Shown here one piece after another: positions 1-58,194 of a stretch of 58,194 bases of DNA. The DNA comes from an uncultured Candidatus Saccharibacteria bacterium (GTDB taxonomy: Bacteria > Patescibacteriota > Minisyncoccia > Phycocordibacterales > DATGWK01). The notes under the pieces were generated by a model that worked only from the letters and a program-made list of their open reading frames with translations, did no database searches and had not been told where the DNA came from. The stretch covers positions 1 to 58,194 of the forward strand of contig CAYRZH010000001.1 of the NCBI GenBank assembly GCA_964428845.1. The letters run 5' to 3'. Each line of letters begins with the position of its first letter. Positions within the stretch are counted from its first letter, which is position 1. A program made the position numbers and the translations under genes.

Positions 1-132
1 AAATCTCCCGCTGGGGAGATTTTCCGCTCTCCGAGAGCGATACTCTGTGGCAGACAGACATACACACAGCCAACGAGGCATCCATTCAAAACCCTTCAGC
101 CACCATATACCACCAACCGAGTTACTACTCTC

Positions 133-1335
133 CTAGAAACTCCCGGCTAGATTGTATATAGGCATAAGGACAGCCGCGAGGAGGGATCCTACGCCAAGAC
201 CAAGAAGGATTATCATCGTCGGCTCGATCAGGTCTACCAGAGTGTCGACAGCCACCACCACCTCACGTTGGTAAAACTTAGCGAGAGTCTTCAAAATATT
301 GCCAAGTTCTCCAGTCTCCTCCCCCACTTTTATCATTTGGACCATAATACTCGGTATTTGAGGATATTCGGAGAGGGCCGCGGAGAGAGCCTTGCCACCT
401 TTTACCTGCTCGAGTGCTTCGCCAAGGATACTTTTATATATCTCATTGCCGACCACGTGGGCTGTGGTCTCGAGCGCCTGGAGCATGGAGATACCGCTCA
501 AAACCATAACATTCATGTTGTCTGCGATTCTGGAAAGATAAAGTTTTTTATAAAGATTCCCTACGTATGGGATACCCAATTTGAAATTATCGAAAGAGGC
601 CTTACCGGAAGCACTGCGAACATAGCGACCAAATATTATGCCAAGAGCGATGAGAATACCCGCGGCCAAAAAGCCGTAATTGATAACAAAATCACTAATA
701 AAGATCACTGCCTTGGTGTAGATAGGGAGCTCCACGTCGGATTCTTCAAGGATGGGGGTGACCTTAGGAATAACGACGGTGAGCATCATTACCATGACCG
801 CAATAAATGTGATTATGACGAAAGCGGGATATATAAGGGCGTGGGTAGCTTTAGAAGTAATGTCGTGCTGGCGCTCTAGATAGTCGGCAAGGAAGCTGAA
901 GGTTTGGTCTAGACGGCCAGATTCTTCCCCAGAATGCACCATATTGACGTAGAACTCGGAAAAAATAGACGGGTGCTTACCGAGAGCTTTGGAAATAGAG
1001 CTGCCCTCTTGTAGGTCATCAGCGATGATATTCATAGCTTTTCTCAAGGCGGCGCTATCGACTTGTGAGGCAAGCAGTTTGAAAACACGCAGAGGAGAAA
1101 CTTGGGCTTCGAAGAGAGTGGCCATCTGACGTGACAAGACGACTACATCCTTTGAAGATACTTTATTGAGAAAAGGTATTTTCTCGGAGAAGGAAATCTT
1201 CTCGTTTGACTTTATCGAGGTAATGGTAAGCCCTCGTTTTTGGATCGAATTGATAGCTACATCAACATTAACAGCGTCAATGAGCCCATCTTTATTTTGC
1301 CCATTTTGGTCTATCGCTTTGTATGTAAATAACAT
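133..1335 (-). CDS. pilC: Type IV pilus inner-membrane platform protein (T2SS F family)
   Basis: 400 aa; two T2SSF repeats (SRQMATLFEAQV, GEESGRLD, GEETGELG) and terminal TM segment IEPTMIILLG. Confidence 0.93.
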   Translation of the reverse strand: MLFTYKAIDQNGQNKDGLIDAVNVDVAINSIQKRGLTITSIKSNEKISFSEKIPFLNKVSSKDVVVLSRQMATLFEAQVSPLRVFKLLASQVDSAALRKAMNIIADDLQEGSSISKALGKHPSIFSEFYVNMVHSGEESGRLDQTFSFLADYLERQHDITSKATHALIYPAFVIITFIAVMVMMLTVVIPKVTPILEESDVELPIYTKAVIFISDFVINYGFLAAGILIALGIIFGRYVRSASGKASFDNFKLGIPYVGNLYKKLYLSRIADNMNVMVLSGISMLQALETTAHVVGNEIYKSILGEALEQVKGGKALSAALSEYPQIPSIMVQMIKVGEETGELGNILKTLAKFYQREVVVAVDTLVDLIEPTMIILLGLGVGSLLAAVLMPIYNLAGSF

Positions 1336-1341
1336 ATTTAA

Positions 1342-2406
1342 TTACATCATCTTCTCCAAGCTCTTGACGTTGTTTGAGTATTTGTAAGCATTTTCAACTG
1401 TAATAACACCATTTCGCACAAGATCCACGAGACAGCGATTGAAATCGATCATCCCCTCGGCCGAGCTGGTCTCGATTATTGTGTCTATTTCGTGGGTTCG
1501 CTTGTCACGGATAACGTTGGCTACGGCTGTATTATTTACCAAGAGTTCGTAGGCCGGTACGAGACCTCCAGATATTTTCGGAATAAGACGTTGAGAAAAA
1601 ATACCGATGAGACTTCCAGCAAGCTGGAGTCTGATCTGGTTTTGTTGGGTCGATGGGAATGAGTCGATAATTCTCTCGACCGTCTGGGAGGCGCTATTTG
1701 TATGAAGAGTGGAGAATACCAAGTGACCAGTCTCTGCGGCGGTAACCGCAGTAGCGATAGTTTCTGGCTGTCTCATTTCACCGATCATCACGATATCTAC
1801 GTCTTGCCTAAAGACACCCCAAAGAGCCGTTGGGAAATCTGGTGCGTCTGTCCCCACTTCGCGCTGATCGATTATCGATTTCTTCTCTTTAAAAACGTAT
1901 TCGATAGGATCCTCGATCGTGATGATGTGCTCGAGGCGGTCGTTATTGACTATCTCTATCAGGGCGGCAAGGGTGGTTGATTTCCCTTGGCCAGTAGGAC
2001 CAACAACAAGGAAGAAACCTTGTTGTTTTTTGGCAAAATTGGAAAGGACCGGGGGCAAACTCAACGACTCTAGAGTGCCGATTTGCTCCGGGATAAGGCG
2101 TAAAGAAATCCCTACCTTCCCTTGCTGAATGAAGGCATTGCCTCGGAAACGAGCAGCTGAACGCTTTTCTGTGAAAGCAAAATCGGCCTGTTTTTTCTCG
2201 GCAAAAGTAGCTTTGTTGGCCTGGCTTAAAAGAAAATCCAAAATACCGAGGGCCGCCTCCTTGGTCGTGACCTCCTTTTTTATTATCGGGATAAGGGCAC
2301 CAGCGACACGGATTGCCGGGCGGCGGCCTTCGGAAATGTGAATGTCCGATCCATTCTCTTTTATTACAATGTCTACCAAGTCTTCAACAGTTTTTTTCTG
2401 ATCCAT
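1342..2406 (-). CDS. pilT: Type IV pilus retraction ATPase
   Basis: Walker A GPTGQGKSTT, TIEDPIE, RQDVDIVMIGEMR, AAETGHLVFSTLHT. Confidence 0.93.
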   Translation of the reverse strand: MDQKKTVEDLVDIVIKENGSDIHISEGRRPAIRVAGALIPIIKKEVTTKEAALGILDFLLSQANKATFAEKKQADFAFTEKRSAARFRGNAFIQQGKVGISLRLIPEQIGTLESLSLPPVLSNFAKKQQGFFLVVGPTGQGKSTTLAALIEIVNNDRLEHIITIEDPIEYVFKEKKSIIDQREVGTDAPDFPTALWGVFRQDVDIVMIGEMRQPETIATAVTAAETGHLVFSTLHTNSASQTVERIIDSFPSTQQNQIRLQLAGSLIGIFSQRLIPKISGGLVPAYELLVNNTAVANVIRDKRTHEIDTIIETSSAEGMIDFNRCLVDLVRNGVITVENAYKYSNNVKSLEKMM

Positions 2407-2415
2407 GTTTATTTA

Positions 2416-2808
2416 TCAATTATTTCGCCCGACAATTTCTAATACTTTATTTACAATCTCCGAAGGAACAAGTGAAGCTTTGATAATGTAATCCCTGACA
2501 CCAAGTCTTTTCGCCTCCTCCATCTCCTCTCCCCCACTTTGGTTTGTAAACATAATAAATATTGTATCAGGTCCAAGGTTTTCTTTCTTTATCTGTCGCA
2601 ATAGCTCGAGCCCATCCATCCCAGGCAAAACTACATCGAGAAGCATGATACTTGGCCTGTATCCATCTTGAAGTTTTTTCAAAGCGTCTGTGCCACTGCG
2701 CGAAGTTTCTACTTCGTGGCCGCCATTCTTAAACTTCGTCACATACATGTTTAAAAGAAACGAATCGTCATCAACAATAAGGATTTTGTGCTGTTTTTTT
2801 TCTTCCAT
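2416..2808 (-). CDS. Single-domain response regulator (REC)
   Basis: ILIVDDD, LLDVVLPGMDG, YIIK conserved receiver residues. Confidence 0.9.
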   Translation of the reverse strand: MEEKKQHKILIVDDDSFLLNMYVTKFKNGGHEVETSRSGTDALKKLQDGYRPSIMLLDVVLPGMDGLELLRQIKKENLGPDTIFIMFTNQSGGEEMEEAKRLGVRDYIIKASLVPSEIVNKVLEIVGRNN

Positions 2809-2831
2809 ATCCGCGTAATTATATCACCATC

Positions 2832-4589
2832 TTATAAATTCAGAACTTCCTCGAAAGGAATTTGTCTGTTTAGTGCTTTGACGATGCCGTCTTCTTTCAT
2901 CGTAAGCATTCCCTTTGATCTTGCCATTTTGACGATGTCGATTTCTGTTGGGTTTTTCAGAATAAGGGCCTCTAGATCTCTATCCATCTCAAGCACCTCC
3001 ATGACTGCCACTCTACCGCGGGTACCACTAGGGCAGTTGGGGCTTGGTGCGGCACGATAAACTTGCTTGCCGGTAGGAATCTCTTTTCTAAATTTCTCCG
3101 GAAGATCTTCGAACTGTTTGTCGATCATCATCTTTATGCCACCCTCGATAGGCATTGGCTCGCCCGAATCTGGACAAAGGACGGTTACAAGGCGTTGGGC
3201 CATAGCAAGGATCAGGGTTGGGGCGATAAGGTAGGGGTCAACTTTCATATCAATAAGACGCGGGATGACACCGACAGCATTGTTGGTGTGAATAGTGGCG
3301 AGCACCAAGTGGCCAGTAAGTGCCGCCTGTATGGCAAGACCTGCGGTCTCTTCGTCACGAATCTCACCGACCATAATGATGTCGGGGTCTTGTCGGAGAG
3401 TAGTACGAAGACCGTTTGCGAAGGTATAGCCGATCTCGGGACGAACTTGGGACTGGTTTATACCCTCGATGTTGTACTCGATCGGATCTTCCAAAGAAAG
3501 GATGTTGTCCTTTTCGTGATCGAGCTCGTTTAACATAGAGTAAAGCGTAGTTGTCTTTCCGGAGCCAGTTGGGCCAGAGATAAGTATCAGTCCATATGGT
3601 CGAGCGATAGCCCTTCTCACTGCGGCAATATTTTTCTCACTTAAGCCAAGATTGTCGAGTTTCTTTACGCCACGATCATGGTCGAGAATTCTCATCACGA
3701 TCTTTTCGCCATAGTACGTCGGGAAGGTCGACACACGAAAATCTATCTTTCTACCCATGATGGTGGCAGAAAAACGGCCGTCTTGCGGCTTACGTTTTTC
3801 GTCGAGTCTCATATTGGAGAGGATTTTTATGCGGGAAACGACAGACGAGTGGACCTTGGCCGGCAAGACCAGACTTGTGTTTAAGACACCGTCAACTCGA
3901 AAACGTACACGAACTGTGTCACGTAGATGCTCGATATGCACGTCTGAAGCATTGCCTTCTGTGGCATATTTGAGGATCGTAGTGACAATCTTCGTAATCG
4001 GAGCAACTTCGACTATTTTTTCGTCCTCCTTCGTGCCTTTCTTCCCTTTCTCTTCGGCTTTTTGTTTGTCGCCACCAGGAAGCTCACCGTGATCTAGATC
4101 GAAAGTGAGACCCTGACCTTCACCTGGAGGTTCGAGCTCTGAAAGTGCCTGCCCGACTTCTTCGGACAAGCCCTTATACATGGCCATAACCTTGCCAAAG
4201 TCTTCTTCGGAAATGATGAAGAGCTTGAAGGGCATGCCAATTTTCGAAGATATAAAATTTAGGGCGTCTTTGGCTTCTATATTGTCTGGATCGACGAGAC
4301 CAACTTCGAGAACGTTTTCATTTACCTCGATCGGGACGATTTTGTAGTGAAAAGCCGACTCTTCGGGAATAAATGAGAGGATCTCGCGGGGAATAATCCG
4401 ACTACCAAGCTCTTTTACGGGCATTTCATAATACTCGCCGACGGCCTCAAGCACGTCAGTGATAGAAAGACCTCTGCGCACAATGGCCTGCTCTAGAGTT
4501 GACTTGGTCGAACTAACCTCCTTTTTTATGGAAGCCACATCTCCCTTTTCTATGAGTTTTTTTTCTACGAGTATTTCAAGAAGATTCAT
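2832..4589 (-). CDS. pilB: Type IV pilus extension ATPase (GspE/PilB)
   Basis: N-terminal MshEN/T2SSE_N-like region, GPTGSGKTTT, LRQDPDIIMVGEIRD. Confidence 0.92.
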   Translation of the reverse strand: MNLLEILVEKKLIEKGDVASIKKEVSSTKSTLEQAIVRRGLSITDVLEAVGEYYEMPVKELGSRIIPREILSFIPEESAFHYKIVPIEVNENVLEVGLVDPDNIEAKDALNFISSKIGMPFKLFIISEEDFGKVMAMYKGLSEEVGQALSELEPPGEGQGLTFDLDHGELPGGDKQKAEEKGKKGTKEDEKIVEVAPITKIVTTILKYATEGNASDVHIEHLRDTVRVRFRVDGVLNTSLVLPAKVHSSVVSRIKILSNMRLDEKRKPQDGRFSATIMGRKIDFRVSTFPTYYGEKIVMRILDHDRGVKKLDNLGLSEKNIAAVRRAIARPYGLILISGPTGSGKTTTLYSMLNELDHEKDNILSLEDPIEYNIEGINQSQVRPEIGYTFANGLRTTLRQDPDIIMVGEIRDEETAGLAIQAALTGHLVLATIHTNNAVGVIPRLIDMKVDPYLIAPTLILAMAQRLVTVLCPDSGEPMPIEGGIKMMIDKQFEDLPEKFRKEIPTGKQVYRAAPSPNCPSGTRGRVAVMEVLEMDRDLEALILKNPTEIDIVKMARSKGMLTMKEDGIVKALNRQIPFEEVLNL

Positions 4590-4615
4590 ATAAAACGTTG
4601 GCTACATTAGGCCGA

Positions 4616-4924
4616 TTAGTTTCCGATTGGGGCAAATGGATTCCCTCGGCCAAGTGGTTCAGGCTCTACAACTTGAGTAAAATCTTTTAGTGAAACAAAG
4701 ACGGGGTCAGAAAAAATATCTTTGTTTACGGTGCCTAGAGCCTTGAGGCGATTGAGTTCGATGATGAGTTCCCCGCCGACACCGCTAAGGGCAGGATTTG
4801 TTTCGACACTGACGAGACCCTCTTCTGGGGCCGGATCGCGGAAAAATGTGAAGTATGCAGCTCCGATGATTACAACAAGCGCCACGATGAGTAAAATATT
4901 TTTATTTATCTTTGGAAGTGTCAT
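4616..4924 (-). CDS. Small N-terminally anchored pilus-cluster protein (PilP position)
   Basis: One TM helix; C-terminal GRGNPFAP motif; sits between the pilO-like gene and pilB. Confidence 0.6.
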   Translation of the reverse strand: MTLPKINKNILLIVALVVIIGAAYFTFFRDPAPEEGLVSVETNPALSGVGGELIIELNRLKALGTVNKDIFSDPVFVSLKDFTQVVEPEPLGRGNPFAPIGN

Positions 4925-4925
4925 G

Positions 4926-5468
4926 TTATTTTTTAGTTACCCAATAGGTGTTCAGGGTTAGACCAAAATCGTACAAAGTCTCGTCTTTAAGAGACGGTTT
5001 TACAGTAGCCTGAACAATATCGACAAGACGAAGGCTTTTTTCAACGTCGGTTATAAAGTCAACCCCATTTTGGTAAGAAGTTGAAAAGACAAAAGAGATT
5101 GAAGCTGTGTTGTACGGACCCGATGTGGCGTCTGGTGAAAGATTTTTTGGTGTGTCAGTCGTTTTGATTTCTCTTGGGGTTATGCCGTAGCCGGTAGCAA
5201 TACCATTTATATCAAGGATCATTCTCACCGTATCGAGACCTTGGGGCATGAAACGTTCGAGCTTTTGTAGTTCGGCTGGTGAGAAGCTTGCTAGCTTTTG
5301 GGCCAAATCTCCTCGAAGTTTCTTCAGTTCTTCAGCAACCTCTAATGCCTCGTCGTATTGGGCACTTTCAGCACGCAAAATCTTTACATCTGCGTATTGG
5401 GGGTTAATTTGGAAAAAGAACAGCCCGACCGCGAACAATATTAAGATGATTGGTGTTAAAGCTTTCAT
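4926..5468 (-). CDS. pilO: PilO-like pilus alignment protein
   Basis: TM helix, coiled coil and ferredoxin-like C-terminus (SLRLVDIV); position in the pilM-N-O order. Confidence 0.65.
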   Translation of the reverse strand: MKALTPIILILFAVGLFFFQINPQYADVKILRAESAQYDEALEVAEELKKLRGDLAQKLASFSPAELQKLERFMPQGLDTVRMILDINGIATGYGITPREIKTTDTPKNLSPDATSGPYNTASISFVFSTSYQNGVDFITDVEKSLRLVDIVQATVKPSLKDETLYDFGLTLNTYWVTKK

Positions 5469-5469
5469 T

Positions 5470-6162
5470 TTAGTTTGGTTCTGTGCTAGTTGCCGCCGAT
5501 GTAGATGTAGTCGTGGCAGTAGAAGCAGGGGTTTCTGGTGGCACTGGCTCTATGGATGGCAGGACGGTTTCCTTATAGAGGATAGGAGTCGGATTAACAT
5601 CGGCTTTGACGCTGAAAACGATGAGTCCTTTTTCGTTTAAATTGATATCCGAAAATATCGCTGATCTAAATATTTTGTTTTTCGAAAAGACGTCCGACTG
5701 AAAAGCAATGGATCTATAAGCTTGTGACTCCCCCTTTAGACTTAGGCTCATTTTTTCTTCGTTAGTCATCGGATCAAGCGCCACAGCAAAGGTCAGATCG
5801 GTAAAACGTATCGCTCTTGCAGTGTTCTCTTCAAGATCCCCCAATAGAGTCGAGAATGAGACGTGTTTTGAGAGTAGCCGCTTACTAGAATCGATCCTAG
5901 TTTTGAGAATAGTGAGCTCTCGGGTAAGTTCTGGGTCAAAATTTTTGATAGCTTGCTCAACTTTTTGCTTTTTTTCTTCATTCCCCGCGGTAAGACTTTT
6001 TTTATAGAAATAGAGACCACCAAAAAGAGCTAAGGCGATCACGAAAATCGCCACACCAATTATCATAAAAAAACTAGGCGGATTTTTTTGCCTTACAAAC
6101 TCACCACCACCGGAGACAATGGGTCTTTTTGGAATGAAAGATGTTTGAAAACGGTTCTCCAT
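5470..6162 (-). CDS. PilN-like pilus alignment protein
   Basis: FQTSFIPK N-terminus, TM helix and coiled coil; directly downstream of pilM. Confidence 0.6.
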   Translation of the reverse strand: MENRFQTSFIPKRPIVSGGGEFVRQKNPPSFFMIIGVAIFVIALALFGGLYFYKKSLTAGNEEKKQKVEQAIKNFDPELTRELTILKTRIDSSKRLLSKHVSFSTLLGDLEENTARAIRFTDLTFAVALDPMTNEEKMSLSLKGESQAYRSIAFQSDVFSKNKIFRSAIFSDINLNEKGLIVFSVKADVNPTPILYKETVLPSIEPVPPETPASTATTTSTSAATSTEPN

Positions 6163-6238
6163 AAAATAAGAGAGCTCTCAATAGGCATTATAGAAGAGAA
6201 AACACTCGGAAACAAACGATTAGTGGTGATAACGTGGC

Positions 6239-7402
6239 TTATTTGCTGTCTCCCAGACGCCTAAGGGCAACCCCTAGAGCAACAGCGAATTCCGGTCCAT
6301 TCTGTTTTAAGACATTTCCTAGAAATGCAGGGGCTTCGACCTTGGAAAATGGGTCGGCGAGGACGACTGGCATTTCGAGATTCTTTTGGGCGAGTTCGGC
6401 GAAGCCTTTCATTCCTGATCCGCCTCCTACGAGTACTGTTTTTTGAATACTTTTTTTGTATTTAGCTTGATAATTGAGGGCCGCCCGACGAGCTTCCGAA
6501 AAAACAAAGTCTAGAGACAGAGAAATAACTTCGGCCATATCTTTTTTATCTGGTTCTTTGCTCCAACCGGTAGTGCGCTTCAGAATTTCGGCCTTTTCTA
6601 CTGATATGGAGAGTGATGTGGCCAAAGCCATGGTTATGTCTTGAGATCCGCGACTTATAGTGTGAGAGCTACGTACGATGCCGCGCTCGACGATGTAGAG
6701 CTTGGTAGAAGCGGCACCTGTATCAAGTATCATGACCGGCTCGACATTTTGGTCCAAAACCGAGCGAATAGTGCTAAAAATTTCGATCTCAAAGAAATTG
6801 GCGTCGAGACCCGTCTTATTTACAATCTCCTGGTAGTCTCTAATAGTCTCATTGTGTATAGCGACGAGAAGGACATCTGTTTTAGGAACTGTAGATTTTT
6901 CAATCTTTTGTCCTTCCATTTGCCCGGCCAATTCTTCCCCTTCTCCGCCTGGCCCAGCGCCAAGCGGCGTATCGCCTTGTTTGAACTGATCTCTCGGAAC
7001 AATAGACCAGTCGAGGCTTACCTCTGAAATAGGCACGGGAATGTATTTCCGCGCTTCTATAGGGATCATCTGGGCAAGTTGCCTATCCGAGACAAGAGGC
7101 ACCTCGACAATACTCATGAGACTTGAAGCGAAGGGAATAGCCACACCGCCTCGCTTGGTGGTTGTTTTTGCTTCGCGCAGTATGTCGGTCAGGGCAACGA
7201 TGATTTGTTCGACTGGGAGGTTGGTGGCGCGACCGATTTCTACTTTGGCATATGGCCCGAGAGCCAGTGCCCCATAGGTCTCAAGAATAGCGCGGCCGTG
7301 CTTTTGCTTGATTTGGACAACTTTAATAGCCGACGAACCGATGTCGATACCGAGGACGCTGGTTTCCTTCTTTTTAAAAAAATTTGAAAAGAAATTTGCC
7401 AT
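6239..7402 (-). CDS. pilM: Type IV pilus assembly protein PilM
   Basis: LGIDIGSSAIK actin-like motif, IEARKYIPVP, LDTGA, VLVGGGS. Confidence 0.92.
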   Translation of the reverse strand: MANFFSNFFKKKETSVLGIDIGSSAIKVVQIKQKHGRAILETYGALALGPYAKVEIGRATNLPVEQIIVALTDILREAKTTTKRGGVAIPFASSLMSIVEVPLVSDRQLAQMIPIEARKYIPVPISEVSLDWSIVPRDQFKQGDTPLGAGPGGEGEELAGQMEGQKIEKSTVPKTDVLLVAIHNETIRDYQEIVNKTGLDANFFEIEIFSTIRSVLDQNVEPVMILDTGAASTKLYIVERGIVRSSHTISRGSQDITMALATSLSISVEKAEILKRTTGWSKEPDKKDMAEVISLSLDFVFSEARRAALNYQAKYKKSIQKTVLVGGGSGMKGFAELAQKNLEMPVVLADPFSKVEAPAFLGNVLKQNGPEFAVALGVALRRLGDSK

Positions 7403-7440
7403 ACGAGATGGAAGATTGGGTGAATTATATCACAAAAAAT

Positions 7441-8193
7441 ATGACTTTCATTTCAAAAATTTGGCGAGTAGTGGGTTTGTTTTTTGATTTTTTATTTCCA
7501 AGGGACGCGCGCGTTCGGAGGCTTGAAGAAATGGGCTCGAGCGAGATCTCGGCGGCGCTTCCGGCGGCGCGGCCGTTTGAAAATCTTCCTGCAGAGCTGG
7601 ATCGCGGCAGATTTTTTGCCCTCTTTGACTATAGCAACGAGACGGTGAAGCAGATTGTTTGGGAGATAAAATATAGGAAAAATCTGGTTCTCGCCGCGAA
7701 AATGGGTGAACTTTTGGCGGGGAGGGTTTTGGAGGTTGTGAAAGCTTCAGATACTCGTCCAGATGCTCGCCCAAATGCTCGCGCGGAAAATTTTCTTTTC
7801 CTTCCTATCCCCTCTTCTCGGCGGCGGCGTAGGTGGCGAGGGTTCAATCAGACAGAACTTATCGCACAGGAAGTGGTGAAAAGCCTGAGAGAAAAAGTAG
7901 ATTCTCCAAACTCGTCTTTTGAGATATTGTCGGCCGGTTTTTCATATGCAGACGTTTTAGCCAAGATAAAAGAGACTCCCCCGCAGTCGTCTCTCCCCGA
8001 GCGCCACGAACGTCTCACAAATCTGGTTGGAGCATTTGATCTAAAAGATGCGGCCGCTGCCGGACTCGTGCGCGGAAAAAATATTGTGATCATAGACGAT
8101 GTCATCACTACGGGGGCGACGATGAGGGAGGCGGTGCTGGTATTTTTGCGCGCCGGAGCAAAGAATATTTATGGATTTTCGGTGGCGCATTGA
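7441..8193 (+). CDS. comF: ComF family competence protein (PRTase-like)
   Basis: PIPSSRRRRRWRGFNQTELIA and IIDDVITTGATM motifs; start uncertain (7408 or 7441). Confidence 0.85.
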   Translation: MTFISKIWRVVGLFFDFLFPRDARVRRLEEMGSSEISAALPAARPFENLPAELDRGRFFALFDYSNETVKQIVWEIKYRKNLVLAAKMGELLAGRVLEVVKASDTRPDARPNARAENFLFLPIPSSRRRRRWRGFNQTELIAQEVVKSLREKVDSPNSSFEILSAGFSYADVLAKIKETPPQSSLPERHERLTNLVGAFDLKDAAAAGLVRGKNIVIIDDVITTGATMREAVLVFLRAGAKNIYGFSVAH

Positions 8194-8260
8194 CAAATCC
8201 CACGACCATGTCATTATTCTAAAAGACCCAGACATTCGCCGGCAATAAAGGAGCCTCGAA

Positions 8261-8770
8261 ATGGAAAGAGGAAACCTTGTAAAACCGCTAGGACGGTTGG
8301 CCAAGTTTGCTGACAAGATGATGGTCCCGGCCATGTACGCACTCTCCGGAACTTTCAAGGAGAGCCCTCAAAGGACCCATAGATGGAACAACATGCACCT
8401 GGACTGGAATGCAGATGATCTTTTTGAGAACCTGCGAAGACAGGAGATGCTTTATTTCTCAGGTGTACTAGGGGCAATGAGTCCCAAGATCCCCCTCCTC
8501 TTCCACATTCCCATCCTTGGCGGATGGCGTAACTATGTGGTGCTACAACCAAGCACACATGATGGAGAGTGGTTCGTCGGGTGGGCCTCAAATCATGCCG
8601 TTGGCGTGTCCCGCATTCCCATCCGCGGGCCAGTGAGAATGCTCCTGGGACCGATGGGTGTATACTTTTTTGGCATCAGTGCCGGTGATCAGAAGCAAAT
8701 CAAGATCGAAGTAATCGGAACAGGCCGCATCTGGAAGGGCGGCCCCCATGCCCAAGTTCCTCTTCTGTAA
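8261..8770 (+). CDS. Hypothetical protein, stand-alone unit
   Basis: 169-aa ORF with AAAGGAG RBS, upstream TTGACA at 8190, and downstream hairpin GCGCACC..GGTGCGC followed by a T-run. Confidence 0.75.
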   Translation: MERGNLVKPLGRLAKFADKMMVPAMYALSGTFKESPQRTHRWNNMHLDWNADDLFENLRRQEMLYFSGVLGAMSPKIPLLFHIPILGGWRNYVVLQPSTHDGEWFVGWASNHAVGVSRIPIRGPVRMLLGPMGVYFFGISAGDQKQIKIEVIGTGRIWKGGPHAQVPLL

Positions 8771-8879
8771 CAAGTTCTCGTGGCGCACCTAGCTTTGGCA
8801 CGGTGCGCTGTTTTTTTGAAAAAACATTTAAAATAACGATTAGAAAATCGTCACGATATATGTTACTCTGGCCATGTTT

Positions 8880-8967
8880 GGAGAGTTGGCTGAGCTGGCC
8901 GAAAGCGCCTCACTGCTAACGAGGTAGGGTCTAAAAGCCCTCGTGGGTTCGAATCCCACACTCTCCG
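8880..8967 (+). tRNA. tRNA-Ser(GCT)
   Basis: GGAGAGT/ACTCTCC acceptor stem, anticodon arm CCTCA-CTGCTAA-CGAGG, long variable arm, GTGGG-TTCGAAT-CCCAC T arm, G73. Confidence 0.95.
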
Positions 8968-10484
8968 CAAATCGTAACTTCGCGTAAAGACAATGCGGAC
9001 GCGCGCCGTGATGGGCGCACGGCGCGCGACAATTTTCCTCGCCGCTTCGCGGCGAAATGGCTCGGCGGGGGGAATTCAAAAAGGGCGGATTTGTCACGAA
9101 CCCGAGGGTTCGTTCCGATTTTTTGGACGAACGACTTGATTTCGTGCAAATTGTCCGATGTCGCCAAAAAATCGGCTTGTTTCGTATCTAAAATCCATGC
9201 CCGCAGGGGTTCGACCCAATTTTTCTTCCCGCGTTCAAAATCTTTCATTTTGGCTTGCAAAGACGCAGAGGCGCGCATGATGTCGTCTTTCTTGGAAAGG
9301 TAGATTTGTTTCGGCACTTCGCCGTCAAGATACACGCTCACCAGTTTTTCCATGCGCGTCTCTTGCGCTTTGATTTGAGAAGAAAGATTTTGAACCTCGC
9401 TCCCCGTAGTGGCGGATTCCTCGCGCTCCCATTTCTCGACTTCCGCCAGCATCCAGTCCGTGTAGCGTTCGGGGAGCGAGATTGTTTGAAGCCGTGCCTT
9501 GATTTGCTCCGCTAAATCTTCTTCGCGCAGATATGGTTGCGAACAGCGACCGCGCTTTTTGGAACAGCGATAATACCGATATTTCGTACCCCAGCGATTG
9601 ACCGCCCATTGCGCGCTTATCATCGAGCCGCACTCGGCACAACGGAATAGTCCGGTAAATGGAAAATCATGCCGAGCGCGGCGGTGGCGCGGCCGCTCTT
9701 TCGTTTTCAAAATCTTTTGCACGGCTTCAAACAATGCGGGAGAAAGAATTGGCTCAAAGTTTCCATCAAACCATTCGCCCTTGTGCTTCACGAAGCCGAT
9801 ATATGCTCTGTGCGTCAAAAGCCGTTTGATGGAAACTTTGGCAAGTGGCGTTCGGTTTTTTGAGACCACGCCGAGTTCCGCCAAAAATTGCGCGAGAGAA
9901 ACGAACGAGTGTGCGCCTTTCGCGTACTCCTCAAAAGCAAGACGGACAATCCGCGCTTCGGTGGGGTGCGGCTCAATATTGCGAATATGCGGATTGTTTT
10001 GATACCCGAAAGGCGCAAGTCCGAGCCACTCTTTCCGGCGCAATTTTTGGCGGATTCCACGCTTGATATTCTCGGCAAGATTGTCCGAATAGTATTTGCT
10101 CTGACCGAACGCCACTTGCAACATAAAGAGCCCCTGCGGGGTCGGTTCAAACCAAAATGTCGGAAAGCGCAAAGACACCACCTTGCGCGTGTCTACGGCG
10201 TAAATAACCCTGCCTCCGTCAATAGAATTACGCGCAAGGCGATCGGGATGCCACGCCAATATCCCGAAATTGTCGCCACTCTCGATTTTTGCCATCATCT
10301 CGCCAAACACTTCACGCCCCGGTGTCTTTGCGCTTTTTGACTCTTGAAATTCCGCAAGAATTTCAAGATTTTCTCTACGCGCATACTCACGAAGCTCAAA
10401 GAGTTGAGCTTCAATAGACATCACTTGTCTATCATCATCTTCGGTGCTTTTTCTCGCGTAGAGAAAATATTTTGGTTTGTTCAT
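8931..10484 (-). CDS. Large serine recombinase (resolvase + recombinase + Zn-ribbon domains)
   Basis: YARKST catalytic Ser motif, DRLAR, GLAPFGY, GLFRCAECG..YYRC zinc ribbon; 3' end runs antisense into tRNA-Ser. Confidence 0.93.
   Translation of the reverse strand: MNKPKYFLYARKSTEDDDRQVMSIEAQLFELREYARRENLEILAEFQESKSAKTPGREVFGEMMAKIESGDNFGILAWHPDRLARNSIDGGRVIYAVDTRKVVSLRFPTFWFEPTPQGLFMLQVAFGQSKYYSDNLAENIKRGIRQKLRRKEWLGLAPFGYQNNPHIRNIEPHPTEARIVRLAFEEYAKGAHSFVSLAQFLAELGVVSKNRTPLAKVSIKRLLTHRAYIGFVKHKGEWFDGNFEPILSPALFEAVQKILKTKERPRHRRARHDFPFTGLFRCAECGSMISAQWAVNRWGTKYRYYRCSKKRGRCSQPYLREEDLAEQIKARLQTISLPERYTDWMLAEVEKWEREESATTGSEVQNLSSQIKAQETRMEKLVSVYLDGEVPKQIYLSKKDDIMRASASLQAKMKDFERGKKNWVEPLRAWILDTKQADFLATSDNLHEIKSFVQKIGTNPRVRDKSALFEFPPPSHFAAKRRGKLSRAVRPSRRASALSLREVTICGECGIRTHEGF
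8965..9095 (+). repeat. Inverted repeat A, left copy (131 bp)
   Basis: Exact reverse complement of 10506-10636, checked base by base. Confidence 0.97.
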
Positions 10485-10505
10485 AATTGGTTTTGATACG
10501 AAACA

Positions 10506-10794
10506 GACAAATCCGCCCTTTTTGAATTCCCCCCGCCGAGCCATTTCGCCGCGAAGCGGCGAGGAAAATTGTCGCGCGCCGTGCGCCCATCACGGCGCGC
10601 GTCCGCATTGTCTTTACGCGAAGTTACGATTTGCGGTGAAATATTACACTTTGCGCGAACCTTTTTTGAGGGGAACTGACCCGCCTCCGCTTCGCTCCGG
10701 CGGGAAGCTCGGGCGCGGCGGGATTCCTCCCCCCAACCCCCTCCTCCCGCCGCGCCCTCGCTTGAATGCAATCCGGCGAAAAAATGCGGCTCCA
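10506..10794 (-). repeat. Central 289-bp junction: inverted copies of A (10506-10636) and B (10631-10794) sharing the core
   Basis: Matches 8965-9095 and 13012-13175 in reverse complement. Confidence 0.97.
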
Positions 10795-10879
10795 GATTGA
10801 GAAAAGAATGGAAAGTTGATATAATTCTACTGCAAGTCATAAAATGTATTATATCATTTTCCATACATTATAATCTACT

Positions 10880-11080
10880 ATGTCCACAATAGGCAAAAAC
10901 ATCAAACGATTTCGACAAGAAAAAGGGCTTTCGCAAGATAAGCTATCAAAACTGGCCGATTTGTCTTTGAATACGGTCGTAAAAATTGAGTTGGATGATA
11001 GCCCCAACCCCACTATTGAGACAGTTCAAAGGATTGCGAAAGCCCTTGAGGTGTCGGTTGATGAATTATTAAAAAAATAA
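10880..11080 (+). CDS. XRE-family HTH transcriptional regulator
   Basis: IKRFRQEKGLSQDKLSKLADLS..IE..PNPTIETVQRIAKALEV. Confidence 0.93.
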   Translation: MSTIGKNIKRFRQEKGLSQDKLSKLADLSLNTVVKIELDDSPNPTIETVQRIAKALEVSVDELLKK

Positions 11081-11084
11081 AAAT

Positions 11085-11489
11085 ATGGACAACGAATCAC
11101 TTATAAAAACAGCAGAGGGCGTTCTCAACCGACACACGGATTCAAACGGGCGCTTGCACGGCGATGTTGGAGCGGCAATCCTTGGCAGAAATGGGAAGAT
11201 GTATACCGGTGTATGTGTTGATACGCCGAGTTGGGGTTTGTGTGCCGAACGAAGCGCGCTCGCCACGATGATTACTGATCGAGAGTACAATTTCAAAAAA
11301 GTCGTTGCCGTGTGGAAAGACGACAAAACCGGCAAACTTCATGTACTAGCGCCATGCGGCCACTGTCGCCAATTTATGCGTGACATCAGCGAAGAAAATA
11401 TGGAGGCGGAAGTGTTGCTCGGACGCGATAAGTCCGAACCTCTAAAAAATCTAATTCCGCATCACGAATGGCCGGAGGCAATTGAATAA
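11085..11489 (+). CDS. Cytidine deaminase-family protein
   Basis: VGAAIL, CAE and PCGHCRQ zinc motifs. Confidence 0.88.
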   Translation: MDNESLIKTAEGVLNRHTDSNGRLHGDVGAAILGRNGKMYTGVCVDTPSWGLCAERSALATMITDREYNFKKVVAVWKDDKTGKLHVLAPCGHCRQFMRDISEENMEAEVLLGRDKSEPLKNLIPHHEWPEAIE

Positions 11490-11493
11490 AATT

Positions 11494-12330
11494 ATGCCAG
11501 AAGAACAGCAACAAGAAGAAATAAAAATTGATCAGTACCTAGAATCACCGAAGGCGTTTCATCTTGAGATGCCTCTCTATCATGCGCTTGATTTGAGCAT
11601 TGGCGTAGTTGCGGAAAAAGTTTTTGAGCACATTGCTCACTCGGGGACAATGGATGCCTATTGTATTTGGTGCGACAAAGAAAGTGTTTTTGATGCCGAG
11701 GAATATGTATACGGTAAAACATACGGGGCTTGGAAGCGTGAGGATTTTGGATTCAGACGAAACTCCTACAAGTGTACTCGCAATAATAATCATCGCTACT
11801 ACATTTATTTTTTCAAAGGCAAGGATGTTCTTATGAAAATCGGTCAATGGCCATCTGTAGCTGATTTTCAGATTCCGCAAGCAGAAAAATATCGGAAAAT
11901 CCTCGGCGAAGAAGAGTACAAAGAGCTCACGCGCGGTATCGGGCTTTCGGCGCACGGCGTTGGTATCGGCTCTTTTGTCTATTTACGCCGAGTTTTTGAA
12001 AATCTGATTGAGGAGGCCCATCAAAAGGCGAAAACCGAAGACGCATCATTTTCGGAGGAATCGTACGCACGAGCGAGAATGGACGACAAGATTGAAATGG
12101 TACAGGAACACTTGCCAGCGTTTCTCGTCGAGAATAGATCGCTCTACGCAATTATGAGTAAAGGCATTCACGACTTGACCGAAGATGAATGCCTGCAGTA
12201 TTTCGAGACAGTAAAAATTGGCATTGAGCAAATCCTCGACGAGAAAATTATTGCTAAAGAGAAAGCTGACAAAGCAGCCGCCGCTCGCGCCGCCATTCAA
12301 AAAGCACACGGCAAAATTAATGGGTCATAA
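11494..12330 (+). CDS. Hypothetical protein (possible DUF4145/HEPN-like C-terminus with N-terminal Cys pair)
   Basis: CIWCDK; GIGSFVYLRRVFENLIEE; LSKGIH-like segment; family not confirmed. Confidence 0.6.
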   Translation: MPEEQQQEEIKIDQYLESPKAFHLEMPLYHALDLSIGVVAEKVFEHIAHSGTMDAYCIWCDKESVFDAEEYVYGKTYGAWKREDFGFRRNSYKCTRNNNHRYYIYFFKGKDVLMKIGQWPSVADFQIPQAEKYRKILGEEEYKELTRGIGLSAHGVGIGSFVYLRRVFENLIEEAHQKAKTEDASFSEESYARARMDDKIEMVQEHLPAFLVENRSLYAIMSKGIHDLTEDECLQYFETVKIGIEQILDEKIIAKEKADKAAAARAAIQKAHGKINGS

Positions 12331-12874
12331 AATGAATATACTCGGTTTACAACGCGGAATAGTGCGTCTTGAACCACACAATCCCGAATGGCGGAAACTT
12401 TTTGAAACGGAAAAATCGGCTTTGCAAAAAATTCTTGGCGACAAGTTTATCGCCGCCGAGCATGTCGGCTCAACCGCCATTCCCGACCTTAAAGCAAAGC
12501 CGATTTTAGATTTGATGTTGGCAATACCGGATTTGGATGATTGGGAGTGGCTCAAAGAGCCGCTCGCCAAACTCGGCTACGAGTTTCGCCGCGACTTTAG
12601 AAACGAACAAGGACATATTTTGTTCGTGAAAGGGCCGGAGGAAAACCGAACGCACTATCTTAAAATAACCGAACTCAATTCCGACTTTTGGACGGAACAC
12701 ATTTTGTTTCGCGATTATCTCGTCAATAATCCGCAGTACCGCGAGGAATACCAAAAGTTGAAAGAAAATCTGTTTGACTCTCACGCGGGCAACCGCGAGC
12801 CGTATACGAAAGGTAAAGAGGAGTTTGTGCGGAAGATTCTCAAACTCGCAGGATTCAAGGGCAAAGTGCTCTAG
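12320..12874 (+). CDS. GrpB/UPF0157 family nucleotidyltransferase-like protein
   Basis: EHVGSTAIPDLKAKPILD, FRDYL, Y..GKEEFV. Confidence 0.88.
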   Translation: MGHKMNILGLQRGIVRLEPHNPEWRKLFETEKSALQKILGDKFIAAEHVGSTAIPDLKAKPILDLMLAIPDLDDWEWLKEPLAKLGYEFRRDFRNEQGHILFVKGPEENRTHYLKITELNSDFWTEHILFRDYLVNNPQYREEYQKLKENLFDSHAGNREPYTKGKEEFVRKILKLAGFKGKVL

Positions 12875-13011
12875 GGAGCCAACCCCGCCGTTTTATAATT
12901 TTCTTCAAAACGGCGGGTTGATTGTGCGCGCACTGGGCGGGAGGGGAGCACAATACCAATTTTGTATCTTGCCATTCAGTTTTGATAAAATGGTATGGCA
13001 AGATTCTTTTT

Positions 13012-13175
13012 TGGAGCCGCATTTTTTCGCCGGATTGCATTCAAGCGAGGGCGCGGCGGGAGGAGGGGGTTGGGGGGAGGAATCCCGCCGCGCCCGAGCT
13101 TCCCGCCGGAGCGAAGCGGAGGCGGGTCAGTTCCCCTCAAAAAAGGTTCGCGCAAAGTGTAATATTTCACCGCAA
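13012..13175 (+). repeat. Inverted repeat B, right copy (164 bp)
   Basis: Exact reverse complement of 10631-10794. Confidence 0.97.
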
Positions 13176-13220
13176 TGACCGCGCAGGATGTCTGCGCAGC
13201 AGATATCCGAGCGGGCATCG

Positions 13221-13349
13221 TGCGGATGCGGGATTCGAAAGCCGGAGCGAAGTTGCGATGTGAGCAAAGCGAACCGCAACGAGCGAGGCGGGGTCGCGCA
13301 AAATTTGCGAAGCAAATTTATGCGTGACCGAATCCCACACCCTCCGCCA
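13221..13349 (+). repeat. Hairpin element with tRNA-Ser-3'-end-like arms
   Basis: TGCGGATGCGGGATTCGAA (antisense-like tRNA tail), conserved hairpin ending GTGACC, then GAATCCCACACCCTCCGCCA (sense tRNA tail). Confidence 0.8.
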
Positions 13350-13415
13350 TATTGGCAACTTTGAACCTAAGTAAAATAAGGTTCATTTAGCCAAAAATTA
13401 GTGATATTGTTTACT

Positions 13416-14948
13416 ATGGTCATAATCCTCAATTTCGGAAGCCAGTTTGCCCACCTTATAGCAAGGCGCGTGCGGGATCTCGGCGTCAAAGCCGAGATTT
13501 TGCCTTTTGGTGCTTCGGCGTCTGAGATTTTGAAGCACAATCCTGCCGGTATCATTTTCTCTGGAGGGCCTGCATCTGTGTTGGAGAAAGATAGTCCTCG
13601 ACCAGACAAAGAAATATTTAAGCTTGGTATTCCAGTTCTTGGCATCTGTTACGGGCACCAAGTTATGGCACACATGCTTGGTGGTAAGGTCGTTAAGGGT
13701 AAGCATCGAGAGTTTGGCAAAGAGATCTTGAGTATTAAAAATAAGAAAGGAATTTTCCAATCACTTTCTTTAAAAGAGGTCGTTTGGTTCTCTCACGGTG
13801 ATCAAGTATCTGTACTACCGAAAGGACTTAAGCAAACAGCATCTACTACTGGCTGCAAATATGCCGCGTTTGCCGATTCAGAGAATAACTTCTACGGAAT
13901 TCAATTCCACCCAGAAGTAACTCACACTCGGCATGGAGAAAAGTTACTCAAAAATTTCTTGTTCTCAATCTGCAAGGCCAAGAAGAACTGGAAAATCAGT
14001 TCAGTAACAGAAAATATTATTGCAGAGGTTAAGAGTGAGGTTGGAGATAAGCATGTCGTAGTAGGCATCTCTGGGGGTGTCGATTCGTTAGTAGCCGCCA
14101 CGCTTATCCATAGGGCTATTGGCAACAATCTCCATGCGGTGTTTGTAGATACCGGTCTACTACGCAAAGGAGAGGTGAAACAGGTGGCCTCCTATCTGCG
14201 TAAGCATGGATTCAAGAAGCTTCATGTAATTGACGCAAGCCAGCTTTTCTTAAAACGATTAAAGGGCATTTCTGATCCGGAGCAAAAACGAAAAATTATC
14301 GGCCACAACTTTATTGAAGTATTTGAAAAGACGATTAAGAACGAATTCAAAAAGCATACGATCGTGTATCTCGCTCAAGGCACCATTTACCCTGACCGCA
14401 TAGAATCCGCTTCAACCTCTAAAACGGCGGCGAAGATCAAAAGCCACCATAATCTTACGCTTCCTGAAAAGATGGGCTTTAAGATTCTCGAACCAATAAA
14501 GGATTTATACAAAGACGAGGTGCGACGAGTAGGGCTAACTCTTGGACTACCGAGAGAGTTACTTTGGAGACACCCGTTCCCGGGTCCTGGGCTTGCTGTT
14601 CGTATTGTCGGAGAAATTACCGAAGATCGTCTCCGAATCCTTCGAGAGGCTGATGCTGTATTTATTGAAGAATTAAGAAAGGCTGGAGAATACGAAAAAA
14701 TATGGCAAGCATTTGCCGCACTGCTTCCAGTTAAAGTGGTTGGTGTTATGGGCGATGGCCGAACCTACGAATATGTAATAGCCTTACGAGCGGTTGACTC
14801 CATAGACGGAATGAGTGCAGATTGGCACAAAATCCCCAATGAACTTCTGGAAAAGATATCGAGTACGATTATCGGAAAAGTGCGAGGAGTAAATCGGGTG
14901 CTTTACGATATCACCCAGAAACCACCGGCTACTATTGAATATGAATAA
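13416..14948 (+). CDS. guaA: GMP synthase (glutamine-hydrolysing)
   Basis: NFGSQFAHLIARR, GICYGHQ, QFHPEV, SGGVDS, HPFPGPGLAVR, KPPATIEYE. Confidence 0.97.
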   Translation: MVIILNFGSQFAHLIARRVRDLGVKAEILPFGASASEILKHNPAGIIFSGGPASVLEKDSPRPDKEIFKLGIPVLGICYGHQVMAHMLGGKVVKGKHREFGKEILSIKNKKGIFQSLSLKEVVWFSHGDQVSVLPKGLKQTASTTGCKYAAFADSENNFYGIQFHPEVTHTRHGEKLLKNFLFSICKAKKNWKISSVTENIIAEVKSEVGDKHVVVGISGGVDSLVAATLIHRAIGNNLHAVFVDTGLLRKGEVKQVASYLRKHGFKKLHVIDASQLFLKRLKGISDPEQKRKIIGHNFIEVFEKTIKNEFKKHTIVYLAQGTIYPDRIESASTSKTAAKIKSHHNLTLPEKMGFKILEPIKDLYKDEVRRVGLTLGLPRELLWRHPFPGPGLAVRIVGEITEDRLRILREADAVFIEELRKAGEYEKIWQAFAALLPVKVVGVMGDGRTYEYVIALRAVDSIDGMSADWHKIPNELLEKISSTIIGKVRGVNRVLYDITQKPPATIEYE

Positions 14949-15993
14949 AGTTATGGAAAAACAATCTCAACTAGTCGGTAATTTTAGTGAGACGGTTTCG
15001 GTTACGAAACTGTTTTTATCTGAATTTGAAAAAGTCTTTGGAAATACGGAAATAAAAAAGTCGTTACCAACAATAGAGGGAGTCTACATGTACGCGATCA
15101 TTATGCATTTAGGGAAGATTTATAGTAAATCATCAAATGAGCATTTTAGTTTGGATAAATTTAAAAATCTCTTTCCAGAAACTACTGAGAGGGTCAACAA
15201 AATGTATGATGATCACAAAGATATCATTGGAAAAGTTAAAAGTAACCGGGATAAGTTATTTGCGCATACCGACAAAGATTTTTTAAAGTTAGGTTTTTCC
15301 CAAGCACACATTGATAAACTAAAGAGTCTTTATCAAACTGACTTTTCTCGTATTAAGGCGACCGGGAAAGAGCGAGAACGATATACCCCGTTAGATCTTA
15401 ATGATGATTTAGCTGAAATTAAACAGATGTTACAAGAAGCAGACAAATTATGGTGGGACTGTATTATGTTGATTGATTTTGAAAATAAACAAAATGTTAA
15501 AACAAGTGACTTTGAAAATGTATTTTGGGATCTTTTATTTACTTATCGACAATTGTTGCTAAATGGAAATTTACATAAGAGAGTAAATACCGAGGCTTAC
15601 CAAAAGAATGCCGCTACATGGAGTACTATACTTCTCAGTTTAGAGACTGGGGTTGTACTTGGCTTAGCAAAATTACTTGAAAAGAGTTATTTTGGAAGAA
15701 AGTTTGATAGTCAGGAATTAAATCAAATCTCTGAAAAAATTATCAATATGCGGAATCGTCTTATTGCTCATAATGATCTTTCCGTAATGCGAAACAAGAA
15801 ATCCTTTCTCGAAGAGAATCAATTAACGGGTACAGATATTATTAACATGATCGACGCTTTGAAAAGGAGAGCTATTCAATATCAACTAGCATTTAATGCA
15901 AAAATTGAAGTCCAAAAGCTATTTGAAGAAACTACTAGAAATGCTATGGATGACCTCGATGATTGGCTAAGGTCTTTCAGAATGCCGCTGTAG
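14941..15993 (+). CDS. Protein with two AbiU2-like HEPN domains
   Basis: Repeated pattern MHLGKIY..RDKLFAH.D and LGLAKLL..RNRLIAH.D; visibly AT-rich. Confidence 0.6.
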   Translation: MNKVMEKQSQLVGNFSETVSVTKLFLSEFEKVFGNTEIKKSLPTIEGVYMYAIIMHLGKIYSKSSNEHFSLDKFKNLFPETTERVNKMYDDHKDIIGKVKSNRDKLFAHTDKDFLKLGFSQAHIDKLKSLYQTDFSRIKATGKERERYTPLDLNDDLAEIKQMLQEADKLWWDCIMLIDFENKQNVKTSDFENVFWDLLFTYRQLLLNGNLHKRVNTEAYQKNAATWSTILLSLETGVVLGLAKLLEKSYFGRKFDSQELNQISEKIINMRNRLIAHNDLSVMRNKKSFLEENQLTGTDIINMIDALKRRAIQYQLAFNAKIEVQKLFEETTRNAMDDLDDWLRSFRMPL

Positions 15994-16142
15994 TAAACTT
16001 TTTATTTTAGGGAATAATCCACTGCAATCTTACCTTTATCTGATCTTGGTTTGAGCACCTCAAACCACTCAAGGTGAACTTTGTAGATAGCCCTTAGTTT
16101 CTGTATACTTTTATCAAGATCCTTGAATTTAAGGCGTTTTTT

Positions 16143-16162
16143 CCTTCGACTTCGCTCAGGAC
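16143..16162 (-). repeat. REP-like palindrome GTCCTGAGCGAAGTCGAAGG
   Basis: Plus strand reads CCTTCGACTTCGCTCAGGAC, a short imperfect palindrome. Confidence 0.6.
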
Positions 16163-16345
16163 AAGTCGGTTCTAACTTCCGGACATCACCACCGCAATGA
16201 TCCGTGAGGACAGCTGAATACTGTTCGAACGGAATAAGTTTTTATTCCACAATCAGCCAACCTTGCCGACTATTGACTTTTATTGTGTAATATGCTACCT
16301 TTACCTTAGATTAGACAGCCAGACATACCCCAAAAGGAGGTAGCG

Positions 16346-16747
16346 ATGAAAGTTGCTTACATCATGCGGGGTGTGCCCGGTAGCGGCAAAAGCACCCTTG
16401 CGAGAAGGCTCGTCAATGGTTCTGGCGGAGTGATCCACTCAACCGACGACTTCTTTTATGTCGACGGGAAGCATCACTTCGACCCAAACAAGTTGGGGGA
16501 ATACCACGATCTCAACTACGAGGCATTCTGCCGCAGCCTGAACGACGGTATTCCCGTTGTTGTCTGCGACAATACGAACTCGCGACATTGGCATTTCGAG
16601 CGATATGCCGAGGCAGCACGTCGTGCGGGATACAGGGTCGCATTCGTGGTCATGCCCCATCCCCCAGCAGAAGTTGCCGCAGAGCGTACCATCCACAGTG
16701 TTCCCGCCATCACCATCCAGCGAATGATCGATGGGTGGGAGAACTGA
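16346..16747 (+). CDS. P-loop kinase (AAA_33 / N4BP2-like)
   Basis: MRGVPGSGKST, HSTDDFF, VVCDNTN, H.VP..TIQRM; AAGGAGG RBS. Confidence 0.85.
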   Translation: MKVAYIMRGVPGSGKSTLARRLVNGSGGVIHSTDDFFYVDGKHHFDPNKLGEYHDLNYEAFCRSLNDGIPVVVCDNTNSRHWHFERYAEAARRAGYRVAFVVMPHPPAEVAAERTIHSVPAITIQRMIDGWEN

Positions 16748-16959
16748 TTCCCCGCCCGCATCCAGAAGCCGCTTGGCTCTTGGGTCGGGCGGTTTCTGTT
16801 TTCCAAAAAACTACCTTATGCATACCCTGCCACGCAATTTTTTCAAGAAGCGGCGTTTAGCCGCTTCTTGACGTATTGGGTTAATTATGCTAGGGTAAGC
16901 AGCAGTCTGAACACAGTATTAGAAGCAATCAAACCGTTCTTTAAAAGGAGAAGGACAGG

Positions 16960-17592
16960 ATGAGCAGACAAAACAATCCGCTCGAGAAGCACAGCCCGCA
17001 AGTCCATGTCACCGGTGTGTGGTCCGGGGGTCTCGGTGACGCAGTTCAACGAGTTATCGACAGCCAGGGAACCGAGCACGACTGGCGCAACGGTATCACC
17101 GTCCCCCGTCCCCGGATATGGAAGGAGCGGCCAGACCTCATCGGCAAGACCGTCACTCCGCACACTTGCGAAGCCCGCGAACACGGCGACAACGAAGGTT
17201 GCATCTGCGGTCTTATCGGCAAGCCGGTCGTCATCACGAAGATCCACAAGACGCCGTTCGTCGGAACACCCTTGTATCACATCAAAGGGAGCAAGAAGCT
17301 TGTCCGGGAGTGCGAGTTCTCCGACGAGACACGCGGCAAGGACCCCAACATCGTCGAGGGATTCATCCTCGAAGGACCGAAGGGTAAGTTCCTGACCGCC
17401 GGTTTCGTGTGGATGCCAGCCAAAACGCCGCTCGACGGCTATCTGCACAACTCACAAGTGGTGCGTGACTTACTCACCGCCGAGTTTCCGGACGGACGTC
17501 CGACCAAGGCGTATCCCGCATCGAGCAAGCTCGATGGAAGCGAGAAGCGTATCACGGGAAACGCTGTTGCCTTCGACCGACTCACCTTGTAG
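16960..17592 (+). CDS. Hypothetical protein, stand-alone unit
   Basis: 210-aa GC-rich ORF with AGGAG RBS, promoter TTGACG-17-TAGGGT and terminator AGGCCGCC..GGCGGCCT. Confidence 0.75.
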   Translation: MSRQNNPLEKHSPQVHVTGVWSGGLGDAVQRVIDSQGTEHDWRNGITVPRPRIWKERPDLIGKTVTPHTCEAREHGDNEGCICGLIGKPVVITKIHKTPFVGTPLYHIKGSKKLVRECEFSDETRGKDPNIVEGFILEGPKGKFLTAGFVWMPAKTPLDGYLHNSQVVRDLLTAEFPDGRPTKAYPASSKLDGSEKRITGNAVAFDRLTL

Positions 17593-17859
17593 CGCGAAAC
17601 TGCTACTCGGATAGGCCGCCAATCCTTCGGGAGAGGCGGCCTGATTTTTTTAATAATTCAAAAAAACTACCTTATACATGCCCTGCTATACACAAATTTG
17701 TATTCCACCAAGGAAAAACTTAAAATTGTTATGTGCGCGGTGGGATCATTCATTTTCATCTCGTTACTCCCGAGCTATACAATTGAATCCAGTCATCTTC
17801 TCCGCTTAAAACTCCATTATGCAAAAAGACTTCTTTTAATAAATCTAACACTCAATCCT

Positions 17860-18596
17860 GTGTCAACAAATCTTATATTAACCTGTGAACACGCGACAAA
17901 TTTTATACCCGAGAAGTACAAAAATATTTTTAGCCTAGAAAAAATGGTTCAGGGTAGGTGGGGTGAAGCAAAAGTAAAGGATGTTCTTGCCGACCATTGG
18001 GGTTGGGATATTGGAGCTTTGTCCGTTGCAGAATATATAAGTAAAAAAACTAGCGTTCCCCTCTCTATTTTTCCTGTGTCCAGACTCCTCATAGAAGGGA
18101 ATCGCTATCTTGATAAATCTCTTTTTTCCGAAGCGTTCACTGCAAAACTCCCCCCAGAAGAACGAAGTTTGCTCAAAGAAAAATACTGGCAATCTCACAT
18201 CGATGTGGTCTGCAACCGAATAAAATCTTTCTCTGGCACACCGGTACTCCATGTCGCAATTCACAGCTTCACGCCAGTGTTTAATAAGGTTGTACGCCAA
18301 ACAGATCTAGGAATATTATTTGATCCAAAACGCCCACAAGAAAAGATACTGGCAAATAATTTACAAAAAAATTACAGGAATTAATTCCTAAATACCGCAC
18401 TCGGAGAAATTACCCTTATACTGGATATTCGGAAGGCTTGAGTACATACCTTAGAAAAAAGTTTCCTGACCCACAGTATGCTGGCATAGAAATTGAAATC
18501 AACAACAAGCATTTGCGGGAAAATACACCGGAGAAAAAAGAAATCGAGGACGCACTTACTCAAGCAATAAAATCTATTTGTCGCATTGAAAACTAA
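17860..18596 (+). pseudogene. N-formylglutamate amidohydrolase family, frameshifted at an A7 run (18365-18371)
   Basis: LILTCEHA, WDIGA, SRLLIEGNR, IHSFTP; one extra A restores RRNYPYTGYSEGLSTYLRK..IEIEINNK to a stop at 18596. Confidence 0.8.
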
Positions 18597-18603
18597 CAAG
18601 CTT

Positions 18604-19173
18604 ATGAAAAGAGTAATCATTGTGCATCGTTGGGAAGGAGGGCCGCATGACGATTGGCGGCCTTGGCTTAAGAATGAACTGGAAAAACTTGACTGTGAAG
18701 TACTGGTTCCCGATATGCCGGATACCGATGTTCCGGTTATAGAGAAATGGGTTAGTAAACTTGCCGAAGTCGTCGGCACCCCTGATGCTGATACTTATTT
18801 CGTCGGACATTCGATTGGCTGCCAGGCAATTCTTCGATATTTGGAAACCACGAACACCCCAGTCGGAGGTGCTATATTCGTAGCTGGCTGGTTCAACCTC
18901 GAAAACTTAGAAGAGGAAGAGGTAAAAGAGATCGCTAAACCTTGGATTGAGACTCCCATAAACCCACAGAAGATAAAGTCTGTCCTCCCAATATCCACTC
19001 TTATCATTTCTGAAAACGATCCATATGGATGTTTAGAAGAAAACAAACAAAAATTCACCGAGATAAATTCCAGAATAGTAGTTGTTCCACATGCTGGACA
19101 CTTTACTACCGAGGATGGGTATAAGAAAATTTCGATTGTGCTGGATGAATTCCAAAAAAATTTTCTTTCCTGA
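18604..19173 (+). CDS. RBBP9/YdeN alpha/beta hydrolase
   Basis: IIVHRW, VGHSIGC, SENDPY, HAGHF. Confidence 0.9.
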   Translation: MKRVIIVHRWEGGPHDDWRPWLKNELEKLDCEVLVPDMPDTDVPVIEKWVSKLAEVVGTPDADTYFVGHSIGCQAILRYLETTNTPVGGAIFVAGWFNLENLEEEEVKEIAKPWIETPINPQKIKSVLPISTLIISENDPYGCLEENKQKFTEINSRIVVVPHAGHFTTEDGYKKISIVLDEFQKNFLS

Positions 19174-19259
19174 TGATTTGAAGGTGAAATCAAAACAAAA
19201 AGACTTTGATCGTAGATTTGATAATAATCCAGACAAATAAAAACCCATTCCGAAATTTT

Positions 19260-19781
19260 ATGCACGAACTCGAACTTACATATCTAGCAAAGAAATTACC
19301 AAAAAATCTGTCGACATTTCCATCGAAAGAAATGTTGGACATTTACCTTCCCTCTACGGCAGTCCACCCAAATTTGAGGATAAGAAAACGGGGTGATATT
19401 TTTGAAATCACAAACAAAAAGCCCGTGAAGCAGGGTGATTCTTCCCACCAGCTCGAGCAAACAATTCCTTTAACCAAAGAAGAGTACGACGAACTAAGCT
19501 CGGTCCAAGGGAAACGTGTCGCAAAAATTCGCTACTACTACAAAGAAAATGGTGCTGATTTTGAAGTTGATGTCTTCGCCGGCGACCTAAAGGGTCTTGT
19601 GCTCGTTGATGTCGAGTTCAGCTCGATTGAGGCTAAAGACTCCTTTGCGATCCCCTCTTTCTGCCTCGCAGATGTCACTCAAGAGCATTTTCTCGCGGGC
19701 GGAATGCTCTGCGGTAAAACTTATGCTGATATAGAAAAAGATTTGGACAGATTTGGATATAAAAAACTATTTTTAAACTAA
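19260..19781 (+). CDS. CYTH-domain protein
   Basis: HELELTYL, LRIRK, K.RY, EVD, LVDVEF. Confidence 0.85.
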   Translation: MHELELTYLAKKLPKNLSTFPSKEMLDIYLPSTAVHPNLRIRKRGDIFEITNKKPVKQGDSSHQLEQTIPLTKEEYDELSSVQGKRVAKIRYYYKENGADFEVDVFAGDLKGLVLVDVEFSSIEAKDSFAIPSFCLADVTQEHFLAGGMLCGKTYADIEKDLDRFGYKKLFLN

Positions 19782-19904
19782 AACCGCAGTCCTTACCATT
19801 TTGTATTTGAAAAATTTAAATTGTGCTACCATACGGCGTAGAATGTAACTGTGTGACGTCGACCATCATTTTCTGGGCAAAACAGAGAGAAAGGGGCGGG
19901 ACTA

Positions 19905-20504
19905 ATGTTTGGAAAGATAAGGCTCATATTCTACCTCCACATGCTTCTACTAAGCTCGAGAGCGGTGAGAAGAAAAGAGAAAAGTTGGGGTATAGGAGGA
20001 GCACTTCTAAGGTCTGTGGATACTGCGCTATGGTGTGCCAATAGGGTTTTACTATTGAGCCAGTTCGCGAAAAATCCTGACAACTTCAGGCGACAGCTAA
20101 GCAAATCCATCCTTTCACTAGAAAGAAAAAGTAGGCTGTGCCTACTACCAAAAGAGGGAGGAGTTCTCGTCATAGACGCTTTCGGAACAATTCTTCAAAA
20201 CAACGCCACGGCGGCCCCCTATGAATTCTGGCTGCGTTTCAGGCAGATCAGCGACACTGCAAACAGAATCTTATCTCGCGATGAGCAGTGCCTTTCAGAA
20301 GAGATCGCAAGTCTCTTGTCCCATGAAGAATTGTTCCCCAGTGCCCTCTGTGTAATATTGGAGAGTCTTACAGAAGAAGGTTACACTGTTGACGTGGTAA
20401 AGGAAGCTCTACGAATATACATTTCCGATCTCGAACATTACCTAACCGAATGGCTGAAAGAGGAAATGCCGGCGTCGACCACCAGCTCAAATCCGCGACC
20501 CTGA
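19905..20504 (+). CDS. Hypothetical protein
   Basis: 199-aa ORF with purine-rich RBS and terminator AAATCCGC..GCGGATTTT. Confidence 0.7.
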   Translation: MFGKIRLIFYLHMLLLSSRAVRRKEKSWGIGGALLRSVDTALWCANRVLLLSQFAKNPDNFRRQLSKSILSLERKSRLCLLPKEGGVLVIDAFGTILQNNATAAPYEFWLRFRQISDTANRILSRDEQCLSEEIASLLSHEELFPSALCVILESLTEEGYTVDVVKEALRIYISDLEHYLTEWLKEEMPASTTSSNPRP

Positions 20505-20556
20505 AGTGATTGCGGATTTTTTCTACCCTAACAAAAAACCACCCCCGAGAGGGCGG

Positions 20557-20931
20557 TCAGCGGCACAGACATAGCACTTCACCGGGCATAACTTCACCTA
20601 CTGTATTTGTCGGAACGTTTGATTTCCCCTTCTTTTCTTTTTTCCTTTTTTTTCCAACAAACAAGAAATATCGACCTTGGTCATCATAACCCCGAACTGC
20701 CCACCAGAGAGCAGCTGTCGGAATCTTCTCTTCCAGGACAGCGAGAACCTCCTGCCCCGAAACCCTAAAGATCTGCCTTCTTCCCTCGGTACCTTGAGAC
20801 CCATCGGCCAGCAGGACGTACGGAAGTATGAGCCCCAACAAAGCCCTGCGAACCCAAAAGGGTTGTCCTCCATCCGGAATCCTCGTGATCAAGATACGAG
20901 AACCGTCCAAGACCCGAGCATCCGCTTTCAC
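20557..20931 (-). CDS. Hypothetical protein
   Basis: AAGGAG RBS before GTG at 20931; convergent terminator at about 20530-20555. Confidence 0.65.
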   Translation of the reverse strand: MKADARVLDGSRILITRIPDGGQPFWVRRALLGLILPYVLLADGSQGTEGRRQIFRVSGQEVLAVLEEKIPTAALWWAVRGYDDQGRYFLFVGKKRKKEKKGKSNVPTNTVGEVMPGEVLCLCR

Positions 20932-20979
20932 TTTTTTCTCCTTTATTTCCCCTTCTATAGATATGCTACAATATTTTTC

Positions 20980-21306
20980 ATGCCCCCACAAAACGAAAAT
21001 ACAAAGAGTTATCCGGTAAACATCACAGCCGAGTACCCCGAAAAATCTTCAAGATGGCTTGCGCTAGCTACCCTACTCTTGTTCTTCCCAAAACTTATTC
21101 TCCTCCTTCCCCACATCATCGTCCTATATGTACTCCAATTTTTAATGATGATCGCTTGGGCAGTTTCACAGATCGTCGTTCTGTTTGTCGGTGTTTATCC
21201 GCGAGGTCTATATGATTTCAATCTTGGTGTTCTGCGCTGGCAGACGCGCATGTCGGCATATATCTTGGGACTCGTGGACAAATATCCTCCGTTTAGTCTG
21301 AAGTAA
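20980..21306 (+). CDS. DUF4389-like membrane protein
   Basis: YPEKSSRWL, LLLPHIIVL, GVYPRGLYDF..GVLRWQTRMSAY..DKYPPFSL. Confidence 0.85.
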   Translation: MPPQNENTKSYPVNITAEYPEKSSRWLALATLLLFFPKLILLLPHIIVLYVLQFLMMIAWAVSQIVVLFVGVYPRGLYDFNLGVLRWQTRMSAYILGLVDKYPPFSLK

Positions 21307-21388
21307 GAAGATTGTGTACAAACGTCTATAATATACGCAGGGTCAAAGTAACAAACCGAAAAAGCTTTATAAATTAACCTCTTGAAAC

Positions 21389-22489
21389 ATGAATAATAAA
21401 GGAATCGTTAGCACAACAATGCTTGCGGTTATCGTGTTGGTGCTGGTTCTCGTCGGCGCTGGAACATATTTTCTTTTGAATAAGGACGGTGCGTCACCGA
21501 GTGGGAACCCGATTGCTACGTCGACTCCTATCACGCCTACACCGCCCCCAGGGACATCAGCGCCGATCAATATCACCGGCGAGATCACATGTCTACCGAA
21601 AAAAGGCTCCGGGCCACAGACTTTGGAATGTGCCATTGGGCTCAAGGGAAACAACGGTTTGTATTATGGTTTGAAAAACCTATCCCTTTACCCCAACTTT
21701 GCAATCTCTACTGGGACTATGGTTGAAGTCTCCGGAAATTTTATGGCAGAAGAAATGTTTGGCCCGGGTAACTCAAGATACGACATAGCCGGCACGATCG
21801 ATATCACATCAATAAAAGAGGTCTCAATCTCCCCTCCCCCAGGCCAAATTGAAAAAATATCCTTGAAAGAGGGAGAGCGCGAGAGTTCGTTTTTACTACA
21901 AAAAATATATCCTGATCGAGTCACGGGTCTGAATTATATGGAATATCCGGTAGCAACTGGACAAGGGACAGCGGTGACTTTACGCATCGGTGAAAGCGTT
22001 AGTAATGGCTGTACAGTAGTCCTTACCCTTACAAGCATCGAAGGAAATGTTGCAAAATTCAATAAAAAGGTAGACGAGAATCAACCTTGCCCAATATGCC
22101 TCGCAGAGGGTACATCGATCGATACACCACAGGGACCTATGCCAGTAGAAAAGTTACAAAAAGGGATGAGTGTCTGGACCTCTAATGCGGCTGGCGAGCG
22201 TGTTTCCGGAGTGATAATAAAAACATCAAAGACCCCCGTACCTGAAACTCACAGGGTAGTTCACGTTGTGCTCGAAGACGGACGAGAGGTCTATGTCTCG
22301 CCGGGTCATGATACAAAAGATGGTCGAAGAATCGGCGACCTCGTGGTCGGCGACATCATGGATGGCAGTCGCGTAGTAAAGCTCGAATCACAAACTTACC
22401 AAAAGGGCTACACTTACGACATCCTCCCATCTGGTCAAACGGGATTCTACTGGGCTGGCGGAATCCTACTCGACAGCACGTTGCGCTAG
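21389..22489 (+). CDS. Surface-anchored protein with a C-terminal Hint domain
   Basis: Pilin-like N-terminus (KG.VS..ML) plus TM helix and Pro/Thr linker; C|LAEGTSIDTPQG..V..L.KG..VW; HDTKDG; TYDI; no terminal HN. Confidence 0.78.
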   Translation: MNNKGIVSTTMLAVIVLVLVLVGAGTYFLLNKDGASPSGNPIATSTPITPTPPPGTSAPINITGEITCLPKKGSGPQTLECAIGLKGNNGLYYGLKNLSLYPNFAISTGTMVEVSGNFMAEEMFGPGNSRYDIAGTIDITSIKEVSISPPPGQIEKISLKEGERESSFLLQKIYPDRVTGLNYMEYPVATGQGTAVTLRIGESVSNGCTVVLTLTSIEGNVAKFNKKVDENQPCPICLAEGTSIDTPQGPMPVEKLQKGMSVWTSNAAGERVSGVIIKTSKTPVPETHRVVHVVLEDGREVYVSPGHDTKDGRRIGDLVVGDIMDGSRVVKLESQTYQKGYTYDILPSGQTGFYWAGGILLDSTLR

Positions 22490-22550
22490 AAACTCTTAAA
22501 CCCTTTTATTTAAAAAAACAACCCAAGGCGTGATGACCTTGGGTTGGTTA

Positions 22551-23285
22551 CTAGCGATTCGTACTGGCTCCGACACTCCCCCTCTCGACTTCCCCTCCCT
22601 TGAGAATGCGGACGAGTCGTCGCACCTCTTCGAGCCTTTTGAGAACAACTTCTCTGGGGAAGACCAGGTTTGCCCACTCAGTATCGAAATTCAAATCCGC
22701 AAGAAACCCCTCCTGTCTCTCAAGCATTGAAAGAAAAGATTCGCCCCACTCGGCTCCAAGTCCGATGATGACCTGCTGAATCCAGGCATTGTCTAGAACC
22801 TGACATCTGTCTGCGTCCCTTATGATCGCGACGCGAAGATCGCTCTTATACGGTTCTTCGAGTTCCACGTGTGGGCTTTCGGTTGCCTTCATGAGCATAG
22901 AGATATCATTGAAATGAACGATGTCTTCAGGAAGACAGAAGGTTTCAAGCGCCCGTATTGCTCTTGTGATATTGAGGTCATCGTGACCCCTCATCCCCGA
23001 GTGGTCGTAATCGTGGGATAGCGCGGCGATGAAAAGATTGCGCATTCCCCTGGGCGTCAGCTTTTCTGCATTACACGAACAGTCGTGGCGATAGAAAAAA
23101 CACGCCTGGTAACAGAGCCACAACACATGAAACGAATGCCTGAAGTTGTGGTACGGCAACCTAAGGTTTTGGGCATTAAAACAAACCGCCCTGAAGTAAT
23201 GCCCAAGATCCCCCTCATAAAACCTCAGATCATTGGCAATGATCTCGACAAGACTCACTGCGACAAGCGGTGGTCTCCTCAACAT
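22551..23285 (-). CDS. HD-domain phosphohydrolase (PDEase-like)
   Basis: PYHNFRHS, HDYDHSG, IRDAD; AAGGAGG RBS. Confidence 0.8.
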   Translation of the reverse strand: MLRRPPLVAVSLVEIIANDLRFYEGDLGHYFRAVCFNAQNLRLPYHNFRHSFHVLWLCYQACFFYRHDCSCNAEKLTPRGMRNLFIAALSHDYDHSGMRGHDDLNITRAIRALETFCLPEDIVHFNDISMLMKATESPHVELEEPYKSDLRVAIIRDADRCQVLDNAWIQQVIIGLGAEWGESFLSMLERQEGFLADLNFDTEWANLVFPREVVLKRLEEVRRLVRILKGGEVERGSVGASTNR

Positions 23286-23502
23286 CTGTTCCTCCTTCTT
23301 TTTTAACCTGTCAGACAGGGTTTATTCCTGACGTATTCCTGGCACAATATATATTAACCATGACAACTTATCAATTAAGAATCTCTTCAAATTCTCCTCG
23401 GGCTAGACTTGACTGCACGGGTCCCTCATGTTAAAATCCCACTAGAACAAAAACGGGTCGGTGTGACCCGAAGAGCATTCACAATCAGCGTGGAGGTGAA
23501 GA

Positions 23503-24171
23503 ATGCAGTGGCTCAAGAATCGACTATGCGTAAAAGATCGGTGTCCGCCGACGACAGATGGCAGATGGGTAGTGGGTGCCACATATGTGCCAGGACTCTG
23601 TTTGGAGCGCACCCGCACAGCTCTCTGTGGTATGAACGTCAACTGCATGATAAGAGCGGCGAGCCAGATGCACGAAGGTATCGCAAGATTCATCTACTCT
23701 GGCTGCTACGGTGGAGAGGAGATGATGAAGGAACTTCATCTCCGTCATGCCATAGCCACCGGCTGGAGGGTTCCCGAAAACAAAATTTGGGAAATCCACG
23801 GTATCACCGACACGAGAGATGAGCTCATGAAGCTTCTAGCAGTGCTCAAGGGAGCTGGCGTCACAAGTGTCCTCCTTGTCTCTGATGAGTACCACATGCC
23901 CCGCCTAGTTCGCTGGGCCAAGATCCTGCTCCCAGGAATCGAGGTCTACCATATCTCGGTCCACACGGAGAGATACAGGAGAACGTGGGAATCCACCGGC
24001 CTCATGGGCTGGGTCAAGAGCGTCCGGGCGGGTTTTCGCCCGCTCTGGATCGGCTGGAATCTGACAATGAATCTCGCCACCCCCATCCTTCTCCGCAAGG
24101 AACTGCGGGCCCGTCGAGTCGACCAGCGAGCTGCCGAGCGAGAAGCCAAGCAAAGAGCAAAAACGGCCTAG
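23503..24171 (+). CDS. YdcF/DUF218-family protein
   Basis: FIYSG, TDTRDE, LLVSDEYHMPR; GGAGG RBS; promoter TTGACT-17-TAAAAT. Confidence 0.75.
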   Translation: MQWLKNRLCVKDRCPPTTDGRWVVGATYVPGLCLERTRTALCGMNVNCMIRAASQMHEGIARFIYSGCYGGEEMMKELHLRHAIATGWRVPENKIWEIHGITDTRDELMKLLAVLKGAGVTSVLLVSDEYHMPRLVRWAKILLPGIEVYHISVHTERYRRTWESTGLMGWVKSVRAGFRPLWIGWNLTMNLATPILLRKELRARRVDQRAAEREAKQRAKTA

Positions 24172-24320
24172 CCGTCTAGTTCCTTCGTTCACCACCGCCG
24201 TGCCCATGCTTGGGCGCGGCGGTTTTTTTGTTTTCTATTGTCCACCACTTGAATATTCTGTTTAAATAAAGGGGGTATAATAATTGCATTAGTTTGCAAT
24301 TATCAAATCAGTACATAAAT

Positions 24321-24704
24321 ATGAATTTAAAAGCTGTTGAGTGGGTTCTGCGTATCGCTATCGCTGGTGAGTTTATAGGACACGGAGCATTTGCGCTTCA
24401 GGGTAAAGAAGGGTGGTTTAAATATTTTGAATCAGTGGGTATTACGAGCCCCGAGACGATCGTTTCTATCCTTTTACTCGTAGGCGCACTGGACATCGCA
24501 TTGGCAATACTTATTCTCATAAAACCAGTACGACTTGCACTGTTGTGGATGGCTTTTTGGGGTCTATGGACGGCCCTTATCAGATGGCCGATTGGTCCTG
24601 ATCCTATGTGGGACTTTGTCGAAAGATGGGCAAATTGGGGTGCTCCTTTAGCTTTGCTTCTCCTTCGCGGTTGGCCAAAAAATGTGAGAGAATGGTTTAG
24701 GTAA
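24321..24704 (+). CDS. DoxX-like membrane protein
   Basis: LRIAIAGEFIGHG, four hydrophobic segments, FVERWANWGAP. Confidence 0.7.
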   Translation: MNLKAVEWVLRIAIAGEFIGHGAFALQGKEGWFKYFESVGITSPETIVSILLLVGALDIALAILILIKPVRLALLWMAFWGLWTALIRWPIGPDPMWDFVERWANWGAPLALLLLRGWPKNVREWFR

Positions 24705-24725
24705 TTAAAATTTTGATTAAAAATT

Positions 24726-24983
24726 ATGAGTAACCCGGAACAGGCAATAAGGGATTTGGAAAGAGAACTTGAAAATCTGGAACGAGAAATACATCAGACA
24801 AAAATTGATCTAGAAAGAGAGGAGAAGGTAGTTGATAGAGAAAAACGCGAACTTACCAACGAGGAAGGAAAGGCAACTGCTCTAAGACAGAAACTTGCGC
24901 AACTTGAACAAAATAGGAGTACACATGCGGCAAATATAGAGAGAGTACAAAAAGACTTGGAAAAAGCGACATCAAGGAAATAG
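24726..24983 (+). CDS. Small coiled-coil protein
   Basis: 85-aa ORF rich in E/K/R heptads. Confidence 0.7.
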   Translation: MSNPEQAIRDLERELENLEREIHQTKIDLEREEKVVDREKRELTNEEGKATALRQKLAQLEQNRSTHAANIERVQKDLEKATSRK

Positions 24984-24997
24984 CCCGAGACTCACTC

Positions 24998-27151
24998 ATG
25001 ACCCCAGACTCACCGATTGCGGAATATTTTCGGCTCGTGCCCGCCCAGTCAAAAGCCCTGGCCCGTTTGGGGCTTTTGACCGTAGAAAACCTCTTATACT
25101 ATTTCCCTACTCGTTACGGGACAACAGCCGAAATTAAATATATTGGGAATGTTGTCGTGGGTGAGCAAACAGCAGTATACGGAAAAATATCTGGTCTAAA
25201 GACGAGCAAAGCCTGGAGGAAAAAGATTGCGATGGCCGAGGCAACCATCGAAGATGAGACGGGTAAGATAAAAATAGTTTGGTTCAATCAACCCTACATT
25301 GCAAAAATGCTTCGAGATGGAGCATTTGTGAAAGCAGATGGAAAAGTGAGCGAACGTAAAGGAGAACTTTATCTTACTAACCCGGAAATAAAGCAGGTTG
25401 GTGAGCTACCTACCGCAGTCGGTGACTCACTTTTTGGAGAAGCTGTGGCAAATTTCGGTTTTCCAATATATCCAGAAACCAAAGGTGTCAGTTCAAAGTG
25501 GATTTATCATGCTATTCAAAAGATTTTTAAATCTGGGATTCTCGATAATATTACCGATCCAATTCCACAATCGATTCTGAAGCAATATAATCTACCGGGA
25601 CTCTCTACGGCTCTCATATGGATCCACGCCCCACAGAAGGAGTCTGATTCGGTGGCGGCACGTAAGCGTTTCGCCTTCGAAGAAATATTTTTCATCCAGC
25701 TCGGCAAACAAAAAGAGCGTCGCGACTACGAGAAGAAACCTTCGTTTAAGATTTTTAAAAGCGAGATGGAGATGGATGGGTTTATAAAGCGCTTCCCTTT
25801 TAAGCCGACTACAGCCCAACTCAAAGCTGTTTCGGATATTTTGACTGACATGAGGAAAGATCATGCCATGTCGCGCCTACTCGAAGGCGATGTCGGTAGT
25901 GGCAAAACTGCCGTGGCCGCAACCACTGTTTATGCCGTCACTACTACCCAACCGAAAAACCAAAACTTTGGGAATCTCCAGACTGCATATATGGCCCCCA
26001 CAGAGATCCTGGCCACCCAACATTTTGAGTCGTTCATAAAATATTTTGCGTATTTGGGAATAAATATCGGCTTGATCACGAGTAGTGGTTGTAAAAAATT
26101 TCCATCGAAAGTGAGGCCGACCGAGGCAACAGACATTTCTCGCGCCCAACTTTTGAAATGGGTAGCGGGCGGCGAGATCCCCATTCTTATCGGCACACAT
26201 TCACTCATAGAGAAATCAGTAAAGTTTAAAAACCTCGCGTACATCATTATCGACGAGCAGCATCGCTTTGGCACCGCCCAGCGCCAGCGCTTGCGACGTA
26301 AAGACGATCTTGCACCACACCTACTCTCAATGACCGCCACCCCTATCCCCCGGACTTTGGCCCTCACAATCTATGGCGATCTAGATCTCACCCTTCTCGA
26401 TGAAATGCCCGAGGGGCGCAAACAGGTAATCACGGAAATAGTGCTTCCTGGCGAGCGTGAGAAAACTTACGAGAAAATCCGCGCCGAGCTTAGGGCGGGC
26501 CGGCAGATGTACGTGATCTGCCCACGCATCAATGAACCCGACCCGACAAAAGAGATGGCTTTAAACGTAAAATCGGTGACAGAAGAAGCAGAGAGGCTAA
26601 AGCGCGATGTTTTTCGTGAATATGAAATAGGGATTTTGCACAGCAAGATGAAGCCAGGCGAAAAAGAACAAGTGATGCAGGATTTTAAAAATGGTGAAAT
26701 CGATATTCTTGTGGCAACGTCGGTCGTCGAAGTGGGCGTGAATGTGCCGAACGCGACAGTGATCGTTCTTGAGGGCGCCGAGCGTTTTGGTCTGGCCCAG
26801 CTCCACCAGCTTCGTGGGCGCGTGTTGCGAAGCAGCCACCAGGCTTACTGCTATGTGTTTGCAGATGCCAAAACAGAAAAAACCGTAGAGAGACTGAAGG
26901 CTCTAAAGACAGCCAGAAACGGCTTTGAGCTTGCAGAATTTGATCTTGCCCAACGTGGCGCGGGCGAGCTATATGGCCGCAAGCAGTGGGGCATCTCCGA
27001 CGTGGCGATGGAAGGGATAAAAAATATAAAGATGGTCGAGGCTGCCCGCAAAGAAGCAACCTTCATGATCGACTCTGACCCCACCCTCTCTCGCCACCCG
27101 ACCGTACTTGCGCGACTAAATAGGAAAAATTCAGAGATACATTTTGAGTAG
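24998..27151 (+). CDS. recG: ATP-dependent DNA helicase RecG
   Basis: LYYFPTRY wedge domain, EGDVGSGKT, DEQHRFG, GLAQLHQLRGRV, TRG motif RGAGE. Confidence 0.97.
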   Translation: MTPDSPIAEYFRLVPAQSKALARLGLLTVENLLYYFPTRYGTTAEIKYIGNVVVGEQTAVYGKISGLKTSKAWRKKIAMAEATIEDETGKIKIVWFNQPYIAKMLRDGAFVKADGKVSERKGELYLTNPEIKQVGELPTAVGDSLFGEAVANFGFPIYPETKGVSSKWIYHAIQKIFKSGILDNITDPIPQSILKQYNLPGLSTALIWIHAPQKESDSVAARKRFAFEEIFFIQLGKQKERRDYEKKPSFKIFKSEMEMDGFIKRFPFKPTTAQLKAVSDILTDMRKDHAMSRLLEGDVGSGKTAVAATTVYAVTTTQPKNQNFGNLQTAYMAPTEILATQHFESFIKYFAYLGINIGLITSSGCKKFPSKVRPTEATDISRAQLLKWVAGGEIPILIGTHSLIEKSVKFKNLAYIIIDEQHRFGTAQRQRLRRKDDLAPHLLSMTATPIPRTLALTIYGDLDLTLLDEMPEGRKQVITEIVLPGEREKTYEKIRAELRAGRQMYVICPRINEPDPTKEMALNVKSVTEEAERLKRDVFREYEIGILHSKMKPGEKEQVMQDFKNGEIDILVATSVVEVGVNVPNATVIVLEGAERFGLAQLHQLRGRVLRSSHQAYCYVFADAKTEKTVERLKALKTARNGFELAEFDLAQRGAGELYGRKQWGISDVAMEGIKNIKMVEAARKEATFMIDSDPTLSRHPTVLARLNRKNSEIHFE

Positions 27152-27326
27152 TGTAAAAAAATGAATAGATTCCGAGACAATAGATACATTTCTCAATGTC
27201 TGGCTAGGGGGTTGCCTTCGGAGAGCGGAAAATTTACCTGTGCTCGATGAGGGGGCTTCATTTTTTCACACTCACCCAAGGGGTTCCCGATAGCTTTTTC
27301 TAGTGATATAGTACGGTCGTGCAGAC

Positions 27327-27398
27327 CCATCCTTAGCTCAGCGGTAGAGCAGTCGTCTTATACACGACTGGCCCCAGGTTCGAATCCTGGAGGATGGA
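27327..27398 (+). tRNA. tRNA-Ile with UAU anticodon
   Basis: CCATCCT/AGGATGG acceptor stem with A73; D arm GCTC..GAGC; anticodon arm GTCGT-CTTATAC-ACGAC; T arm CCAGG-TTCGAAT-CCTGG. Confidence 0.9.
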
Positions 27399-27559
27399 TA
27401 CGATTAATTCTTAATTTTTTCTTGATAAAGGAAAAAGTCTATCAAAGACATGCTCTGATAGACTTTTTCACTTTCTCTCCTCCCTCTCGAGAGGCGGGCC
27501 CGAAGGCACTGTTGGTGAGAATGCTAGCAAATTCTGAACAGAAAGTCAAGTAAAAACTC

Positions 27560-29509
27560 TTACTTCTGATGCTCAATATCCTTCTTTTTCTTCGGTACAA
27601 TGCCGCTCGCGATAAGTAATTTCTCGAAATCATCCCGCTCGATGGTTTCGACTTCGATGAGTTTTGCAGCGATAGCGTTCAGGGCCTTGCGATGTTTTGT
27701 AATTATCTGGGTAGCCTTTGCGAAAGCCTCGTTCATTATTTTCGCCACTTCTGCGTCTATAAGATCACCGACCTTATCCGAATATTCCCTATCAGACACC
27801 ACTCCCTTCCCAAACATCACCCGACCATCTCCACTTTCCAGAGCCACAGGGCCGATTTTCTCCGACATTCCATATTTTGTGACCATATCACGTGCCAAAG
27901 CTGTTGCGACCTGAAGATCGTTTGACGAGCCAGTGGTAAGATCTCCAAAAATATTTTTCTCCACAACGTATCCGCCAAGCGAGACCGCGATGTCATCCAA
28001 AAATTCTTTATTTGACTGGAGTTTGCGCTCTTCTGTTGGAAGCTTCAGTGTGTAGCCAGCAGCGCGACCGCGAGAAATTATTGAAATTTTGTGGACTGGG
28101 TCAGCATAAGGAAGCACCGACGAGACAAGGGCATGGCCAGCCTCGTGGTAGGCAGTGATTTCTTTTTCTTTTTTCGAAAGGAGATGACTTTTTCTCTCCG
28201 GCCCGAGCATCACCTTCTCGATAGAGCGGATAAGGTCGTACTGCGAAACTTTTGTGCGATTTTCGCGCGCCGCAAGGATCGCCGCTTCATTCATAAGCGA
28301 GTAAAGATCGGCGCCGGAAAAGCCCGGCGTGCGCTCGGCAATGACTTTCAAATTTACATCCTCCGTAAAAGATTTGGATCTTCCGTGTATTACCAAAATC
28401 TCTTCACGGTCGGCTCTATCTGGAAGATCGAGAATGACTCGGCGGTCGAAACGGCCTGGGCGAAGCAGGGCTGGATCGAGAACATCGGGTCTGTTGGTAG
28501 CAGCCATAACAATCACTTTTTCTGTCGGTTCAAAGCCGTCCATTTCGACGAGAATTTGATTAAGAGTTTGCTCGCGTTCGTCGTTGCCACCCCCAGCACC
28601 AGCTCCACGCACGCGTCCCACGGCATCGATCTCATCTACGAAAATAATGGCAGGCGACGACTGCTTGGCTAGCTTAAAAAGATCGCGGACGCGGGAAGCA
28701 CCGACGCCGACAAACATTTCCACGAACTCGGAACCGGAGATAGAGAAGAAAGAGACGCCGGCCTCACCTGCGACCGCGCGGGCAAGGAGGGTTTTTCCAG
28801 TCCCTGGTGCCCCCATGAGAAGCACGCCTTTAGGAATCCGCGCGCCGATATCAAAAAACTTTTTTGGATTGCGGAGAAAGTCCACGATTTCTTTAAGTTC
28901 CTCTTTAGCCTCTTTTACCCCAGCAATATCTTTAAAAGTGACACGCTGTTTTTTATCATCAGGAGAAATGAGGCGAGCTTTCGATTGACCAAATGTAAAG
29001 GCCTGCATCCCCGCCCCTTTCACCTGTCTCGTCATAAACCAAATGAAAAAGATTATGAACAAAATCGGTATCAAAATCGGAGCAAGACTCAAAACCCAAA
29101 AACCAAAACCACTTTGGGTTTTTATTTCTACAGTGACTTTGCCCAGCTCCTGCTCTCCAACACCATAATTTACCAATGTCTGCGTCAATGCTGTCGCCTC
29201 TTCTTTTTTCGACTGCTTCAAACTTTTGTCTGCATATTCGATATCGAGTGAGTCACCGCGAACGACAATCTTAGAAACAAGTCCTTTGTTTATATCTGCC
29301 GCAAGCTGGGAAAGTGCAATATCGTTTTTGGTTGCACCGATTCCGGAAATGAGCGAATAGAGACCGATGATGAGTATAAAAATAGCGGCCGCGGTAAGAA
29401 GATTCATCCAGAATCGGTTGCCTTGTGGAGGAAGCCCTTCCCTTCCCCCTCGCTTTTTCAAAACCACCTTTATTGGAGGCTTCTTTTTTTGTCCCATAGG
29501 ATTTGCCAT
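27560..29509 (-). CDS. ftsH: ATP-dependent Zn metalloprotease FtsH
   Basis: Two TM helices, [27 protein letters not shown]. Confidence 0.97.
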
Positions 29510-29593
29510 ACGGCGATTATACAGGAAATTTTTAGAAAGAAAAATTTGGGGCGAGCTCTGTTTTAAGAAGTAGCGTTTTGATATAGTTAGCGC

Positions 29594-30052
29594 GTGGCAG
29601 ACTTGGTACAAAACAAAAAAGCGACCCAGAACTACGAAATCATGGACACTTTCATTGCCGGGATCGAGCTTTTTGGCTTTGAAGTAAAAGCTCTCCGAGC
29701 ACATCTTGGAAAGTTGGACGGGGCGCATATCACGGTGCGCGGAGGTGAAGCGTACCTCATCGGGGCGTCTATTCCGGCTTTTCAGCCTAAAAATGCGCCG
29801 GCAGGATACGAGCCGACACGCAATCGCCGACTTCTTCTAAATAAAAAGGAGATTGGAGAACTTGCCGACGTAGAGTCGCGCGGAGGCAAAGGAGGCAACT
29901 TGACAATCATCCCCATTTCGATATATAATGTGGGTCGGTTTATAAAAATAAAGATCGCCAGCGCGCGCGGTCGCAAAAAGCACGATAAGCGAGAGGTAAT
30001 CAAGCGTCGCGACAGTGCTCGCGACGTCGAGCGCGAGCTTCGAGATCGTTGA
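29594..30052 (+). CDS. smpB: SsrA-binding protein
   Basis: NKKA..NY, AGIEL.G.EVKA, R.RRLLLNKKEI, RGRKKHDKR. Confidence 0.96.
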   Translation: MADLVQNKKATQNYEIMDTFIAGIELFGFEVKALRAHLGKLDGAHITVRGGEAYLIGASIPAFQPKNAPAGYEPTRNRRLLLNKKEIGELADVESRGGKGGNLTIIPISIYNVGRFIKIKIASARGRKKHDKREVIKRRDSARDVERELRDR

Positions 30053-30091
30053 AAATCAAAAGTAGGTGGTTCCCTCAATTGGGTTTTACGT

Positions 30092-30279
30092 GTTCGATAC
30101 AAAAAATGCTCCTCGAGAGCGTTCGCGGCCTCCAGCGCGGCCGCTCACTAATCCTCGGAAGATTTCTGTAAAGTTGGCCAGGCGGCTTATATAAGAAAAC
30201 AGATTTTATATGGCTGGCCAACTTGACAGACCATGCAAATCTTCCTGCGGACTCTCTCGTAGCATTTTTTGTATCGAAC
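30092..30279. repeat. 188-bp imperfect palindrome between smpB and ssrA
   Basis: 19-bp perfect arms 30092-30110 and 30261-30279; inner pairs GGAAGATTT/AAATCTTCC and AGTTGGCCAG/CTGGCCAACT. Confidence 0.85.
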
Positions 30280-30298
30280 GCCCCCAAGACCCCATCGA

Positions 30299-30703
30299 GG
30301 GGATGTCAGTTTTGACAAGGAAATCAAACTGATCGGTGCAAAGCAGAGCTCGAGTGACTCTCAAATCCGCTCGAAACACTAGGTGCAAACAATCTAGTTG
30401 CCAAAGCAAAGTCATTGGTTTCTCCATATTTTGGAAAGACCGACTTTGCCTTCGCTTACGCTTCGGCCTAAGCGACGTCGCGCTGGTCTCGTCTGAGAAA
30501 CTAGTTGCGGTGTCATAAACTTCAGACTGGAGCATGTTCCCTTCCCGGCTCATGCTCGAGACGTTTCGGGAATCGGTGCGTGGATGTTTTGTTTGTTTTA
30601 TAGTCCACGCCCCTAGATCCGCCTTCGGCGGAAAAAACATACTACGCTTTGTAGATTCAGATCGGTTTCTTTCTTGGACGCGAGTTCGATCTCGCCATCT
30701 CCA
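30299..30703 (+). ncRNA. ssrA: tmRNA
   Basis: 5' GGGGATG pairs with 3' CATCTCC-A; T-loop GAGTTCGATCTC; tag ORF GCC AAA..GCC TAA ending FAYASA; next to smpB. Confidence 0.93.
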
Positions 30704-30708
30704 CAACA

Positions 30709-30746
30709 AAAGAAAATGCCCGCATAAATGCGGGTGTTTTCTTTTG
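30709..30746 (+). terminator. Rho-independent terminator after ssrA
   Basis: AAAGAAAA-TGCCCGC-ATAAAT-GCGGGTG-TTTTCTTT. Confidence 0.75.
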
Positions 30747-30755
30747 TCTGACGTC

Positions 30756-30878
30756 GAGATGGCGAGATCGAAAGGCGGAGCGAATGCCGAGCGAGCACGC
30801 GAGGCCGCGAGCCGGGGTAGCGGAAATTTTCGAGCGACGGCGAGAAAATTATCCGTGACCAATCTCGCCATCTCCACA
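30756..30878 (+). repeat. Hairpin element with tmRNA-3'-end arms
   Basis: 30756-30772 is the exact reverse complement of 30685-30701; 30862-30878 is a direct copy of 30689-30705; GTGACC precedes the direct copy. Confidence 0.88.
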
Positions 30879-30976
30879 TTCATCCTTTTAGGATGCCACG
30901 GAGTATCGTGGCATCACAGAAATCAAACAAAATACCGCTCTAAATAGGCGGTTTTTTGTTGTTTAGGTTTCTAAAC

Positions 30977-31005
30977 TTGACATAAAACTTATGGTATGCT
31001 AGCAT
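30977..31005 (+). promoter_or_regulatory. Sigma70-type promoter
   Basis: TTGACA-17 nt-TAGCAT with an extended TG. Confidence 0.65.
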
Positions 31006-31399
31006 GTACTAACGAAATCACTGTTTGCGGCAACGCATTCGGGTGATAGGGTACCGAGTCATCGTTTGCAGATCGTGCACTCGGTGATGGAGATCTGGTC
31101 CTCTATGAGCAAGGCGACCCCTTGCTGTATGACCAGCGCTAACATGGGGAAAATAGCTTGTGCGTAAGCTACCCCAGGCGAAAAACGGGGCGTGGGACGC
31201 ATTCCCACCACCCCTTTTCAAACAAGCCGGGAGCTCGCGCGTGCGAGCCCCGGTTTTTTCTTTACAAAAGAAGCCAACTTGCGCTGGCTTCTGAAAGAAC
31301 TACTTAACTACAGCTTCAAACAATCACCGTTCCGAGCTGGAGACAGTCCGGGGCTCCGTGGACTGATCTGTCTCGGCGAGCTGTGTACTGATCCTGTAA

Positions 31400-31438
31400 G
31401 GGTCGCGCAAAATTTGCGAAGCAAATTTATGCGTGACC
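31400..31438 (+). repeat. 39-bp hairpin identical to 13291-13329
   Basis: GGGTCGCGCAAAATTTGCGAAGCAAATTTATGCGTGACC present at both loci. Confidence 0.95.
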
Positions 31439-31566
31439 AATCGAGCCATCTGTTCGGTTTTTAAACAGTTGACATAATAAATACTCATGATATAATACCA
31501 ATTAGAAGTCAGTTGCACGAGACCGAGCGTGGAATCGTGGCTGTATTAACAAAGAAGGAGAAAACA

Positions 31567-32196
31567 GTGAACGTTAAGAAACCGTCCGCCAACATGACTG
31601 CGTTCGTGCTCATCGCTTGTTCCACTTTGCTCGGCTTCATCTTCGGTCTCATCAAGGGTGAGGACAACCTCAACAGTGTCCAGTACGCCCTCGACAGCAT
31701 GATCGCCAAGGAGAGGGCTGCCACGGAACAGCGGCAGATCGTAAACGACCTTATGCGGGTCGCTCGGAACACGGATTTCCTCCGGGAAATGCCTCAAGAC
31801 CAAGCGATGCTCTGGACCACCATGGTCCAGATGGCAACTCCGAGTCCGGAAAGTTCAGCCACCACGGAGTGGAGTCCTGGCGTCGTACCGATCGCCGTTT
31901 CGATCAGCGAGCCAGAGACCGGCATTTCCTGTCACGTCATCGTCGGCACAGTCGACACGACCGGCATGAATAACTCCAACCTCCGATCGGTGTCGGTCAA
32001 ACCGTGCCTGGTCTACTACATCGGCGCAAGACCCGGTCAGACTTTCCGCTTCGACAACTTGAACAACATGTCGACGGCGAGGTACTACAGCGGTTACGGC
32101 ACAGGCTATGTCAGATTCGAACAGGATTTCGATCCTGCTCCGATGGCTGACATCACCAGGCGCCTTCTCACCACAAAGTTCATCGGCAACAACTGA
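31567..32196 (+). CDS. Hypothetical membrane-anchored protein
   Basis: AAGGAG before GTG; one TM helix; promoter TTGACA-16-TATAAT at 31469-31496; terminator near 32220-32250. Confidence 0.78.
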   Translation: MNVKKPSANMTAFVLIACSTLLGFIFGLIKGEDNLNSVQYALDSMIAKERAATEQRQIVNDLMRVARNTDFLREMPQDQAMLWTTMVQMATPSPESSATTEWSPGVVPIAVSISEPETGISCHVIVGTVDTTGMNNSNLRSVSVKPCLVYYIGARPGQTFRFDNLNNMSTARYYSGYGTGYVRFEQDFDPAPMADITRRLLTTKFIGNN

Positions 32197-32371
32197 TCAC
32201 ACAACACAGCAAAAGCTGCCGGCATCCCAAACGGGGTGCCGGTTTTTCTTTTTTAATTACTGGTTCTACGTAGCATTGACATACATACTACCATGTGCCA
32301 ATATAGCAGCTGGTAAACGGCGTTGATTCGTCCCGAAATCTGAGACAATACAGAAACAAAAGGAGATCGCC

Positions 32372-32800
32372 ATGTTCGAGTTCCGGGTAATTGTTGCCTT
32401 GAGAGACCTGGGCTGCTATTCGGGAATCATTGAGGCCCTTAAGGTTCTGTTTGAGAAAGTCCAAGAGCTCATGGACGAGAATCAAATGACTCAAATGGTC
32501 CTGGATGAGAGCATCTTCCTGGTTCTCAATCCTGGTCCGAACCAACGAATCATGACTTTTCATCAGGCCCGCGACTTCGCTTATGAAATTGGCGTGATAA
32601 CAAAAGCGCCAAAGCAAAAACCGCGATTCCATTTTGGGATTAAAGCACCGGCATCAGAGACTGTCGAAGGGGCGTTCAGTAGAGCGATGGAGGAGAATCT
32701 TGGCCACGCGGTTCAACAAATCGCCTTGAACATTTCAACAATTCTGAGAACCCCGAGGCGTGCGAGGGCAACGGCTCGATCGAAAGCCAAGCACAGGTAG
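32372..32800 (+). CDS. Hypothetical protein
   Basis: AAAGGAG RBS; ACCGCAA..TTGCGGT-T run downstream. Confidence 0.72.
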   Translation: MFEFRVIVALRDLGCYSGIIEALKVLFEKVQELMDENQMTQMVLDESIFLVLNPGPNQRIMTFHQARDFAYEIGVITKAPKQKPRFHFGIKAPASETVEGAFSRAMEENLGHAVQQIALNISTILRTPRRARATARSKAKHR

Positions 32801-32990
32801 AGGGATTGCCGGACACTCGATCCACCGCAAGAGATTCGCGAGATTCACACCTCCGAGACTATTGCGGTTTTTTCTTTCTCTCACCCTTGCATTTTCCCCC
32901 AAGATAAATCGTTAATTTGACAATTAAACATTATATTGTTATTATTCACCCGGAAGATTTTCGTTACCATCACACTCGTAAAAGGAGAAC

Positions 32991-33554
32991 ATGATGCGCG
33001 GGATTGTCCGAAATATCCTTGATAAGTGGGGAGAGGGGCTGTTTGCTTTTTCCATCATCGGCGGTTTGATTATCTGTGGTACCACCCTGGCCATTAGCTT
33101 GGCCTATGATCGGAACGACTTACAGAAGAAGCTCACCAACTGCAGTTTGAGGAAAATGCTCCCCAGCAAAGAACACGAGGTCACGCAAGGAAGCGCTTCT
33201 GGTTGGTTCTTTCTGTTTGCGGGACAGGCGAACGGTAGCTACAGCGAAACCACAGAGACAACTGTTACCTTCGCATGGGAATACAATGGTTCTTATGTGA
33301 TCAGCACTGTTCCACTCCAGAAGATGCGTGTCAGAATCTCTGATCTCGACACCGCCCCTCCGTCCGTCACCTTGGTCGTGAATAAGGGCGGATGCGGCTT
33401 CACTCTCGATGGGATTGGGAGTGAATTCAATAGTAACCAAAACGGATTCCTCGACAAGTTCATCGACTACGTTGAAGTAACTTGCCGTTCGGAAGACTGG
33501 CCAACAGAGATTTCCCTTCCGCTCCAGCGTGAACGAGTCAGTACTGCGAACTGA
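32991..33554 (+). CDS. Hypothetical membrane-anchored protein
   Basis: AAAGGAG RBS; one N-terminal TM helix. Confidence 0.75.
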   Translation: MMRGIVRNILDKWGEGLFAFSIIGGLIICGTTLAISLAYDRNDLQKKLTNCSLRKMLPSKEHEVTQGSASGWFFLFAGQANGSYSETTETTVTFAWEYNGSYVISTVPLQKMRVRISDLDTAPPSVTLVVNKGGCGFTLDGIGSEFNSNQNGFLDKFIDYVEVTCRSEDWPTEISLPLQRERVSTAN

Positions 33555-33679
33555 CTTTCCCAGTACAAAGCCCTTACCCCCGGTCCAACAAGGATTGGGG
33601 TTTTTCTTATCCTTGCCTTTTCCTGCAAAACGCCTAACATAATGTGCGGACTGGAGCATAAAAAACATAGGAGGCCCGT

Positions 33680-34120
33680 ATGAGCGATCCCATCATCATT
33701 TGGATTTCGATTGTATTCCTAATCTGTGCGGTGGTTTACCGCCTCATCGTCAGTAACACAACCAACAAATATGTCTATTTGAGATTCCTTGACCACGAAT
33801 CATGGAGTTCTGGATCGGCCCTAAGAGCCCAGATGGAGGGCTTGAGACGTAGAGTTATTGAAGCAGAGCGGGTCATTTCCTCACTTGAAAAACTCAAAAT
33901 CGAGGGTTTGGTTGAGGAAGCAATAGGCAATTCAAGCGTAGGGTCGTCGGTTTCCCCTGACGGACGACTTCTTCAGTACAAATATAGACTCACAGTTGCG
34001 GGAGTCAACAGGCTTCGTGGAATGAAACGGTCTAACAAGAGAACAGTCACTCTTGTGGTTGATAAGGGTCGAGCGGGCACAAGCACTGTAACACGCACAT
34101 CAAGAGCAAACCGCCCTTGA
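33680..34120 (+). CDS. TM helix + PadR-like winged-helix protein (paralog 1)
   Basis: TM then YLRFL..SW.SG..L..LEKLKIEGLVE..YRLTVAG; AGGAGG RBS. Confidence 0.72.
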   Translation: MSDPIIIWISIVFLICAVVYRLIVSNTTNKYVYLRFLDHESWSSGSALRAQMEGLRRRVIEAERVISSLEKLKIEGLVEEAIGNSSVGSSVSPDGRLLQYKYRLTVAGVNRLRGMKRSNKRTVTLVVDKGRAGTSTVTRTSRANRP

Positions 34121-34206
34121 TGTTTTTCTTTCCCCCCACCCTTGCATTTTCCCCCAAGATAAATAGCATAGACCCAGAACTCGCATATAAAAACAGGAGG
34201 TTTCAA

Positions 34207-34572
34207 GTGGGCAAGATTATCATCGCTTGGATTGCGCTCTTTATGGTCTTGGGTGTAATCGTATGGTGTCTATACAGAGGTGGATTTAGCACCAACGATT
34301 ACCTTAGACTGCTTGATCCCAAAAGCTGGAGACCAGGGTGGTACGTGAAAGAACTGATCGAGCGACGACAAAGAGGACGTATAGACTCGAGATTTGTACT
34401 TCTCGCCCTTCAGAAGCTCGTTGACGACGGCTTTGTCGACATGAGATTTATCTGGGATGAAGTTGCGCCGAAAGACGCTTCGTCAGACCTTCTACTTTCA
34501 AAGTCTAAGTTTAGACTTACCCCAAAGGGAGTTGCAAAACTAGACGACATGAGAAAAAGAGACAAAGAGTAA
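34207..34572 (+). CDS. TM helix + PadR-like winged-helix protein (paralog 2)
   Basis: TM then YLRLL..SWRPG..LQKLVDDGFVD..FRLTPKG; AGGAGG before GTG. Confidence 0.72.
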   Translation: MGKIIIAWIALFMVLGVIVWCLYRGGFSTNDYLRLLDPKSWRPGWYVKELIERRQRGRIDSRFVLLALQKLVDDGFVDMRFIWDEVAPKDASSDLLLSKSKFRLTPKGVAKLDDMRKRDKE

Positions 34573-34708
34573 CGCCACCCACATCGTACGCCCCCCGCGT
34601 TCGATGTTTTCTTTTGCTTTTTTTGACAAGACGTGTATTATACCGTCCAGTTCTGTACACTAGAAACATAACCCTTATCTCCCACGAGGAGAGATCGGAG
34701 AGATAATT

Positions 34709-35077
34709 GTGCTTATCGCCCTGCTTGTTGTTCTCATCGTGTTGGCAACCGGTGTGTGGTTATATTTAGGCCTCGTTGGAAGGTATGAGTATCTTGCCGC
34801 ACTGAGCTCCAATGAATGGAAATCAGGCGAACAAATAAGAGAAGAGATGGCAAAACTGAAAGGAAGGCGGTTTGGTCTGCGCGAAGTGTACCGTACCCTT
34901 AGAAGTTTGGTAGAAGATGGCCTTGTAGAAGAGCGCGCAGACGCCATCATACGACGAGGGAAACTTGGAATACAAGTCAAAGTCCACGAGTTCCGCCTGA
35001 CAAAATCAGGTATCAGCAAAAAAAGAGAGCTCGAAGCCATCCTTCCGAAACACATCGACCTCGGCACCCCAACCTGA
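34709..35077 (+). CDS. TM helix + PadR-like winged-helix protein (paralog 3)
   Basis: TM then YLAAL..EWKSG..VYRTLRSLVEDGLVE..FRLTKSG. Confidence 0.75.
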   Translation: MLIALLVVLIVLATGVWLYLGLVGRYEYLAALSSNEWKSGEQIREEMAKLKGRRFGLREVYRTLRSLVEDGLVEERADAIIRRGKLGIQVKVHEFRLTKSGISKKRELEAILPKHIDLGTPT

Positions 35078-35127
35078 ATATTAGTCTCCCCACATCGTAC
35101 GCCCCTGCGTTCGATGTTTTCTTTTTC

Positions 35128-36789
35128 TCATTCCCTAAAACTCTCCTGCTTAAAATTATTCTCCCAAAAATTTTCATCGCCGGTTTTTGTGGCGAAAAAT
35201 TTCTTTACCCGCCGCAGGTCTCCGCTCATCATCGCGTCGAACAAAAGCCTGGTGAAATATTTCGTCCCTTCCCCTCCCCCACCCCAGTATTCAAGGAATT
35301 TCATGGTTGGAATAACCACGTCCCAATTGAACTTCCTGACCGACTCAGGTAGGGTCGAAGCTTGAGTATTTTTTAAAGTAATCTCGTCAAGGAGGGCGTT
35401 CTCAAGTTGCGAGAGCGGGCCAATGCCGAATTTTTCAATCATTTCCCTCACCATCTCCGCCGCCTTTATAACCGTGATACCATCCATCATCAGGTTGAGG
35501 TTGATCTTCTGTGGTCCTAAAGCAGTCAAACTAGCCGAAGAATATGGCACACCATCTGCGTTTCTAAAATTGACCCCATATTGATACCTATAAACACTCG
35601 GCACAATATGTTTGGCTTCGGACGGATTCGCGGCATGTCGCTCACGTCGCCGCCAACTACGGTAAGTGGAACGGTGAATAGTATCGTGGGCAAAACTCCT
35701 CATAAACTCATAGACCGCCAGCCGCTTATCACTCACGATCTGGGCATTTACAAGCCCAACGTAAGCAGCATCAAAAAAATATTGATACCCAAGACTGATC
35801 TTGGAGTGAAAGCCCCCGATCTCGCCGCCTTCGTAAATCTCGGACACATAAAATCTCGTTGGATCAAAGATTGTGAGCTGTGAGGAATACCCCGGCAACA
35901 ATTCCTTGAAAAAATCCAGACACCGAACCAAGAAGTCGCGATCCAGACTTGAAGTGTTTATAGGGCTAGATACGATCTCGGCTACTCTCACAGCATCTTT
36001 ATATATACACATCTCCCTCGGGGAAACTGACCGAACACTCTTCGAGTATTGTTTTATGAACCCAATGTCTTCTTCGCTACCTTGGTAGTATTCATGAATA
36101 TTTTCCATAATCTGACCTCGGCCTTGGTTCTGGCCCCATTTCTGGTTTTTCTCTTGAGTTTGCCCCTGGCTCTGGCGCGGCAACCACTCACTACTTTTTG
36201 GCCGCCTAGCTAGGTATTCTAAGAGCCGAAGCTTGGTCGCGGGCGAAATTTTTACACTTGCAGGCTTCTTGTTCGCTCTTTGTCCTCCAGACAAAGCATT
36301 TCCCAACTCTTCTTCTCCCACCAGCACCACTTTTTCTATCTCAAAACTACTCCATTTCATCCGCCCCTTGTTTGATCGCTGTTCCGATCGCTCACTACCT
36401 ATTCCCCCAACAATACTCTCCAAGACATCTGCACCCACACACGCCGCAAAAACATAGATCGTGTCTTTTTTGTACTCACCATCATTTATATATTCTCCAA
36501 AGAACTCCAGTTCTTCTTCATTGAGATCGATCCCAAGCTCCTCTTTTATCTCTCGAAGTGCGCCGATGGCCGGTTCCTCATCTCGATGCAAACCCCCGCC
36601 AGGCAAATACCACAGCGGATCATAAGAATGTTTGACCAAAAGAAACCTCTCACGGAGCCCCGTTTCGGCACTTAACGCTCTGTCAGAATAAAGAATGACC
36701 CTGACTCCGCGAGTAGTGGGCCGAAAGATAAACCAGTAAAGTCGCCGGAGGGTTTGAATGATGATGGCTGGCAGATTTTGTATTTTCAT
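35128..36789 (-). CDS. NUDIX hydrolase fused through a Q-rich linker to an unknown domain
   Basis: PGGGLHRDEEPAIGALREIKEELG Nudix box; C-terminal region contains HDTIH. Confidence 0.75.
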   Translation of the reverse strand: MKIQNLPAIIIQTLRRLYWFIFRPTTRGVRVILYSDRALSAETGLRERFLLVKHSYDPLWYLPGGGLHRDEEPAIGALREIKEELGIDLNEEELEFFGEYINDGEYKKDTIYVFAACVGADVLESIVGGIGSERSEQRSNKGRMKWSSFEIEKVVLVGEEELGNALSGGQRANKKPASVKISPATKLRLLEYLARRPKSSEWLPRQSQGQTQEKNQKWGQNQGRGQIMENIHEYYQGSEEDIGFIKQYSKSVRSVSPREMCIYKDAVRVAEIVSSPINTSSLDRDFLVRCLDFFKELLPGYSSQLTIFDPTRFYVSEIYEGGEIGGFHSKISLGYQYFFDAAYVGLVNAQIVSDKRLAVYEFMRSFAHDTIHRSTYRSWRRRERHAANPSEAKHIVPSVYRYQYGVNFRNADGVPYSSASLTALGPQKINLNLMMDGITVIKAAEMVREMIEKFGIGPLSQLENALLDEITLKNTQASTLPESVRKFNWDVVIPTMKFLEYWGGGGEGTKYFTRLLFDAMMSGDLRRVKKFFATKTGDENFWENNFKQESFRE

Positions 36790-36947
36790 AACTCCACAAT
36801 ACAGATCGGTAATAAAGAATTGTTTAATAGAAAATAAATTTCGTTAAAAATCCTACTCTGTGAAACCTCACGCACCCTTGACTTTCCTAGGAAATAGATA
36901 TAATTCAGCGAGAACGGAGTAAAAAAACTCAACCGAAAGGAAGAAAC

Positions 36948-37553
36948 TTGGTCATTGCGAAGAGTATCCGACAAGACATGGTGGCTTCGATGAAACTGCT
37001 ACAGGCAGTTCTCGCTGACCGAACCATAGAACAGACTATCGCCGCGGCATCTTTTGCCATAGAGACGTGCCTTGAAGGAGGAAAAAGGGTTTTTATCTGC
37101 GGTAATGGCGGGAGCGCCGCAGATGCCCAGCATGCAGCTGCAGAACTTGCTGGTAGATTCTTGCGGGACAGACCAGCTCTTGATGTAGAGGCTTTGGGAA
37201 CAAACTTCTCGACGACCACAGCAATTGCAAATGACTACGATTTTGATGAAATCTTTTCAAGACCATTGTCAGCAAAAGGAAGAGCTTGCGATATTCTCAT
37301 CGCGATCTCGACCTCTGGGAATTCAAGGAATGTGATCAGAGCACTCGAAATGGCCAGGACAAAAGAAATGCTAACGATTGGTCTAACGGGAGCATCAGGT
37401 GGCAAGATGGCAAAGAGAAGCCTCTGCGATCACCTAATCCGTGTGCCATCAAATGAAACTCCGCGCATCCAAGAGATGCATATCCTGATTTTCCACGCTG
37501 TCTGCAGAGCTTTGGAGAATCGACTCTTCCCGGTCAAAACCCCTCAAAAATGA
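36948..37553 (+). CDS. gmhA: Phosphoheptose isomerase (SIS)
   Basis: CGNGGSAADAQH, AIANDY, ISTSGNS, RIQEMH. Confidence 0.92.
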   Translation: MVIAKSIRQDMVASMKLLQAVLADRTIEQTIAAASFAIETCLEGGKRVFICGNGGSAADAQHAAAELAGRFLRDRPALDVEALGTNFSTTTAIANDYDFDEIFSRPLSAKGRACDILIAISTSGNSRNVIRALEMARTKEMLTIGLTGASGGKMAKRSLCDHLIRVPSNETPRIQEMHILIFHAVCRALENRLFPVKTPQK

Positions 37554-37664
37554 TGGTGTTGTAGATTAGATAGAGACGAACATGATTGCCCCCGCTAAAT
37601 CGCGGGGTTTTTCTTTCCACAATCTATATTTCTTTTGAAAAATTTGGGCGTATAATTATCTCTA

Positions 37665-38132
37665 ATGAAGAGAAAACATCGAGTGTATGTAGCCTGTAGT
37701 CTTACTCATGCACCGGAGGAATTTAAACAATTTGTAGAAACGGTTAAACAAGAGCTTCGCTCGTTTTGTGACGTTCTCTGTTTTAAGGACGCAGACCAGA
37801 CAAATTTTGCTGAAATCTATGATCACTGTATCGCAAGATGTGTAGGAACAAGTGACCTTGTTGTTGCCATCTGCGACCTACCCGCGATCGGTCTCGGTAT
37901 GGAGATCGCCACACAGATCGAGGGGCGACAACAGCCATGCTTGATGCTTGCCGCAGAAGGTTCGCAGGTAACCGATATCATCATCGAAATTCCACGGCCA
38001 AATTGTTTCTTTCTAAGATACCGCCCTGGCGACGTAGGACACATCGTGCAAATCGTCCAGGATAAACTTTCTAAAATCCCTATCGAAACTGATCCAGAAT
38101 ACGTCACCTACCCAACATCGATACAAGTTTGA
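37665..38132 (+). CDS. Nucleoside 2-deoxyribosyltransferase-like protein
   Basis: VYVACSL, DLVVAICD.P.IGLGMEI pattern. Confidence 0.65.
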   Translation: MKRKHRVYVACSLTHAPEEFKQFVETVKQELRSFCDVLCFKDADQTNFAEIYDHCIARCVGTSDLVVAICDLPAIGLGMEIATQIEGRQQPCLMLAAEGSQVTDIIIEIPRPNCFFLRYRPGDVGHIVQIVQDKLSKIPIETDPEYVTYPTSIQV

Positions 38133-38328
38133 AGTGAGTTTGGAATTTACTGATCGCACAAAAATATAGCGGGAGTACTCGATTGTATTTGAGAGTATGA
38201 TGCAAGAGTATTGAGACTATACGAAGCACTTGACTTTACTGATGATTTGTCCTATTATGTAAAAAGACTGTACCGAACCAGACACACGACCCGGACAGAC
38301 ACAAACCCCTCACACAAAGGAATGTAAT

Positions 38329-38640
38329 ATGAGATTGTTGGACGGACTCTACAAGTGGAGCGACGAGAATCGTGGCAAGACCCACCAGAGATTTGTTATC
38401 GGGATGTTGCTTTTCGGAATGCCGATACTCATTACGCCCATCGGCCTATCCATCGGTCTCCTCACGGGCAACAAGTTCGTTCACCCATGGGGCGTGGTCT
38501 GGACCATCCTCTGCACTGCAGTGGCGCTCATGATCTCATTCTTCTGGTTTGCTTTCTTCCAGATTTCCTTCAAGAAGTTCATGGTGGACGAATTCCACAC
38601 AGGCAGGGAGTTTGACGCACAATACCAACGTCTGCGTTAA
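38329..38640 (+). CDS. Hypothetical two-TM protein
   Basis: AAAGGA RBS; promoter TTGACT-17-TATTAT; downstream hairpin. Confidence 0.7.
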   Translation: MRLLDGLYKWSDENRGKTHQRFVIGMLLFGMPILITPIGLSIGLLTGNKFVHPWGVVWTILCTAVALMISFFWFAFFQISFKKFMVDEFHTGREFDAQYQRLR

Positions 38641-38765
38641 CCCCCCCTCGACGACAGCTGCCCAATTACCCCCAGCCACTTGGTTGGGGGTATTACTTTT
38701 TATAAATCATGTTAAAATATCTCCAGAGGTCGATAAGTAACTGACTAATTTTTTATACAAACAAC

Positions 38766-38954
38766 ATGAGTGAAAAGGATTGTTCGTGTGCACACCATAG
38801 TATTATTCCAATACTCACTATTCTTTTTGCCATCAGCTTTCTCCTAGACCACCAAGGATTCCTTTCTTCAGATTCAGTCAATGTTATATGGCCGATTCTT
38901 GTGGGAATCGCTGGTATTGTTAAGCTTCGAGAAGACAAGTGTGGTTGCTGCTAG
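38766..38954 (+). CDS. Small two-TM protein with terminal Cys/His clusters
   Basis: CSCAHH N-terminus and KCGCC C-terminus flanking two TM helices. Confidence 0.7.
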   Translation: MSEKDCSCAHHSIIPILTILFAISFLLDHQGFLSSDSVNVIWPILVGIAGIVKLREDKCGCC

Positions 38955-39026
38955 ACAGTAGAAACAAAGAAGCGCCGAAGGTCTGGCGCTTTTTTGTTTG
39001 CAAAGTTTCAGTAGAATATAAGAAAA

Positions 39027-40103
39027 ATGAGTGACATCAAATGGGATTTCTATCTTAAAGGTCACGAGACGTGGGAGGCAATGCTCGAAGCCATAAAAAC
39101 AGCCGAGGAATCGGTAGATTTTGAGCAGTATGTTTTTTCAGATGACCTCATAAGTCGACGCTTTGTCGACGCACTAAGAGAACGCCAGAAAGCGGGCGTA
39201 AAGGTAAGAATACTCTGCGATACTGTGGGCGGTTGGAATCTTTTTACTTCTTCCCTACCCCGAGACATGAAGAAAGACGATGTTGAGATTCGTTTCTTCA
39301 ACGTAGTCAGCCCTTGGAGGATCGGGAATTTTTTCTCGTGGTTTTTCAGGGACCACAGAAAGATTTTAATTATCGACAAAAAAATCGGTTTTACGGGAGG
39401 CATCGGAATCCGAGATGATATGTCCTCTTGGCGTGACACAAACGTAAAAGTTACTGGGCCAATCGTCTTGGAAATGAGCCGTGCCTTCAACGAACTCTGG
39501 GTTCAGTCGATAGACAAAGGCCTCATCTCTCGCTTAAAAAAGGCTCGTGGTTATGCACAAGGTTTCCACTTCGTCACGAACGCCCCGTATTGGAGAAAAA
39601 GATTTCTTTATCATAGCCTGGTCGAGGCCATCCGAAGCTCGCAGAGATACGTCTATCTCACTACCCCATACCTTGTTTTAGACAATCGTCTAACGAGAAT
39701 AACTCGTCTCGCCGTGAGACGAGGAGTTGACGTCAGGATTGTGGTTCCAAAACAGTCAAACATGCCCTTTGTAGAGAGGGCGTCGCAGGCATATTTCGAG
39801 AAGCTACTTTCATCGGGCATCAGAATTTTCCAGTACCATCACGGCTTCCTCCACGCAAAGACCGCCGTGATCGACGACGAATGGGCAACTGTCGGGAGTT
39901 TCAATCTTGATAGTCTGAGCTTCTTGTACAACTACGAAGCAAATATTGTGAGCACAGAAAGTGATTTTATCAGTGAAGTTAAAAAACATTTTGCAGTAGA
40001 CTTGTCTCATTCCAGAGAAGTTTCACTCGAAGAGTGGAAAAAACGTTCCCCAATCCGAAAATTTAGGGAGAAACTCGTCTTGCCGCTGACAAGATTCCTA
40101 TAA
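39027..40103 (+). CDS. cls: Cardiolipin synthase-like phospholipase D
   Basis: Two HKD motifs (HRKILIID, HAKTAVID); GSFNLD. Confidence 0.9.
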   Translation: MSDIKWDFYLKGHETWEAMLEAIKTAEESVDFEQYVFSDDLISRRFVDALRERQKAGVKVRILCDTVGGWNLFTSSLPRDMKKDDVEIRFFNVVSPWRIGNFFSWFFRDHRKILIIDKKIGFTGGIGIRDDMSSWRDTNVKVTGPIVLEMSRAFNELWVQSIDKGLISRLKKARGYAQGFHFVTNAPYWRKRFLYHSLVEAIRSSQRYVYLTTPYLVLDNRLTRITRLAVRRGVDVRIVVPKQSNMPFVERASQAYFEKLLSSGIRIFQYHHGFLHAKTAVIDDEWATVGSFNLDSLSFLYNYEANIVSTESDFISEVKKHFAVDLSHSREVSLEEWKKRSPIRKFREKLVLPLTRFL

Positions 40104-40188
40104 AGAATATGCTTGAAAAGCACAGCAAAGGATGATATATTGAGCCGACCGTTACTAGGAAATATTAAAAGTAAGCAAACCTTTCGCG

Positions 40189-40698
40189 TTGTCTATAAAA
40201 GTTAGAATAAACCACCAGATTCAAGCGCCCGAGTTACGCGTTATCGGCGACGATGGCACAAATTATGGCCTATTATCGCTAAAAGACGCCCTGGCTAAGG
40301 CTATCTCCCTCGGACTCGACCTTATAGAGATTTCCCCCCTTACCACTCCTCCGGTTGCAAAAATAATGGATTATGGTAAATTCCAGTACGACGCAAATAA
40401 GAAACAGAAAGTTTCGCGCGCACGGTCTCATACGGTTGAGACGAAAAGTATACAAATAAAGGTTGGCACTGGAGAACACGACCTCGATTTGAAAGCCAAA
40501 AAAGCTTCTGAATGGCTCAAAAAAGGAAACAGAGTAAAAGTTGATCTTTTCCTACCGGGGCGTACCAAATACATGGACCCGAAATTCCTGGAAGAACGCC
40601 TGGAGCGAGTACTCAAACTCATAACAGAAGAATACAAAGTATCAGAGGAGCCTAAAAAAGGGCCTAAAGGCCTTTCGACAGTGATCGAAAAGGCTTAA
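40189..40698 (+). CDS. infC: Translation initiation factor IF-3
   Basis: INHQI.APELRVI, DLIEISP..PPVAKIMDYGKFQY; non-ATG start. Confidence 0.95.
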   Translation: MSIKVRINHQIQAPELRVIGDDGTNYGLLSLKDALAKAISLGLDLIEISPLTTPPVAKIMDYGKFQYDANKKQKVSRARSHTVETKSIQIKVGTGEHDLDLKAKKASEWLKKGNRVKVDLFLPGRTKYMDPKFLEERLERVLKLITEEYKVSEEPKKGPKGLSTVIEKA

Positions 40699-40719
40699 TT
40701 TTCGGAAAATAAATAGACA

Positions 40720-40905
40720 ATGAAAACAAATAAATCATTTTTAAAACGACTCAAAATAACCAAAACCGGTAAGGTTTTGGGCAGGAAAGCTGGTCAAGAT
40801 CATTTCAACGCCAAAGAAGGCGGCAGAAAACAGATGGCAAAAAACAGGACCAGTGAGTTTGTAATGAATAACAAAACAAAGAGTAGATATCTGATCAATT
40901 CATAA
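40720..40905 (+). CDS. rpmI: 50S ribosomal protein L35
   Basis: MKTNKS..KR.KIT.TGK; infC-rpmI-rplT order. Confidence 0.92.
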   Translation: MKTNKSFLKRLKITKTGKVLGRKAGQDHFNAKEGGRKQMAKNRTSEFVMNNKTKSRYLINS

Positions 40906-40906
40906 C

Positions 40907-41251
40907 ATGACACGAGTAAAAAAAGGGGTAAATGCCTTAAAAACAAGGAAAAACGTTTTACGTAAAGCCAAAGGATTTCGATTTGGCCGAAGTTCTAAAG
41001 AGAAACAGGCTTATGAAGCACTGATGCACGCTGGTGCGTACTCATTTGCACATAGGCGCGATAAAAAAGGCGACTTTCGCCGCCTTTGGAACGTGCGCTT
41101 AAATGCCGCCTTGAGAGATCATGGTTTTTCATATAGTAAATTCATCGGCGCCCTAAAGAAAAAAAATATCACTCTTAACAGAAAAATGCTCTCGGAGATT
41201 GCCGCTCAAAATCCAGATCTCTTTAAGAGAATTGTAGAAAAAGCTAGGTAA
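40907..41251 (+). CDS. rplT: 50S ribosomal protein L20
   Basis: MTRVKKG, DFRRLWNVRLNAA, LNRKMLSEIA. Confidence 0.96.
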   Translation: MTRVKKGVNALKTRKNVLRKAKGFRFGRSSKEKQAYEALMHAGAYSFAHRRDKKGDFRRLWNVRLNAALRDHGFSYSKFIGALKKKNITLNRKMLSEIAAQNPDLFKRIVEKAR

Positions 41252-41359
41252 CAAAAAACCCCGTCACCTGACGGAGTGTGAATGATAGAAACGATTTTCG
41301 GTCAGCCAACAGAGACGAGAAAGATACAGACTGACGAATCCCTTGTCCCCTAGGCCAAT

Positions 41360-42217
41360 CTAAAGCGCGTCTGTTCTTATGGATTCGTGACGATACCCCC
41401 TCGGAGGTAGAGGCTTCACTGCGCGACCGGGCGGAGAGACCGAGGTCGCTAGCGAATCCGAAACACCCCTTGCCTTTTCTGTTACCGGATATCCCACAGC
41501 CGACCTGATTTCCCAATCATCCCTGCAAAACAATCTGAACACCCCAGGCTCATTTGGACTAAGGGAGTCGAGATTGAGAGCGTCGATGTTCCAACCGACA
41601 TTCTCCCAAAACACAAGGATAAGCCGAGGTGCCCCGCTCGAATCTGGGGACAGGAAGGCATTTCGAATCGCGTTGTTCTCAAGTCGCCCAGCTTCCCCAC
41701 TTCCCTGATCCGCCATTAGCCGCCTGATCTCGGTCAGAGATATGAAGTCGAGCCCCGAAAATGCATCTAAGCCACACTGGCGAATGCTTGAGATAAGCAA
41801 GCTGCTTGCCACCACAGCAGAACAAAGATGTACTTCACCATCCGAGACTGTCCCGAGAACCCCTTCTCCTTCACCAAACCACGAAGCAAGACCGCTCCCA
41901 ACAGAGTTAATCATCGGCTTTGCTTCGGCGTTGGTATTCGGTACGAGAGCAGGCCCCGAAAGAAACTCCGCTCTCACACCAGAGAGGGTGAACCTGTCTA
42001 CAGACGGCTGCATCCCGATGATGATCCTAAGAAGGCTGGAACGGCTATTCCCTGGGTCTGTTTGGAGGTTCTCGGCCCGAAGAAGTCTGTTGAGTCTGAA
42101 ACGCCAATGCACACCACAACTGCCTGCACCTCGCAGAAGGTCGGATGTGATGGGGCCATCCAAAAACGTGAGGATTCTCTCCATGGCACCTGGATTGCCT
42201 CTGACATTTTCCGGCAT
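41360..42217 (-). CDS. Hypothetical protein, stand-alone unit
   Basis: About 285-aa ORF with GAAGGA RBS, convergent on rplT. Confidence 0.65.
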   Translation of the reverse strand: MPENVRGNPGAMERILTFLDGPITSDLLRGAGSCGVHWRFRLNRLLRAENLQTDPGNSRSSLLRIIIGMQPSVDRFTLSGVRAEFLSGPALVPNTNAEAKPMINSVGSGLASWFGEGEGVLGTVSDGEVHLCSAVVASSLLISSIRQCGLDAFSGLDFISLTEIRRLMADQGSGEAGRLENNAIRNAFLSPDSSGAPRLILVFWENVGWNIDALNLDSLSPNEPGVFRLFCRDDWEIRSAVGYPVTEKARGVSDSLATSVSPPGRAVKPLPPRGYRHESIRTDAL

Positions 42218-42389
42218 TGGGGTTCCTTCCATAAAAGCCGAATGTGGAACCAGTCACGCTGACCGGGTTCTCAAAGAGCAAATTCTGGGTAAAACATTAT
42301 CATGCGCTATGAATAAAGTCAACATGTCCGTAATGGTTCAACACTAATTCAATGCTCCGGAACCACTCCCCAAACAAAACGGATGCTTA

Positions 42390-43766
42390 TCAAAAATCTA
42401 TTTTGTATTCTGTTCCCCTTTCTGGATAAATCGCATCTACATCCAAGTAGTCTCGCAGTCTTTGGGTAAGAAAAAGTGACGACTTCGGCTCTCCCATAAC
42501 CACAAAAACTTTTTTCAATGAATCTCTGGTATTTTCGACAAATTTCATAAGTCCATTTGAATCCGCATGTGCGGAATATCCACTGATTGTCTCGACGTGC
42601 GCCCGAACATCTATCTTTTTACCATTTATGACAACCTCCTTCGCCCCTTCTTCCAGTCGCCTGCCGAGAGATCCAGCCACTTGGTAACCTGTAAGTAGAA
42701 GTGTGTTCTCCGGGCCCGGTAGATAGTTCATTTCGTGGTGCAATATTCTTCCACCCGTAGACATGCCCGCACTTGCGACAATTATCTTTGGATTTGGAGT
42801 TTTCTCTATTGCATATGAATTTTCTGCTGCAAAAACAGTCTTTAGTTTTGGAAAATTAAAGATATCGTCACCTTCCTTTATCTCATCTTGTACCGCTTGG
42901 TTGAAGTACTTGGACGATCTTTTATAAATCTCGGTAAGCTTGATCGAAAGTGGTGAATCCAAAAAAACAGGAACGGACGGGACCTTCCCTTCCTCTATGA
43001 GATTGTTTAGTTCGTAGAGAACTATCTGGGTACGGTCAAGCGAAAAAGCCGCGATCAGTAACACCCCTTTTTTCTCCACAGCTAGACGAACTATTCTCGC
43101 CAGACGTCTGTCTCTCTCGGATTTTTCTTCATGATTTCTGTCTCCATAGACGCTATCCATAACTAGATAGTCGACACCAGTCGGCAAATCAAAGTTTTTT
43201 AGAATCGGAGAGGGAGAATTGCCCAAATCACCCGTAAACAAAACGTTTTTCCCCCCACTCGAAAGTCTAACCATGCTCGACCCCAAGATGTGCCCAGCGT
43301 CCAGAAACTCCGCTGAAATTTGCGGCGCACACTCAAACTTTTCATAATAAGCAACTTCTTTCCACAGAGCCAAAGCTTGTTCGACGTGAGTTTTTTCATA
43401 GAGAGGTTCAGCTCTCGAAAGCTTCAGGGCATCCTCGAACATTATTGCAGCCGTAGCTTTGGTCTCCGCTGTAGAGTAAATAACCCCCCGGAAACCTTCT
43501 TTGATAAGTTTCGGAATCGTACCGATATGGTCTATATGAGAATGTGTGACAAATAAAATATCGACTGATGATGGCTCGTAGGGGAAAAGTTTTTGATTGT
43601 CATTACTAACTTTTTGGCTATACATTTCGCCCTGTAGCAGGCCGCAATCGACAAGGATGGTTTTGCCCTTTGTCTTCAGCATAAAGTTCGCACCCGTTAC
43701 AGTACCTACCCCGCCCCAGAAAATTAAGGTAGATTTTTGCTCTGCTTTCTCTGTTTCCTCCGTCAT
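42390..43766 (-). CDS. MBL-fold beta-CASP ribonuclease
   Basis: GGVGTVTG, VDCG, THSHIDHIG, AGHILGS, SAHAD. Confidence 0.93.
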   Translation of the reverse strand: MTEETEKAEQKSTLIFWGGVGTVTGANFMLKTKGKTILVDCGLLQGEMYSQKVSNDNQKLFPYEPSSVDILFVTHSHIDHIGTIPKLIKEGFRGVIYSTAETKATAAIMFEDALKLSRAEPLYEKTHVEQALALWKEVAYYEKFECAPQISAEFLDAGHILGSSMVRLSSGGKNVLFTGDLGNSPSPILKNFDLPTGVDYLVMDSVYGDRNHEEKSERDRRLARIVRLAVEKKGVLLIAAFSLDRTQIVLYELNNLIEEGKVPSVPVFLDSPLSIKLTEIYKRSSKYFNQAVQDEIKEGDDIFNFPKLKTVFAAENSYAIEKTPNPKIIVASAGMSTGGRILHHEMNYLPGPENTLLLTGYQVAGSLGRRLEEGAKEVVINGKKIDVRAHVETISGYSAHADSNGLMKFVENTRDSLKKVFVVMGEPKSSLFLTQRLRDYLDVDAIYPERGTEYKIDF

Positions 43767-43828
43767 ATTTATTAAATGATAGCTATTTTTAAAGAAAAAT
43801 TAAAACACCCGCAGAGTGGGTGGCTTAA

Positions 43829-43978
43829 TAAGGATCACTTCGCGGTATTGCCCTAGTGAAAAAGACTAGGTGGGTGCCCGCACATGCACCGATCAGAACG
43901 CAATGCGCTCATCCTGGTACACGGATTTGAGCTCCCTTAAAATTGCTTTAATCTAGATAATACCCGAAGCAATCCTAC
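43829..43978 (-). ncRNA. ssrS: Probable 6S RNA
   Basis: Closing stem AGGAT-TGCTTCG-GGTATT pairs with AATACC-G-CGAAGTG-ATCCT; A-rich 5' bubble; 3' bubble hairpin CCTAGT/ACTAGG; promoter TTGCAT-16-TATAAT; terminator CACCC/GGGTG. Confidence 0.65.
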
Positions 43979-44095
43979 TTTGATTATAGACCTCGTGTTT
44001 TCTAATGCAACAAAAAATTACCACTCTGACACGGTTTGTGAAAAAGTGAATTAGAGACCCCTCGCGACCTCCCCCTCTTCTTATTAAATTATTTC

Positions 44096-44704
44096 TTACT
44101 CAAAAATTCCGTCCAAATTCACATCGTATAGGATTTGTTCCTGCACGACTTTATAGTTCATTAGTTCTTCTTTTTTAAACCAATGGTTTATCTCATCGTT
44201 TGCTTCCTTCGGAGAACCAGAGGCGTGAACTAGATTCCTAACCGCGCGGCCGTCGGAGTCTGACATCTCGTATGAGTCCAAGACAAAATCTCCACGAATG
44301 GTACCAATATCCGTAGAAAGTGGCTCTGTTCCTCCTGTTATTTTCCTGACTATAGCCACGGCATGGGCACCTTCCCAGACCATGAACACAACTGGACCAC
44401 TCGTCATATATTTTTTCAGAGTCCCCAGGACAATTGCAGTTATCTCGAGAGGATCATCGGAAGGAGGTTTTTGACCCTTCTCCTTGGCCGCTTTTATGCG
44501 TTTCTCGCCAGTGATACGCCGCCACTCGGGATCGAGGGTATAGTGCTGTTCTATCATTTCGGCTGAAGGTACGCCCATCTTGAGCCCAACAAGCTTCAGA
44601 CCGGCTCTTTCATATCGACTTATAATCTCGCCAATAAGAGAACGCTGAACTCCATCTGGTTTAATAATTACTAACGTCCTTTCTTTTTTAAAATGTTCCG
44701 CCAT
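44096..44704 (-). CDS. ndk: Nucleoside-diphosphate kinase
   Basis: ERTLVIIKPDGVQR, GTIRGDF, NLVHASGS. Confidence 0.95.
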   Translation of the reverse strand: MAEHFKKERTLVIIKPDGVQRSLIGEIISRYERAGLKLVGLKMGVPSAEMIEQHYTLDPEWRRITGEKRIKAAKEKGQKPPSDDPLEITAIVLGTLKKYMTSGPVVFMVWEGAHAVAIVRKITGGTEPLSTDIGTIRGDFVLDSYEMSDSDGRAVRNLVHASGSPKEANDEINHWFKKEELMNYKVVQEQILYDVNLDGIFE

Positions 44705-44721
44705 AGAAGAATAAGTATAAA

Positions 44722-45489
44722 CTATTTTGCTGTTAAAATCTTGGGGCCTTTTTCTGTAATCGCAATTGTATGCTCGAAATGGGCACTCCTCTTGCCGTCA
44801 CGAGTACGGACAGTATATCCATCTTTATCGAAAACGACTTTGCTCGAACCTTCTGTAAGCATCGGCTCGATAGCGATCACCATACCAGGTTTGAGTACTT
44901 CTCCTTCTCCGGCATTTCCTGTATTTGGCACGTATGGATCTTCGTGAACTTTGTAGCCAACACCATGACCAGCAAGCCCTTCGGCCAAGCCGAAGCCGAG
45001 CGGCTTCACGAACTGCTCGATTGCAAAACCAATATCACCGACGGTATTGCCAGCTCGCGCCGCTTTTATACCAATATCAAGAGCTTTTTTTGTGGCCGCC
45101 ACGAGCTTCTTCGCCTGGCCATCACCACCACCCACGATCACTGTTATAGCGGAGTCGGTAATGAGGTTCTTGTGGATGAGGCCCATGTCTATCGCGACGA
45201 CATCTCCTTCCTTAAGAATCTTCTCTTCAGTCGGAATACCATGAACAACCTCATCGTTGATAGAGACACAGATGCTTGCTGGGTAAGATTTGTGTACTCC
45301 TTCTGGTCGATAACCCAAAAAAGCGGGTGTATCGCCACCCTCATTAGCAAGTTTTTCGGCCAAAAGGTCGAGGTCTTTGGCATTGACACCTGGGGCTACA
45401 GCCTCTGCCAGAGTTTTTAAAATAAAGGCCAACCTCCTCCCTCCATCACGGAGAGCCTTTATTTCTTGAGGTTTTTTTATGGTGATCAT
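44722..45489 (-). CDS. map: Methionine aminopeptidase type I
   Basis: SINDEVVHGIP, GHGVG..VHEDP, AIEPM, AHFEHT. Confidence 0.96.
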   Translation of the reverse strand: MITIKKPQEIKALRDGGRRLAFILKTLAEAVAPGVNAKDLDLLAEKLANEGGDTPAFLGYRPEGVHKSYPASICVSINDEVVHGIPTEEKILKEGDVVAIDMGLIHKNLITDSAITVIVGGGDGQAKKLVAATKKALDIGIKAARAGNTVGDIGFAIEQFVKPLGFGLAEGLAGHGVGYKVHEDPYVPNTGNAGEGEVLKPGMVIAIEPMLTEGSSKVVFDKDGYTVRTRDGKRSAHFEHTIAITEKGPKILTAK

Positions 45490-45519
45490 GGCTTTGAATT
45501 TGTCGAAAGCCACTGCACT

Positions 45520-46116
45520 CTACCCGAAAACTTTGATCTTTTCAATGATGCTCGAAAAAACTTCAGGAATAGTTTTTTCACCGTCTATATCCATAAAATT
45601 GTGATTTGAGTTGTTTCTAAAATACTCGACTACTGGGGGAACGTCGCGGTCGAACCAGTCTAGTCGCTTAGATATTTTTTCGGCGTCCGCGTCATCACTG
45701 CGGCCACGGGCGAGGAGTCTTTTTTGGGCTGACTCACGACTGATATCGAGAAAAATTATGTTTGCTTTACGCTTATAAAAATTGAGGGCGGCATCGAAAG
45801 CCTCCGCTTCAGTAATCGATCGGCAGGCTCCATCAACAAGCAAATGTTCTTCTCCCGTTAGGTCCTTGATAAAAGCCCCGGACCAAATCCATATAGCTAC
45901 AAATGAGGGCTGACGATCCCCTCTGATATTGGCTTCTTTGGCGAGTTTGCTTGAGTAAGATCCACCCTTGAGAAAACTCCTGACATGATCCCCGACCTCA
46001 AAGTAGTACACCGGTCGGTTGGCGTTATCTTTTCTTAGATATTCCTCTAACAACTTCGACTGTGTTCCCTTCCCACAGCCAGACCGGCCGAGAAGTAGAA
46101 ATGTTTGAGGAGGCAT
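45520..46116 (-). CDS. adk: Adenylate kinase-family NMP kinase
   Basis: GRSGCGKGTQ, VDGACR, RGRSDD; secY-adk-map order. Confidence 0.85.
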   Translation of the reverse strand: MPPQTFLLLGRSGCGKGTQSKLLEEYLRKDNANRPVYYFEVGDHVRSFLKGGSYSSKLAKEANIRGDRQPSFVAIWIWSGAFIKDLTGEEHLLVDGACRSITEAEAFDAALNFYKRKANIIFLDISRESAQKRLLARGRSDDADAEKISKRLDWFDRDVPPVVEYFRNNSNHNFMDIDGEKTIPEVFSSIIEKIKVFG

Positions 46117-46159
46117 GAGGATAGTATATCGCAGGAGAAAATAAATTTCACTTCCCTGG

Positions 46160-46270
46160 GGTTCCCGAATACAATACCTCGCCTCGCACGGATATTTTTT
46201 TGCTAAAAAATTTCTCGTGCTCGCGCCGTCGCGCTCGCAAGGCTTCGTCGAGGTATCGTATTCGGGAACC
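46160..46270. repeat. 111-bp palindromic element after the secY stop codon
   Basis: GGTTCCCGAATAC/GTATTCGGGAACC arms plus ATACCTCG/CGAGGTAT. Confidence 0.85.
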
Positions 46271-46271
46271 A

Positions 46272-47543
46272 CTAGTACTCCCTGATAGAAACTTGAGCGT
46301 CTACTTTCTTGATGAGATCGATAACAACTGAAACGACGATGAGAAGAGCCGTACCACCGATCGCGAATGTGGTGATGCCAGTAATTGATCGTATAGCAAG
46401 AGGAAGAACGGCGATTATGCCGAGGAATATAGCGCCCACTAGAGTCAGACGAGTAAGAATACGAGCGATGTGTTCGGAGGTTGATTGGCCTGGGCGTACG
46501 CCTGGAATAAACGCACCGCTTTTCTGGAGATTTGTGGCAATAGTGTCTGGATCGAAGGTAACAGCTGTGTAGAAGTATGTGAAGACGAAGACAAGGAGGA
46601 AGTAGAGACCTGCATAAATCCAACCGTTTGCAAGCCAGGACAAAACTGTCTGGGAAACATTTTTGACAATCTCGTTGTCTACAGCGGCAAGAAAGTTGAA
46701 GATCATTTGAGGAAAAAGTAAAATCGACAATGCAAAAATGATCGGAATGACGCCGGCTTGATTGATCCTAAGTGGCAAGTAAGTAGAGATACCACCATAA
46801 ACCTTCATTCCTCGAACTCGCTTGGCGTACGTTATCGGGATTGGTCGTTCGGCTTCGGTAATAATAACTACACCCAAGATAACGAGGATGGTACCGACCA
46901 AAAGCGCTAGATAGATAGGAATTTGAGAAATATCAAAGACAAACTGGAATCGAGCGATGCTTATAGGCAACTGGGCTACGATACCAGCGAAAATGATGAG
47001 GGAAACGCCGTTACCAATGCCAAACTCGGTAATCAGTTCTCCGATCCACATGAGGAGGATGGAGCCGGCGGTAATCACGAGGATATTGACGGCAAAGTCA
47101 AAAAGCCCGAAATGAGAAATAATCCCCTGACCTTTGAGTATAGAAAGGAATCCATATGCCTGGACTATAGCAAGCGGCACAGTAAGGAGACGAGAGTACT
47201 GGGCAAATTTCTTTCGCCCTGCTTCCCCTTCCTCCTGGTAGAGGGCCTTCAGTCGTGGCGACATGATAGTAAGAAGCTGCATGATAATAGAAGCCGTAAT
47301 GTATGGGCCAACACCAAGCATCACGATAGACAGATTCGAAAGCCCTCCTCCAGAAAATATGTTCAGAAGACCGATAAACTCATTGCTCGCAAGGAAGCTC
47401 TGAAGTCTCACAGGATCGACACCTGGTGTGGGGATTATGGCCAATATACGAAAAAGGACTAGAGCTCCAAGGGTAAAAAAGATTCGCTTTCTTAAAATGC
47501 GGTCGTGAAAGATTAGACTGAATTTTGCTATGGCTGTTTTCAT
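46272..47543 (-). CDS. secY: Preprotein translocase SecY
   Basis: GVGPYITASIIMQLL, GIGNGVSLIIF, GAFIPGVRPG, GGTALLIVVSV. Confidence 0.97.
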   Translation of the reverse strand: MKTAIAKFSLIFHDRILRKRIFFTLGALVLFRILAIIPTPGVDPVRLQSFLASNEFIGLLNIFSGGGLSNLSIVMLGVGPYITASIIMQLLTIMSPRLKALYQEEGEAGRKKFAQYSRLLTVPLAIVQAYGFLSILKGQGIISHFGLFDFAVNILVITAGSILLMWIGELITEFGIGNGVSLIIFAGIVAQLPISIARFQFVFDISQIPIYLALLVGTILVILGVVIITEAERPIPITYAKRVRGMKVYGGISTYLPLRINQAGVIPIIFALSILLFPQMIFNFLAAVDNEIVKNVSQTVLSWLANGWIYAGLYFLLVFVFTYFYTAVTFDPDTIATNLQKSGAFIPGVRPGQSTSEHIARILTRLTLVGAIFLGIIAVLPLAIRSITGITTFAIGGTALLIVVSVVIDLIKKVDAQVSIREY

Positions 47544-47974
47544 TAGACTATTTTACCACCAACTTTCTCTATTTTTTCTTTAGCTTTTACTGACACAAGA
47601 CAGTCTTTTACCATAACTTTCTTTGAAATGTCCCCGTCAGAAAGAATCTTCACTCGTGGTGGTAGGCCACCGACTTGCCTTATCAGTCCCTTTTTGAGAA
47701 GTGTGGTCGGAGAAACTGTTTCATCGGCAGCAAAAGCAGCTTCGACCATAGCTAGATGGATGATTTCTGGCTTGTTTGAAATACTTTTGAAGCTGTAACC
47801 TCGCAGCTTCGGGAGCTTCTTGATGATATCGCGGATTTCTGGTCGGGCCTTGTGACCAGCTCGGGCGAGTTGACCCTTAGTACCTCGGCCAGAAGTCTTG
47901 CCTCGCTTACCGCCACGGCCCACCTGGCGCGATTTCTTATTGGCTGTCTTTCTTTTAAGATTGTTGATTTGCAT
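47543..47974 (-). CDS. rplO: 50S ribosomal protein L15
   Basis: VGRGGKRGKTSGRGTKGQ..R, LPKLRG. Confidence 0.95.
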   Translation of the reverse strand: MQINNLKRKTANKKSRQVGRGGKRGKTSGRGTKGQLARAGHKARPEIRDIIKKLPKLRGYSFKSISNKPEIIHLAMVEAAFAADETVSPTTLLKKGLIRQVGGLPPRVKILSDGDISKKVMVKDCLVSVKAKEKIEKVGGKIV

Positions 47975-47980
47975 GTTGGT

Positions 47981-48676
47981 CTATTTGGTTTCTGAAAGAC
48001 TTATTTCCTCGGCATTTTCTCCACCTGCTTCTGTTGAAGTTTTAGCCTCCACCGGTGTGGCCACAACGGCAGGAGCAACCTTTGTTTTTGGTAATTTTCG
48101 TAATGCTTCTATAGCAACTCTGGCATTATTGATCTTATTTTTACTTCCAGAACGAATTTTTGCGCTAACATCTTTTATACCAGCAAGTTCCAACACCGTT
48201 CTTACAGAGGAGCCGGCAATGATTCCGCGATCTCGAGCTGGCATTATGACTACGCGAGAAGCTGAATATTTTGCCTCTATTTCGTGAGCAATGGAGGCAT
48301 TTTTCGTCAAATGAACGGTAATCATGTTTTTCTTGGCATCTCTCAAAGCCTTCTCTATGGCAAGCGAAGTGTCGCCCGCTTTCCCCAGCCCAACACCCAC
48401 AGATCCCTTTCTATTCCCCGCCACCATAGCCACGCTGAAGCTGAAACGGCGTCCACCAGTAACCACTCGAGTCACTCTCCTGATGCTGATTATTTTCTGA
48501 TCAAACTCCGGTCTCACCTTGCTTTCACGACGTGTAGTTTTCCTAACATTCTTTTTGAATTCTCGTGGGGCTTTTTTATCTGTCCTAGCATCAACCGATA
48601 CTGGTACAGGAATTTGAGCAGATGCTTCTGCAACTGTTTTTATCTCTGTATCCATTTGGGCTGTTTCCTTTTCCAT
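47981..48676 (-). CDS. rpsE: 30S ribosomal protein S5
   Basis: RRVTRVVTGGRRFSF; rpmD is absent between rpsE and rplO. Confidence 0.96.
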   Translation of the reverse strand: MEKETAQMDTEIKTVAEASAQIPVPVSVDARTDKKAPREFKKNVRKTTRRESKVRPEFDQKIISIRRVTRVVTGGRRFSFSVAMVAGNRKGSVGVGLGKAGDTSLAIEKALRDAKKNMITVHLTKNASIAHEIEAKYSASRVVIMPARDRGIIAGSSVRTVLELAGIKDVSAKIRSGSKNKINNARVAIEALRKLPKTKVAPAVVATPVEAKTSTEAGGENAEEISLSETK

Positions 48677-48687
48677 ATTTGTGTAGA

Positions 48688-49038
48688 TTAAAACTTAAGA
48701 CCTCCTTCTCTAGCACCTTCTGCTACAGCCTTTACTTTACCTGTGTAGACATAACCACCACGATCAAAAACGACACTTTGGATGCCACCCGCTTTGGCTT
48801 TCTCGGCCACCTGTTTACCAACCTCTTTTGCTTTTATAAGGGCAGTGTCCCCTTTGGCTTCAGTGGTTGAGGCAGAAAGAATAGTTTTGCCAGCTTCGTC
48901 GTCGATGAGTTGGGCATAGACGCGAGTATTGGACTTGAAAACGGAAAGTCTTGGGCGCTCCGGTGTGCCGAAAATCTTCGACCTTATTCGAGTTCGCCTT
49001 CTTTCTCTTTTTTCCTTTTTTTCTTGGCTTCTTTTCAT
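48688..49038 (-). CDS. rplR: 50S ribosomal protein L18
   Basis: [23 protein letters not shown]. Confidence 0.96.
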
Positions 49039-49071
49039 AATCGAAATTGATAGCGGGCAAATCCTGCTTTA

Positions 49072-49605
49072 TTAGGCAGCTTTCTTACCTTGTTTGCGTC
49101 TTATTACCTCACCGACATACATGATGCCCTTGCCCTTATACGGTTCTGGTTTCTTGAGGGCTCTGACATTTGCTACGAACTGCCCAACTTTTTCTTTGTC
49201 TATCCCAGAAACAGTAATTATATTTTTTTCTATAACGACCTTGAGATCTTTTGGGATAAGGACAGTTACCTGGTGTGAGAATCCTAGGTTCATAACAATC
49301 TTGTCAGCCTTAACTTCCGCTTTAAAACCGATGCCTTCGATAAGAAGTTTTTTCTCGTATGGCTTATTTACCCCCGAGACCATGTTTACGATATGTGAGG
49401 TAGTCGTCCCCCACAGAGCGGCCTCGTCTGATGCTGATTTTTCGGGAGCCGCGGTGACCATCCCATCGGAAACTTTAATAGATATGTCTCCTTTAAACTC
49501 TCGTGACAAAGAACCGAGAGGCCCAGTGACAGTAAGAGTATTGCCATCGATCTTGGCCGACGTCTTTTCCGGAAGCTTTATTTCTTTTTTGCCGATTCTT
49601 GACAT
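49072..49605 (-). CDS. rplF: 50S ribosomal protein L6
   Basis: MSRIGKK, PEPYKGKGI. Confidence 0.96.
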   Translation of the reverse strand: MSRIGKKEIKLPEKTSAKIDGNTLTVTGPLGSLSREFKGDISIKVSDGMVTAAPEKSASDEAALWGTTTSHIVNMVSGVNKPYEKKLLIEGIGFKAEVKADKIVMNLGFSHQVTVLIPKDLKVVIEKNIITVSGIDKEKVGQFVANVRALKKPEPYKGKGIMYVGEVIRRKQGKKAA

Positions 49606-49609
49606 TTTA

Positions 49610-49996
49610 TTACCAAATTCTAAATAGAATCTCTCCCCCGACGTTTTCTTTTTTGGCATCCTTATCAACCAAAACCCCTTTGGAGGTTGTAAGAACTGCT
49701 ACCCCAAAGCCCTGGCGAAAAGGCCTGATGTCTTTGGATTTCCCGTAGATTCGGCGGGATAGCTTCGACACTCTCTCTACACCCTTGATCTTCGGTTCGC
49801 TACCGCTATATGCGAGTTCAACTTCCATAGATTTCGCGACTTTTTTCCCTTTCTTTGAAAATGATTTTATGTAGCCAGCCTTTTCTAGAGTTTTGGCTAT
49901 AGAAGCATTCATATTTGAAAAAGGCACGGTGATGGACTTTTTACCAGAGTCACCAGCATTTTTGAGCATTATTATAAAGTTTGCGATGGAGTCCAT
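49610..49996 (-). CDS. rpsH: 30S ribosomal protein S8
   Basis: DSIANF, VSKLSRRIY, LTTSKG, GGEIL. Confidence 0.95.
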   Translation of the reverse strand: MDSIANFIIMLKNAGDSGKKSITVPFSNMNASIAKTLEKAGYIKSFSKKGKKVAKSMEVELAYSGSEPKIKGVERVSKLSRRIYGKSKDIRPFRQGFGVAVLTTSKGVLVDKDAKKENVGGEILFRIW

Positions 49997-50004
49997 TTTA
50001 GAAA

Positions 50005-50190
50005 TTACCAAGAAGATTTCTTAACGCCCGGAATCTTGCCTTCATTTGCAAGTTCCCTGAAGCAAATTCGGCAGAGATCGAATTCTCTCATATAGCTACG
50101 TTTACGGCCACATTTAAAGCATCTTCGCACTGTTCTTGTGCTGAATTTTGGTTGTTTTCTTGCGCGTGCTTTTGTAGATGATTTGGCCAT
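50005..50190 (-). CDS. rpsN: 30S ribosomal protein S14 (type Z, zinc-binding)
   Basis: 61 aa; CFKC..CRIC; PGVKKSSW. Confidence 0.96.
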
Positions 50191-50406
50191 TTAACAAAAA
50201 AGCTCTAAGAAGCTTGGGCCTCATACTAGCAAAAAACGCCTTGTAAAGTCAAACAAAATAGAAAATAGAGCCCTTTGGACATGTATCTCGTATTTTAATA
50301 AAAAAAGAACGCCCTCGTAAGAAAAAGCGTTCGTGATAGCTATCAGGATCTCTACTGGCCGCCGACTACAGATCCAGGAGACTCCTTAGAGGGGGCGCAG
50401 ACTCAA

Positions 50407-50766
50407 TTATTCTTTCTCAATTAGCCTTTGCACAGCTCCAAGCGCGCACACCCACCCAATCATTATGACTCGAAGAAAAGCAACAAACGCGAGGAGCAGC
50501 CAGCAAATTAACAGAAGTGCCTCTTTAAAAGGCCGTTCTGTGCCAAAAGCCCGAGAGAGGTCGGGAAACCTCGGCACACCAAAGGTGATACACCAATTCA
50601 CGAAGTCCATGAAACTCGCGTCCGCTGGCAACGACTCCCTGTACGCCGACAGGAGGAGTATCCCGAGCACGGATCCACAAATGAAAACATTGGACCCGAT
50701 GCGGAACGTCCGTACGGCTTTGGTCTCATTTTCGATATAAACGCGGATGTTCTCAACGGTCGCCAC
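50407..50766 (-). CDS. Hypothetical membrane protein inserted between rplE and rpsN
   Basis: AAAGGAG before GTG at 50766; two hydrophobic segments; upstream TTGACC..TACAAT. Confidence 0.65.
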   Translation of the reverse strand: MATVENIRVYIENETKAVRTFRIGSNVFICGSVLGILLLSAYRESLPADASFMDFVNWCITFGVPRFPDLSRAFGTERPFKEALLLICWLLLAFVAFLRVIMIGWVCALGAVQRLIEKE

Positions 50767-50910
50767 AACAAGTCTCCTTTCGTTCGATGTGAAATCCGGC
50801 TGATGTTTATTTTTCAGATTGCCGCACGACAATCTAGATCCAGACACATTGTATAACACAAAAAGCAAAGGTCAAGTGTCTTATAGGCCCGACATTCTTA
50901 AGAAGAATTA

Positions 50911-51525
50911 CTATTTAGTAGCGGGTGAGGTATCTTCCTTCTTCTTTTTCTTAGCCTTTTTTGCTTTTGCCTTTGGAGATTCGCTCTCTTCTTTTTTCTT
51001 AAAAGGAAATCCTAAGTGTTCAAGAAAAGCTTTTGCCTCTTCCTTAGTTTTCGCCGTAGTCACGACAGTTATGCCTAGACCAAAGACATCTTTTAGGTCT
51101 TCATCTGAAGTCTCTGGGAAGATCGTATGTTCTCTCACGCCGATAGTGTAATTGCCCATAGCATCTATGGCTCGTAGCGGAAGACCTCGGAAGTCCTTGG
51201 TTCGTGGCAGAGCAATATTCAAAAGACGGTCGAGAAAATCAAACATCCTGGCGCCACGGAGAGTGGCTTGAAAGCCGACCGGATCACCTTGCCTTACTTT
51301 AAAAGCTGCGATAGAAATCTTGGCACCCTTTTTTGAAGGTTTCTGACCAACAATCTTTGTAAGGCGATTCTCAACGATATCAATCTTCTTCTTGTCCTTG
51401 AAAGAGCCGACACCTGCGCCCACGACAACCTTCACAAGCTTGGGTGCTTGCATTTTATTTTTGTAATGAAAAGAGTCTTTGAGCTTTTCGAAAGAAGTAT
51501 TGTTTTGTGTTCTTGAGGAAATCAT
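50911..51525 (-). CDS. rplE: 50S ribosomal protein L5
   Basis: IAAFKVRQG, LPRTKDFRG, GNYTIG; Lys-rich C-terminal tail. Confidence 0.97.
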   Translation of the reverse strand: MISSRTQNNTSFEKLKDSFHYKNKMQAPKLVKVVVGAGVGSFKDKKKIDIVENRLTKIVGQKPSKKGAKISIAAFKVRQGDPVGFQATLRGARMFDFLDRLLNIALPRTKDFRGLPLRAIDAMGNYTIGVREHTIFPETSDEDLKDVFGLGITVVTTAKTKEEAKAFLEHLGFPFKKKEESESPKAKAKKAKKKKKEDTSPATK

Positions 51526-51558
51526 TTTATTGAAGTTTTAGAAATCTAGGGTCGGGAA

Positions 51559-51867
51559 TTAAGAAAGGCTAGTTTTGCTTTTTACACTTACTCGAGTACG
51601 CCCCTCCCCATCTCGCTTGATAGATATCCTTGATGGTTTTTTGGTTTGGGGATCAACGATCATTACATTTGAAACGTGGACTGGCATAGTTTTGTCTATG
51701 ATCTGACCTTTAGTTCCAGCCTTGGTCGGGCGCTTGTGGGCCTTGATGACATTCACCCCCTCTACGATTACCCTATCCAGACGCGGCATAGCCCGAAGAA
51801 CTTTTCCGCTCTTCCCCTTGTCTTTTCCAGAAACCACTATTACATTGTCGCCTTTCTTTATTTTCAT
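51559..51867 (-). CDS. rplX: 50S ribosomal protein L24
   Basis: IKKGDNV.V.SGKDKGK KOW motif. Confidence 0.96.
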   Translation of the reverse strand: MKIKKGDNVIVVSGKDKGKSGKVLRAMPRLDRVIVEGVNVIKAHKRPTKAGTKGQIIDKTMPVHVSNVMIVDPQTKKPSRISIKRDGEGRTRVSVKSKTSLS

Positions 51868-51874
51868 AATAGTT

Positions 51875-52246
51875 TTATACAACCTCGGGCGAGCGGGAAA
51901 TTATTGTTTGGAAACCTCTTTCCCCTATTTCACGAGGGATAGGTCCGAAGATTCTTCCAGCAATTGGCTCATTTTTGTCTTTCTCCACTATCACCACAGC
52001 ATTCTCATCGAAACGTATGTATGATCCGTCCTTTCTGCGAAATGGCGCTCTCTGGCGTACCACCACCGCACGGAGAACGTCTTTCTTCTTTATCACTTTT
52101 CGAGGAGCAGCTTTTTGTACAGAAAGCACTACGAGATCACCGATCCGAGCGTATCTTTTTTTTGAGCTTCCGAGCACTTTGAAAATTCGCCCGATTTGGC
52201 CACCTGAATTGTCAGCTATTTTTACTATTGAGCGTGGTTGTATCAT
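51875..52246 (-). CDS. rplN: 50S ribosomal protein L14
   Basis: MIQ..ADNSG, RFDENAVV, RIFGPIPRE. Confidence 0.97.
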   Translation of the reverse strand: MIQPRSIVKIADNSGGQIGRIFKVLGSSKKRYARIGDLVVLSVQKAAPRKVIKKKDVLRAVVVRQRAPFRRKDGSYIRFDENAVVIVEKDKNEPIAGRIFGPIPREIGERGFQTIISRSPEVV

Positions 52247-52503
52247 GCGATTACTTTAAATCTTTTGTCACGAGAAACTGGGGCGGTTTCCTCTATGGTA
52301 GCCGTTTCGCCAACCTTTTTGGTATTGCCAGGGTTATGAGCTTTAAATCTTTTGGTTTTAACCTGGTACTTTCCATACTTTGGGTGTTTGGCATATCGCT
52401 CGACCAAGACAACTACTGTATCTTTCATTTTGTCAGATACGACTACTCCCACAAGAGTTTTCTTGGTGTGTCGAGGACTATTATTTTTTACTGGATTTTC
52501 CAT
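52243..52503 (-). CDS. rpsQ: 30S ribosomal protein S17
   Basis: GVVVSDKMKDT, HPKYGK. Confidence 0.96.
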   Translation of the reverse strand: MENPVKNNSPRHTKKTLVGVVVSDKMKDTVVVLVERYAKHPKYGKYQVKTKRFKAHNPGNTKKVGETATIEETAPVSRDKRFKVIA

Positions 52504-52532
52504 GAAAATTTTTATTGCTTAGCAAGAGGTCT

Positions 52533-52715
52533 TTATGTCGTCTTGCGATTGTATTCTGTAAGAATCCTTGCGATGTCTTTTTTTATATTATTCCCCTCTT
52601 TGACATTCCTGACCTTGCTACCCGCAACACCAAAGCGAAAACTTTTGAGCGCGGCCTGTTTTTCATGCAATAATGCAGTCAGTTCTTTTTTATCTTTGTT
52701 TTTAATGTCATTCAT
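52533..52715 (-). CDS. rpmC: 50S ribosomal protein L29
   Basis: L..FRF, IKKDIARILT. Confidence 0.92.
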   Translation of the reverse strand: MNDIKNKDKKELTALLHEKQAALKSFRFGVAGSKVRNVKEGNNIKKDIARILTEYNRKTT

Positions 52716-52740
52716 GTTTTTCGTCCGAGATAGACTATCA

Positions 52741-53163
52741 TTATTCTTCTCGAGAAACAAACCTAGATTTTACGGGCAGTTTGGTACCGGCCTTTCGGAT
52801 TGCTTCTTTTGCCGTCGGTAAGTCCACTCCATCGATTTCAAAGACAATTCTACCCGGCAGGACTGGCACCTGGTAACCCTGCGGATCGCCTTTTCCTTTA
52901 CCAAGTTTCACTTCGGCAGGTTTTGCCGTAAAAGGCATGTCAGGAAATACTCTTATCCAGACGCGACCTGTCTTGCCAAGGGAGCGAGCTAGAACTTTTC
53001 TGGCAGCCTCGAGCTGATTGGAACGAATCCGAGCATAAGAAGTAGCCTTAAGACCATAAGAACCAAAAGAAAGATAAGTGCCACGCGAAGCAACCCCAAC
53101 CTTTTTCGGATTTTTCCTGAAAGTGTGCCACTTTCGATATTTAACTTTTTTTGGCAATAACAT
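52741..53163 (-). CDS. rplP: 50S ribosomal protein L16
   Basis: MLLPKKVKYRK, WIRVFPD, GKGKG, KLPVK. Confidence 0.97.
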   Translation of the reverse strand: MLLPKKVKYRKWHTFRKNPKKVGVASRGTYLSFGSYGLKATSYARIRSNQLEAARKVLARSLGKTGRVWIRVFPDMPFTAKPAEVKLGKGKGDPQGYQVPVLPGRIVFEIDGVDLPTAKEAIRKAGTKLPVKSRFVSREE

Positions 53164-53176
53164 ATATTTAAATTTA

Positions 53177-53857
53177 TTACTGTCTACCCGCCACTTTCTG
53201 TTCTGAAGCAAAAATATCTCCTCTGTAGATCCAAACTTTTATACCTATCCTGCCATATGTCATGCGAGCTTCGTGACGGGCAAAATCTATATCCGCGCGT
53301 AGAGTTTGGAGAGGTACTCTACCTTTCTTCTGCTTTTCGACACGGGCCATTTCGGCACCACCAAGCCGGCCTGAAAGTTCAACCTTCACACCCTTCACTT
53401 CTCTGTTGGCCATGACCTTCTCGACTGCTTGCTTGGCCACTCGCCTAAAAGGCATTCTTTTCTCGAGACCTTCGGCGATCATCTGGGCTACGATTTGGGC
53501 ATTTGCCTCCGGATAGCGGATCTCTTTGATATCTACCTTCAGCTCTTCTTTCGAAGAGATTCCCGCCTTTTTCATAGCTTTTTCCAGATCGGTTTTGAGC
53601 TTTATCGCACCTTCACCGCTCCGACCTATGATAAGTCCCGGGCGGGATGTCTCGATAATGATGCGAAGGGTTTTTTGACCTCGTTCGATCTCGATATTGC
53701 TTACATACATAGAACGAAGACGCCCTTCCAAAAACTTTCTTATGAGGATGTCACTTTTCAGGAACTTTTTATAGTTGCTCTTAGAAGCAAACCAGCGTGA
53801 CTTCCAGTCGCGAATGATTCCTAATCGATGTGAATATGGGTGTACTACGTGAGACAT
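53177..53857 (-). CDS. rpsC: 30S ribosomal protein S3
   Basis: HPYSHRLG, RPGLIIGR KH domain, PLQTLRADID. Confidence 0.97.
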   Translation of the reverse strand: MSHVVHPYSHRLGIIRDWKSRWFASKSNYKKFLKSDILIRKFLEGRLRSMYVSNIEIERGQKTLRIIIETSRPGLIIGRSGEGAIKLKTDLEKAMKKAGISSKEELKVDIKEIRYPEANAQIVAQMIAEGLEKRMPFRRVAKQAVEKVMANREVKGVKVELSGRLGGAEMARVEKQKKGRVPLQTLRADIDFARHEARMTYGRIGIKVWIYRGDIFASEQKVAGRQ

Positions 53858-53861
53858 GTGA

Positions 53862-54227
53862 TTATTTTGTTTTTGTTGGATTTGTGACAACTTCAGGCTT
53901 AGCCGCAAGTGACACAAAGATACGACTGGTGCGTTTTTTTATCGGAAATGCACGCCCTCTCGACATCGGACGTCTACGAGCAAGAGTCGCTCCGGCGTTG
54001 ACTGTTATCTCTTTTACTACGAGAGTATTCACATCTAACCCCGCGTTTTTTGCATTGGAAACAGCGGACTCGATGAGTTTCTTGATAGGAGCTGCTGCTT
54101 TTTTCTCTGCAAAGGCGAGGGAGTTTAGGGCAGCAGAAACAGGTTTACCGCGGACTAGACCAGCAAGAAGTCGTACTTTCCTAGGAGACTGTCTGTGATT
54201 ATTGAGTTCGGCTTTTGCGTGGTCCAT
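53862..54227 (-). CDS. rplV: 50S ribosomal protein L22
   Basis: SPRKVRL, KLIESAVSNA, RPMSRGRA. Confidence 0.96.
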   Translation of the reverse strand: MDHAKAELNNHRQSPRKVRLLAGLVRGKPVSAALNSLAFAEKKAAAPIKKLIESAVSNAKNAGLDVNTLVVKEITVNAGATLARRRPMSRGRAFPIKKRTSRIFVSLAAKPEVVTNPTKTK

Positions 54228-54232
54228 GATAG

Positions 54233-54580
54233 TTACTTTTTATTTGTATCACTTGCGGCAACTTTTGCGGAAGCGGCGGCAGCCATTTCAGACTCTTTTT
54301 TCTTCATCTCAAGCTCTTTCTGCATCTTACCTCCATGTTTTGTAAACTTGCGTGTTGGAGAAAATTCGCCGAGTCTATGGCCTACCATATCTTCTGTCAC
54401 AAAGACCTCTAGATGCTCTCTGCCATTATGAACGCCAAAGGTGAAGCCAACCATTTCTGGAGCGATCTGGCTGTCACGAGCCCAAGTTCGAATAACCCCG
54501 GCATCGTTCGGTTTCTTCCCTGAAATCTTCTTCAGTAATTTTTCGTAGACGTAAGGTCCTTTTTTGAGAGATCGTGTCAT
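54233..54580 (-). CDS. rpsS: 30S ribosomal protein S19
   Basis: [20 protein letters not shown]; C-terminal extension. Confidence 0.97.
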
Positions 54581-54693
54581 AGAAACTAGTTACACTCACC
54601 TGTGACATCTAAAACAAAAACAGCTTTAAGCTGCGTGGTGACTATAATAACAGACAGGTCTAAATAGTCAACAAAACAAGCTTTTCCTTCATT

Positions 54694-55545
54694 TTATTGC
54701 TCTTTCTTCTTTTTTCCAACCCTACGACGAGAGACAATAAACATATTGGAGTATTTCTTTGGAGTCCTAGATTTCTGACCCTTTCCTGTCGGCTTACCCC
54801 ACCGGCTTTTGGCTCGTCTAATACCTCGCCCCGATCTTCCTTCACCTCCACCATATGGATGGTCTACCGGGTTCATAGCAGAACCGCGAACCGTCGGGCG
54901 AATACCTAGCCACCTGTTTCTGCCCGCCTTTCCTATATTTACAAGCCTATTTTCTTCGTTTGAGACTTCTCCGATACTTGCCCAAGCTGTTTCTTGAACC
55001 TTCCTCACTTCGCTTGAAGGAAGCTTGAGATCAACGTAGCCAGCGTCACGAGCCACAACCTCGGCAAAGTTCCCGGCAGAACGGGCAAGCTTTGCCCCAC
55101 CTCCAGTCTTGATCTCTACGTTATATACAAATGTTCCGACGATAATATTCTTGAGAGGAAGTCTGTTACCTGGGGCTATCGGAGCATTTTCTGCGGTTAT
55201 AAGGGTCGTGCCGGGCTTTACTCCCTTTGGCAATAGGACATAACGCTTCTCGCCGTCCTTATAGAAAACCAAACCGATAAAACCTGAACGATTAGGATCG
55301 TACTCTATAGTCTTCACAACTCCTGGAACGCCCACTTTATCCATTCTAAAGTCCACATCGCGGAAGAGTCTTTTGTGACCACCACCTTTGTGGCGGGTAG
55401 TGATTCTCCCAAAGCGATTGCGACCGGCCGCTCGTCTATTGCCAAAAGTTAGAGATTTCTGTGGTTCGGAAGCAGTAAGCAACTTCCCGTAGGGAATAGT
55501 TGTCATGTGTCGGCGAGATGGTGAGCGGGGTTCGTATCTTTTCAT
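54694..55545 (-). CDS. rplB: 50S ribosomal protein L2
   Basis: GRITTRHKGGGHK, EYDPNRS, VRGSAMNPVDHPYGGGEG. Confidence 0.98.
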   Translation of the reverse strand: MKRYEPRSPSRRHMTTIPYGKLLTASEPQKSLTFGNRRAAGRNRFGRITTRHKGGGHKRLFRDVDFRMDKVGVPGVVKTIEYDPNRSGFIGLVFYKDGEKRYVLLPKGVKPGTTLITAENAPIAPGNRLPLKNIIVGTFVYNVEIKTGGGAKLARSAGNFAEVVARDAGYVDLKLPSSEVRKVQETAWASIGEVSNEENRLVNIGKAGRNRWLGIRPTVRGSAMNPVDHPYGGGEGRSGRGIRRAKSRWGKPTGKGQKSRTPKKYSNMFIVSRRRVGKKKKEQ

Positions 55546-55549
55546 GTTT

Positions 55550-55927
55550 TTATATTACTTCAATCTTATCTCCCTTCTTCAGGTAGATATAAGCTTTCTT
55601 GCCGCCTGACTGGACACCCCTTTTACCTCTAGAAAAAACGTTCTTTGAAGGTGTCTGAACTATAGCAACTTTTACGGGAGCGACTTTGTATTCATCAAGT
55701 ATAGCTTTGCGGATTGTATCTTTATTCGCCTCTCTCGTGACCTCGAAGACGTAAACGTTCTGGGATTCGGCAAGCAAGCTAGCCTTTTCTGTAATTCTTG
55801 GTTTTTTTAGAACGGAAGATGCAAAATTTGTTGTGCTTCTGGCTGTACCTTTAGCTGTACCTTTAACAGTCTCCACTTTTGGAGCCGCTGTGTCTACAGT
55901 ATTCTTCTTTTTACTAAATAGGGCCAT
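55550..55927 (-). CDS. rplW: 50S ribosomal protein L23
   Basis: PRITEKA, KKAYIYL. Confidence 0.94.
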   Translation of the reverse strand: MALFSKKKNTVDTAAPKVETVKGTAKGTARSTTNFASSVLKKPRITEKASLLAESQNVYVFEVTREANKDTIRKAILDEYKVAPVKVAIVQTPSKNVFSRGKRGVQSGGKKAYIYLKKGDKIEVI

Positions 55928-55928
55928 T

Positions 55929-56591
55929 TTATTGGAGTTTGCCAGAAATTGCCTTCACAGACTCACCTGGGTTTAGAAACATAACATATTTATAATTCAA
56001 AACATCAACCGGGCTCATGTTTCTCGCCTCTTTTACTGAAATGTTGCCAATATTTTTAAAACTTTTCTCAATTGCTGCATGTTTGGTGTCGATGGCCACG
56101 TAGAGTGCATTTTGCTTTTTTGAAACAATTCTTTCAAAGCCTGGAATTGTGCCGAGTGATTTCACAATCTCCATAGCGTTTTTCGTCTTTGGCGTGTTGA
56201 GGCTAAAGTTGTCGACAAATAAGATCTCTCCATCTTTAAATTTCTTAGAAAGAATAGTGTAGAGGGCTTTGGCCTTCATCTTTTTATTGACCTTGCGATC
56301 GAAGTTCCTGTCGTTGCGTGGTCCATGTGCAACCCCACCACCGACCCAGATCGGTGAGCGAGTCGAGCCGTGTCGGGCGCGGCCGGTTCCCTTTTGCTGC
56401 CATGGCTTTTTGCCTCCACCGCGGACATCGCCACGAGTTTTCGTATGGGCGACCGGCTTTCTGGCTGCCGTATTCATCGAAGATATGACCTGATGGACAA
56501 GGTCGGCATTCCAAGGGAGATCAAAAATTCCTTCAGGCAAAACAACGTTGCCTGACTCTTTCCCTTTTTCATTGTATACGACAGTTTTCAT
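55929..56591 (-). CDS. rplD: 50S ribosomal protein L4
   Basis: GGGKKPWQQKGTGRARHGS. Confidence 0.97.
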   Translation of the reverse strand: MKTVVYNEKGKESGNVVLPEGIFDLPWNADLVHQVISSMNTAARKPVAHTKTRGDVRGGGKKPWQQKGTGRARHGSTRSPIWVGGGVAHGPRNDRNFDRKVNKKMKAKALYTILSKKFKDGEILFVDNFSLNTPKTKNAMEIVKSLGTIPGFERIVSKKQNALYVAIDTKHAAIEKSFKNIGNISVKEARNMSPVDVLNYKYVMFLNPGESVKAISGKLQ

Positions 56592-56616
56592 TGTGATTGG
56601 AAGATTTTAAGATCTT

Positions 56617-57228
56617 TTACCCGCGGATTTCTACGAGAGTTCCACGCCTTCCTGGCACGGCTCCTGAAACAACTAAAATATTTTCTGCCGGTCGGACTTC
56701 AACCACTTTTAGATTTTTTACAGTGACACGTTCTCCTCCCATGCGACCGGCCATGCGCATTCCTTTTGGAACTTTGTTTCGAAGACCGCCACCGATGGAG
56801 CCCGGCTCGCGCTCGGAGTGTTTCTGCCCGTGGCTTCGAGGACCACCCTTGAAGCCGTGCCTTTTGACGACACCCTGGAAGCCCTTACCTTTCGAGATAG
56901 AAGAAACGGCAATGGTGTCTCCAGTGGCAAAGACTGCGGCATCTACCTTGTCCCCCACTTTCGGTTCTTCACCTGCGTCACCGATGAGACACTCTTTTAC
57001 ATGAGCAAATGCTCCCAAGCCTTTCATATGGCCAGTTTGGGCCTTGTTTATGTTTTTTGGTTTCTTTGCCCCAAATCCAAACTGGGCGGCTCTGTAGCCA
57101 TCTTTTTCTACGGTTTTGACTTGGGTAACGATCATCGGACCAGCCGAAATCACGGTGGCAGGAATAACCTTTCCGTCCTCGGCGAAGACCTGTGTCATAT
57201 TTAGCTTTTTTCCAAGAATGAATTTCAT
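56617..57228 (-). CDS. rplC: 50S ribosomal protein L3
   Basis: GKKLNMTQ, SKGKGFQG, MAGRMG, GAVPG. Confidence 0.97.
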   Translation of the reverse strand: MKFILGKKLNMTQVFAEDGKVIPATVISAGPMIVTQVKTVEKDGYRAAQFGFGAKKPKNINKAQTGHMKGLGAFAHVKECLIGDAGEEPKVGDKVDAAVFATGDTIAVSSISKGKGFQGVVKRHGFKGGPRSHGQKHSEREPGSIGGGLRNKVPKGMRMAGRMGGERVTVKNLKVVEVRPAENILVVSGAVPGRRGTLVEIRG

Positions 57229-57339
57229 TGTTTGAATTGGTGGTTCGGCGGTATCTCAAGGCTACGCCTAGGGAGTACGAGAAGCGCCGCCCCGATACAA
57301 GCCGAAGGCGGCGCCCCGCCAAGCGCCCTAAAGATACAT

Positions 57340-57747
57340 CTACATAATCTTTACGTCAATATTTACTCCTGATGGCAAACTCAAGTTGGTGAGTGCCTCT
57401 ATGATCTTTTGGCTTGGGTTGATGATATCGATAAGGCGTTTGTGGATCCTCATCTCAAACTGCTCACGAGCGTTTTTATAAACGAAAGCAGCTCGGTTGA
57501 CTGTATATTTCTTTATCTCTGTAGGAAGAGGGATCGGTCCGACTACCTCGGCATCATATCGCAGAGCTGTATCAATGATCTGCTTCACCGAAACATCGAG
57601 TATCTTGTACTCGTAAGCACGGACGCGAATGCGTAGCTTGGAAATAGCAGAGGTGTCTTTCAGCTTAGGTGAAGAAGCTGTCTTAACTTTCGCACCGGCT
57701 GCGCCCTTGCGAGCCTTGCTTGTCTTGATCGTAGCCTTGGTAGTCAT
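57340..57747 (-). CDS. rpsJ: 30S ribosomal protein S10 with a basic N-terminal extension
   Basis: LRIRVRAY, GPIPLPT, REQFEMRIHKRLIDI. Confidence 0.97.
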   Translation of the reverse strand: MTTKATIKTSKARKGAAGAKVKTASSPKLKDTSAISKLRIRVRAYEYKILDVSVKQIIDTALRYDAEVVGPIPLPTEIKKYTVNRAAFVYKNAREQFEMRIHKRLIDIINPSQKIIEALTNLSLPSGVNIDVKIM

Positions 57748-57806
57748 GTTGTCAATTTACTCTGCTTTTTATTCTACTTTCTTGTGTTTTGAGGATTACT
57801 CGATCT

Positions 57807-58194
57807 TTATTTTACAATCTTAGTAACAACTCCGGCACCGACTGTCTTGCCACCCTCTCGGACTGCGAACCTCTGCTTCTCTTCGATAGCGATAGGGGCA
57901 ACGAGTTTTACCTTGAACTGCACTGTGTCTCCTGGCATAACCATCTCTACTTTTTCAGGGAGAGTTACGTCACCAGTGACGTCTGTAGTTCGCATGTAGA
58001 ACTGTGGTTTGTAACCAGTGAAGAAAGGAGTGTGACGACCACCTTCCTCTTTCTTCAGAACGTAAACTTCAGCGTCAAACTCGGTGTGTGGAGTAATTGA
58101 ACCTGGCTTACAGAGAACCTGACCACGCTCGATGTCGTCGCGCTCAATACCGCGCAGCAGAACACCAACGTTGTCACCTGCCTGACCTAGATCG
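57807..58194 (-). CDS. tuf: Elongation factor Tu, C-terminal part (runs off the window)
   Basis: [28 protein letters not shown]. Confidence 0.97.

Follow-up and report, generated by a model that had tools for sequence, protein, structure and literature searches.

A tRNA-adjacent serine-recombinase island of Patescibacteria that carries an inverted copy of its own joined ends

The island of ∼4.2 kb that adjoins a tRNA-Ser gene in the DNA stretch analysed here (58,194 nt, hereafter the window) is a real mobile element that carries, in its middle, an inverted copy of its own joined ends. Literature searches found no published description of such an element, and a serine-recombinase element design of this layout is apparently undescribed so far. 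We think it probable that the island is an intact, Patescibacteria-specific element of a large serine recombinase (LSR), in which the internal inverted joint is the control region of the LSR gene and inversion of the arms is a consequence. According to this model, the island would belong to a large family of compact integrative elements, driven by the LSR and inserting just 3′ of the tRNA discriminator base. The attachment site would be the joint of the two ends, that is, the end of repeat B followed by a core of 5-6 nt, which copies the 3′ end of the tRNA, and by the first part of repeat A (B.A), and the internal copy of B.A would be, first of all, the LSR gene's own upstream control region.

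Anatomy of the island and its repeats

Read along the window, the order of the parts is tRNA-Ser, A, LSR arm, A′/B′, cargo arm and B (Table 1), and the element starts at the first base 3′ of the tRNA-Ser discriminator base. An earlier, sequence-only reading of this DNA had described two nested exact inverted-repeat pairs beside the tRNA-Ser gene, with CCGCAA at all three junctions. Both the repeat search and the sequence itself confirmed this description: the hexamer found at the tRNA.A junction recurs at 10631-10636 (as TTGCGG, at A′.B′) and at 13170-13175 (B.flank). A and A′ match exactly over 131 nt with a spacing of 1410 nt (134 nt at 99% when the arms are extended to 8962-9095 and 10506-10639), and B and B′ are 100% complementary over 164 nt with a spacing of 2217 nt. 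A chance origin of the A and B pairs is excluded, because a search of the window for other inverted repeats of at least 30 nt found none longer than 31 nt. The 6 nt shared by A′ and B′ are the core, and the two repeats together reproduce the joined ends (B.A) completely and in inverted orientation, with the HTH and LSR genes diverging on either side. After excision, the element would form a circle with a pair of 289-bp sites in inverted orientation and would exist in two isomeric forms; its size, put at 4205 bp in the sequence-only reading, holds (1410 + 2217 + 2 × 289).

Table 1. Features of the island and its borders in window coordinates.
Feature	Position	Strand	Basis
tRNA-Ser(GCT), integration target	8880..8968	+	ARAGORN; Rfam tRNA 53.3 bits
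LSR gene, 517 aa	8931..10484	-	Resolvase PF00239 2.1e-21, Recombinase PF07508 1.5e-14, Zn_ribbon_recom PF13408 1.2e-13
Core CCGCAA at tRNA.A junction (attL)	8965..8970	+	read in sequence
Repeat A, outer copy, left end of element	8965..9095	+	inverted-repeat search
Hairpin and T-run ACGAACCCGAGGGTTCGT TCCGATTTTT, inner edge of A	9096..9123	+ (tRNA strand)	terminator scan
Repeat A′, inner copy, likely LSR 5′ leader	10506..10636	-	inverted-repeat search and sequence
Repeat B′, inner copy	10631..10794	-	inverted-repeat search
Candidate promoter in B′, across core into A′ and LSR	10641..10669	-	-35 TCAAAA, 17 nt, -10 TAATAT; sequence and family alignment
XRE-type HTH regulator, first cargo gene, divergent from LSR	10880..11080	+	PF01381 1e-14
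Cytidine-deaminase-like protein	11085-11489	+	PF00383 2.8e-08
278-aa protein, no family given	11494-12330	+	ORF
GrpB-family protein	12320-12874	+	PF04229 3.9e-46
Terminator-like hairpin AACCCCGCCGTTTT...AAAACGGCGGGTT, 3′ of last cargo gene	12881..12919	.	read in sequence
Repeat B, outer copy, right end of element (attR = B.flank)	13012..13175	+	inverted-repeat search
Mirror copy of candidate promoter, reading out of element	13137-13165	+	sequence
153-nt module, then degenerate tRNA-Ser 3′ end CGAATCCCACACCCTCCGCCA; outside element	13176..13348	+	sequence

The DNA to the right of B had been taken for plain host sequence. Instead, it holds the 153-nt module and the degenerate tRNA-Ser 3′-end copy (13329-13348), and the last 39 nt of this flank are repeated exactly at 31400-31438. 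The flank looks like the scar of an older integration of another kind, not like native host DNA.

Conservation of the layout and of the internal joint

Among 8000 candidates scored, 5052 proteins were related to the LSR at E ≤ 1e-20, the top 120 of them with 68-100% identity, and a relative was encoded in 569 of the 599 matched stretches from GTDB species genomes. Identity to any phage or plasmid LSR was only 22-29%. The best PDB matches, and the nearest solved structures, were the SPbeta and A118 integrases, and the NCBIfam matches to CcrB and XisF were weak. The nested double repeat was present in 21 related loci (22 including the window), two of them in chromosome-level records (OY970382.1 and CP060229.1). 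The A pair was found in 67 of 80 related loci and, in about 67 of the 80, a tRNA abuts the distal A arm as it does in the window. The proposal that tRNA.A is attL, B.flank is attR and the internal joint is an inverted B.A fits the 22 loci, with a core that co-varies with the tRNA 3′ end; the internal attP, which the sequence-only reading had suggested looking for in homologous Patescibacteria islands, is present in the 21 further loci.

The same loci bear on the possibility that the layout is an assembly artefact, made by fusing integrated with excised forms or by folding a repeat. Exact repeats near the k-mer or read length and the metagenome-type assembly of the window would favour such an artefact, but the layout recurs in 21 independent assemblies obtained with different assemblers, the chromosome-level records among them, the repeats match within a locus and differ between loci, and functional features are consistently arranged across loci. 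We regard the probability of an artefact as negligible. Contig ends were common ∼50 nt inside B′, as is expected of a real repeat in assembly graphs.

At least nine tRNA species are targets (Ser, Glu, Arg, Gly, Leu, Val, Lys, Ala and Pro), with insertion just 3′ of the discriminator base. The family core, nCnCA (5 nt), varies with the target (CCGCA for Ser; TCACA for Glu/Pro; GCACA for Gly/Leu/Arg; GGACA for Lys) and the matching core is repeated at the internal joint. Crossover probably takes place at these cores. No non-coding block is more conserved than the B.A joint, which in 37 of 38 loci precedes the LSR gene as TCGAAA-n2-GGTTCGCGCAAAGG-n-TAnnAT-n-TCA directly followed by the core; the dyad symmetry of the joint is weak (0.33 complementary positions vs 0.25 expected). 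Repeat A measures 131 nt and repeat B 164-434 nt across the family. The arms show concerted evolution: most pairs are 98-100% identical although their LSRs are only 61-84% identical to that of the window, and the differences between arms lie mostly far from the core (38 in nt 1-60 vs 103 in nt 61-130). Gene conversion probably homogenises the repeats.

On the minus strand, A′ spans the 131 nt from the core to the LSR start region, with the ATG 21 nt beyond, and because it fills this stretch it is the likely 5′ leader of the LSR gene. Palindromes of differing sequence occur at equivalent A′ positions in 30 loci, and RNAalifold backs only one of the A′ hairpins. In the model, the B half, between the divergent HTH and LSR genes, would contribute a promoter-like box reading across the core, and the A half would be the 131-nt leader. 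The promoter that B may hold is a candidate only: a consensus scan of the window missed it because its -35 is weak, a higher-scoring promoter-like site towards LSR was found by that scan in unique DNA (10896-10867), and only ∼60% of the loci have a perfect TAnnAT as the -10-like box. The terminator-like hairpin at 9096-9123 could stop read-through from the tRNA, or from B in the circle; its block is kept in 33 of 40 aligned A arms and absent in seven Glu/Pro-targeting loci (L067, L068, L072, L076, L079, L080 and partly L069). The hairpin behind the last cargo gene was not reported by the terminator scan, its loop being ∼12 nt vs the 3-8 nt that the scan accepts. The internal copy would be kept inverted for stability, because direct repeats would delete the LSR gene and inverted ones only flip it. 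That 131 + 164-434 nt are duplicated, rather than ∼60 nt, is not accounted for by a control-region role alone.

Arm inversion, the recombinase tail and the cargo arm

Long near-identical inverted repeats bracket each of the two unique arms of the element, and the arms do invert in nature. The arm flipping foreseen in the sequence-only reading is supported by natural isomers, known from short-read assemblies of different samples. L083 and L102 are 99.9% identical with the LSR arm inverted relative to the cargo; in L102, the A-LSR-A′ block shared with L083 (1676 nt, 1 mismatch) is followed by the L083 cargo in reverse complement (99.87% over 6974 nt). L027 has the LSR 5′ end against the tRNA, so that the LSR start follows the tRNA.A joint, and in L096 the LSR 3′ end is followed by A′.B′ and then by the HTH gene. 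In L082, an identical 399-nt B.A stands on either side of the LSR gene, as expected of the excised circle. The orientation at the tRNA is strongly biased, with the LSR 3′ end in about 67 of 80 loci and the 5′ end in one. This bias (∼67 to 1) indicates that flipping is not at equilibrium and that inversion is rare or selected against.

In L083/L102, the only arm marker fits both a crossover at the core and homologous recombination in the outer 122 nt. The SPbeta integrase synapses two attP sites, coiled-coil contacts being thought to block recombination, and canonical LSRs likewise synapse two attP sites without recombining them (PMC11722253), so flipping by the LSR itself is not the default expectation. 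Inversion would rather proceed through homologous recombination.

The LSR, whose catalytic motif YARKS lies close to the N-terminus, has its stop codon within the antisense of the tRNA-Ser gene, and repeat A, on the minus strand, codes for approximately the last 45 residues ahead of the junction. The frame is open through A in 48 of 48 loci and intact to the 3′ end in 44 of the 48, with the stop beyond the core in all of those. Since the frame crosses the putative crossover point, the last residues of the LSR vary with the junction: the final 10-30 are coded by the antisense of the tRNA where the LSR 3′ end lies against it, and form a conserved ...EIxxFARTFFE... tail where that end lies against B′. 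The tail predicted for the A′.B′ junction, ICGEILHFARTFFEGN, is present in P0121 and P0122, cluster mates of the window protein, and a census counted 93 tRNA-type and at least 20 B′-type tails. The B′-coded tail is alike across the family, and the tRNA-side tails are arbitrary in length and sequence.

These tails could also belong to a programmed switch, in which the LSR recombines its own inverted sites (attL × internal attP, or attP × attP in the circle) and each flip alters both the LSR promoter (B or tRNA read-through) and the C-terminal tail. Inversion and integration would then set LSR activity or stability, providing mobility control without, or beside, a recombination directionality factor; none was identified in this analysis. 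A switch would agree with an LSR frame that always crosses the core, with the contrast between family-wide B′ tails and arbitrary tRNA-side tails, with the core-proximal 60 nt of the arms being kept most alike, and with L027, where the LSR gene lies directly downstream of the tRNA without an intervening terminator, whereas loci in the usual orientation have a terminator-like hairpin at the inner edge of A. We nevertheless judge it quite unlikely: flipped forms beside tRNAs are very rare, the conserved tail may only mirror the DNA block GGTTCGCGCAAAGG read antisense, and the block thought to act on attP × attP synapses of SPbeta (PMC11722253) stands against it.

As for the cargo arm, bounded by B, it behaves as an exchangeable cassette. 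Other cargo stands on the same backbone (89-98% identity) in L096, L104, L107 and L108, and homology stops at the inner edge of B′. In 12 of 23 cargo arms an HTH gene occupies the LSR-proximal end on the same strand, divergent from the LSR, and none has it at the opposite end. The NCBIfam matches of the cargo proteins were all under the curated cut-offs. The cargo of relatives (64 ORFs in 22 cargo arms) includes regulators, restriction-modification systems, Abi-like ATPases and metabolic enzymes.

Cargo exchange with breakpoints at the inner edge of B could mean that the island is made of two separable modules, an LSR module (A-LSR-A′) and one or more cargo cassettes (B′-cargo-B), the repeats being mainly portable homology for module exchange and stacking and A′.B′ a mere meeting point. 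This would fit the tandem and mixed arrays in L018, L019 and L097/L098, the loci that have an A pair without a B pair within 7 kb, and L105, whose A arm matches the window at 131 of 131 positions beside another tRNA-Ser isoacceptor while LSR homology fades. However, a serine recombinase cannot excise a segment between inverted sites, so neither module would be mobile alone; at the A′.B′ joint the two repeats overlap by exactly the core, and the joint is conserved as a unit; and the apparent LSR-less cassettes of L097 are bounded by copies of a self-complementary 50-80-nt sequence, not by att-like ends. Two separable modules thus appear an unlikely explanation compared with the single intact element that we favour.

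The sequence-only reading had likened the predicted circle to the yeast 2-micron plasmid, and in a plasmid phase of that kind the excised circle would replicate and, during its replication, recombinase flipping at the inverted repeats would amplify its copy number. In geometry the two agree (circular form, a pair of long inverted repeats, two unique arms with the recombinase in one, two isomers), and B′-joined LSR genes are frequent on short contigs, which repeat-induced assembly breaks explain equally well. Nevertheless, no Rep, primase, helicase or partition family was found (Pfam, PHROGs) in the 64 ORFs of the 22 related cargo arms, as judged on the 25 families matched by most members, and no replication or partition family in the window's four cargo genes (Pfam, NCBIfam). 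A search of IMG/VR contigs did not find the LSR, and plasmid and phage records held only relatives with <30% identity. Because no replication gene was found among the 64 cargo ORFs, amplification of the 2-micron type is unsupported, and we consider such a phase very improbable.

Comparison with known systems

The LSR is the same three-domain protein as the integrases and transposases SprA of SPbeta, A118/LI, phiC31, Bxb1, CcrAB of SCCmec, XisF and TnpX of Tn4451, and shares with these systems site-specific insertion in which identity at the crossover is limited to a few bases. Unlike them, the island holds a complete inverted attP copy and inverted repeats of 131 and 164-434 nt, its recombinase ORF crosses the att site, and the base after the discriminator of many tRNAs is its target.

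The yeast 2-micron plasmid is autonomous and has both an origin and partition genes; Flp, a tyrosine recombinase, acts there on FRT sites within 599-bp inverted repeats, and flipping is used for amplification. The predicted circle has the same arms, repeats and isomers, but the island has a serine enzyme, is chromosomally integrated with a biased orientation and has no replication genes found. In Hin, Gin, Cin and Pin, a serine recombinase gene also lies inside (Hin) or beside a segment with inverted sites, whose inversion changes expression. In contrast to the LSR, these are small enzymes (∼190 aa, with a C-terminal HTH) that use 26-bp sites, an enhancer and Fis, and their segments do not integrate themselves. 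DIRS1-type retrotransposons, which are eukaryotic and use a tyrosine recombinase, have inverted terminal repeats and an internal complementary region thought to serve reverse transcription; they and the island are alike in combining an inverted circle-junction copy inside the element with a site-specific recombinase.

Tycheposons and other tRNA-targeting islands are small and cargo-carrying, some with LSRs, and form tandem arrays. They share with the island the habit of carrying cargo next to tRNA genes; to our knowledge, direct repeats of the 3′ part of the tRNA form their borders and no inverted att copy lies inside them, and it is by this copy that the island differs. In mycobacteriophage integration-dependent immunity, attP lies within the repressor gene and integration changes the C-terminus, with a demonstrated effect on stability. 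Both frames span attP, that of a repressor there and of a recombinase here, where any effect is putative. Finally, in Tn4451 (tnpX), IS911 and IS30, one end contributes a promoter element that is directed across the end-to-end joint at the recombinase gene, and this junction promoter is present only in the circle, whereas the permanent internal joint of the island would supply a promoter when the element is integrated too.

The element and its recombinase

The sequence-only reading had described two nested inverted-repeat pairs beside a tRNA-Ser gene, A/A′ (outer and inner copies) around the gene of a large serine recombinase (LSR) and B′/B (inner and outer copies) around a cargo arm. Both pairs exist and both are exact, CCGCAA was found at each of the three junctions, and the arithmetic of the predicted excised circle is correct: 4205 bp with two inverted 289-bp copies of the B.A joint, in which the element ends meet across a short core. 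Within the 58-kb window, no inverted repeats comparable to the A or B pairs were found elsewhere. The hairpin just inside the outer A copy would halt read-through from the tRNA.

Features of the element, its flanks and related modules (window positions unless a related locus, L number, is named)
Feature	Position	Strand or orientation	Description
ORF, 387 aa	6239-7402	minus	adjoins tRNA-Ser target; PilM-like (type IV pilus) by eye
ComF-like phosphoribosyltransferase	7384-8193		beside tRNA-Ser target; tRNA-ComF neighbourhood also in L081
tRNA-Ser(GCT)	8880-8968		integration target
A/A′ pair	8965-9095 / 10506-10636	inverted	131 nt exact; 134 nt at 99% with three flanking bases added
Hairpin and T-run	9096-9123	tRNA strand	just inside outer A copy; kept in 33/40 aligned arms
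LSR gene, 517 aa	10484 to 8931	minus	between A and A′; Resolvase, Recombinase and zinc-ribbon domains
B′/B pair	10631-10794 / 13012-13175	inverted	164 nt, 100%
Promoter-like site	10896-10867	directed at LSR	unique DNA; reported by consensus scan
Four cargo genes	between B′ and B	plus	XRE-type HTH, cytidine-deaminase-like, unknown protein, GrpB protein
Right-flank module	13176-13348; L019 4698-4888 and 8273-8463; L032 ~3740-3960		window copy terminates in a degenerate tRNA-Ser 3′ end
HEPN gene, AbiU2-type	14935-15993		PF18734, 5.6e-16; just past guaA, in a GC 0.30-0.36 stretch
tmRNA gene	30299-30706		
tmRNA 3′ end and its copy	30685-30715 / 30742-30772	inverted	81%; 26 nt downstream of tmRNA gene
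Exact repeat of the module's last 39 nt	31400-31438		0.7 kb downstream of tmRNA gene
Self-complementary sequence, 50-80 nt	L097 6831-6905, 8445-8552, 11328-11428, 13078-13152		copies match as direct and inverted repeats
tRNA-Ser with unusual anticodon ACT	L019 14508-14595; L066 8526-8613; L078 1822-1909		ARAGORN; two are LSR targets

The PF00239 catalytic domain was found at E = 2.1e-21 over residues 27-171 of a 537-aa ORF, the catalytic motif Y-A-R-K-S occupies residues 9-13 of the 517-aa protein, and DBD1 (PF07508, 1.5e-14) and the zinc-ribbon DBD2 (PF13408, 1.2e-13) lie C-terminal to the catalytic domain. Among solved structures, the SPbeta and A118 integrases come closest; the SPbeta alignment spans residues 8-399. 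LSRs carry a coiled-coil insertion in DBD2, and residues ~350-440 of the window protein are by eye rich in heptad-like charged/hydrophobic residues. The family is very large and unusually well conserved: 5052 proteins scored E ≤ 1e-20 among 8000 candidates, the best 120 show 68-100% identity and stem nearly all from Patescibacteria, and a relative is encoded in 569 of 599 candidate stretches from GTDB species representatives. No close relatives were found in IMG/VR, plasmid or phage collections, where phage and plasmid records matched only at < 30% identity. The window protein is an ordinary member of a known family. The architecture of the element appears to be undescribed: full-text literature searches returned no account of this family, nor of any LSR element that carries an inverted att copy internally. 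Serine integrases recombine attP with attB, and excision requires a directionality factor; no candidate for such a factor was identified, the sole recurrent cargo gene encoding an XRE-type HTH protein.

Conservation of the layout and of the attachment sites

The double-repeat layout is shared by related islands. By self-comparison, 67 of the 80 best loci have an A-type pair of 110-149 nt around their LSR gene, most of the others being interrupted by contig ends. A B-type pair of 150-434 nt, around 1.1-6.1 kb of cargo and abutting or overlapping the A pair by 0-14 nt, was present in 21 loci, so the internal copy that the earlier reading had proposed is a feature of homologous islands too. These 21 loci include the chromosome-titled records OY970382.1 and CP060229.1 as well as assemblies from several pipelines, and their repeats vary among loci yet agree inside each locus, usually at 98-100%. 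An assembly artefact was therefore rejected, the same layout recurring in independent related loci. Many contigs begin ~50 nt into B′, as is typical where a de Bruijn graph is broken by a true repeat. In about half of the public MAG contigs (L001-L080), no more than 100-560 nt separate the LSR gene from a contig end. As a recurrent source of contig breaks in Patescibacteria assemblies, these repeats are a practical matter for genomics.

A tRNA gene, convergent with the LSR gene, adjoins the distal A arm in ~67 of 80 loci; most targets are tRNA-Ser genes, and tRNAs for Glu, Arg, Gly, Leu, Val, Lys, Ala and Pro are also used. Repeat and tRNA share the last two acceptor bases and the discriminator at their boundary, after which comes CA, and the resulting 5-nt core nCnCA recurs at the internal joint and varies with the target (CCGCA, TCACA, GCACA, GGACA). 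As a result, the mature tRNA is left unchanged.

LSR attP and attB sites measure ~40-50 bp and show imperfect dyad symmetry about a central dinucleotide. The most conserved non-coding sequence of the family is the B.A joint, with the consensus TCGAAA-n2-GGTTCGCGCAAAGG-n-TAnnAT-n-TCA, then nCnCA, then nAnAGAAACTTC, found in 37 of 38 loci, and we take this joint to be the attP. Conserved blocks flank the core, dyad symmetry is weak (0.33 complementary positions vs 0.25 expected), and the invariant CA is a possible crossover dinucleotide. The outer motif of serine integrase sites, which DBD2 binds, lies 4-5 bp closer to the centre in attB half-sites than in those of attP (PMC11722253). GTTCG begins 29 nt before the core ends in B; in the tRNA T-loop this distance is 23 nt. 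The resulting shift of 6 bp is suggestive and no more than a lead, the common motif being just 5-6 nt. A universal T-arm together with a short copied core would account for close relatives reaching so many tRNAs. Across the nine different tRNAs after which such relatives insert, the short core alone changes, a hint that the integrase is readily retargeted, which would be of practical interest to genome engineering.

The internal joint and inversion of the arms

Along the LSR strand, B is followed by the core, A (131 nt), a further 21 nt and ATG, which makes the internal joint the region immediately upstream of the LSR gene. On its other side lies the XRE-type HTH gene, divergent from the LSR gene; an HTH gene occupies this LSR-proximal place in 12 of 23 cargo arms and never the far end. 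Near the end of B, 17 nt past TCGAAA, there is a -10-like box (TAnnAT in ~60% of loci, near-matches otherwise), from which a transcript would begin at about the core. In the window the consensus scan did not report this promoter, whose -35 is poor, and reported instead the site in unique DNA, also directed at the LSR gene; the promoter in B is thus a candidate. No known RNA was found in A or B with Rfam (E-value mode), and RNAalifold on 30 leaders supported one hairpin only, so that we do not claim a structured RNA.

The LSR reading frame is open across the entire A arm in 48 of 48 loci, compared with 36 and 17 for the other two frames, and where it remains unbroken as far as the 3′ end (44 loci), its stop falls 5-550 nt past the core. 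The final residues of the window LSR, ...ICGECGIRTHEGF, are encoded by the tRNA antisense, whereas joining of A′ to B′ would give the predicted end ...ICGEILHFARTFFEGN. This second tail is found exactly in P0121 and P0122, two proteins from JGI metagenomes that make up the rest of the window protein's 90% cluster. Among 212 proteins of the family, 93 had tails of the tRNA type and at least 20 of the B′ type, the latter mostly on 1.7-4.6-kb contigs. LSR genes whose 3′ end faces B′ are, on these counts, common.

Rearranged forms were found in related loci, all of them in short-read assemblies. L083 and L102, from separate samples of a single study (ERZ27315540 and ERZ27316241, respectively), share their cargo (HTH, restriction-modification, LexA-like, HEPN). 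Their A-LSR-A′ blocks show 1 difference in 1676 positions; beyond the block, L102 continues for 6974 nt as the reverse complement, at 99.87%, of the DNA that lies upstream of the LSR gene in L083. With respect to the cargo, the LSR arm has opposite orientations in the two loci. L027 reads tRNA-Ser, A and then the LSR start codon, the reverse of the usual orientation, and L096, which matches the window at 92-98% identity in LSR, A and B, reads LSR 3′ end, A′.B′ and HTH gene. In L082 an identical 399-nt B.A stands on both sides of the LSR arm; an excised circle or a head-to-tail tandem fits this, since a single integrated element cannot yield it, and it is from this locus that we infer the circle. 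Judged from these assembled sequences, heterogeneity of orientation within one population is likely. Beside tRNAs, standard and flipped orientations stand at ~67 to 1, and the HTH gene is at the LSR 5′ end in 12 of the 12 arms having one. In a pattern scan of metagenomes, the start of the window's A was found on six contigs; each was standard or B′-joined, and among them was no empty site or flipped copy beside the tRNA. The dominance of the standard form implies that flips are rare or that the flipped state is short-lived, for example if tRNA read-through would then drive the LSR.

Inversion could be catalysed by the LSR or result from host homologous recombination. The one position at which the two arms differ in L083/L102 was considered as a crossover marker and proved uninformative: it stays with the LSR arm, which is compatible alike with a crossover at the core and with homologous recombination in the outer 122 nt. 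Canonical serine integrases synapse two attP sites but are thought to be unable to recombine them (PMC11722253). The arms are near-identical within each locus despite wide divergence of the family, and in the A arms of 32 loci their differences cluster on the LSR-proximal side (38 in nt 1-60 from the core vs 103 in nt 61-130). On account of this near-identity, the core-distal differences and the presumed attP x attP block, we favour host homologous recombination with gene conversion for both flipping and homogenisation, a preference over the LSR-catalysed reaction that we hold at about even chances.

In the mechanism that we consider most likely, the island would be a compact LSR integrative element with the B.A joint as its attP, and the internal inverted copy would be the control region of the LSR gene. 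Placing this copy in inverted orientation would avoid gene loss by direct-repeat recombination, the price or benefit being that both arms could flip and that the circle would carry two sites and have two isomers. Recombinase tail and upstream region would both depend on the state of the element. We regard it as unlikely that the inverted att copy is a full switch, in which inversion, integration or excision would rewire the LSR promoter and tail, the element would sense and govern whether it is integrated, flipped or circular without a classical directionality factor, and the enzyme family would be retargeted to many tRNAs by the 5-nt core beside the universal T-arm alone. A possible use of the tail or promoter change as a switch is the point of greatest interest, and the layout offers a natural test case for directionality and expression wired into DNA geometry.

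Cargo, right flank and comparison with known systems

The 64 ORFs in 22 cargo arms of related loci encode regulators, AAA_21/AAA_15 Abi-like ATPases, DNA methyltransferases, restriction enzymes and metabolic enzymes. Replication, partition, transfer and virion families are absent from the 25 most frequent families listed for these ORFs, and no replication or partition family was found in the window cargo. The LSR/A/B backbone (window 8962-10805) recurs at 89-98% nucleotide identity with unrelated cargo in L096, L104, L107 and L108, in all of which homology stops at the inner edge of B′. The same backbone with other cargo and a breakpoint at this edge indicates that the cargo arm behaves as a B-bounded cassette open to exchange. 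The A arm of L105, beside a tRNA-Ser(TGA), is identical to that of the window (131/131). Tandem stacks of elements at a single tRNA occur as well (L018; L019, with three LSR units; L097/L098), the newest lying beside the tRNA. Such arrays mix related and unrelated LSR units, and in L018 the A′ of one unit directly abuts the B′ of the next. LSR-less inverted-repeat cassettes were considered in L097/L098 and rejected, these units being bounded instead by copies of a self-complementary sequence that, in L097, separate successive HTH-led cargo operons downstream of the LSR gene. In Patescibacteria, genomes are tiny and few mobile elements have been recognised. The family is nevertheless very common, with thousands of proteins and hundreds of GTDB species representatives, and carries restriction-modification, Abi-like and metabolic genes, which makes it probably a main route of gene exchange in this group.

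The degenerate tRNA-Ser 3′ end to the right of B raised the alternative that the true right boundary lies at this displaced fragment (13329-13348), with a crossover inside the tRNA. We rejected this boundary. Such a fragment occurs within 1.2 kb past B in only 3 of 21 loci, where it sits in a conserved 150-190-nt module with the joint GTGAC followed by CGAATCCCAC; the window fragment does not pair with the 5′ strand of tRNA-Ser(GCT), and the separate module, through its last 39 nt, also occurs past the tmRNA gene. These observations assign the fragment to a different, older event: the module is the scar of another element type, the LSR element being lodged between the tRNA and the scar. The scar has the appearance of a right end left by elements of a second, T-loop-targeting family. 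The sequence after the 39-nt copy loosely resembles the tmRNA 3′ end. Farther from the element, the HEPN gene may form a separate small defence islet.

To our knowledge, an internal inverted att copy, a reading frame across the att site, invertible arms and swappable cargo lie outside the textbook picture of serine integrases. Plasmids of the 2-micron type have their own replication origin, partition functions and the Flp tyrosine recombinase, acting at sites inside inverted repeats. The likeness of the predicted excised circle to such plasmids, drawn in the sequence-only reading, holds for the geometry (two long inverted repeats, two arms, isomers as in L083 vs L102) and fails for the replication and partition genes and for the enzyme, which is a serine recombinase. 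A plasmid phase with 2-micron-like amplification is argued against by the lack of replication and partition families among those listed, by the absence of the LSR from IMG/VR contigs and by phage and plasmid records matching it at < 30% identity only. Hin/Gin invertases are small serine recombinases (~190 aa) that end in an HTH and use short sites together with an enhancer; the protein described here has 517 aa and LSR domains, and its repeats measure 131 and 164 nt. Islander-type tRNA islands, like this element, insert at the tRNA 3′ end and keep the tRNA intact, but on both sides they carry the 3′ part of the tRNA as a direct repeat, usually 15-50 nt long, whereas the LSR element repeats the 5-6-nt core only.

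Follow-up and report, generated by a model that had tools for sequence, protein, structure and literature searches.

Our results show that the segment at 13221-13349 of the window (the whole stretch of 58,194 nucleotides analysed here, from an uncultured Candidatus Saccharibacteria bacterium) is a true member of a family of gene-less, folded elements of about 170 bases that duplicate the tails of tRNA and tmRNA genes in Patescibacteria. The family is apparently undescribed: a search of the full-text literature yielded no description of the element, and a TIGR-Tas paper that it returned was unrelated. We read 13176-13349 as one of a set of non-coding insertion units of roughly 166 to 200 nucleotides that enter the 3' parts of tRNA and tmRNA genes in these bacteria, a reading to which we assign a probability of about 55%. 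At the tRNA-Ser locus, the following features were recognized:

8880-8968, plus strand: tRNA-Ser(GCT), the gene whose tail is mirrored (ARAGORN, Rfam, sequence)
8948-8970, plus strand: tRNA-Ser tail, from the T-loop to the 3' end (sequence)
13176-13220, plus strand: spacer of the element unit, starting with TGAC, with a hairpin at 13182-13198 (homologous to the spacer of unit 2 at locus L017)
13221-13239, plus strand: inverted copy of the tRNA-Ser tail, the 5' strand of closing stem P1 (sequence, fold)
13236-13251, plus strand: junction motif CGAAAGCCGGAGCGAA, with a 3-bp helix G-N-C that pairs with 13288-13290 and whose N covaries through four pair types
13252-13280, plus strand: hairpin P2, GTTGCG...CGCAAC, with apex GC-AAA-GC (fold, alignment)
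13281-13298, plus strand: motif GAGCGAGGCGGGGTCGCG, the 3' side of the junction and the start of P3 (alignment, covariation)
13291-13329, plus strand: hairpin P3 of 39 nt, with apex GC-GAA-GC and the ending CGTGACC (fold, covariation)
13330-13349, plus strand: direct copy of the tRNA-Ser tail, the 3' strand of P1 (tail-match search)

The inverted copy, 13221-13239, reads TGCGGATGCGGGATTCGAA and is the reverse complement of the tRNA-Ser tail at 8948-8969 with a 3-nt gap and one mismatch; it is followed at 13240-13251 by AGCCGGAGCGAA. The direct copy, 13330-13349, reads GAATCCCACACCCTCCGCCA, differs from 8951-8970 at two of 20 positions, and spans the tail from just after the T-loop TTC through the discriminator plus CCA. 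It was the only other match to the tRNA-Ser tail at up to three mismatches in the 58-kb window, with none in 100 shuffles, and our interpretation is that it represents the resident tail, displaced. Both strands of the closing stem thus match 8948-8970. The stretch 13236-13329 contains all three scaffold motifs of the family (CGGAGCGAA, GAGNCGGGGTMGCG and ATSCGTGACC) together with hairpins P2 and P3, the latter holding an invariant G.T/G.U pair, and it scores 125 bits against covariance model R1, whose training set includes this very sequence. No open reading frame lies inside the unit, and the spacer occupies the position that a terminator hairpin takes in other family members. The first-pass annotation had described an antisense tail-like segment at 13221, a 39-nt hairpin ending in GTGACC and a direct tail copy with two differences in 20, all of which we recovered at the positions listed above. 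It had also proposed that removal of the recombinase island lying between tRNA-Ser and the element would give the same spacing as at tmRNA, and indeed the inverted copy then lies 45 nt (13176-13220) from the gene, compared with 47 nt (30707-30753) at tmRNA.

The tmRNA locus of the same window carries a sister unit and a partial third copy:

30299-30706: tmRNA gene (Rfam, ARAGORN)
30686-30879, plus strand: sister unit as a whole (fold, alignment to the tRNA-Ser element, empty sites in relatives)
30686-30706, plus strand: tail of the tmRNA gene
30707-30753, plus strand: terminator hairpin
30754-30772, plus strand: inverted tail
30773-30860, plus strand: scaffold
30861-30879, plus strand: direct tail copy
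31400-31452, plus strand: partial third copy, consisting of P3 and a degenerate tmRNA-like tail, AATCGAGCCATCTG (covariance model, sequence)

The segment 13221-13349 is homologous to the post-tmRNA element at 30754-30879, and on alignment the motifs CGAAAGSCGGAGCGAA, GCGAGSCGGGGTMGCG and TTATSCGTGACC are identical in both. The tmRNA tail has one inverted match (30752-30769) and one direct match (30861-30878), where 0.05 were expected. The tRNA-Ser and tmRNA elements share one three-way-junction fold (z = -5.6 and -6.4, respectively). The inverted tail can pair instead with the real tail of the gene across the terminator, which for the stretch 30686-30775, treated as DNA, yields a folding energy of -36 kcal/mol (z = -10.5). 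The partial third copy sits about 520 nt past the tmRNA element; the covariance model matched its P3 (31400-31438) as a hairpin-only fragment, and this P3 is identical to 13291-13329, so that the same 39-nt hairpin occurs at two sites of the genome. This third copy suggests an older, larger insertion at tmRNA. The stretch at 30977-31250 has a promoter-like arrangement (TTGACA, 17 nt, TAGCAT) and a terminator about 240 nt further on; it is GC-rich and structured, has no open reading frame and no Rfam match, and may be a small RNA carried between the two tmRNA-associated elements.

About 25 relatives were found with pattern scans and the covariance model, in Patescibacteria only. The pattern scan of species-representative genomes gave 38 loci, 13 of which are genuine members, from Saccharibacteria, Paceibacterota, Taylorbacteria and unclassified lineages, the others being GC-rich chance matches. 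A metagenome scan added eight members, and the covariance model, trained on 17 members, detected further copies after tRNA-Arg, tRNA-Val, tRNA-Ser and tRNA-Gly. The host genes encode tRNA-Ser, Val, Met, Arg, Tyr and Gly as well as tmRNA, and the element lies downstream on the same strand, 40-100 nt past the gene in every member with upstream DNA and a recognizable gene; at L019 and L042, ARAGORN detected no tRNA or tmRNA gene in the upstream DNA. Most members adjoin their tRNA or tmRNA genes without an island, and units are found at a minority of tRNAs only. In the usual layout, the gene tail is followed by a terminator-like hairpin, the inverted tail, the scaffold and the direct tail copy, and successive tail copies are spaced 166-201 nt apart. 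Wherever the upstream gene is known, the direct copy begins right after the T-loop TTC, and direct copies end 1-3 nt beyond the discriminator. Tandem units with repeated tails occur at L017, L040 and L009, tandem units of unlike type exist, and L041 has a Ser-type scaffold located at tmRNA. The inverted copy is weak in L002, L025, L032 and L043, where P1 has just 7-10 bp. An exception to the layout is L045 (432-565, minus strand), in which the scaffold begins 8 nt after tRNA-Arg(CCG), with neither inverted tail nor far copy.

Two further properties of the family bear on its origin. First, the cores of the tmRNA elements are 85-90% identical among four genomes whose tmRNAs are 57-62% identical, and 79-87% identical at positions not fixed by the search pattern, whereas the terminator spacers of these units are not conserved and fall far below the scaffold. 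A conserved scaffold beside a variable spacer argues for selection on the scaffold rather than recent transfer; this selection is either for the element's own propagation or for a host function, and the latter also explains the conservation. Second, nearly all tRNA genes at the patescibacterial loci end in discriminator plus CA, not CCA, whereas seven of about 14 far copies end in discriminator plus CCA. For six of these seven the gene is in hand, and it reads CA (five) or CCC (one), never CCA. The CCA on far copies is not predicted by a simple displacement of the resident tail.

The relatives all have a three-way junction in common, its closing stem made of the adjoining gene's own tail. Across an alignment of 17 sequences, pairing extends to 96.4% of cells, and both partners have changed in 10 of the 23 pairs; none of 500 shuffles reached these values, and the slid controls had 35-54% of cells paired. 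The middle base of the 3-bp junction helix occurs in four pair types. The invariant G.U (G.T) pair and the alternation of GC with GU, which would be A.C on the opposite strand, show that the folded strand is the tRNA-sense one. Hairpin apexes are mostly GC-GNA-GC triloops, with odd tetraloops, and never GNRA or UUCG. Since d(GCGNAGC) is a DNA mini-hairpin of unusual stability, these apexes hint that the moving form may be single-stranded DNA; GCGNAGC is not enriched genome-wide. The scaffold also contains GA-rich internal loops. A scan of the window and 13 loci with Rfam 15 at the gathering threshold returned only tRNA and tmRNA, the elements matching no family, and a permissive scan of both elements with E-values up to 10 gave nothing relevant and no match to the tRNA clan. 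A hammerhead or other known three-way ribozyme core was rejected by eye, as the junction strands of 5, 2 and 0 nt do not fit.

Occupied and empty sites could be compared at both loci. The first-pass annotation had called for a comparison of the interval between tRNA-Ser and guaA in relatives that lack the island. Relative L058, whose GuaA is 90% identical, keeps the order pilM-comF-tRNA-Ser(GCT)-guaA with 63 nt from tRNA-Ser to guaA, and this interval holds neither element nor island. In relative L047, whose GuaA identity is similar, the orthologous tRNA-Ser(GCT) bears a tail-mirroring three-way junction built on another scaffold, and all that is left in L048 is a 20-nt remnant together with a tail copy that ends in CCA. 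At tmRNA, the unit is absent from L052, L053 and L056, in which the order FtsH-SmpB-tmRNA is kept, and what follows the far tmRNA tail copy in the window has its homologue in the L056 flank; in L054, a close SmpB relative, RecG and tRNA-Ile(TAT) are also found upstream. As syntenic relatives are empty at both loci, the element is an insertion. Between its element and guaA, L047 also carries a small islet that encodes two HNH proteins and a fragment of a DNA methylase; direct repeats of 28 nt (6343-6370 and 7943-7970), AACTAAGTATYGGAGTGACYCGAGTA, form its bounds, and L058 has one related copy of them.

The direction of insertion can be read most clearly at the tmRNA copy, not at the tRNA-Ser copy. 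The tmRNA T-loop of relatives reads TTCAATC, as does the far copy in the window, and the functional tail and the inverted copy read TTCGATC. In all 11 of 11 units the inverted copy matches its own gene's tail at least as well as it matches the far copy, and L024, L030 and L037 have decayed far copies. A far copy with the relatives' allele, next to a gene tail and inverted copy that share the other allele, points to integration in the T-loop, with the new tail brought in by the element. This argument at tmRNA hangs on one diagnostic base, and a template-switch or gene-conversion correction of the palindrome formed by tail and inverted tail could mimic the pattern. What is seen otherwise resembles insertions of the T-loop class: the insert lies between direct repeats of the tRNA 3' segment that agree from the T-loop onward, and empty sites with continuous flank occur (L052, L053 and L056 at tmRNA, L058 at tRNA-Ser(GCT)-guaA). 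The unit has no integrase; the only recombinase nearby is part of an island that is separate and has junctions of its own. Unitigs of the source run agree with the assembly and include no empty-site or otherwise informative joints, and the genome was found in the source run only; neither an excised form nor polymorphism between strains was seen.

On this basis, an insertion could proceed as follows. The unit would consist of a copy of the gene from T-loop to 3' end, a terminator-like hairpin or spacer, an inverted tail copy and a two-hairpin scaffold ending in CGTGACC, with the displaced resident tail lying beyond it. Recombination would take place within the T-loop, as for tRNA-targeting integrases of the T-loop class, so that the element's tail copy would complete the gene and the old tail would be pushed to the far side. 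As the unit codes for nothing, a recombinase acting in trans, whose gene lies elsewhere, would have to move it. What that enzyme recognizes is probably a folded single strand, on whose constant scaffold the inverted tail and a tail copy would pair to imitate the duplex target. At tRNA-Ser, the serine-recombinase island integrated later, at CCGCAA, the extreme end of the tRNA gene, parting the tRNA from the rest of the unit.

The unit acts most like a recombinase-less, tRNA-targeting integrative element whose site would lie on a folded single strand. Several searches were made for the enzyme. No recombinase was found within the units or consistently beside them. In Pfam searches of five ORF sets, taken from the window beyond its first 6.2 kb, the serine recombinase of the island was the only mobilizing enzyme, and an all-against-all BLAST of the ORFs around the elements recovered just housekeeping synteny (PilM, ComF-like, FtsH, SmpB). 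Strict and loose scans of viral contigs gave no match, nor did blastn against phage and plasmid records.

Comparison with known systems places the unit near several of them. The T-loop class of Williams' sublocation scheme comprises integrative elements, genomic islands and prophages, that target tRNA and tmRNA genes. Like these islands, the unit has the gene's 3' segment, from T-loop to 3' end, repeated directly on either side, leaves the gene intact, forms tandem arrays at one gene and uses Ser, Arg, Val, Met and tmRNA genes; unlike them, it measures about 170 nt, has neither integrase nor any gene, and contains an inverted tail copy and a conserved three-way-junction scaffold. CIMEs are cis-mobilizable elements of streptococcal ICEs, and IMEX elements use the host XerCD. 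The unit shares with both the attachment-site bounds, a presumed dependence on a recombinase from elsewhere and the tandem accumulation at a site, but CIMEs and IMEX are kilobases long and carry genes, and their sites are not tRNA tails on a structured scaffold. As in the attP(+) of CTX phage and the attC of integrons, one specific strand folds into an imperfect hairpin and the variable arm conserves structure above sequence. The CTX phage hairpin mimics a duplex target, comparable with the tail-mimic stem of the unit, and the order of parts after integration (site, spacer, inverted site, loop, site) recalls the end of an integrated CTX prophage. The unit differs from attP(+) and attC in having a tRNA tail as its target and a three-way junction in place of a simple hairpin; its single-stranded DNA form would follow from strand asymmetry and the GC-GNA-GC triloops, and no dif-like or attC R/L boxes were seen in it by eye.

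A more far-reaching form of the insertion-unit reading is that the units are a new minimal mobile element, a single-stranded circle or transcript of about 170 nt with three arms, in which the duplex mimic of the tRNA tail sets the site. We regard this as a rather doubtful proposal. If it were true, swapping the tail-mimic arm alone would retarget the element, which would amount to a naturally programmable, gene-less module for site-specific integration, and the CCA of the far copies would hint at a step involving mature tRNA, for example RNA-templated or tRNA-primed synthesis.

Among the alternatives to an inserted mobile unit, the most probable, though we consider it unlikely, is a cis-acting RNA module of the host. 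It would be either a structured 3' trailer of the tRNA or tmRNA made by read-through transcription, for example a mimic of the acceptor/T-arm minihelix, subject to processing or CCA-tailing or serving to decoy an enzyme or toxin that binds tails, or else an alternative-pairing switch in which the inverted tail pairs with the real tail or with its copy. The constant strand and position behind the gene would be expected of such a module, as would a structure confined by G.U pairs to the sense strand, a scaffold more conserved than tmRNA itself beside an unconserved spacer, a frequent CCA at the far-copy end as in mature tRNA, and the ability of either tail copy to pair with the inverted tail. 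In the same sense, the stem reproduces the 3' strand of acceptor and T-stem, as do tRNA minihelices, viral tRNA-like structures and the tRNA-like domain of tmRNA, and sometimes ends in discriminator plus CCA. Unlike these structures, however, the unit has no T-loop, its stem pairing through the T-loop bases; no transcript of it was detected in low-depth metatranscriptomes, and it has no match to the Rfam tRNA clan. In most members a hairpin resembling an intrinsic terminator stands between gene and element. In eight metatranscriptomes covering the tmRNA of relatives or of L002 (in four of the eight, the tmRNA shares 99% identity or more with the L002 one), RNA contigs end at the tmRNA 3' end and none extends over the element, which at this low depth is weak evidence against a trailer. 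A host module also fits poorly with units on only a minority of tRNAs, with syntenic relatives that lack the unit at both loci, with tandem units and differing scaffolds at one tRNA, and with apexes that are GC-GNA-GC triloops rather than GNRA or UUCG. A mobile element is favoured over a fixed host module, since a minority of tRNAs are occupied, tandem units are unlike, scaffolds differ at one tRNA, L041 has its Ser-type scaffold at tmRNA and the 39-nt hairpin is identical at two sites.

The constancy of the scaffold and the variation of the arm with the adjoining gene, the representation of the target by both strands and the GA-rich internal loops, which are typical of protein-binding sites, would also suit a guide for an RNA- or DNA-guided enzyme. 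The scaffold would then bind a protein encoded elsewhere and the tail arm would programme the site, in the manner of the bridge RNA of the IS110 family, which likewise has a constant folded scaffold and segments matching both target strands. We consider this decidedly improbable. The two putative guide segments are mutually complementary and form a stem, whereas the loops of bridge RNA are unpaired. No conserved partner gene lies beside the units, neither an adjacent DEDD recombinase gene nor the end of an insertion sequence accompanies them, the scanned window ORFs include no IS110-type or other transposase, and no expression was seen in the eight low-depth metatranscriptomes.

Gene tail, terminator and inverted tail together form near-perfect long palindromes, with arms of 38 nt in L024 and the strongly folding 30686-30775 in the window, and quasi-palindrome correction is an established mutational process. 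Template switching at a palindromic tRNA terminator might thus duplicate tails as a passive by-product, the remainder being neutral sequence. As a complete explanation this is contradicted by scaffold conservation and covariation and is very improbable: it cannot account for near-invariant scaffold motifs with compensatory changes, nor for a scaffold common to Saccharibacteria, Paceibacterota and related groups beside at least seven kinds of gene.

There remains the relation of the element to the island, which has the following parts:

8971-13175, no strand: large-serine-recombinase island, a later insertion separate from the element (inverted repeats, Pfam, L050/L051, colinearity with L017)
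8962-9095 with 10506-10639: first pair of island arms (inverted repeats, 134 nt)
10631-10794 with 13012-13175: second pair of island arms (inverted repeats, 164 nt)
8931-10484, minus strand: serine recombinase ORF (Pfam Resolvase, Recombinase, Zn_ribbon_recom)

The cargo comprises an HTH protein, a deaminase, a 278-aa protein and GrpB. The ends of the island are set by the inverted repeats and by a common 9-bp core at 8962-8970 and 13167-13175; the core, TC[T/A]CCGCAA, occurs at 8962 (+), 10631 (-) and 13167 (+). From the layout of core and arms, the left junction is tRNA/arm X and the right junction arm Y'/flank, with an intact, inverted Y'-core-X lying internally. Unitig depths of the source run are consistent with this layout. 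Related islands with the same double inverted-repeat architecture are present in L050 (recombinase 88% identical) and L051 (84%), the latter likewise at tRNA-Ser(GCT). As these are independent assemblies whose arms have partly diverged, the inverted repeats are not an assembly artefact. One long inverted-repeat pair flanks the recombinase gene and the other the cargo, around an intact inverted putative attP, and a circular form of the island would have two inverted repeats of about 300 bp parting two unique segments, like the yeast 2-micron plasmid. The recombinase ORF crosses the left arm and ends within tRNA-Ser (stop at 8931-8933), so that the stretch coding for its last roughly 50 residues spans the attachment junction, and these residues would be different after excision. 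The 12-mer GCCGGAGCGAAG, at 13241-13252 in the element, recurs in the Y arms at 13105-13116 and 10690-10701 (reverse strand), within a GCGAAGC hairpin; homology between element and island arms stops at this 12-mer.

The element is independent of the island, since the sequence past the right end of the L050 and L051 islands contains no tail-mirroring element and family members occur without islands. When 8971-13175 is removed, the window is colinear across the junction with the uninterrupted unit at L017 (77.5% identity over 222 columns), in the order tail, AATGAC, hairpin, inverted tail, scaffold and tail plus CCA. At the level of sequence comparison, this shows the element to have been in place before the serine-recombinase island landed between it and tRNA-Ser, in agreement with the first-pass annotation, which had proposed that the element predates the island and that the site has been hit at least twice. 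That the segment is instead the island's true attR, travelling with the recombinase, or a relic of it, might be thought from its place 45 nt past the right arm, its tRNA-tail copy and the 12-mer shared with 13105-13116, but is extremely improbable and found no support when tested, as the island has separate junctions at the 9-bp cores 8962-8970 and 13167-13175, with the element 45 nt outside the latter, L050 and L051 lack the element, the family is present where no islands are, colinearity with L017 returns on removal of the island, and the similarity to the arms is confined to 12 bases.

Other features of the window include a tRNA-Ile with a genomically encoded TAT anticodon (27327-27398), which also occurs in L037 (7619-7693) and L054 (809-884); it is conserved beside recG/ftsH in these Patescibacteria and has no tail-mirroring element. 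A HEPN/AbiU2-family gene lies right after guaA (14935-15993) and a Hint-domain protein is encoded at 21389-22489, both as accessory genes amid a housekeeping stretch.

The interval between tRNA-Ser and guaA has thus served two unrelated elements in this genome. For annotation, the element explains orphan tRNA-tail fragments beside tRNA genes in the genomes that carry it. If the reading as insertion units is true, the tRNA and tmRNA genes of Patescibacteria are host to a widespread parasite or commensal that has no gene of its own, rebuilds the gene end that it interrupts and combines a conserved fold with a variable arm copying its target. It would be a candidate addition to libraries of RNA and DNA motifs and would offer a compact natural model in which to study the reading of a structured, target-mimicking site by a recombinase; it would also serve as a marker of repeated traffic at tRNA genes in bacteria in which recognizable mobile elements are few.

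Follow-up and report, generated by a model that had tools for sequence, protein, structure and literature searches.

Downstream of the tmRNA gene of an uncultured Candidatus Saccharibacteria bacterium lies a short hairpin element that probably belongs to a family of small, non-autonomous insertion cassettes located behind tRNA and tmRNA genes in Patescibacteria (CPR). The ends of such genes are classic landing sites of mobile DNA and, to our knowledge, their known occupants are kilobase-sized islands with an integrase of their own. As judged from Rfam 15 and the searchable literature, the target class of these cassettes, their three-way-junction body, their arms derived from the local gene tail, their size and their host phylum are apparently new; the principle itself has precedents in hairpin att sites and in cassettes that stand beside a fixed site.

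The tmRNA-linked element and its family

The stretch of DNA analysed here (the window, 58,194 nt) is chromosomal DNA of the Paceibacterota, with genes for a type IV pilus, RecG, FtsH, SmpB, guaA and a ribosomal-protein operon. Its full-length tmRNA gene (ssrA; 30299-30706, plus strand; Rfam RF00023, 104.2 bits), which was not called in the ARAGORN run on the window, is preceded just 5' by the gene of SmpB (29594-30052, Pfam). The 3' end of the tmRNA, ATCTCGCCATCTCCACA (30689-30705), recurs exactly and in direct orientation at 30862-30878, and GAGATGGCGAGATCGAA (30756-30772) is the exact reverse complement of 30685-30701. An earlier note on this DNA, made from the letters alone, had described a hairpin with exact 17-nt antisense and sense copies of the tmRNA tail after the terminator, and the repeat search, the shuffles and the fold prediction all bear this description out. 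The tail 17-mer, with up to three mismatches allowed, has three matches in the window versus 0.14 expected, a number reached in none of 100 shuffles; together with the 65 homologous copies described below, this rules out chance or an artefact.

The first tail copy, the terminator and the inverted arm form an 88-nt near-palindrome (30685-30772), across which inverted repeats with 31-nt arms at 81% and 20-nt arms at 90% are detected. In the predicted fold of 30750-30880, a three-way junction of -63 kcal/mol (z = -5.3), positions 30753-30768 pair with 30862-30877 to give the stem P1, leaving 93 nt between the arms (Table 1). The inserted unit of this copy measures 173 bp, contains no ORF and scores 106.8 bits with the covariance model of the family. 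The earlier note had also suggested looking for an associated enzyme, but no recombinase for the element was found among the 27 window ORFs scanned: neither a tyrosine recombinase nor a transposase is encoded by them, and the only recombinase is the serine integrase of a separate island. Without a recombinase of its own in the window, the element, if mobile, is therefore non-autonomous.

Table 1. Positions in the window of the three element copies, their parts and the associated genes and insertions
Feature	Position	Strand	Remarks
tRNA-Ser(GCT)	8880-8968	+	host gene of copy 2
Later insertion	8971-13169		about 4.2 kb; not part of the element; divides tRNA-Ser from copy 2
Copy 2, full element	13214-13351	+	'long P2' subtype; tRNA-Ser-like arms; covariance model 130.4 bits
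tmRNA tail, copy 1	30685-30705	+	T-loop, 3' T-stem strand and 3' acceptor strand; source of both arm sequences
Terminator palindrome	30706-30747		intrinsic, bidirectional; core stem 30719-30734; between tmRNA and inverted copy
5' arm, inverted tmRNA-tail copy	30753-30772	+	exact over 30756-30772; 5' strand of stem P1
Conserved body	30773-30861	+	about 90 nt; junction CGAAAG, P2, GG, P3; from fold, covariance model and covariation
Hairpin P2	30774-30813	+	many tandem G-A
Hairpin P3	30816-30860	+	GGGGU..AAAUUAUCCGUGACC
3' arm, exact direct tmRNA-tail copy	30862-30878	+	tail copy 2; 3' strand of P1
Native tmRNA downstream flank	30879-30962	+	hairpin 30892-30915, terminator 30934-30952; homologous to the flank in L195
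Partial third copy	31400-31455	+	covariance model 32.3 bits; P3 hairpin 43/44 identical to that of copy 2

When one genome per species was scanned with a three-motif pattern, 71 loci matched; 15 of these, from 14 MAGs, hold the full architecture, the remainder being chance matches in GC-rich genomes; the labelled carriers of the full loci are Saccharibacteria, Paceibacterota and Taylorbacteria. A two-motif scan of metagenome contigs gave at least 120 loci, with about half of the matches listed being real. The covariance model, built from 14 copies, recognizes 65 copies in the window and the collected loci, in Patescibacteria wherever a label exists, and among them are copies selected by neither pattern, again behind tRNA genes (tRNA-Arg in L049 and tRNA-Val in L032). 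These copies, with units of approximately 125-175 bp across the family, support the claim of the earlier note that this is a repeated, non-autonomous element with a conserved body. No Rfam 15 family matches the element at the gathering score, and a search of 30700-31600 at E values of up to 10 yielded weak terminator-like matches only. Pattern scans and phage BLAST of viral contigs and phage records revealed no real copy, free or viral, and literature searches found no description of such an element.

The bodies linked to tmRNA genes have a median identity of 81% across loci, compared to 38% for pairs linked to different gene types. They occur in MAGs labelled Saccharibacteria and Paceibacterota and are absent from closer relatives of the window, a patchiness that argues for target-specific spread. 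Copies sharing one locus usually resemble each other no more than they resemble copies from other loci. Recent bursts are thus not indicated, and concerted evolution within genomes is not general.

Gene linkage, arms and insertion sites

Of the 58 testable copies, about 56 follow a tRNA or tmRNA gene in the same orientation. The body therefore does not occur mostly away from tRNA-like genes, which would have refuted the proposal of the earlier note. Within 120 nt upstream, such a gene is found on the same strand for 49 of 64 covariance model hits; most of the other hits are later units of arrays, copies at locus edges, or copies whose host gene was missed by ARAGORN, namely a tmRNA in L133 and a tRNA containing a group I intron in L118. 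In this last locus (1592-2092), the intron-bearing tRNA (Rfam, 78 bits) is followed by a terminator and then by a full element, the direct arm of which copies the tail of the 3' exon. The sole orphan is a full element with T-arm-like arms in L141 (3432-3564), upstream of which neither ARAGORN nor Rfam detects a tRNA or tmRNA. The host genes comprise tmRNA and 15 tRNA identities (Ser, Leu, Arg, Gly, Tyr, Lys, Val, Asn, Pro, Glu, Met, Ala, His, Asp, and Cys), and the element is present at 50 of the 77 genes (about two thirds) in the sampled loci, a proportion biased by the selection of each locus for at least one element. Exact tail copies of at least 12 nt are found downstream in sense orientation at 30 of 86 genes and in antisense orientation at 17, versus none in upstream windows of equal length at the same 86 genes. 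The orientation of the body is always that of the host gene, which rules out an invertible segment or shufflon.

The arms track the gene that they follow. In 33 of 43 elements, one arm or both show an exact match of at least 12 nt to the local tail, compared to 0.06-0.24% of comparisons with non-cognate tails of other tRNA types. The claim that the arms mirror the nearest tRNA or tmRNA tail, which was to be abandoned if they did not follow the local gene, has thus withstood this comparison. Within the T-loop, T54/T55 is invariably the last position of the inverted arm, which is found in nearly all copies, and C56 is invariably the first position of the direct arm. Usually a single arm is exact; 7 of the 43 elements, the first copy in the window among them, have two exact arms. 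Direct repeats in the family span 17-24 nt; exact direct arms reach up to 23 nt, entering 3-5 nt into the gene trailer, and exact inverted arms up to 28 nt, continuing the terminator palindrome, with a near-perfect palindrome arm of about 45 nt in L049.

When 39 elements are compared without gaps, the tail is matched by both arms at 78% of positions in the zone of the T-loop and T-stem. In the acceptor zone, the direct arm equals the tail at 70% of positions and the inverted arm at 51%, and the two arms are complementary at 37%. No excess of compensating changes between the arms was detected among these 39 elements. The two arms therefore track the gene independently of each other, and conservation of P1 is restricted to 8-12 bp; in the first copy of the window, a C.C mismatch stands in the place of pair 1:72. 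A tRNA-like minihelix mimicking a substrate of RNase P, RNase Z or the CCA-adding enzyme, for which a conserved 12-bp helix of acceptor and T-stem would be expected, is discarded on the same figures, given that distal pairing is not conserved and acceptor complementarity is low. The antisense regulator considered in the earlier note finds no support either, in view of that low complementarity, the intervening terminator and the lack of a promoter. As a general rule, a primer-binding site or a retro-copy of a mature tRNA is likewise excluded, because both arms run into the trailer and the terminator and not into CCA.

Several direct copies hold CCA after the discriminator where the functional gene has none, as in the second window copy (13338-13345; CTCCGCCA compared to CTCCGCAA in the gene), L032, L129, L142, L143, L202, and L203; this extra CCA could be the ancestral gene end or a copy of a mature tRNA. 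Another frequent difference between arms and tail is a 4-nt inversion, CTCG to CGAG (window 31441-31455, L087, L091, L143, and L170), as in AATCGAGCC compared to GATCTCGCC, or GGACGAGAA compared to the exact GGACTCGAA. Inversions of this sort are a signature of hairpin-templated mutation.

Empty sites in relatives, which the earlier note had suggested looking for, are present at both the SmpB-tmRNA and the tRNA-Ser-guaA loci. Relatives by FtsH (77-83% identity) retain the SmpB-tmRNA synteny, and three of the four syntenic loci (L194, L195, and L197) have the tmRNA without the element; the tmRNA of L195 is followed by a flank with a hairpin and a terminator, the homologue of which in the window is 30890-30960, beyond the direct copy. 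In relatives by GuaA (approximately 90% identity), tRNA-Ser stands directly before guaA with the site empty, and the flank GATTGGCAACTTTGAACC.. that directly follows tRNA-Ser in L205 has its window homologue, TATTGGCAACTTTGAACC.., after the direct arm of copy 2. On these alignments, the DNA past the direct copy is the native downstream flank at both window loci. What the window has and the relatives lack is the unit of tail, terminator, inverted arm and body, whose boundaries are clean at the tail in both loci. Since the native flank follows the direct copy, the direct repeat is most likely a duplication produced by insertion into the 3' segment of the gene, as in ordinary elements that target tRNA genes. 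The earlier proposal that the element acquires locus-specific inverted arms from its target is therefore modified, with the direct copy being the duplication of an insertion and only the inverted copy being unusual. For the latter, the template-switch origin that was also proposed is possible, because the inverted arm continues the terminator palindrome.

Some copies form arrays. L087 holds a perfect tandem duplication of the tail-terminator-arm-body unit; its final tail precedes another, presumably native, terminator. Further arrays exist in L126, L129, L136, and L143. Other cassettes carry cargo. At the tRNA-Arg gene of L203, the order is tail, a 93-aa membrane ORF, terminator, inverted arm, a reduced body and tail, and in L196 a promoter and a small ORF stand between the tmRNA and a decayed element. 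The tRNA-Ser gene of L203 is followed by an 18-nt tail repeat with copies 19 nt apart, which looks like a deletion remnant, and L202 and the first unit of L126 exhibit the same architecture with unrelated bodies. Adjoining the tmRNA locus with the cargo cassette in L196 is a gene for a 301-aa reverse transcriptase (RVT_1; 610-1515). Between the tRNA-Ser cassette and guaA in L202 (1330-2990), a methyltransferase gene and two HNH genes are flanked by a direct repeat of about 25 nt (AACTAAGTATYGGAGTGACYCGAGTA), which makes this segment another small island.

Fold of the body and possible modes of action

In the alignment of 65 sequences, standard pairs occupy 96% of the cells and both-side changes occur at 18 of 24 pairs, values reached by none of 500 shuffles and compared to 35-46% pairing in control structures with slid partners; as this alignment was fitted to the covariance model, the figures lean towards the model, and an independent MAFFT/RNAalifold run agrees with it. 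One pair is G.U throughout, and two others switch between G.U and G-C (GC43/GU13/AU5/other 0; GC40/GU14). Such pairs would be A.C on the opposite strand, and A.C never appears, so the folded strand is the tRNA-sense one. The base of P2 holds conserved tandem G-A motifs (GGAGCGAA / GAGYGAG), P3 is a conserved AU-rich stem with a bulged A, and the junction nucleotides of the body are invariant. The same G.U pattern contradicts a fold of the minus strand, which disfavours a minus-strand RNA despite a weak promoter-like match on that strand (30876-30848) that overlaps the conserved AAATTATCC. A coding body is excluded by the lack of a start codon and by length differences between copies that are not multiples of three. 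No sigma-70-like promoter for the element was found, gene and element are divided by a canonical terminator at the inspected loci, and downstream of most copies a terminator is missing; these features fit a DNA site better than an RNA gene. GC skew was uninformative as to the lagging-strand template.

Folded single strands acting as recombination sites are known elsewhere: the folded attP(+) of CTX phage reproduces dif, and the attC hairpins of integrons recombine with attI. The target of the cassettes is probably the segment of tRNA and tmRNA genes from the T-loop to the 3' end, with an inserted unit that consists of one tail copy, a terminator (elsewhere a cargo ORF or RNA), a partial or full inverted tail copy and the body. 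The gene would thereby be left intact, with the second tail copy staying at the far end before the native flank as a direct repeat. In the three-way junction of the tRNA-sense strand, P1 joins the inverted copy to this second tail copy; by analogy with attP(+) and attC, the fold, most likely of single-stranded DNA, would be the recombination site of the cassette, in which P1 reproduces its own target duplex. A recombinase provided in trans may then exchange one pair of strands, with replication completing the insertion. The order that follows integration through a hairpin att site is site, cargo, inverted site, a loop of about 90 nt and site; the observed order is the same, which supports reading the fold as that of a single strand. 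Such target mimicry would account for the inverted copy, the direct repeat, the strand-specific fold, the missing transcription signals, the arrays, the cargo and the empty sites. It is nevertheless put forward tentatively, as a mechanism that falls somewhat short of being probable. A third of the copies hold a perfect inverted arm of 17-28 nt beside a decayed direct arm, for which mimicry has no explanation; a palindrome-templated correction at the terminator, added to explain these long perfect arms, is plausible. Counting against target mimicry are also the short conserved length of P1, which is little for a site bound by two recombinase monomers, and the invariant junction and tandem G-A motifs, which resemble an RNA tertiary or protein-binding motif more than they do attC, a site of little sequence conservation. 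The lack of an associated recombinase, of free or viral copies and of recent bursts weighs in the same direction, and the absence from relatives could be due to precise deletion between the direct repeats and not to recent insertion.

An alternative is a structured non-coding RNA gene, transcribed in tRNA sense by read-through of the terminator and acting either in the metabolism of tRNA and tmRNA or as a guide-like RNA of the element that pairs with both target strands, comparable to IS110 bridge RNAs or TIGR tandem-spacer guides. The strong covariation with strand-specific G.U, the invariant junction nucleotides and tandem G-A motifs, and an orientation that is always that of a highly transcribed gene would be natural for such an RNA; the arms track the target independently, as guides would, and RNA-guided systems reading both DNA strands are known in CPR bacteria (PMC12045711). 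An RNA gene is rather unlikely, however, in view of the terminator that precedes the element, the lack of a promoter and, in most copies, of a downstream terminator, and the failure to match any Rfam family even at E values of up to 10. In addition, the arms pair mutually and are not exposed in loops, no Nop, DEDD or other effector is encoded beside any inspected copy, and the many copies per genome, with their pattern of insertions and empty sites, are unusual for an RNA gene. A related idea, considered quite unlikely, is that of a retargetable module, in which one scaffold of RNA or single-stranded DNA would hold two arms reading both strands of the gene end, so that an arm swap would redirect insertion to any tRNA, in line with the 15 identities and tmRNA observed. 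This would be a guide-like, target-templated system of site-specific insertion that depends on a putative enzyme acting in trans.

The cassettes might instead be remnants of ordinary double-stranded att sites, either decayed attR-side ends or cis-mobilisable leftovers of larger integrative elements with a T-loop crossover. The body would then correspond to the arm-type region of attP, where proteins bind, and the inverted arm would have no role. Direct repeats from the T-loop to a few nucleotides past the gene end, as observed here, are reportedly typical of integrases that target tRNA genes; the insert brings its own terminator, tandem accretion occurs, and integrases do target these genes in the same genome. 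This origin is nonetheless very unlikely, since no integrase is encoded beside any inspected copy and the units are complete at their small size, one body stands behind tmRNA and so many tRNA identities, covariation with one-sided G.U changes is unexpected for double-stranded binding sites, and the inverted arm is near-universal with a fixed end in the T-loop. Alternatively, an immobile cis element could have been made in place, with a template switch at the terminator palindrome producing the inverted copy, slippage or gene conversion the direct copy, and selection maintaining a REP-like or terminator-insulator body. The inverted arm is indeed an in-register continuation of the terminator palindrome, as with the long arm of L049, usually one arm only is exact, and the 4-nt arm inversions point to hairpin-templated mutation. 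Such an origin is highly improbable, because it leaves unaccounted for one conserved 90-nt body behind many genes in many genomes, as well as the cargo cassettes, the clean empty sites and the constant junction positions.

Like the attP(+) of the CTX-phage IMEX, the element holds two inverted, target-like sites about 90 nt apart that fold into a target-mimicking stem, and both share the post-integration order of site, rest of the element, inverted site, loop and site. However, these IMEX are phages or plasmids of single-stranded DNA that use dif and XerC/XerD, whereas the element targets tRNA and tmRNA 3' ends and has no phage genome, with units down to 173 bp; moreover, its apex is a conserved three-way junction and different copies mimic many targets. 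With integron cassettes, it shares an imperfect hairpin formed by one strand at the 3' end of a non-autonomous cassette, and tandem arrays beside one fixed site, with units that are empty or bear an ORF (promoterless in integrons). Contrary to attC, it lacks the RYYYAAC/GTTRRRY core sites, its arms being derived from the T-loop (..GGGATTCGAA / CGAATCCC..) with GTTRRRY in neither. It duplicates 17-24 bp of the host gene instead of 7 bp, its body is strongly conserved, its arrays are headed by a tRNA or tmRNA gene, and no IntI, attI or Pc was found (27 window ORFs scanned). Genomic islands and CIMEs at tRNA and tmRNA genes likewise exhibit insertion between the T-loop and the 3' end, a direct repeat of the tail, a replacement tail with terminator and tandem accretion, but the element is 10 to 1000 times smaller and free of an integrase, adds an inverted tail copy and a structured body, and places one body family behind many tRNA identities.

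MITEs, REP/BIME sequences and Rickettsia palindromic elements are also small, repeated, non-coding, hairpin-forming and non-autonomous. In that class, nevertheless, the terminal inverted repeats are the same in every copy and the target duplications measure 2-10 bp, unlike the copy-specific arms of the element, which match the local gene tail, and its duplication of 17-24 bp. The possibility of one nucleic acid pairing with both target strands is shared with the bridge RNA of IS110 and with TIGR-Tas guides, and TIGR-Tas-type systems occur in parasitic bacteria, CPR included (PMC12045711). The guides of these systems, however, are 4-9 nt long and lie in loops by box C/D-like motifs with the effector adjacent, whereas the arms of the element measure 10-28 nt, pair with each other, correspond to the same target stretch and have no adjacent effector; neither a DEDD recombinase nor a Nop-domain Tas protein is present among the scanned window ORFs.

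If the fold is a target-mimicking single-strand recombination site, the principle of attC and CTX would be extended to a new target class and phylum, and an undiscovered recombinase would be expected; if it acts as RNA, it would represent a new and widespread class of CPR RNAs. In either case, the element offers a handle on the gain and loss of small cargo beside tRNA genes in the tiny genomes of CPR bacteria, and it explains duplicated tRNA tails, long palindromes and similar oddities met in annotation.

The serine-recombinase island and other window features

The second window copy (Table 1) folds like the first one (-56.6 kcal/mol, z = -4.8). The earlier note had placed the same body at tRNA-Ser, with tRNA-Ser-like arms; the nature of the arms is correct, but the site is not directly at the gene, where 8969-9140 holds no similarity to the body. 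Copy 2 stands 4.2 kb from tRNA-Ser(GCT), a gap for which exact repeats account. The core CCGCAA of an island is found at the end of tRNA-Ser (8965-8970) and again at 13170-13175. The island encodes a large serine recombinase on the minus strand (8931-10544; Resolvase, Recombinase and Zn_ribbon_recom domains), a cytidine-deaminase-like protein, a 282-aa ORF without assigned function, and GrpB. Positions 8965-9095 are the exact reverse complement of 10506-10636 (131 bp), and a second exact inverted pair links 10631-10794 to 13012-13175. Both the start and the end of the recombinase ORF lie inside the 131-bp repeats. The internal junction at 10506-10794 has the appearance of an intact, inverted attP, a sign of an inversion or perhaps of a mixed assembly.

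According to these repeats, the island is inserted at the very 3' end of tRNA-Ser(GCT), at a later time than the element. With the island subtracted, the CGGAGCGAA motif of the copy 2 body starts about 70 nt after tRNA-Ser(GCT), the usual spacing in the family, so copy 2 belongs to this gene. The idea that the element serves as an integrase decoy gains no support here, since the serine integrase has inserted between the gene and the element and not into the supposed decoy. In the partial third copy, P3 is followed by decayed sequence that resembles the tmRNA tail (AATCGAGCCATCTG).

Some other features of the window were observed. Between the first and third copies, a candidate independent ncRNA of about 230 nt lies within 30977-31258, with a good promoter (TTGACA-17-TAGCAT), a strong predicted fold and a terminator of its own (31233-31248). 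Rfam gives no match to it, and the loci collected contain no homologue. Past the tmRNA region, short direct repeats of about 40 nt form two pairs with 93-95% identity (32869-32909 / 34123-34164 and 34578-34615 / 35089-35125). The window also encodes a HEPN AbiU2-like protein, a candidate abortive-infection gene product (14935-15993), and a Hint-domain protein (21389-22489).
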